A program made the translations under genes and the position numbers. Of a stretch of DNA of 64,000 nucleotides, positions 1-64,000 are shown one piece after another (the stretch's first letter is position 1; every line of letters begins with the position of its first letter). The DNA comes from the human T2T-CHM13v2.0 reference genome, Homo sapiens: the NCBI RefSeq assembly GCF_009914755.1, contig NC_060934.1. One strand, given 5' to 3'. The notes under the pieces are model-generated. The model did not search any database, had not been told where the DNA came from, and saw only the letters and a list, made by a program, of their open reading frames with translations.

Positions 1-269
1 TCCATAAAGCTTAATGATGCTGAGCAATTCAAGTTTGCATTGTCAACAGTGATCCTTCATTTGTGAAAGCCTAGTTTATTTTGCATACATAAGCGCACTG
101 TTGGCTTTATTTTTTAAAAAAACAATCACTGGTATATAGAAGAACTGCTTGTTCATGCAAATAATTGTTTCACATGGAACCTTTTGAAAGTAAATACTAA
201 CCTGATTCCAGATACTTGAGGTATTTTAGTATGTATTTACTCAAAACAATGTGCTTGTGCTTCTCTTAT

Positions 270-785
270 ATAACTATAGTAAAACCATCAGGATCAGAAA
301 ATTAATGTTAATGCACTGGAACTTTCTAATTCTTGTTCCTGTTGGTGTTTTACCAAAAGTCCCAAAATATATGCTTTTTGTCCCTCTCATAATTTAGTTC
401 AGAATCCAGAATCGCATGCCACAACTAGCTGTCATGTCTCTTTCATCAACTTCAGTGTGGAGCAGTTCTTCAGTTATTATTTGACTTCCAAGACATTGCC
501 ACTCTTTGAGAGTATAGGCTGAATACTTATAAAATGTCCCTCAATTTAGGCCTGTCTGATGTTTTTTGATGACTAAATTCAGCAGAGGAATCTCTGCTAG
601 GAATATCACAGAGGATACTTTTCATTTTTGAGTGATAGACAATTTCAATGTGTTTCATCAGAATGATGTCATTTGATTACTAGGTTTAGATAGTTTGTGG
701 CTGTCTTCTCCATTGTAACTAGGTTCTTCTCAACTATGTAACTTAGATGTATTCTGTGGGTAGATTCTTTGAAATTTTGTAATTA
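270..785 (-). mobile_element. Old L1MC4/5-like 3' end fragment
   Basis: Resembles the recalled L1MC 3' UTR (tagctgtcatgtctcttt...aaatgtccctcaattt); boundaries approximate. Confidence 0.55.
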
Positions 786-787
786 TT

Positions 788-1320
788 GTAAACTAAAAAT
801 AAATCCTAAGCCTGCTTGGACAAGGGAACCTCAGCAAAAACCTTAAAAACTATTCCTGGCCACGAGAGGATGGGAGGTCAGACATGCCTCTTTAGACCCC
901 CTCTCTTTTGTGGTTTACACAAAACAACTCATCAACATTAGTGTTAAAATAGAGGTCGTAAGACTGATGGGGTGGACTTTTTGTGGCAATAAGATACCAA
1001 CTTATAAATAGGACCTAAGGTCATGGCAGGCAAGAGTTAGGTCATTCACCTCTACACTTAAAGAATAAACTGTGTTCTAACTGGCACAAGGTTTTAATTT
1101 TTCTCTAGCAACTATACAAGCACGGGCCTCCACCAGATGCTCACCCCTTCCCACTGTTCCACAAGCCATAGCTACAGCTTTCATTGGACAAGAGACTGAT
1201 TTCAGTAACTTTATTCTGATAAGAGGACCACTGAACCTGCTGTACTGGTTCTGACTGTTTATAGAGGCTTTGTGCTTGAGTGCCCTCATGTCCCTGCTCC
1301 ATTTTTTCGCCTATGGGGTT
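788..1320 (+). mobile_element. MER4-group ERV1 LTR
   Basis: Starts TGTAAACTAAAAATAAA; gggaggtcagacatgcctc motif typical of MER4 LTRs; right end approximate. Confidence 0.65.
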
Positions 1321-1912
1321 AAAGATGAGTGGATCAGTGAAGTAGAAATGGAGATTAAGTGTCTAAATTCATGCCTCTGTTTTGGTATTATTGTGAACAC
1401 TAATAATATTTGAATTTTTTTCACTTTATGTTTTCAACTTAGAGTCAAGTATGAATATATACTTTCATATTGCTAATCATATGTTCTGGGTTTTATTCTT
1501 CTGTCTCCAAACAAGAACAAAATCCTTGGAAAGTCTCAACAGATTACATTATTTTTCTAATTTATATTTCTTGTTTTACACTTAACATAAATGCATTGGT
1601 AATTTGATTCTATGGCCCTGAAGTAATTAGCCTCATTTTATCTCCAAATAATACACAACTGAACTGATTTTCTCAATATTTCCCTGAAGGTTGTTTCTTC
1701 CCTTGGACAGACTTTCTCTGTTATAAAGCCAAACCTTCAGTAACTCTAGATGACAAACATCCAGAGACCTTCCTCACCCTCTTCTCCTTTGTCACTATCT
1801 GCTTATTATTATGAGGACAAGCCTGGCCTCCTGGCACTCTCTTTTCTTTATTTCTTGCATTATGCACAAAAGAGGGAAAGTCTGAGAACTGAACCAGCAA
1901 TTAATAACACTT

Positions 1913-1918
1913 TTTATT
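1913..1918 (-). terminator. CYP2C8 polyadenylation signal AATAAA (cleavage expected ~1890-1900)
   Basis: TTTATT on + strand, ~330 nt downstream of the stop codon, followed by T-rich sequence on the minus strand. Confidence 0.75.
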
Positions 1919-2026
1919 TAGCACATTCACAAAAGAAATGGATCTAAATTATCATTCATTAATCACTTTTCTGTGTTTTACAGTGATAACATATTAAAAA
2001 GTCAGCATTAGAAAAGTATTAGCATA

Positions 2027-2033
2027 TGCAGCA
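2027..2033 (-). promoter_or_regulatory. Candidate miR-103/107 7mer-A1 seed match (TGCTGCA) in the 3' UTR
   Basis: Complementary to seed GCAGCA plus A1. miR-103/107 regulation of CYP2C8 is recalled from the literature; that this is the reported site is inferred. Confidence 0.45.
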
Positions 2034-2245
2034 ATTAATACAAGTGTTACAGAGTATGAATAATTGCAGATATATTTGTGCAGTGACCTGAACAACTCTC
2101 CTTAATGGAGTTTGGATGCTTATGGGATATTGAGTGAATGGGAAGATTTGATGAGAGGTCAGAGAAGACATAATAGTGGGAATGTCCTTGATAAAAAAAG
2201 AGTTGCAGGTGATAGCAGATCGGCAGCCAGATGGGCTAGCATTCT

Positions 2246-34521
<32,276 letters not shown>

Positions 34522-34617
34522 TGAAGCCTTCTCTTCTTATTAAGACAGCTGTGAGCTTGCACTCCAAAGTTTTTATAACACTCCCTGCTAATTTAGTGTG
34601 TGTCTCTTTGACATGTA

Positions 34618-34626
34618 AAGTAAACA
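34618..34626. promoter_or_regulatory. Forkhead (FOXA/HNF3) motif AAGTAAACA / TGTTTAC
   Basis: Exact TRTTTAC consensus between the TATA box and the inferred TSS. Confidence 0.6.
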
Positions 34627-34641
34627 ATCACCTAGATCCAA

Positions 34642-34647
34642 TTTATA
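34642..34647 (-). promoter_or_regulatory. TATA box (TATAAA); TSS inferred near 34616. A second TATAAA lies at 34572-34577.
   Basis: Minus-strand TATAAA at -121..-126 and -51..-56 from the ATG. Confidence 0.7.
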
Positions 34648-34660
34648 CTTTTTTTCTGAG

Positions 34661-34673
34661 TGGACTTTGGCCC
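34661..34673 (-). promoter_or_regulatory. HNF4A DR1 element GGGCCA-A-AGTCCA (about -152)
   Basis: Contains the CAAAGTCCA HNF4 core; position matches the recalled proximal CYP2C8 HNF4A site. Confidence 0.85.
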
Positions 34674-34690
34674 ATGGATAGAAATAAAAT

Positions 34691-34703
34691 GTTCTTTTGT
34701 CCT
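34691..34703 (-). promoter_or_regulatory. Second, degenerate HNF4A-like DR1 AGGACA-A-AAGAAC (about -181)
   Basis: Weak DR1; position matches a recalled second HNF4A site. Confidence 0.5.
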
Positions 34704-34727
34704 ACTCCTTCTTTCCAGTGCCAATCT

Positions 34728-34805
34728 AGGAGATTCTGGTTTAATTGTATTGGATTGGAGCCCAGGTATTTTTAATTAAAAGTCCCTGGTTTTTCCAATG
34801 TGCTG
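34728..34805. mobile_element. MER5B-like DNA-transposon relic in the proximal promoter
   Basis: gagattctggtttaattg...gcccaggtattttt...tccaatgtgc resembles the recalled MER5B core. Confidence 0.45.
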
Positions 34806-35059
34806 TGATGATGGAGAAACACTGAAGTAAATGATTCTATGTTAGAATATACTCAAAATTCAATATTCTCAGATTAATGACCAGTTGGGAATTTATGACC
34901 TTGAGGGAAATCAGTGTATTCTATATTTTGTATATAAAAAATGTACATTGTAATGCTATATCAAAAAATAGGAGACTTAGCCCTTGATAACAAAAGCCTT
35001 TCAAATATTTAGTATAGTTCACTTAAAATACAGCTGCCTAAACATGAAATAGTGAATAT

Positions 35060-35360
35060 AACTCATACATGTTGAATTACCATACATATATCAAATTATT
35101 AGCTAATAAATGTATATTTATATATATTTAAATGTATATAAACAATATACATAAATATATATGTTATTACATAATAATATTTGTGTTATTATTACATTAT
35201 TATAATAATAGGTGATTATTTACTTTACATGTCAAAGAGACAAACTGAATTAGCAGGGAGTGTTACATACATTATTACATAATAATAACATAAATACATA
35301 TTTATACTATTAAATATTATATTAAATATATAAAAGTATATATATAAATGTATATTCATC
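35060..35360. repeat. AT-rich low-complexity block containing an inverted copy of the CYP2C8 core promoter
   Basis: Almost all A/T except 35209-35265. Confidence 0.85.
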
Positions 35361-36433
35361 ATTAAAAGAGACTGGAGTATAAAGATTATCATTTTTTATT
35401 TTTCAAATTGGGAAAGAAACTCTGGGAGAACAGGACACCTGTCAGTGCCACACAGCTCATTGCCGGTAAAACCGGGATTTGAGCAGAGATCTTCTGATAC
35501 CCATTGGGGTTCATTACCACTTACACCACAGCTGGCTCAAGAACAATTTTAGAAAAACAAAACAAACCCCAGACATTAGTTACTCTGAAGATACGCCACC
35601 TTGACTCTGTTCAGAAAGCAACAGGCTTCACATTAAATAGAAGTCCGTTATTTGTTTATAAGGATAAGAGGACCGGAGACGCTCAAAAGAAGAAATAAAA
35701 ATTAGAGTTCTCCCCTCTGCATCACCTCACAAGTGAAAGTTGTTCAGCACTATTAAGGAAAGGGCCAATCTCACATAATTTATGGCACAGGGCTTGAAAA
35801 TCTATGGCTTCTCCACCTTCCAGTCACCTCCAGACATGGCTGCTTCTATTGTTTTTGGTCTGTTATTGTTACAAATAATAGAATGTAATCATACACAGCA
35901 AGGAAGAGAAATTATACACAGAACAACAGTTGTGGATTCAACAGAAGATGGAACACAGGGAAATCACTGAATGGACCCAGGGCACAGAACCACTGCAATG
36001 TGCAGACCTGAAATGGGAACTGATAGTCAATGGTCATGAAGATCTAAATACAACTGGATTTATGAACATTACTAGATCACTAATAACAAAGTGTGTATAC
36101 AAAGGCATGCTCTGAAAAGATTACCTTTATTCTAAATTGACCAGTACAGTTATTTCCAGCTCTTTCATTAAGAAAATATTAAGACCCAGTTATACAATGT
36201 TTTATCGATTATGTTTATAGACATTATGACAAATTTACAGAGAATTTTCACACTCATCACATCTCTTTTTATTCTCTCAATTATCTTTGCCCACTGTAAA
36301 ATTATTCCCAGTTTAGAGAGGAGAAAGTTAGACCATGGAGATTCAGTACTTTAGCTAAGGACACACAGAATGCAAGTGACCAAGCTGGGGCTGGAAACCA
36401 TAACCCCTGCATCTTGCTGCCTTCCTTTTAAGC

Positions 36434-36448
36434 AAAACATCCAGTTAA
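36434..36448 (-). promoter_or_regulatory. Glucocorticoid response element TTAACT-GGA-TGTTTT (-1927/-1913)
   Basis: Imperfect IR3 resembling the CYP2C9 GRE; position matches the recalled CYP2C8 GRE. Confidence 0.7.
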
Positions 36449-36554
36449 ACCGGGCCACCAAGATTGACTAAAATTCAATACTTGTGGATTAATCTAATCA
36501 GTGACTTTCAAAATAAACATTAATTTAGTTAATAATTCTAGCACCAGTTGAGTA

Positions 36555-36576
36555 AAATGTGGGTCAGATGTGTTTG
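36555..36576 (+). promoter_or_regulatory. ROR response element AAATGTGGGTCA (-2045), overlapping a degenerate DR4 GGGTCA-gatg-TGTTTG
   Basis: AT-rich flank plus RGGTCA half-site; position matches the recalled ROR-RE; paralogous to the CYP2C9 proximal CAR element. Confidence 0.65.
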
Positions 36577-36797
36577 GTTTTATAACCTTTAAAAGGTGAG
36601 TGAGTCCAGGTCCTGGTGAACCCTTTATCCAGGGCAAAGGGAAGTAGTAATTTGCTGCCTCACTCACGTAGGTATAAGCTAGTTTATTTGGATAAAATAA
36701 GTTCACTTTCTCTCTTTAGAGCAATAATTTTATTCCTTGAGAAACAGTTGTCCTTGCTCTGCTCCTTGTTTCTTCTCCTGAGCTGAGGCTCCTGCCT

Positions 36798-36810
36798 TGA
36801 CCTTTCTTTT
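36798..36810 (-). promoter_or_regulatory. ROR-like half-site AAAAGAAAGGTCA (-2289)
   Basis: A-rich flank plus AGGTCA. Confidence 0.5.
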
Positions 36811-37124
36811 TATAGAATAAAAGGAACATAGATAATTTAAAGACAGACGGGATCTCTGAGATCTACTAATTTAATTTTGCTTTGTTTTTCAGGAATGAGC
36901 AATTGGTGACTCAGTGAGTTAGAGCATTATCAATGCACCAGTAAAAGATTTTGTATTAGAATCCCAGTTTTCCTGCTTGGTGGTTCAGTGAAATACCCTA
37001 TCCTATAGAATTCCCACCTAAGTCCAAATGATCAAGAGTGTATTAGCATTAATTAAGCCCTCTACAGTCACAGATTGACACCCACCTCAGCTTGGATAGG
37101 GTTGTGAATTAGAGCGGGGTTTTT

Positions 37125-38500
37125 TTTAATTAATAGAATTTATTTTTATAGCAATTTTAGGCTCCGAGCAACAGTTCCCACAAACCCCTTCACCACACCT
37201 ACAAATAGTCTTTCCCACAATCAACAACCCCCATCAGTGGGGTTCATTAGTTACAGTCAGTGAGCCAACAATAAGACATAATCATCAACCAAAGTTCGAA
37301 GTTCACATAGGGTTTACTGTTTGTGTTGTACATTCTATAAATTTGACTGATGTATAATGCCATATATCCACCATCGTAGCATCATACAGAATAGATTTGC
37401 TGTCCTAAAAACCCCCCGTGCTCTGCGTATTCTCTCCCTTCCATGCAAGTCCTTGGTAACAAGTGAACCACAGTTCACTTTAGTGTTGCCATGGTTTTGC
37501 CTTTACTATAAGAGATTGTTATATAGTTGGAATCACACAGTATGTAGCCTTTTCAGGCAGGTTTCCATCACTTATTAATATGCAGAAGGTTTCTCCATGT
37601 CTTCTCATGGCTTGAAAGCTCATTTCTTCTTACCACCAAATAGTAATATAATAATATTCCCTTGCATTGATGTACCACAGTTTATCTATTCATCTAGTGA
37701 AGGATATCTTGGTTGCTTCCAATTTTGGCAATAATGAATAAAGATGCTATAAATGTCCTTGTGCAAGTTTTGTGTGGACATATGTTTTCAACTCATTTGG
37801 CAAATATCAAGGAGCACAACTGCTGGATCATATGGTAAGCATATTTTAGTTTTGTAAAAGCCACCAAACTCTCTTCCAGAGTGTCTGTGACATTTTGCAT
37901 TCATATCAGCAATAACTAATAGTTCCCATTGCTTCAAATCCTTGCCAACATTTGGTTTTATCAGTGCCTTAGATGTTCATTATTATAAAGGTATGTGTCA
38001 TTGTTGTCTTCGTTTGCAGGCCCCTAATTATGTGTAATGTTGAACAGTTTTCATGCTTATTTGACATCTGTTTATCTTCATGGGTGGGGTGTCTGTTCAA
38101 ATCTTTTGCCCATGTTTCTATTGAGGGTGTCCACTTTTTTGTTGCTGAGCTTTAAGAGTTCTTTGGGTATTTTGGATGACAGTGTTTTATTCTTATAAAG
38201 ATATATTCTTGTATCTTTTGGAACTATTATTCCTCTTTTAGCTGGACTTCTCCCTCCCTTGATAGTGTCTTTTACAGAGTAAAACTTTTTTTTTGTTTTA
38301 ACAAAGTTCGGATTATTGATTTGTTCTTTCATGGATTGTGCACTTGTTGTTGTATTTGAAAAACCATTGCCAAGGTCTTCTATATTTTCTCCTATGTTAT
38401 CTTCTCAGAGTTTTATAGTTTTGTGTTTCACATTTAGTTCTATAAACAATTTGGAGTTAACTTTTGTGAAAAGTGTAAGATTTACATCTAGATTCTTATT
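37125..38500 (-). mobile_element. Old L1MC-like 3' end and ORF2 relic
   Basis: T-rich tail at ~37120-37150; tgttgtacattcta...agcatcatacagaatag motif; ORF 38078-38332 is L1-like. Confidence 0.65.
37300..37316 (+). promoter_or_regulatory. DR5 nuclear-receptor element AGTTCA-catag-GGTTTA (about -2.8 kb)
   Basis: Direct repeat with a 5-nt spacer; position matches the recalled in-vitro CAR/PXR site; lies inside an old L1 3' end. Confidence 0.6.
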
Positions 38501-38517
38501 TTTGCTAAAACATTTTA

Positions 38518-39048
38518 AGACAAATGGGACTTAATTAAACTAAAAAGCTTCTGCACAGCAAAGAAATAATTAACAGAGTAAACAGACAACCTACAAAATA
38601 GAGTAAAATATTTGCAAACTGTGCATTCAAAAAAGAGCTAATATCCAGAATTTATAAGGAACTCAAACAAGTCAATAAGACAAAACAAATAACCCCATTA
38701 AAAACTGGGCAAAGTTCCAATTGTCACAGGATATTGTTGCATTTGTTTTAGAGGTCTTAGTTATGAATTATTTGCCTAGGCCAATGTCAGAATTTTTCCT
38801 AGGTTTTCTTCTATGATTTTTATGGTTTTAGGTCTCATATTTGTCTTTAATCCATCTTAAGTTAATTTTGATATGTAGTAAGAATTAGGGGCCCAATTTC
38901 ATTCTTCTGTTTATGGCGAGCTAATTTTCCCAGCACCATTTATTGAATAGGGTGTCCTTTCCACAGTGTATATCTTTGTTAACTTTGCCAAAGATCTGTT
39001 GGCCATAGGTATGTGGCTTTATCTATGGGTTTTCTATTCTGTTCTAAT
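38518..39048. mobile_element. L1PB-like ORF2 fragment in two oppositely oriented pieces
   Basis: + strand piece 38518-38715; - strand piece ~38740-39048. Confidence 0.7.
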
Positions 39049-42000
39049 ATAGGAGTAAGGATTTCACATTATTTTTTGTAAGGTTTACAGTAGAGAGACT
39101 CTCTTTGTTTTTGAATTCATTTAATTTTTTTCTTTAATTTTTAATTTCTGTGGGTACATAGTGTACTTATTTATGGAGTATATGAGATGTGTTGATACAG
39201 GCATGTAATGTGTAAAAATCACATCACAAAAAATAGAATATCCATCCCCTCAAGCATTTATCCTTTGAGTTACAATATAATTATGCTCTTTTAGTTATTT
39301 TAAAAGGTACAATTCAATTATTAATGACTATAATCACTCTGGTTTTCTATCAAATAGTAGGTCTTTTATTTTAACTATTTTTTTGCATTCATTAAGCACC
39401 CCAGATACCCCCACCCTCCCACTACCCTTCCCAGCCTTTTGTAACTATGAGAGAGTAACTTCTCTAATAGACAGTAGAGTTACCAGAGGATGGGAAGGGT
39501 AGTGGGAGAATGGGGGGTATGAAATGAGTTAAATTTCTTTGATTTTTAGAACCCACAAATAAGTGAAAACAAGCAATGTTCATCTTTCTGTGTCTGGCTT
39601 ATTTCACTTAACATAGTGATCTCCAGTTGCATCTAAGTTGTTGCAAATGACTGGATCTCATTCTTTTTTTATGGCTGAATAGAACTTCTTTGTGTATATA
39701 TGCCACATTTTCTTTATCCATTCGTCTGTTGATGGACACTTAGGTTGATTCCAAATCTCGGCTATTGTGAGCAGTACTGTGACAAACATAGGAATGCAGT
39801 TATCTCTTTGACACACTGATTCCCTTTCTTTAGGGTATACACCCAGCAATGGGATTGCTGGATCATATGGTAGCTCTATTTTTAGTTTCCAAGAAACCTC
39901 TAAACTGTTCTCTCATAGTGGTTGTAGTAATTTACCTTCCCACCAACAGTGTATGAGGGCTCCCTTTTCTCCACATTCTCTTTATTTGTTATTGCCTGTC
40001 ATTTGGATATAAGCCATTTTCACTGAAGTGAGATGATATCTCATTGTAGTTTTAATTTGCATTTCTCTGATGATCAATGTTAAGCACATTTTTATATGCC
40101 TATTTGCCATTCATACATCTTCTTTTGAGAAATATCTATTTGAGTGTTTTGCCCATTTTTTGATCAGATTATTAAATATTTTTCTACAGAAATGTTCGAG
40201 CTCCTTATATATTCTGGTTACTAATCTTGTGTCAGATGGGTAGTTTGCAAATATTTTCTCCCATTCTGTGGGCTGTGTCTTCACTTTGTTGATTGTTTTA
40301 TTTATTATGCAAAAGTGTTTTAACTTGATGTGATCTAATTTGTCCACTTTTGCTTTGGTTGTCTGTGCTTGTGGGGTATAGCTCAAGAAATCTTTGCCCA
40401 GACCAATGTGTTGGAGATTTTCCTCATTGTTCTCTTGTAGTATTTTCATAGTTCGAGGTCTTAGATTTAAGTCTTTAATCCATTTAGATTTGATATTTGT
40501 ATATGATTATAGATAGAGGTCTAGTTTCATTCTTCTGCATATGGATATCCAGTTTTCCTAGCACCATTTATTGAAAAAACTGTCTCTTCCCCAGTGTATG
40601 TTCTTAGCACATTTGTCAAAAGTGACTTCACTGTAGTTGTGTAAATTTGTCTCTGGATTCTCTATTCTGTTCTATTGGTTTATGTGTCCTTTTTTTATGC
40701 CGGTACCATGTTGTTTGGGTTACTCTAACCTTGTAGTAAAATTTGAAGTCAGGTAATGTGGTTCTTCTGATTTTATTATTTTTGTTTAGAATAGCTTTTG
40801 CTATTCTAGGTCTTTTGTAATTCCTTATAAACTTTAGGATAGTTTTTTTGTCTATTTCTGTGAAGAATGACGTTTTTTTTTGGTAGTGATAGCATTGAAT
40901 CTGTAGATTTCTTTGGGTAGCAAGAATATTTTAACAATATTGATTCTTCCATTCCATGAACATGAAATATCTTTTCATTTGTTCCCTGTTCTCTTCAATT
41001 TTTTAAATTAGAGTTTTACAGTTTTTTTATAGAGATCTTTCTCTCATACTATTAAGTTAATTCCTAGATCTTTAATTTTGTTTGTGACTATTGTAAATGA
41101 GGTTACTTTTTAATTTTTTTTCAGGTTGTTCACTGTTGACATATAAAAAGACTACTTATTTTTGTATGTTGATTTTGTATCATGCAACTTTACTAAATTT
41201 CTAAATCAGTTCTAATAGCTTTTTTAGGTGGAATCTTTTGGTATTTCCAACTATAAGATTATACCATCTGCAACAAGGGTAATTTGAATTTGTCCTTTTC
41301 CATTCAAATGCCCTTTATTTCTTTCATTTGTCTGATTACTCTAGCTAGGACTTCCAATATTATGTTGAATAACAGTGGTGAAAATAAAAATGGGCATTGT
41401 TTTTAAACTCTAGATCTTAGAGAAAAACCTATCAATTTTTCCTCTTTAAGTAAGATAATAGCTATCATAATTAATAGTTCCATCATATATGAGTTTTACT
41501 GTGTTGAGTTTTATTTCCTTTATTCCCCGTTTTTTGAGGGTTTTTATCATGAAAGGATGTTGAACTTTATCAAATGATTTTCCAGCATCAATTGAAATGA
41601 TCACATAGTTTTCATTCTGTTGACAGGATGTATCACATTAATTGACTTGCATAAGTTAAACTATCTTTCCATCCCAGGGATAAATCCCACTTGATCACAA
41701 TGAATGGTCCTTTTAAAATATTGCTGAATTCAGCTTGCTAGCATTTTGTTGAGAATTTTTGCATCAATATTCATCAGCAAAATTGGCCTATAGTTTTTTC
41801 TTTTTGATATGTTTTTGCCTGGTTTTATTGTCAGGGTTACACTGGCTTTGTAGAATGAGCTTGGAAGTATTCCCTCCTGCTCTATTTTTTTTGGGGGGGC
41901 ATAGTTTGAGTAGAATTGGTATTAGTTGTTTTTTAAATGTTTGGTGGGATGCAGTGGTGAAGCTTTCGGGTCCAGGGCTTCTCTTTACAGGAAGATTTTT

Positions 42001-42879
42001 AATACAACTTTGATCTCATTACTTGTTATTGACATGTCAGGCTTTAGATTTCTTCATGTTTCAATCTTGATAGATTGTATATGTCTAGGAATTTGTCCAC
42101 TTTTTCTAAGTTTTTCAATTTATTGACTTATAGTTGCTCATAGTAACCACTAATGATCCTTTAAATTTCTGCAGTATCAGTTGTTAGGTCTCTTTTTTCA
42201 TCTCTGATTTCATTTATTTGGGTCTTCTCTTTTTAAAATTAATCTTGCTAGAGGTTTTTCAGTTTTGTTTAACCTTCCAAAATCAATGTTTTGCTAATTC
42301 ATCTTCTATATTATTTTCTTTTCAATTTAATTTATTTCTGTTTTGATCTTTATTATTTCTTTTCTTCTAGTTTTGGCTTTCATTTGCTCTTGCTTTTCTT
42401 GTTCTTTAAGATGCATTGTTATGATTATTTATAGGAAGGTTTTCCTCTTTTTTTGATGTAGGCACTTACAGCTATAAACTTCCTCTTAGTACTGCTTTTG
42501 CTGTATCTCATAGGTTTTGTTATGTTGTGTTTCTATTATCATTTATTTCAAGAAATTTTCAATTTTCTTCTAAATTTCTTCATTGACCCACTGGTCATTC
42601 AGGAGCACACTGTTTAATTTTCATATATTTGTATATTTTCCAAGATTCCTCTGTTATTGACTTCCAGTTTTACTTTACTGTGGCCATAGAAGTTGGTTTA
42701 TATTATTTCAATTATTTTTGAATGTTTTAAGACTTGTTATGTGACTTAAGATATGGTCTATTATTGAGAATAATCCATGTGCTGAGGAAAAGAGTATGTG
42801 TTCTAGAGTGATTATATAAAACCTTTTGTAAATATCTATTATATCCATTTGATGTGTAGTGCAGATTATGTCAGATGTC

Positions 42880-43103
42880 TCCCCTCCCCTCCCCTCCCCT
42901 GCCCTCCCCTCCCTCTCCCTCCCCCTTCCTTTCCCTTCCCTTCCCTTCCCTCTTTTTCTTTTCTTCTTCTTTTTTTTTTTTTGGGGTAGAAACATTGTCT
43001 CAGTATGTTGCCAGGCTGGTCTCAAACTCCTGAGCTCAAGTAATCTGTTCACTCTGGCCTCCCAAAGTGCTGGGATTACAGGTGTGAGCCACTGTACCCA
43101 GCC
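42880..43103 (-). mobile_element. Alu left monomer (FLAM/AluJ-like) with tail expanded into a (CCCCT/CCTT)n polypyrimidine tract
   Basis: ccaggctggtctcaaactcctgagctcaag...tgggattacaggtgtgagccac; ~100-bp pyrimidine run at 42880-42982. Confidence 0.85.
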
Positions 43104-43306
43104 TCTTTGTTTACTGTCTGTCAAGTGGACCTATCCAATGTTGAAAGTAAAGTGTTGAAATCTCCAGCTATTATTGTATTAAAGTTTACCTTTCTATATA
43201 TCTAAAATCATATTTGCTTTACATATCTGGGTGCTCCAGTGTTGGATGCATATATATTAAAAATTCTCATATCATCTGTCTCAATTGTCTCCATTATCAT
43301 TAAATG

Positions 43307-43322
43307 GGGTCATCAAAGTTGA
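43307..43322 (+). promoter_or_regulatory. Distal CAR/PXR DR4 element GGGTCA-tcaa-AGTTGA (about -8.8 kb)
   Basis: DR4 motif at -8786..-8801 from the ATG, matching the recalled functional CYP2C8 xenobiotic-response element. Confidence 0.8.
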
Positions 43323-44024
43323 CTTATTTGTTTCTTCTTACAGTTTTTTTTTCTTCTTATAGTTTTTGTCTTAAAATCTATTTAGTCTGATATTAGTATG
43401 GCTACACCTGCTCTTTTTTGGGTTCCAATGGCATGGAATATATTTTTCCATTTTTTTACATTCAGTCTATGTGTGTCTCTATAGGTGAAGTGTGTTTCTT
43501 GCAGGCAACGGTCAATAGATCTTGCTTTTTCCTCCATTCAGCCACTCTGTGTTTTGATTGGATGGTTTATTCCATTTACATTCAATGTTATTATTGATAA
43601 GTAAGGACTTACTCCTTCCATTTTCTCATTTGTTTTCTGGTTGTTTTGTGGTCTTCTTTCCTTCCTGTCTTCCTTCTAGTGAAGGTGATTTTCTCTGTTG
43701 ATACAGTTTAGTTTCTTGCTTTCTATTTTTTTTGTATCCATTTTATGTATTTTGACTTGAGATTCCCACATGGACTTGCAAATACTGTCTCAGTACCCAC
43801 TATTTTAACCTGATAAAAATGTAACACTGTTTAGATAAACAAACAAACAAGCAAAAATGAACTAATAAAAGTTCTACACCTCAACTTCCTCCACCTGCTT
43901 TTTAACTCTTTGTAGTATCTATTTATATCTTACAGCACTGCCTATTTCTTGAAAAAGTTGTTGTAGTTATTATTTTTGATTGGCTCATCATTCAGCCTTT
44001 CTACATAAGATAAGAGTAGTTTAT

Positions 44025-44322
44025 GGCTGGGCACAGTGGCTCATGCCTGTAATCCCAGCACTTTGGAGGCCAAGGCAGGTGGATCACAAGGTCAGGAGAT
44101 CGAAACCATCCTGGCTAACACAGTGAAACCCCATCTCTACTAAAACATACAAAAAATTAGCTGGGCATGTTGGCAGGCACCTGTAGTCCCAGCTACTCAG
44201 GAGGCAAAGGCAGGAGAATGGCATGAACCCAGGAGGCAGAGCTTGCAGTGAGCCGAAATCGCTCCACTGCACTCCAGACTGGGCGACAGAGTGAGAGTCT
44301 GTCTCAAAAAAAAAAAAAAAAA
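44025..44322 (+). mobile_element. AluY
   Basis: ggtcaggagatcg, ctggctaacac, gcagagcttgcag; A17 tail; 5' TSD AAGAGTAGTTTAT at 44012-44024. Confidence 0.92.
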
Positions 44323-44330
44323 GAGAAATC

Positions 44331-50224
<5,894 letters not shown>

Positions 50225-53200
50225 AAAAAAAGAGTAGTTTATACACAACAATTAGAGTGTTGTAATATTCTGTGTTTTCCTGTGTACTTACTGTTACCAG
50301 TGAAATTTGTATCTTGAGGTGCTTACTTATTGCTTATTTATTTCTTTTTCTTTCTGATTAAAGTACTCCCTCTAGCATTTCTTGTAGGACAGGCTTTGTG
50401 TTGACAAAATCCCTCACCATTTGTCTGAGAAAGTCTTTATTTCTCCATTTTTGAAGGATTTATTTTTATTTTTATTTTTATTTATTTATTTTTTTCACAG
50501 ATACACTATTCTAGGGTAAAATCTTCTTTCCTTCAGCGGTTTAAATATGCCATGCCACTCTCTTCTGGAATGCAAGGTATGCACTGAAAAGTCTGCTGCC
50601 ATACATACTGGAGCTCCATGGTATATCATTTCTTTCTTTTCTGTTGCTGCTTTTAGAATACTTTTTTTTAAAAAATCCTTAACCTTCGGGAGTTTTATCC
50701 TTAAATGCCTTGAGGTAGTCTTCTTTGGATTAAATCTGCTTGATGTTCCATAACCTTAGATACTAATATCTTTCTCTAGGTTTGAGAAGTTCTCTGTTTT
50801 TATTCCTTTGAATAAACTTTCTATCCTATCTCTTTCTCTACCTCCTCTTTAAGGCCAGTAACTCTTAGACTTTCCATTTTGGGGTTGTTTTTTAGATCTT
50901 ATAGCAGTGCTTCATTGCTTTTTATTTTTATTTTTGTCTCCTCTGACTGTGTATTTTTAAATAGCGTATCTTTAAGCTCACTAATTCTTCTTTAGTTTGA
51001 TCAGTTCTGTTATTAAAAGACTGATGCATTTTTCAGCATGCCAATTGGATTGTTAAACTCCAAGATGTCTTCTTGATTTTTAAAAAATTATTTCAATCTT
51101 TTTATTAGCTTTATCTGATAGAATTCTGAATTCTTTTTCTGTGTTATCTTGAATTTCTTTGAGCTTCCTAAACAGAGCTATTTTGAATTCTCTGTCTTAA
51201 AGGTTACATATTTCTGTTTCTTTAGGATTGGTCTCTGGTGCCTTATTTAGTGTATCTGGTGAGGTTATGTTTTCTTGGATTTTCTTGATACTTGTTCATC
51301 TGTATCTGGGCATTGATGAATTAGGTATTTATTGTAGTCCTTGCAGTCTGAGCTTGTATGTACCAGTCCTTCTTGGTAGGTTTTTCAGTTATTTGAAAGA
51401 ATTTGGGTGTTGTCTAAGCTGTATCTGCTTTAGGTGATAATGAAATCTCAGTAATGCTGCAGTTCTTGCAGATTCATTGAGTTACCATCGTGATGTTCTC
51501 GGACAAAATTTTGGAGAATTCTCTGCATTACCAGACAGATGCTCTTGTTCTTTCTTCAAACTTTCTCTCAAACAAACAAAGTCTCTCTCTTTTGAGCCAT
51601 CTGAAGCTGCAGGTGGGTGACACAAGCAACCCTGTGGCCTCCACCACTATGACTGCACTGGTTCAAACCTGAAGCCAACACAGCACCTGATCCCACCCAT
51701 GGGCTTCTGTAACTATGCTTTGTTTAACAACTATCTGTTAGAAAAAAAACAGTCTTGAATAAACAATACCATATGTTTGCTCAAAACCCTAAGGCTCTGC
51801 ACTCAGCAGGTGGCAACGCCAGCCGGGCTTGTGTCCTTCCCTCCAGGATGGTGAGGTCCTCTAGGCCATAGGTGAGTCCAAAAGTCCTGTCAGGACCCAG
51901 GGACTAGAGTCAAAATCTTTAGAAGTATACCTGGTGTTTTGTGGTACTGTGGCTGAGATGGCACTCAAACTACAAGATGCAGTCCTTCCCACTCTTCCTA
52001 CCCTTTCCAAAGGCAGAAGAGTCTCACTCCATGGCCACCACCATGACAGACCCCTGGGAAGTTCTACAAGACTACCACTGATGGTCCATTAAGGCTTAAG
52101 GGCCTCAGGCAGCTTGTATTTAATGCTGCCTGGCCTATAACTCACTATTAGGGAAGTGGGCTCCCCTCTCGTCCTGAACTTTGCACCTCTGTGGCCAGGT
52201 TGGTACCCAAAGCCTGCAAGTCTCAGAGTCTCACTCAAAGTTTGCAATTTAGTATCTTAGTATCACCGTTGATTATTCAGGGCTTAAGGACTATTTATTC
52301 ATCAGGTGATGGATGCTGCTAGGACTGGGTCCTTCTCTTCAACACAGCCTTTCTGGGCCAGAGTTGTCTAGAAATATCATCAGGGAGCTAGGGACTAGAA
52401 CCAGGGCCTCATGACTCTGACTGGTGCCCTATCTTGCTGTGGGTGACTGGGTATCCAAAATGCAAGACAAAGTCTTTTTGACTCTTCTCTCTCCTTGCCT
52501 CAAGTGGAAGGAAAGGATCTCTTTTGGAGCTGTGAGCTGTGCAGCCTGAGGTTTTGGGGAGGGGAGGTGCCAGCACTCCCTTAGCCATCACCAGCTGATG
52601 TCTCAATAGGTCACGTTCCCCACCCACCCTGTCTACTGACTCTGGGCCCAGTTCAGCACTAGGACTCACCTAAAAGTTGGAGTCCTTGTGATCTAGGCTG
52701 CCTTTTAAGAGTATTTAGATACTCTAGAGCATGTTAGCCCATGGGGGAGAGGCTTGCGGGAACTCAAGTTCCATCTCCTGGATTGACAATTCTCTCTTTC
52801 TAGGGCTGGTTTAAATGCTCCATTTGTGGGCAGGTATCAGCTGAGTCTGTTCTGGCTTTCCTTTCTGCTGTAACAGGACAGCACTGAGTTCAATGCCTCA
52901 CAATTGCTGTGTGTTCTCTCCCCCAGCTCTCGGAAATGCTTTCTGCAGCACACAGTAGCTGCAGAGGTAGGGGCAAGAGATGGGGGAGGGATGGTATTGT
53001 TTATTCAAGACTGTTTTTTTTTCTAACAGATAGTTGTTAAATTGGTGTCCTGTCAGGGGGGATGATTATTGGAGCCTTCTATGTTGTCATATTGTTCCAC
53101 CTTCCCTCCAGTATTTTTAAGAGAGAGAGAAAAAAAAAACTTGTTCTGTTTTGATATTTTTTTCTTTTAACTTTTAGTTTGATTATGTTGTAGTTAGTAT

Positions 53201-53279
53201 GAGTGACTCTTTTTGGTTTGGTCTGGTTTGTTAAGGCCTAGTGCATGAATTTAGTTTAACATAGTGGCTTCTTAAAATA

Positions 53280-54585
53280 TTAAAGCCATATATGAAAATC
53301 CGTGGCCAACATTATACTGAACAGGCAAAAGCTGGAACCATTACTCTTGAGAACTAGAACAAGACAAGGATTCCCACTCACACCACTCTTAATCAATATA
53401 GTATTGAAAGTCCTAGCCAGAGCAATCAGGCAAGAGAAAGAAATAAAAAGCATCCAAATAAGAAGACAGGAAGTAAAACTAACTCTCTTCACAGACAATA
53501 TGTTTCTATACCTAGAAAACCTCATAGACTCTGTCAGAGGGCTCGTAGAACTGACTAACAATTTCAGTAAAATTTAAGGATAAAAAATTAGTGTACAAAT
53601 ATTAGTAGCTTTTCTATATAACAATAAATTCCAAGCTGAGAGCCAAATCAAGAATACAATGCCATTTACAAAAGCCACAAAAAATAAAATACCTAGAAAT
53701 ACAGCTTACCAAGGAAGTGAAAGGTCTCTACAATGAAAATTACAAAACACTGCTGAAAGAAATTAGCGGTAATGAAAACAAAAGGAAAGACATTCCATTC
53801 TCATGGATAAAAAGAATCAATATCATTAAAATGACCTTACAATTTAAAGATTCACTATTTTTCTTATTAAACCACCAATGTCATTTTTCCCGTAATTAAA
53901 ATGTCATTTTTCCAGTAATTAAAAAAATTATTCTAAAATTCATATGGAACAAAAAAAGGGCATGAATAGCCAAAGGAACTCTAAGCAAAAGAACAAAGCT
54001 AGGGGCATCATATTAACTGACTTTAAAATATGCTACAAGGCTATAGTAACCAAAATAATATGGTACTGGCACAAAAACAGACACGTAGACCAATGGAACG
54101 TATTATATAACCCAGAAATAAAGCCACACACGTACAACCACATGTTCTTCAACAAAGTCAACAATAACAAACAATGTGGAAAATATTTCCTGTTGAATAA
54201 ATGATGCTGGAATAACTGGCTAGCCATATGCAGCAGATTAGAACTGGCACCCTTCTTTTCACCCTATACAAAAAATAACTCAAGATGGACTAAAGACTTA
54301 AATGTAGACCTAAAAAAAAAAATAAGAAAACTTAGGAAATACCATGTTGGACATCAATTTTGGTGAAGAAGTTATGACTAAGACCCCGAAAGCAATTGTA
54401 ACAAAAACCAAAATTGATAAGTGGAATAAATTAAGGAGCTTCTGCAGAGGAAAAAAAAAAAACAAAACTAAGTATAAACAGACAACCAGAGAATAGGAGA
54501 ATATATTCACAAAAGATGCGTGTAACAAAGCCTGTTATCCAAAATCTATAAGGAAATTAAACAATTCAACAAAAACCAAATCACC
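53280..54585 (+). mobile_element. Older L1PB/L1PA15-like ORF2 fragment
   Basis: ORFs 53302-53577 and 53944-54204 translate to diverged ORF2. Confidence 0.8.
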
Positions 54586-54588
54586 ATA

Positions 54589-56700
<2,112 letters not shown>

Positions 56701-57204
56701 ACAGATGAATGACAACAGAATCTAGGAAGAGATTTCAAATTGCATCCTAGGGTGAGTCTGCTTCTGACAAATTTTTCAAACTGTAATGGTTGCCTCAAAC
56801 TTTTCAAGCTTTTGTTCTGATTATCTATCTACAATGGGGTAAAGAAAAGGGGCCTATAGGTAAAACAGCATGTAACTGATTGGATGAGCCATAGTGACAG
56901 TTAAATAGAAAGCTTTTGTCTAGAAACTATATCTCAGTAAAATCAAACAGGGCATTGGATTGAATGTCTTAGATGGAAGAAAAGAACTAATCTCTGAATT
57001 AAATTAGAGCTTATGGTAGTCAGTGTTTGTATAATAAGAAAAAATAAGTGATCACCAACAGAAGAAGTTTCAAATTGCATTCTAGGGTAAGTCTACAAAC
57101 CACACAAATCCATCCATGTGAACTACATAAATCCCTCAAAATACACTTCTTACTCTTGGATGGAAACAAGCCAGAAAAGATACAAATTTCATCCCATCTT
57201 ATGT

Positions 57205-57380
57205 ATCATGGGGCAAGTTCCTTAGGCTGTCTTTGCATCATTATCCCCATCTGTAAAAAGGAGATAATAAATATACCTATATCATAGGGTTATGTGAGGG
57301 TTAAATGAAATACTTTCATTAGGACACAGCCTGGCATGTAATAAACACTCAAAAGCCAATAGCTATTATTGCCATTATTA
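57205..57380. mobile_element. MIR
   Basis: gggcaagtt...catctgtaaaaaggagataata...gtgagggttaaatga. Confidence 0.75.
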
Positions 57381-57964
57381 CTTGTACAAAAGTTTTGTTT
57401 TTTTTTTGTTTTTGCTTTTCTCCAGATGGTATATTTCTCATTTTAAATCTTCTAACTTCTGGGTGATGGCCAGATTACTGACAGCATTTTTAGTTCATGA
57501 CACTGTCAAGCAAGAATACTTATTTATTGCTCCTAATGTGGCTTGACATTTGGGGACATAGTCCATTAAAGCCGTATTCCTGGTCTTTCTCTGCTCTTCT
57601 ATAGAGGGAGGGGACTGAACTACTGGTGAATCTAAGAGAAGATACTTGTTCATCTTGACACAATTTCTCTTCCCTGTCCTCCTTTCTGCCTACAGAGGGC
57701 ATTCACTGTACTCTGCCTCTCCATGCTCAAAGTTTTACAGGGGCTGGTCGCCTAAGAGACTTGCCTAAATTCATTCAATGCAGCTGGTGGCTGTATAATT
57801 CTCAATCTGCCACTCAGTAGCATCAGGATCAGAATCTAGACCATTTCTAGATTCCTGATATTCAGCCCAGTACTAGAGAGTAATAACAGTGATCGTTTAT
57901 TATCTTCATGCCTTACTCCTGAGCCTGTCACTGAATTTTTCTAAACCTGAGTGGGAAACTAAGG

Positions 57965-59005
57965 GCAAACAGTATTGTATGTTTTGAAAGTGCTAAAAGA
58001 AAAGATCTTAAATGTTCTCACCAATAAAAGAAAAGTAGGTGAGGTGATGGAGATGCTAATTTGCTTGATTTCATCATTCTGCATTGTATGCATATATGAA
58101 AACATGTTGTACCCTATAAATATGTCTAATTCTTATTTAATTAAAAATAAATAATTTAAAAATAAAATGGGCAAAGACATAAATACTTCTCAAGAGAAGA
58201 CATAGATACAGCCAACAAATATATGAAAAATTCCTCATCATTATTAATTATTACAGAAATGCAAATCAAAACTACAATGAGATACCATCTCACACCAGTT
58301 AAAATGGCTCCTACTAAAAAGTCAAAACCAAGGGATGCTGGTGAAGATGTGGACAAAAGGGAATGTTTATATACTGTTGGTGGAAATATAAACTAGCTCA
58401 GCCAGTTTGAAAAGCAGTGTAGAAATTTCCCAAGGAACTTTGAACAACCATTCAACCCAGGAATTCCATTACTGGATATATACCCAAAGGAAAATAAATT
58501 GTTCTCTCTAAAACATGCATGCATTTTATGCATTGCAGCACTATTCACGATAGCAAAGACATGCAATCAACCCAGATGCCCATCAATGCTGGACTAGATA
58601 AAGAAAATGTGGTGCATATGCACAGTGGAATACTACACAGCCATAAAATACAGAAATTATATCTTTTGCAGCAACATGGATGCAGCTGGATGCTGTTAGC
58701 CTAAGTGAATTAATGCAGGAACAAAAAAAAACAAATATTCTATACCCTTATAAGTGGGAGGCAAACATTGAATACACATGGACACAAAGACGGGAACAGT
58801 AAACACTGGGAACTGCTTGAAGAGGGAGAGTGAGAGGGGTGCATGGGTTGAAAGGCTTCCCATCTGGTACTATACTCACTACCTGTGTGATGGGACCATT
58901 TGTACACCAAACCTCAGTGACATCCAATTTACCCACACTACAAACCCACACATGTACATCTTGAACATAAAAGTAGAAATAAAAACAAATAGACAAATAA
59001 ATAAA
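57965..59005 (+). mobile_element. L1MA 3' tip followed by L1PA15/16-like 3' end
   Basis: L1 3' UTR motifs and two A-rich tails (~58150 and ~59000). Confidence 0.7.
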
Positions 59006-60734
59006 TAGCAGAAAAATTGGCCTCCTAGTTCTGTTTAAAAAGTTTTTTGGGTGTGGTTTTAATTTAGGTGAGAGTGACTTTTAGAACTTTAATGTCATTT
59101 TACTTTTTTTGGTCTTAATACATTGTTTATAGGTTTTAGTACTTTTATGACTGCATTATATTTGAATTTTTGGTTTTTTAGTTGAAGACAGACTATTTGA
59201 CATTTTATGGAAGGCTACATGTAAAAATTTAAAGCTTTCGAGAGAATTTAGCGTATCAGGGGATTATTATTATGACTATGAGGATAATGGTAACAGTTTG
59301 AAGTATTTTTTTGGTAAGGATTTTTATGAGCCATGACCCAAATGAATTAAAATCAAATAGATTAAAGAATGAGTTAGATAGTCTATTTTTAAGCAAATAG
59401 CCTGTTAATTTTTATAATCAAATTTTTATAATATTCAATATATTTATGTGTTCCAAGAAGTGTTAGTAATTGGATAATTTTTGTGTTTAGTCAGTAACTT
59501 AGTGTAATTTTATTATTTAATATAACTCTTATAATGGAATTTAAAGAAGTCTGCTATATAGTCATAACCTTTGTAGAGAGGAGTTAACCAATGTTTTGTT
59601 TCTGACTGATTATGGAATAGTGAAGGTACCATTAATTTTTTTGTCCACACTGGCCCTTTGGTTTTTATTTATTAAGGCATAGGTTTGTCTATGTATAAAG
59701 TTGGCTGTGAATATTTTTACAAATAAAAGTATATCCTATGAGTGTGCATAAGACCGCTATTTTAGTTTTAATTTTTATAAAGGCATAAGTAGGAAAAAAT
59801 TGAGAAAGTTAAGAGTTTCTATAATGGCAGAGAAGTCTTGATTTGTTATTTTGGGTAGTTGTCCATGTCTAGGATGTTATCTGTTTTCAGGGAGAAAGAT
59901 TTACTTTAAGATCTGTAATGGGTGTATAGATTTCAGAGTCTGGAGGACCATTTTGAGTTGTGAGATTACAAACATAAGGTTTGAGGTCTTAAAATTTTGT
60001 TATTGTCTGCATGGCAAGGGTAGTCTTTTTTTATGTTGTTTTTAGAAGACCCAAAGTTTAGGTTTTAGATTATCATAGGTAGGATTGTATTTAGTCAATA
60101 GATTATGAAAAGCTTTTTTACATGGTAAAATATATATTATGGCATAATGTATTAGAGTCTCATAATATTTAGTGATATTAGAATATAGGAGTGAATGTAT
60201 ATGAAGTTTTGTTATTAGGGGCAAAGGCCTTTTAGTGACTATTTTATAAGAGGTGAACTTATGTTTTCCACTGGAAGTGGATCTGATTGCCATTAATCTG
60301 TATTGGTTTTTACTAATGCAATCTAATTGATTTAGTTATCTTTATCTAATGTTACCATATTTATAATATTTTATAGCTTGTAAAATAAATACCTTTGTCA
60401 GAAAATATATTTTTCAAAATGTCCCATGAAGAAAACACATTTTTAATAACCTTTTAGTTACTGTTATAGTATGTGTCTTCTTGTATAGGAAAAAGTTATT
60501 ATATAGCTAGAAAACATGTATTGAAAATAATAATTGAATGAAGTATCTCTAAACATGTTAAAATGGATCATTAGATGGTAGAAATGTACCTAAAGTTTTT
60601 ATTTTTTTAGGATTTTTGGATTTGACAAACTAAATATTAATTATAAATTATTTTAGTAATTTAAAACAGTAACTACAAAAATTTATACAATATACATTAC
60701 ATATACATGGATATGTATATTTTATGTACATATT

Positions 60735-61930
60735 TCCTTTGAAGCTGAAGGCTCTTAAGTCAGCTTGTGATGCATGCTACCTGGCCTGGGACTCACCCTT
60801 CAGGGCGTCCCCCATCTTGGATGGTCCAGAGATGCCATTTAAGAGTCAAGTCTTGGAATTGGGGACCCCAAGAGCCTGCTTGGTGCTCCACCTTCCTATG
60901 GCTGCACTTGTACCTAAGGTGCAAGACAAAAAAACCCTTTACTTTCCCTCAGCTTTTCTCAAGTGGAAGGAGTTTCAACCCATAGACACCATAGCTGGTA
61001 ATGTTCTGAATCCCACCTGAAGCCTGCAAGTTTCAGAGGCTTACCAAATGCCCTTGATGTAGTACCTGGGTATTGCTGCTGGTTATTCAGGACCCAAGGA
61101 CTCTTCAGTTAGCAGGTGATAAATGCTTCCAGGACTGGGTTCTCCTCAAGGCAGTGGGTTTCTTTTTGGATCAGGTGTGTCTGGAAATGTCATCTGGGAG
61201 CTAGGGCCTGGAATGGGGGCCTCATGCCTGTGACTGGTGCCCTATCCAGCATGACTAAGCTGGTGTTCAAGGTGTGAGACAAAGTCCTCCCCTCTCTTTC
61301 CTCTCTTCTCTTCAGGTGGAAGGAAGGGATATTTTTGAAGTCACAACTTGTACAACCTGCGATTATGAGACAGGTAACGCCAGCATTCCCTTTGCCACCT
61401 TAACTGGTATCTCAGTAGGTTGTGTGCCCTCCCCACCCCCAGTTTATTGTTTTGGACCCAGTCCAGCCCCAGGACTAACCTAAGAGTTGTAGTCCTTATG
61501 GCCTAGACTGCCTTTCAAGTTTACTTACAGACACAGTGTACTTCAGCCCTTGGTGGTGAGGTTTGTGTTAACTCAAGTTTGGTCCACTGGGATTGGCAAT
61601 TCCTCTCTGGCTGTGCATGGTTTAAATGCTCCCTCCATGGGTGGACATCAGCTGAGTTTTAATCCAGTTTTTCTTTCTTCTCTAACAGGACAGTACTGAG
61701 TTCAATGCCTCAGATTTGCTGTGTTCTCCCTCCACAAGCACACAGAAATGTTCTCTGCACAATGCTGCTACTGTTGAGAAGTGGGGAAGGGGTGATTGGA
61801 GAGTCAAGATTGTTTTTGGTTTTTTTTCTATCTCTTTAGTGCCTCTTTAGTAATACGTAGTTAAAACTGGATACTATGAGGGTTCAACTAATTTTGCCTT
61901 CTCTTCTGCCATTTTGCTCTGCCTTTTCCA
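60735..61930 (-). mobile_element. L1MA/L1M1-type 5' UTR fragment
   Basis: Homologous to 51770-53100 (e.g. gcaagacaa, tttaaatgctcc, taacaggacag.actgagttcaatgcctca). Confidence 0.75.
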
Positions 61931-62754
61931 AGAGAATCAGCATATGGAACATTTTTATTAATTATTCAATTAAGCCTTTTATTTATCTTTTAGAAAGCCT
62001 TTTAAATGATGCAATACACATATTGCACTCTTTAGAAGCTCCTGCATATCAGTAGGTATCCCTGGATGAGACTAGTTTGGAAGCTATCATTTGTAAGTGT
62101 ACTTTTTAAAGTGTAGTGTTGTTCATTTGGAACATTTTATTGTAATTTAATATTTTTAGTAACTGTCAGTTTTGTAAGCATTTATTGTTTTAGGAGCCTA
62201 ATAATTATACATGTATAGGTAGGCATAGCCAGAAGGTAGAGTACTCATTTCTTTAGATATTAAGAATCTTATCTTTATGTTAAATGTTAGCTTTGGCTCT
62301 CAGATTCCTCTTGATCACTTTAGCCAATGATTTTTCCCCACCTAACTACGCACGAAGAAGAAACAAAGGGGATAGGACACACACACAAAAAAAAACTCTG
62401 CAATTTATGAAAACTGAACTTCACACCCTTTTCAGTATTTCCATTTACTGTCAGTTTCTGTAAGACCAAGTCAGGCATTTAAGGCCTCTAACTGCATCCA
62501 AGTCAGTTAAGGATTAAATTTAATCTGAATTTTAATTTAATCCAGTTTTTGTTGTGACTGTTAAACCCAGCTTGGATTAAAAATGTGTTCAAACACAGAT
62601 AGCTCAAAATACAAATCTGTAGAGCTTTGTAATCCAAGAGAGAATTTAACCACAATCCCCAGTAGCTGTGAGAAAGTAATGGACATGAATCAACATGGCA
62701 GGTACCTCATTTGGTCATTTGATGTTTTGGGGGTCACTAAAATACCTACTTTGG

Positions 62755-62772
62755 ATCCCACTTCAGACAACA
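62755..62772 (-). other. Retroviral primer-binding site, tRNA-Leu type (TGTTGTCTGAAGTGGGAT)
   Basis: 16/18 match to TGGTGTCAGAAGTGGGAT, 2 nt downstream of the LTR's terminal CA on the minus strand. Confidence 0.7.
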
Positions 62773-62774
62773 TT

Positions 62775-63176
62775 TGTTAAAATTAAAACCTACAGGCAAA
62801 TTATATTTAACAAAGTTTAACTAGGCAAATAATATTTGTAAATTGGGCAGCTGCTTAAGCTAGAATAGCTTCAGAGCAACTCTGTACTCCCATGTAGTCA
62901 GAGGGGATTTATGGACAGAAAAAGAGAAGTGATGTACAAGAAATGGAAGTGAAGTGCAGAAATAGCTAGATTGGTTACAGCTTAGCAGTTGTCTTATTTG
63001 AACATAGTTGGAACATTTGGTTGCCTTTGATTAGCTGAAACTTGGTAACTGGTACAAGAGTAGGTTACAGTTTGTTTACATGTTCAGGCAGGTCAGAGTC
63101 CACTATCTATAGAGAAACCTTTGGACTGACATTAAAACGTGTAAACAGATACCTGTAGGCTAAACTTGACTTATCA
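62775..63176 (-). mobile_element. MER57 LTR (5' LTR of the adjacent ERV)
   Basis: Minus strand starts TGATAAGTCAAGTTTAGCCTA...AAAGGTTTCTC and ends TTTTAACA. Confidence 0.8.
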
Positions 63177-63567
63177 CAGGTCACTTGTGTTTTGGAACAC
63201 CTACTTGAATTTTCCATTTTCAGGGCAGTTTGCATGAGACAGTACCTGACTTACTTAGAAAAGCCAAAGGGAGAATGCTCTGTTCATAAATGACACTCCT
63301 TCAACCTTCTTCCCTATGCATGCAACTGTGACTCTGATCATGCCTTTTCCTGGAAGGAAAATCACATGAAAACCTAAGAAGAGGCATAATTTGGGCACAT
63401 AAAATCCACATAACTATTTTACAACTTGGAGGAAATTGTCCTTTCTCAAAATTATTTTTACCATTCATTTCAAAATTATCTGTGGGTGGGGGGTGGTAGT
63501 CAATCATACCCTCTTCCCACTTTTCTGCTTTAACTGGGGATATGATTATTTGTCTTCATGGAGGTAT

Positions 63568-63892
63568 AAGTACACCATCCTTTATCTGAAATCCCTGGAG
63601 CCCAATATATTTTCTAATTCAGAATGGTTTGACTTTAAATATATATTGTTATATTTTCTACAGATTTTGGAAACTTCCAGTAATGTGGATGATAAAATAT
63701 AATCAAACATTTTGATATTTCTTTAGAAAAATATTAGTAATTACACAAAGATGGATGAGTAAGGGACATAAATGGATTCATTTCACTTCACTTAAAGTCT
63801 TGGCCTTCAAATAAAATTACAAATAACTTAATTCGCTTTTAATTTTTCAGGATTTTAGTATTACAGATTGAGGATGAAGGATTTCTAACCCT
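63568..63892. mobile_element. MER46C-like Tigger MITE
   Basis: tatctgaaatccctgg...aattcagaat and a matching inverted end near 63860-63892. Confidence 0.5.
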
Positions 63893-63916
63893 GCATTACT
63901 GAAAAAAAAACTTAGA

Positions 63917-64000
63917 TCTGCATTGTCCAACACAGTAGCCATAATGATTCATGGTTATTTAATTTAAATTTAAAGTAATTACAAGTAAAGGCAGTTTTAA
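63917..64000 (+). mobile_element. MER33/MER3-like hAT-Charlie element, start only
   Basis: tgtccaacacagtagcca...tatttaatttaaattt. Confidence 0.55.

What the first reader, a model, noticed from the sequence alone, without database searches (positions are those of the whole stretch)
35106..35356. Inverted copy of the CYP2C8 core promoter ~600 bp upstream: a candidate divergent promoter
Seen: 35209-35265 (+) TAGGTGATTATTTACTTTACATGTCAAAGAGACAAACTGAATTAGCAGGGAGTGTTA is a copy of minus-strand 34634-34576 (FOXA site, inferred TSS, early 5' UTR), with 3 substitutions and a 2-nt indel. It keeps a TRTTTAC forkhead motif (TATTTAC) and has TATAAT 21-26 nt upstream of the copied start base. It sits in a scrambled AT-rich block bounded by 13-bp direct repeats ATAAATGTATATT (35106-35118 and 35344-35356). 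Inference: a templated-insertion or template-switch repair scar that duplicated a FOXA/initiator module facing away from CYP2C8. It could act as an extra FOXA site or a divergent promoter flanking the HNF4A sites, and the inverted pair could be a substrate for promoter inversion. I do not recall it being described.
Basis: partly seen in the sequence, partly recalled or inferred. Interest (0 to 1): 0.8.

Follow-up and report, generated by a model that had tools for sequence, protein, structure and literature searches.

The report
Inverted CYP2C8 start-site copy: repair scar
A 57-base piece of the CYP2C8 gene's own start site has been copied backwards into a fragile AT-rich stretch about 600 bases upstream, most likely as a harmless DNA-repair scar and not as a second promoter.

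Summary
Window 35209-35265 (+) is the reverse complement of 34576-34634, which is CYP2C8 -18..+41 around the RefSeq start at 34616. The two differ by 3 substitutions and a 2-nt gap. The match occurs nowhere else in the window, and 0 of 100 shuffles reproduce it.

New here: the surrounding AT-rich block is specific to the CYP2C8 lineage. All 4 informative paralogous promoters in the same genome have 39-79 bp where CYP2C8 has about 265-305 bp, and the 13-bp direct repeats sit at the edges of that gap. The copy carries CYP2C8-specific derived bases, so it was copied from CYP2C8's own promoter. It keeps an ancestral G where the promoter now has A. It lies exactly at the symmetry centre of a local 17-nt quasi-palindrome.

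Best reading: a microhomology-mediated fold-back or template-switch insertion into break-prone AT-rich DNA, now neutral. Nothing supports a divergent promoter. The TATAAT is one of 25 TATA-like hexamers in the block, the real TATA box was not copied, poly(A) hexamers follow within 82 nt, and no + strand transcript is annotated. Function could not be tested. Interest is low to moderate.

The parts
34576..34634 (-). Source segment: CYP2C8 core promoter and early 5' UTR, -18..+41 relative to the RefSeq start at 34616. It contains a forkhead-like TGTTTAC at 34620-34626 but not the TATA box, which lies upstream near 34643-34648.
   Evidence: Homologous segments exist in 4 paralogous promoters.
35209..35265 (+). 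Inverted copy of the source, 57 nt. Differences from the source: 35218 A (source G at 34625), a CA-tract shortening with 35243 A, and 35247 G (source A at 34594). The base equivalent to the start site is 35227.
   Evidence: The copy shares CYP2C8-specific derived bases at 35219, 35221 and 35228, which 0 of 4 paralogs have.
35095..35384 (.). CYP2C8-lineage-specific AT-rich low-complexity block (GC 11-24% per 100 nt). It does not align to any paralog. In the multiple alignment it is a single insertion of about 224 columns.
   Evidence: paralogs have 39-79 bp here; GC; the arms resemble generic TA-rich arrays genome-wide, on both strands.
35106..35118 (+). Left copy of the 13-bp exact direct repeat bounding the block. 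The paralogs have one homologous copy.
   Evidence: Not significant alone (188 of 1000 shuffles).
35344..35356 (+). Right copy of the 13-bp direct repeat.
35164..35179 (+). Left copy of a 16-bp exact direct repeat flanking the insert (partner 35272-35287). It contains a D-box-like octamer on the minus strand.
   Evidence: An exact repeat of 16 nt or more appears in 13 of 1000 shuffles..
35272..35287 (+). Right copy of the 16-bp exact direct repeat.
35178..35194 (+). Left arm of a 17-nt (16 of 17) inverted repeat. It ends 14 nt before the insert.
35280..35296 (+). Right arm of the 17-nt inverted repeat. It starts 14 nt after the insert. The arm coordinates sum to 70474, the same as 35209+35265, so the insert is exactly centred.
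   Evidence: (33 of 5000 shuffles at the exact offset).
35196..35209 (.). Perfect 14-nt palindrome abutting the left junction. Its last base is the first base of the copy.

Best explanation
This is a fixed scar of error-prone DNA repair or replication restart and has no demonstrated function. Step 1 (shown): in the CYP2C8 lineage only, a short AT-rich motif about 590 bp upstream of the ATG grew into a TA-rich, self-complementary low-complexity block of about 240-290 bp. Step 2 (geometry shown, enzymology inferred): a free 3' end arose at the centre of a local quasi-palindrome in that block, at a hairpin or cruciform tip or a stalled fork. The + strand 3' end at about 35208-35210 paired by 1-2 nt of microhomology with the same strand about 575 nt away, next to 34634. 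It was extended for 57-59 nt through the CYP2C8 start site, then released and rejoined to the right-hand side. This produces exactly what is seen: the reverse complement of 34576-34634 appended after 35208. I favour an MMBIR/FoSTeS-like or Pol-delta fold-back template switch over classical Pol-theta end joining, because both the patch length and the template distance exceed what is usual for Pol theta. Step 3 (inferred): the patch has drifted neutrally. It adds one weakened forkhead-like motif and an initiator-like sequence without the real TATA box, inside DNA already full of TATA-like and forkhead-like matches.
For: The inverted copy is real and unique. The block is absent from 4 of 4 informative paralogous promoters. 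The copy shares CYP2C8-specific derived bases at three positions that 0 of 4 paralogs have, so the direction is promoter to block. The source has since changed: at 34594 it has A, while the copy and 3 of 4 paralogs have G. So the event is not brand new and is not an assembly duplication. The arms are generic TA-rich low-complexity DNA matching dozens of such arrays on both strands. The insert is exactly centred on a 16-of-17 inverted repeat with 14 nt on either side. This occurs in 33 of 5000 shuffles at the exact offset and 120 of 5000 within +-2. With the insert removed in silico, the minimum-energy DNA hairpin loop falls at the junction. The signature of an inverted, nearby template in or near a quasi-palindrome is the published MMB-TI / template-switch signature. 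PMC8421209 (passages read) describes germline events of this kind in normal individuals. PMC7954356 (passages read) reports 4017 great-ape events enriched in AT-rich DNA, with a maximum length of 128 nt. Against function: plus the hub annotation showing no + strand transcript.
Against: Overall palindromy of the two arms is not above composition (185 of 1000 dinucleotide shuffles score as high). Neither DNA fold is significantly stable (z = -1.04, 15 of 100 shuffles; 65 of 300 shuffles). The centring test was post hoc, and a match of that quality at any offset occurs in 1537 of 5000 shuffles. Junction microhomology cannot be measured without a pre-insertion allele, and outside the matched 57 nt there is none (by eye). 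Patch length (57 nt) and template distance (575 nt) are atypical. Pol-theta inserts are mostly under 25 bp and templated a few bases away (PMC5068794, passages read). Yeast fold-back inserts are 5-34 bp (PMC11724301, abstract and passages read). The great-ape screen searched only +-100 nt (PMC7954356). Neutrality is inferred from sequence only; no expression, ChIP, primate or population data could be consulted.
Confidence: 0.78

Rival explanations
1. The copied module is functional. It would act as an extra FOXA (pioneer-factor) site, or as an upstream antisense/divergent core promoter that modulates CYP2C8 transcription in liver.
For: The copy keeps a forkhead-like TATTTAC, the only TRTTTAC in the block, and the initiator-like start context unchanged. 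A TATAAT lies 21-26 nt upstream. The block sits where the presumed CYP2C19 promoter has its distal reported HNF3-gamma site: -623/-608 as quoted in PMC3467616 (passages) maps inside the 68-bp segment that CYP2C8 has replaced, under either numbering tried. A compensating forkhead site is therefore conceivable.
Against: The forkhead motif in the source is motif-only, is absent from 4 of 4 paralogs, and is weakened in the copy (G to A at 35218). The arms alone hold 6 loose forkhead matches, and the block holds 25 TATA-like hexamers. The true TATA box was not copied. There are 5 poly(A) hexamers within 470 nt and no 5' splice-site consensus within 1 kb downstream. There are no CpGs. No + strand transcript or binding-site feature is annotated there in the hub table. 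No paper was found linking CYP2C8 to such an element.
Confidence: 0.07
2. The whole block, with the promoter fragment inside it, arrived in a single insertion that made a 13-bp target-site duplication. Examples would be an L1-endonuclease-mediated A-tail or short retro-insertion, or a captured DNA fragment at a staggered break, with the tail later decaying into TA-rich low complexity.
For: The 13-bp exact direct repeats lie precisely at the edges of the paralog gap, and each paralog has one homologous copy. In the multiple alignment the block is a single insertion of about 224 columns. Thirteen bp is within the range I recall for L1-type target duplications (recalled, not tested).
Against: There is no poly(A) next to either repeat. 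An exact repeat of 13 nt or more is expected from composition in 188 of 1000 shuffles. The repeat motif recurs inside the block (35126-35139) and is the unit of other TA-rich arrays such as L008, which favours slippage growth. No multi-copy element family was found, only low-complexity matches at 67-88% identity. The fragment includes 18 nt upstream of the start site, so CYP2C8 mRNA is not the template.
Confidence: 0.1
3. It is an assembly artefact or a chance similarity.
For: AT-rich low-complexity DNA is hard to assemble, and only one assembly was available.
Against: 0 of 100 shuffles reproduce either sub-string match. The copy differs from the source at 3-4 positions, including one where it keeps the ancestral base, which a mis-assembly of promoter reads would not produce.
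Confidence: 0.02

Closest known systems
Germline microhomology-mediated templated insertions (MMB-TI; MMBIR/FoSTeS-type template switching), as in Osia et al. 2021, PMC8421209 (passages read)
   Same: The insertion lies near its template, in inverted orientation to it, in or next to a quasi-palindrome. It is fixed as a germline variant and harmless when it does not disrupt a gene.
   Different: Junction microhomology cannot be scored here because no pre-insertion allele is available; at most 1-2 nt are evident. The template is 575 nt away, while the yeast signature cited there is within 100 bp. The template happens to be the start site of a pharmacogene.
Short-range template-switch mutations in great apes (four-point model), Walker et al. 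2021, PMC7954356 (passages read)
   Same: A reverse-complement copy of nearby sequence, enriched in AT-rich DNA, that creates a new inverted repeat. At 57 nt the length is inside their range (median 12, maximum 128).
   Different: Their search space was +-100 nt, so an event with a 575-nt jump would not have been found. Most of their events are much shorter.
Pol-theta (TMEJ) snap-back templated inserts, van Schendel et al. 2016, PMC5068794 (passages read); yeast Pol-delta fold-back insertions, PMC11724301 (abstract and passages read)
   Same: A 3' end primes on its own strand, giving a reverse-complement insert. Synthesis is error-prone (about 1 error per 30 bp for POLQ). That could explain the copy-side substitution and the CA-tract slippage as errors made at synthesis.
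   Different: Those inserts are mostly under 25 bp (POLQ) or 5-34 bp (yeast), templated a few to tens of bases from the break. This one is 57 nt from 575 nt away.
Palindromic AT-rich repeats (PATRRs) and fragile TA-rich repeats (recalled; general background in PMC7999016, search listing only)
   Same: AT-rich, self-complementary DNA in which breaks are expected at the symmetry centre. The insert sits exactly at a local centre.
   Different: PATRRs are near-perfect palindromes of several hundred bp. Here only a 17-nt arm pair is clear, and overall palindromy is not above composition.

Membership tests
Templated inverted insertion / template-switch scar (MMB-TI type) | Inserted sequence matches a nearby template in reverse-complement orientation, beyond chance | tested here: met
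   57 nt against 59 nt, 574 nt apart, 0 of 100 shuffles.
Templated inverted insertion / template-switch scar (MMB-TI type) | The segment is an insertion relative to the ancestral state, and the template is the older copy | tested here: met
   The block and insert are absent from 4 of 4 informative paralogs. All 4 have the template homologue. The copy carries CYP2C8-specific derived bases. No orthologue (primate) test was possible.
Templated inverted insertion / template-switch scar (MMB-TI type) | Microhomology at both junctions | tested here: inconclusive
   No matching bases outside the 57-nt alignment. Any microhomology would be hidden within its terminal bases, and a pre-insertion allele is needed to see it.
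Palindromic AT-rich repeat (PATRR) | Near-perfect palindrome of several hundred bp (definition recalled) | tested here: not met
   arm-to-arm inverted score 34 against a shuffle mean of 30.7, with 185 of 1000 as high; fold energies not significant. Only a 17-nt arm pair stands out.
Divergent / bidirectional promoter | Transcription initiation on the opposite strand | not testable with these tools
   No CAGE or PRO-cap data are available. The hub annotation lists no + strand transcript here. The literature search found nothing relevant.
Divergent / bidirectional promoter | A core-promoter element set distinct from background, plus downstream signals compatible with a stable transcript | tested here: not met
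   the block has 22 TATAWA and 3 TATAAT, so the TATAAT is not distinctive, and the real TATA box was not copied; 5 poly(A) hexamers within 470 nt, 0 consensus 5' splice sites in 1 kb, 0 CpG.
FOXA/HNF3 binding site | Forkhead core motif (TRTTTRY, consensus recalled) | tested here: met
   TATTTAC at 35217 (+) and TGTTTAC at 34620 (-). The arms contain 6 further loose matches. Binding itself is not testable here.
Transposable element or L1-mediated insertion with target-site duplication | A multi-copy family elsewhere in the genome, or a poly(A) tail next to the 3' duplication | tested here: not met
   only low-complexity matches at 67-88% identity; these are TA-rich arrays; no poly(A) at either repeat.

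The most novel reading that the evidence does not exclude
The repair patch was co-opted. The AT-rich expansion destroyed or displaced the distal forkhead region that the presumed CYP2C19 promoter still uses. The patch then restored a forkhead site plus an initiator facing away from the gene. It would now act as a liver FOXA entry point or an upstream-antisense start that tunes CYP2C8 output. The unstable TA-rich arms around it would vary in length between people and contribute to unexplained variation in CYP2C8 expression.
Probability: 0.06. Interest if true: 0.55.

Novelty: new member of a known kind. Interest (0 to 1): 0.25.

Why it matters
If the best reading holds, this is a clean, datable example of a long-jump (575 nt) inverted templated insertion fixed in the human germline, exactly at the centre of an AT-rich quasi-palindrome. 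Published great-ape template-switch screens searched only +-100 nt and would miss this size and distance class.

There is also a practical consequence. The copy mirrors the first 41 nt of CYP2C8 mRNA. Short 5'-end reads (CAGE and similar) or short ChIP reads from the true start site can therefore mis-map to the + strand at 35227 and mimic a divergent promoter. A primer placed in 34576-34634 also has a second, inverted site 575 bp away.

It would matter for pharmacogenetics only if the block or patch proves polymorphic or bound by FOXA factors. Neither could be tested here.

Tried and rejected
1. Chance match: rejected.

2. Ancient shared feature of CYP2C promoters: rejected. 4 of 4 informative paralogs lack the block and the inverted copy. 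A fifth paralogous fragment, L020, stops at the distal edge of the block and is uninformative.

3. C10:95752328-95752386 (L009) as a third copy: rejected. It is an ordinary paralogous pseudogene promoter with an exon-1-like sequence, in normal orientation.

4. PATRR-type large palindrome: not supported.

5. Transposon or MITE: no family found.

6. Dating from divergence: abandoned as unreliable. The copy-side changes may be synthesis errors, given the POLQ error rate of about 1 in 30 (PMC5068794). Only one source-side change (34594) is informative.

7. Literature. No paper held both 'CYP2C8 promoter' and 'inverted repeat' (0 papers). For CYP2C8 with 'flanking region' and 'inverted', 3 papers were found, none relevant; one was checked. 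For CYP2C8 with 'templated', 15 papers were found and 10 listed, none relevant by title or abstract. For CYP2C8 with CAGE, antisense and TSS, 3 papers were found and 2 listed, irrelevant. In the 5-term search, none of the 15 listed papers mentioned CYP2C8. The key CYP2C reviews and papers (PMC2808111, PMC2845933) and PMC4419790 are not held. Bort et al. 2004 and Ferguson et al. 2005 were not seen, so a description of this repeat there cannot be excluded.

Full report
**Observation.** The repeat finder returns the pair as two abutting inverted repeats: 34598-34634 with 35209-35245 (37 nt, 95%) and 34576-34605 with 35236-35265 (30 nt, 90%). A gapped local alignment joins them into one match of 35209-35265 (+) to the reverse complement of 34576-34634. 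A 24-mer and an 18-mer from the copy each occur only at these two sites in 64 kb, and 0 of 100 dinucleotide shuffles give two matches. The RefSeq transcript in the hub table starts at 34616. The source therefore spans -18..+41, and the equivalent start base in the copy is 35227. TATTTAC (35217), TATAAT (35201-35206) and the 13-bp direct repeats (35106-35118, 35344-35356) are all present.

**Where the copy came from.** The window's own genome can be searched. The promoter segment has homologues upstream of CYP2C9 (L003, named from the hub's coordinates). It also has homologues in a presumed CYP2C19 (L002, with an ATGGATCC... start codon 1669 bases into the locus), a pseudogene (L009) and a presumed CYP2C18 (L019). 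The names CYP2C19 and CYP2C18 rest on recalled gene order. In the alignment, source and copy share T, T and C at 34624/35219, 34622/35221 and 34615/35228, where 0 of 4 paralogs have those bases. The copy was therefore made from CYP2C8's own promoter after the paralogs diverged.

- At 34594 the promoter has A, while the copy (35247) and 3 of 4 paralogs have G. The promoter has therefore changed since the copy was made, and the copy preserves the older state.
- At 35218 the copy has A, while the promoter and 3 of 4 paralogs have G. That change, and the CA-tract shortening, are on the copy's side.

**The setting.** BLAST of the CYP2C8 upstream region against each paralog gives collinear alignments on both sides of a hole.

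| Paralog | CYP2C8 stretch left unaligned | Paralog length at that site |
|---|---|---|
| CYP2C9 (L003) | 35095-35384 | 69 bp |
| presumed CYP2C19 (L002) | 35095-35384 | 68 bp |
| pseudogene (L009) | 35118-35382 | 39 bp |
| presumed CYP2C18 (L019) | 35078-35382 | 79 bp |

A fifth paralogous fragment (L020) ends at the distal edge of the block and says nothing. In a five-way alignment the CYP2C8 block is a single insertion of about 224 columns. The 13-bp repeat motif is present once in the paralogs' homologous sequence.

An exact repeat of 13 nt or more is expected from composition alone in 188 of 1000 shuffles. The same motif also recurs inside the block and as the unit of other TA-rich arrays such as L008. 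I therefore read the block as a slippage-grown low-complexity expansion and not a transposed element. A whole-genome search with the block found only such TA-rich arrays, at 67-88% identity and often on both strands of one locus.

**Fine structure around the insert.** Three features stand out.

- A 16-bp exact direct repeat at 35164-35179 and 35272-35287. A repeat of 16 nt or more occurs in 13 of 1000 shuffles.
- A perfect 14-nt palindrome at 35196-35209, ending on the first base of the copy.
- A 17-nt inverted repeat (16 of 17) at 35178-35194 and 35280-35296.

The arms of the inverted repeat lie 14 nt from either end of the insert, so the insert is exactly at their symmetry centre. On the exact symmetric diagonal, a match this good occurs in 33 of 5000 dinucleotide shuffles of the two arms. 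Within +-2 of that diagonal it occurs in 120 of 5000, and at any offset in 1537 of 5000. With the insert left out in silico, the minimum-energy DNA fold puts the junction at the base of the terminal hairpin loop.

These points are suggestive only. The test was devised after seeing the pattern. The fold energy is not exceptional (65 of 300 shuffles as low; z = -1.04 for the whole block). The arms as wholes are no more palindromic than their composition predicts (185 of 1000).

**Mechanism.** The geometry is what fold-back priming predicts. A + strand 3' end at about 35208-35210 pairs with the same strand beside 34634. Extending it along 34634 to 34576 yields exactly the reverse complement found after 35208. 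Microhomology is at most 1-2 nt at the left junction. At the right junction it is indeterminate, because the pre-insertion allele is unknown.

The published signatures match in kind.

- Germline and tumour MMB-TIs are short insertions, inverted relative to a nearby template, often in quasi-palindromes (PMC8421209, passages).
- Great-ape template-switch events number 4017, with median length 12 nt and maximum 128 nt. They are enriched in AT-rich DNA and were searched within +-100 nt (PMC7954356, passages).
- POLQ snap-back inserts are reverse-complement, mostly under 25 bp, templated a few bases away, and made with about 1 error per 30 bp (PMC5068794, passages).
- Yeast Pol-delta fold-back inserts are 5-34 bp (PMC11724301, abstract and passages).

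The 57-nt length and 575-nt jump are large for Pol theta, so I lean towards an MMBIR-like template switch. The enzymology is inference. Because synthesis may have been error-prone, the copy-side differences cannot be used as a clock. Only the single source-side change shows that time has passed.

**Function.** Nothing computed here supports a divergent promoter.

- The real TATA box lies upstream of 34634 and was not copied.
- The block contains 22 TATAWA and 3 TATAAT hexamers and 7 loose forkhead matches, 6 of them in the arms. The copy's TATTTAC is, however, the only TRTTTAC in the block.
- The forkhead-like motif in the source is itself a CYP2C8-specific novelty. It is not among the RefSeq binding-site features listed for the window, and it is weakened in the copy.
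- Downstream of 35227 on the + strand there are poly(A)-signal hexamers at 35309, 35321, 35361, 35632 and 35694. There is no consensus 5' splice site within 1 kb and no CpG in the block. Any transcript would be short-lived on the U1/poly(A) logic I recall.
- The hub table lists no + strand transcript.
- Arms of 57 nt are far shorter than the homology lengths I recall being needed for efficient recombination, so promoter inversion is unlikely. I did not test this.

No expression, ChIP, primate or population data were reachable, so function is unsupported but not refuted. One caution for anyone testing it: the copy mirrors the first 41 nt of the mRNA. Short 5'-end reads from the true start can therefore map to the + strand at 35227 and imitate a divergent start.

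**Prior description.** No held paper links CYP2C8 to an inverted repeat, a templated insertion or antisense initiation. The main CYP2C promoter papers are not in the library, so prior mention cannot be excluded.

**Verdict.** This is a real, apparently unreported instance of a known kind of mutational scar, in a well-studied promoter. It is probably neutral. Interest is low to moderate.

Noticed in passing
L002:1015-1082 (presumed CYP2C19 promoter), homologous to window 35095-35384: The distal HNF3-gamma site reported for CYP2C19 is quoted as -623/-608 in PMC3467616. Numbered from the ATG (TGTTTAT at -612) or from a start about 25 nt upstream of it, the site falls inside the 68-bp segment that CYP2C8 has replaced with the AT-rich block. 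The numbering base is uncertain: only 1 of the 3 quoted sites overlaps a forkhead motif under ATG numbering.
   Followed up: partly
window 35166-35175 and 35274-35283, minus strand: Two perfect matches to the recalled D-box / PAR-bZIP consensus (TTATGTAA within RTTAYGTAAY) lie in the 16-bp direct repeat flanking the insert. They are 2 of 4 octamer matches, and 2 of 3 decamer matches, in the whole 64-kb window. This could be chance in AT-rich DNA.
   Followed up: no
window 34594 (5' UTR, +23 from the start; 73 nt before the ATG): The CYP2C8 5' UTR has A where the inverted copy and 3 of 4 paralogs have G. This is a lineage-specific or possibly polymorphic change. Population data were not available.
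   Followed up: no
L009 (C10:95750828-95753886), minus strand: A CYP2C pseudogene promoter with an exon-1-like sequence lies between the presumed CYP2C19 and CYP2C9. The start-codon position reads ATT, not ATG. Its promoter segment is 86% identical to the CYP2C8 copy.
   Followed up: partly
L020 (C10:95802875-95803305): A truncated paralogous fragment of the distal CYP2C promoter only (homologous to window 35392-35916) lies about 14.5 kb upstream of CYP2C9. No proximal promoter is aligned.
   Followed up: no
L019:2179-2700 (presumed CYP2C18 promoter): About 520 bp of extra sequence relative to CYP2C8 sits between the homologues of window 34945 and 34944. It was not characterised.
   Followed up: no
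window 39408-39446 and 39478-39516: A 39-nt inverted repeat, 87% complementary, with a 31-nt spacer. From recall the sequence looks like part of a LINE-1 3' region. Not checked.
   Followed up: no
window 35096-35109: A perfect 14-nt palindrome lies at the proximal edge of the block and overlaps the first bases of the 13-bp direct repeat. Most of it is also present in the pseudogene L009 homologue.
   Followed up: no
window 38564-38669 and 40193-40298: A 106-nt inverted pair, 72% complementary, 1523 nt apart. Probably two copies of an interspersed repeat. Not checked.
   Followed up: no

What the first reader, a model, noticed from the sequence alone, without database searches (positions are those of the whole stretch)
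43286..43322. CYP2C8 distal CAR/PXR element lies in an old L1 and seems to have been born by inverted micro-duplication
Seen: the DR4 GGGTCA-tcaa-AGTTGA sits in the ORF2 endonuclease region of the minus-strand L1MA-type element. AATGGGGTCA (43303-43312) is an 8/10 reverse complement of TGTCTCCATT (43286-43295), with a 7-nt loop. Against my recalled L1M consensus (ttgacccctttatcattatataatgacc) the GGGGTCATCAAAG segment is extra, and the consensus TGACCCC is its inverted template. Inference: a template switch created the first half-site, so rifampicin/phenobarbital inducibility of CYP2C8 would be an exaptation of L1 DNA.
Basis: partly seen in the sequence, partly recalled or inferred. Interest (0 to 1): 0.7.

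Follow-up and report, generated by a model that had tools for sequence, protein, structure and literature searches.

The report
Drug-response switch born inside an L1
The known drug-response switch of the liver enzyme gene CYP2C8 sits inside an old jumping-gene (L1) copy, and half of it comes from an 11-base insertion missing from the related L1 copies checked, likely copied backwards from neighbouring DNA.

Summary
The observation largely holds. The DR4 at 43307-43322 is identical to the published CYP2C8 -8806 CAR/PXR site. It lies in the ORF2 endonuclease region of an old minus-strand L1, about 14% diverged from its relatives. None of 45 related L1 copies has the DR4 within 1 mismatch. Half-site 2 also differs from the relatives, by one added base. 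So the site arose after the L1 inserted. The template-switch mechanism is favoured but unproven (about 0.55). Random inserts gave as long an inverted match in 37 of 6000 simulations, but reached the observed pair-HMM score in 94 of 863. A chrX stretch matches the whole junction at 25/27 (chance about 0.004-0.01) and is a rival donor. No primate orthologues could be tested, so date and selection ('exaptation') are open. Verdict: a known element whose origin my searches did not find in print; new member of a known kind.

The parts
43307..43322 (+). DR4 nuclear-receptor element (GGGTCA n4 AGTTGA); the published CYP2C8 distal CAR/PXR site, also bound by PPARalpha/RXRalpha
   Evidence: identical sequence in PMC4631943
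43306..43316 (.). 11-nt net insertion relative to related L1 copies; supplies half-site 1 and the 4-nt spacer
43285..43295 (-). Likely template arm; paralogue majority has GGGGTCAA here, the CYP2C8 copy now differs at 43293, 43290 and 43288
   Evidence: column counts; best inverted source
43317..43322 (+). Half-site 2 (AGTTGA): native L1 sequence with one added base against the paralogue majority
   Evidence: pairwise alignment; junction context
43327..43364 (.). 19-nt tandem duplication of L1 sequence, copies differ at 2 of 19
   Evidence: (family D2)
39108..44023 (-). Host L1, 3' end to start of ORF2; 13-14.5% diverged from the paralogue majority
50230..51400 (-). Likely 5' continuation of the host L1, cut off by an Alu-like insert (from about 44018) and a younger L1
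   Evidence: 82% over 1196 columns, collinear with the 44023 end
43104..43621 (-). Decayed ORF2 endonuclease coding region that holds the DR4
42880..43102 (-). Alu-like monomer with a C/T-rich tail, inserted into the L1
42987..43404 (.). RefSeq functional enhancer; made wholly of the Alu-like monomer and L1 DNA
   Evidence: hub annotation

Best explanation
The known CAR/PXR DR4 of CYP2C8 lies in an old L1 and depends on an 11-nt insertion that the related L1 copies checked lack, and that insertion was likely copied in inverted orientation from the L1's own GGGGTCAA about 15 nt away. Shown: the L1 context, the insertion, the absence of the DR4 in 45 paralogues, and the template in their majority. 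Inferred: a polymerase switched strand, or a broken end folded back, and copied 8-11 nt; a 3-nt slip set the spacer to four; one added base made half-site 2; the template arm later took two substitutions. From the literature: CAR, PXR and PPARalpha heterodimers act through the site in binding and reporter assays. Untested: date, order of events, selection.
For: DR4 in 0 of 45 paralogues at <=1 mismatch; 2 of 45 at 2 mismatches, with a different spacer. Insert has a 7-nt exact inverted match to the majority within 20 nt, direct match only 4 nt; two overlapping inverted pieces cover all 11 nt (chance 0.1-0.5% at +-30 nt, inverted only). Allowing the derived base at 43293, the inverted match is 10 nt: reached by 37 of 6000 random inserts, 17 of 6000 GC-matched, 3531 of 6000 simulated switches; at exactly 10, 370 against 27. 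Prior: at least 15% of human non-slippage insertions are pseudo-palindromic (PMC3638132); 2 of 14 non-tandem inserts in the paralogues have an inverted match >=7, 0.4 expected. Median switch length in apes is 12 nt (PMC7954356). The same L1 has a clear ~50-nt inverted duplication at 39467-39517.
Against: Pair-HMM calibration: 94 of 863 random inserts reach the observed score, and scores near it are as common for random inserts (245) as for true switches (214). A clean single switch does not explain 4 of the 11 nt; a second slip is needed. The posterior runs from 0.05 to 0.93 with assumed rates (0.005-0.39 in the stricter). The 2-of-14 excess is within the permutation maximum of 3. The 10-nt statistic was chosen after seeing the data, and simulated tandem duplications also reach it in 362 of 6000. 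A chrX stretch matches the whole junction at 25/27. The ancestor is a paralogue majority, not a primate outgroup.
Confidence: 0.55

Rival explanations
1. The 11 nt are an untemplated or untraceable insertion from break repair, and the inverted match is chance. The DR4 is still born inside the L1.
For: 94 of 863 random inserts reach the observed pair-HMM score. 12 of 14 non-tandem inserts in paralogues have no inverted match >=7.
Against: Only 0.3-0.6% of random inserts give a 10-nt inverted match; 1-2.4% give a 7-nt one.
Confidence: 0.27
2. A 27-nt piece was captured from a distant locus (chrX, G000:C23:21290610-21290636) and replaced 16 nt of L1, bringing most of the DR4; two later substitutions on either side made the sites differ.
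For: It is the only other hit within 3 mismatches in the genome (2 mismatches; backwards control 0). Expected hits at <=2 mismatches 0.004-0.010. It shares the derived bases on both sides of the insert, so one event would replace about five.
Against: No clear homology beyond the 27 nt; a second nearby similarity is reached by 142 of 2973 random 63-mers. The chrX stretch is single-copy, so no repeat family offers it as donor. I chose the 27-nt borders after seeing the alignment. Distant capture of so short a piece is, from general knowledge, rare.
Confidence: 0.1
3. The insert is an 11-nt tandem duplication that has since decayed.
For: Tandem-like inserts are common: 14 of 38 inserts of 8-30 nt in paralogues. 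A 19-nt one lies next to it.
Against: Insert identity to adjacent sequence is only 36%; 2 of 863 simulated decayed duplications reach the observed score.
Confidence: 0.05
4. The DR4 was carried in by the L1 subfamily itself.
For: The paralogues are only top-ranked hits (40 candidates scored of thousands per search), so a rare source lineage may be missing.
Against: 0 of 45 paralogues have it; the +30 nt and stops break the frame that is open in the majority; the 4 other exact 16-mers in the genome are not in this L1 region.
Confidence: 0.02

Closest known systems
CYP2C8 -8806/-8822 CAR/PXR DR4 (Ferguson et al. 2005, as cited in PMC4631943)
   Same: Identical 16-nt sequence upstream of CYP2C8; inside the RefSeq enhancer 42987-43404.
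   Different: Nothing in the element. The L1 context and origin are not in the passages I read; my distance to the start codon is 8786-8801 nt, 20 nt off the published numbering.
Transposon proto-motif maturation / 'epistatic capture' (RSINE1, Alu, MER39; PMC8240256, PMC3649676)
   Same: A binding site absent from the element's consensus arises after insertion near a gene.
   Different: Those cases mature by point changes, often at CpG, and recur in many copies. Here an insertion builds the site once, on the strand opposite to the L1's own half-sites.
Short-range template switching (PMC5453318, PMC7954356; pseudo-palindromic insertions PMC3638132; yeast promoters PMC13100816)
   Same: Short inverted copy of nearby sequence, about 10 nt, net length gain; events are enriched in TF binding sites in apes.
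   Different: Those sets use 1-2% diverged genomes with near-perfect copies. This event is old, needs an extra slip, and would not pass a strict test.
LINE-1-derived enhancer of apolipoprotein(a) (as reviewed in PMC3649676)
   Same: L1 DNA acting as a liver enhancer of a human gene.
   Different: Tested by deletion in transgenic mice (about 30% of activity); I found no such test for CYP2C8.

Membership tests
CAR/PXR DR4 response element | Two RGKTCA-like half-sites in direct repeat with 4-nt spacer | tested here: met
   (1 mismatch to RGKTCA x2)
CAR/PXR DR4 response element | Receptor binding and ligand-dependent activation lost on mutation | not testable with these tools
   Reported in PMC4631943 (own PPARalpha data; CAR/PXR data cited from earlier work)
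LINE-1 retrotransposon | ORF2 endonuclease homology and collinearity with other L1 copies | tested here: met
   (E 9e-14)
L1MA subfamily | Match of the 3' end to the Dfam subfamily model | not testable with these tools
   No repeat library held; label recalled; 14% divergence is only compatible
Short-range template switch event | Inserted bases are the reverse complement of nearby ancestral sequence | tested here: met
   7 nt exact to the majority, 10 nt with one derived base
Short-range template switch event | Switch model significantly better than ordinary insertion models | tested here: inconclusive
   94 of 863 random inserts reach the score; 37 of 6000 by the match-length test
Short-range template switch event | Ancestral and descendant states placed on a species tree | not testable with these tools
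   No primate genomes held (no relatives)
Transposon-derived site matured after insertion | Site lies in the transposon and is absent from related copies | tested here: met
   0 of 45 at <=1 mismatch
Exapted transposon enhancer | Purifying selection, or loss of expression on deletion in native chromatin | not testable with these tools
   No orthologues or population data

The most novel reading that the evidence does not exclude
One short template switch, with a 3-nt slip, wrote a working CAR/PXR/PPARalpha site into dead L1 coding DNA, and human CYP2C8 induction by rifampicin and CAR ligands has depended on it since: a datable, one-step birth of a clinically relevant drug-response element.
Probability: 0.3. 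Interest if true: 0.62.

Novelty: new member of a known kind. Interest (0 to 1): 0.4.

Why it matters
It traces a validated human drug-response element to a specific mutation in a dead retrotransposon, which is rarely possible. It predicts that primates lacking the L1 or the insert lack this route of CYP2C8 induction, which bears on animal models of drug interactions. If the switch is confirmed, it links template switching to a function-tested human site; the papers I read show only enrichment in apes and an experiment in yeast. Each ingredient is already known, so surprise is moderate.

Tried and rejected
Present-day hairpin as evidence: not significant. L1-borne DR4: absent; the majority's own weak DR4 is on the other strand and has decayed here. 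Upstream AGGTCA as template: the longest inverted match lies downstream. A repeat family as donor: the 4 other exact 16-mers (about 1.6 expected, my estimate) share no flanks beyond a few bases. A sub-lineage lacking the GGGG template: no paralogue stands out in shared derived bases (top 17 of 118, smooth tail; L024, which shares two template changes, has 9). ChIP support: no peak coordinates at the estimated hg19 position among the places shown from 11 searched supplements of PMC4183418; two picture files were not searched and I saw no peak list, so this says nothing either way. Ferguson 2005 and Chen and Goldstein 2009 are not held. Primate promoter papers: 0 and 2 irrelevant hits.

Full report
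Observation. The 16-mer GGGTCA-tcaa-AGTTGA is at 43307-43322, and 43303-43312 is an 8/10 reverse complement of 43286-43295. It lies 8786-8801 nt upstream of the CYP2C8 start codon and inside the RefSeq enhancer 42987-43404. PMC4631943 (passages and section 21 read) prints the same sequence on the gene strand as the -8806/-8822 CAR/PXR site of Ferguson et al. 2005. It says the site is essential for activation by rifampicin and CITCO, and shows PPARalpha/RXRalpha binding and loss of activation on mutation. Ferguson 2005 itself is not held, so the CAR/PXR data are second-hand.

Context. The minus strand here is a decayed L1 ORF2 endonuclease (best E 9e-14). The L1 runs from about 39108 to 44023 and likely resumes at 50230-51400; an Alu-like monomer, a second Alu-like insert and a younger L1 interrupt it. 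It differs from the majority of its best-matching relatives at 13.3-14.5% of sites (118/886, 204/1453, 325/2319; 14.5% of 524 columns). The subfamily name L1MA is recalled, not tested. The whole annotated enhancer is transposon DNA.

Insertion. I compared 45 other copies from the same genome: 19 and 29, less 3 duplicates. Each search scored 40 of several thousand candidates, so these are best hits, not a random sample. Between two anchors the CYP2C8 copy has 102 nt; 42 paralogues could be measured, 39 have 66-74 nt (16 have 72) and three have 80, 90 and 102, with unrelated extra bases. L015, one of three not measured, has a different insert at the same spot. The 30 extra nt split into a 19-nt tandem duplication (43327-43364) and an 11-nt insert (about 43306-43316). 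The insert gives half-site 1 and the spacer. Half-site 2 is native L1 with one added base. No paralogue has the DR4 within 1 mismatch; 2 of 45 have a 2-mismatch look-alike with another spacer. So the site arose after the L1 inserted. This part is firm.

Mechanism, for. Most paralogues carry GGGGTCAA at 43292-43285. The insert matches its reverse complement exactly over 7 nt, and a second overlapping 4-nt piece covers the rest, as an 8-nt inverted copy with a 3-nt slip would. Chance is 1-2.4% for the 7-nt match and 0.1-0.5% for full cover (inverted only, +-30 nt, 25,000 draws per null; about twice that if either orientation counts). If the change at 43293 came before the copy, the match is 10 nt. 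Simulated random inserts reach that in 37 of 6000, GC-matched in 17 of 6000, true switches in 3531 of 6000. PMC3638132 (passages) puts pseudo-palindromic events at 15% or more of non-slippage insertions. PMC7954356 (passages) gives a median copied length of 12 nt and enrichment in TF binding sites. The same L1 holds an unmistakable ~50-nt inverted duplication in its 3' end, absent from 14 of 14 paralogues.

Mechanism, against. A pair-HMM that charges for the extra slip picks the same template but does not separate the models: 94 of 863 random inserts, 2 of 863 decayed tandem duplications and 703 of 863 true switches reach the observed score. Posteriors span 0.05-0.93 over 54 parameter settings, and 0.26-0.85 for the middle rate with 93% tandem share; the stricter first model gave 0.005-0.39. 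These rates are my assumptions. In the paralogues, 38 inserts of 8-30 nt were found: 14 tandem-like, 10 low-complexity (dropped), 14 other; 2 of those 14 have an inverted match of 7 or more against 0.4 expected, within the permutation maximum. The present-day hairpin is not significant.

A rival donor. The 27-mer 43302-43328 has one other hit within 3 mismatches in the genome, on chrX, with 2 mismatches. Expected hits at that level are 0.004-0.010. There is no clear homology beyond the 27 nt and the stretch is single-copy. Both mismatches fall in the half-sites. I give it about 0.1: the match is as unlikely by chance as the inverted one, but capture of so short a distant piece with look-alike flanks has a low prior (my judgement).

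Function and exaptation. Activity rests on binding and reporter assays. PMC4183418 (passages and supplement hits) finds CYP2C8 induced 6.7-fold by rifampin (qPCR) and two other rifampin-dependent enhancers in the CYP2C locus, so sole dependence on this site in native chromatin is not shown. Its locus figure and peak lists were not visible and may bear on this. PMC3649676 (passages) warns that reporter effects of transposon enhancers can shrink in vivo. Selection was not tested.

What is known. Site maturation after transposon insertion is described (PMC8240256, passages), and template switching as a driver of promoter change is shown in yeast (PMC13100816, abstract; PMC5453318, search listing only). 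Searches for an L1 origin of this site found nothing relevant in the listings; searches for primate orthologue data found nothing. The library lacks most subscription papers, and a genome-browser repeat track would likely show the L1 overlap at once.

Verdict. Known element, real post-insertion birth inside an L1, likely by inverted local copying (0.55). New member of a known kind; interest 0.4.

Noticed in passing
window 39408-39517: A ~50-nt inverted duplication in the 3' end of the same L1 (hairpin E 3e-16; inverted piece 81% to the paralogue majority), absent from 14 of 14 paralogues. A much clearer template-switch-type event than the DR4 insert.
   Followed up: partly
window 43274-43291: The template arm now forms a 9-nt tandem pair (7 of 9 alike) that the paralogue majority lacks; local differences peak at 13 per 40 columns, hinting at a further templated change.
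   Followed up: partly
paralogue majority, homologous to window 43285-43345: The L1 majority has a weak DR4 (2 mismatches) and two good half-sites 16 nt apart on the L1 sense strand; all have decayed in the CYP2C8 copy, whose working DR4 is on the other strand.
   Followed up: partly
L067:1501-1527 (G000:C23:21290610-21290636): Single-copy chrX stretch matching the DR4 junction at 25/27, about 55 nt from an L1 3'-end fragment.
   Followed up: yes
L015 and L017, homologous to window 43305-43330: Two paralogues carry their own, different insertions at the same spot; possibly an insertion-prone site, though the search favours such copies.
   Followed up: no
window 23895-29006 and 45106-50224: Two younger L1 copies, 92% identical over 5.1 kb, in opposite orientation: one in a CYP2C8 intron, one upstream, flanking exons 1-4 and the promoter.
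   Followed up: no
window 15954-16696 and 16798-18326: Intronic L1 pieces resembling the host L1's family (86% to the majority; 75% to the host copy).
   Followed up: no
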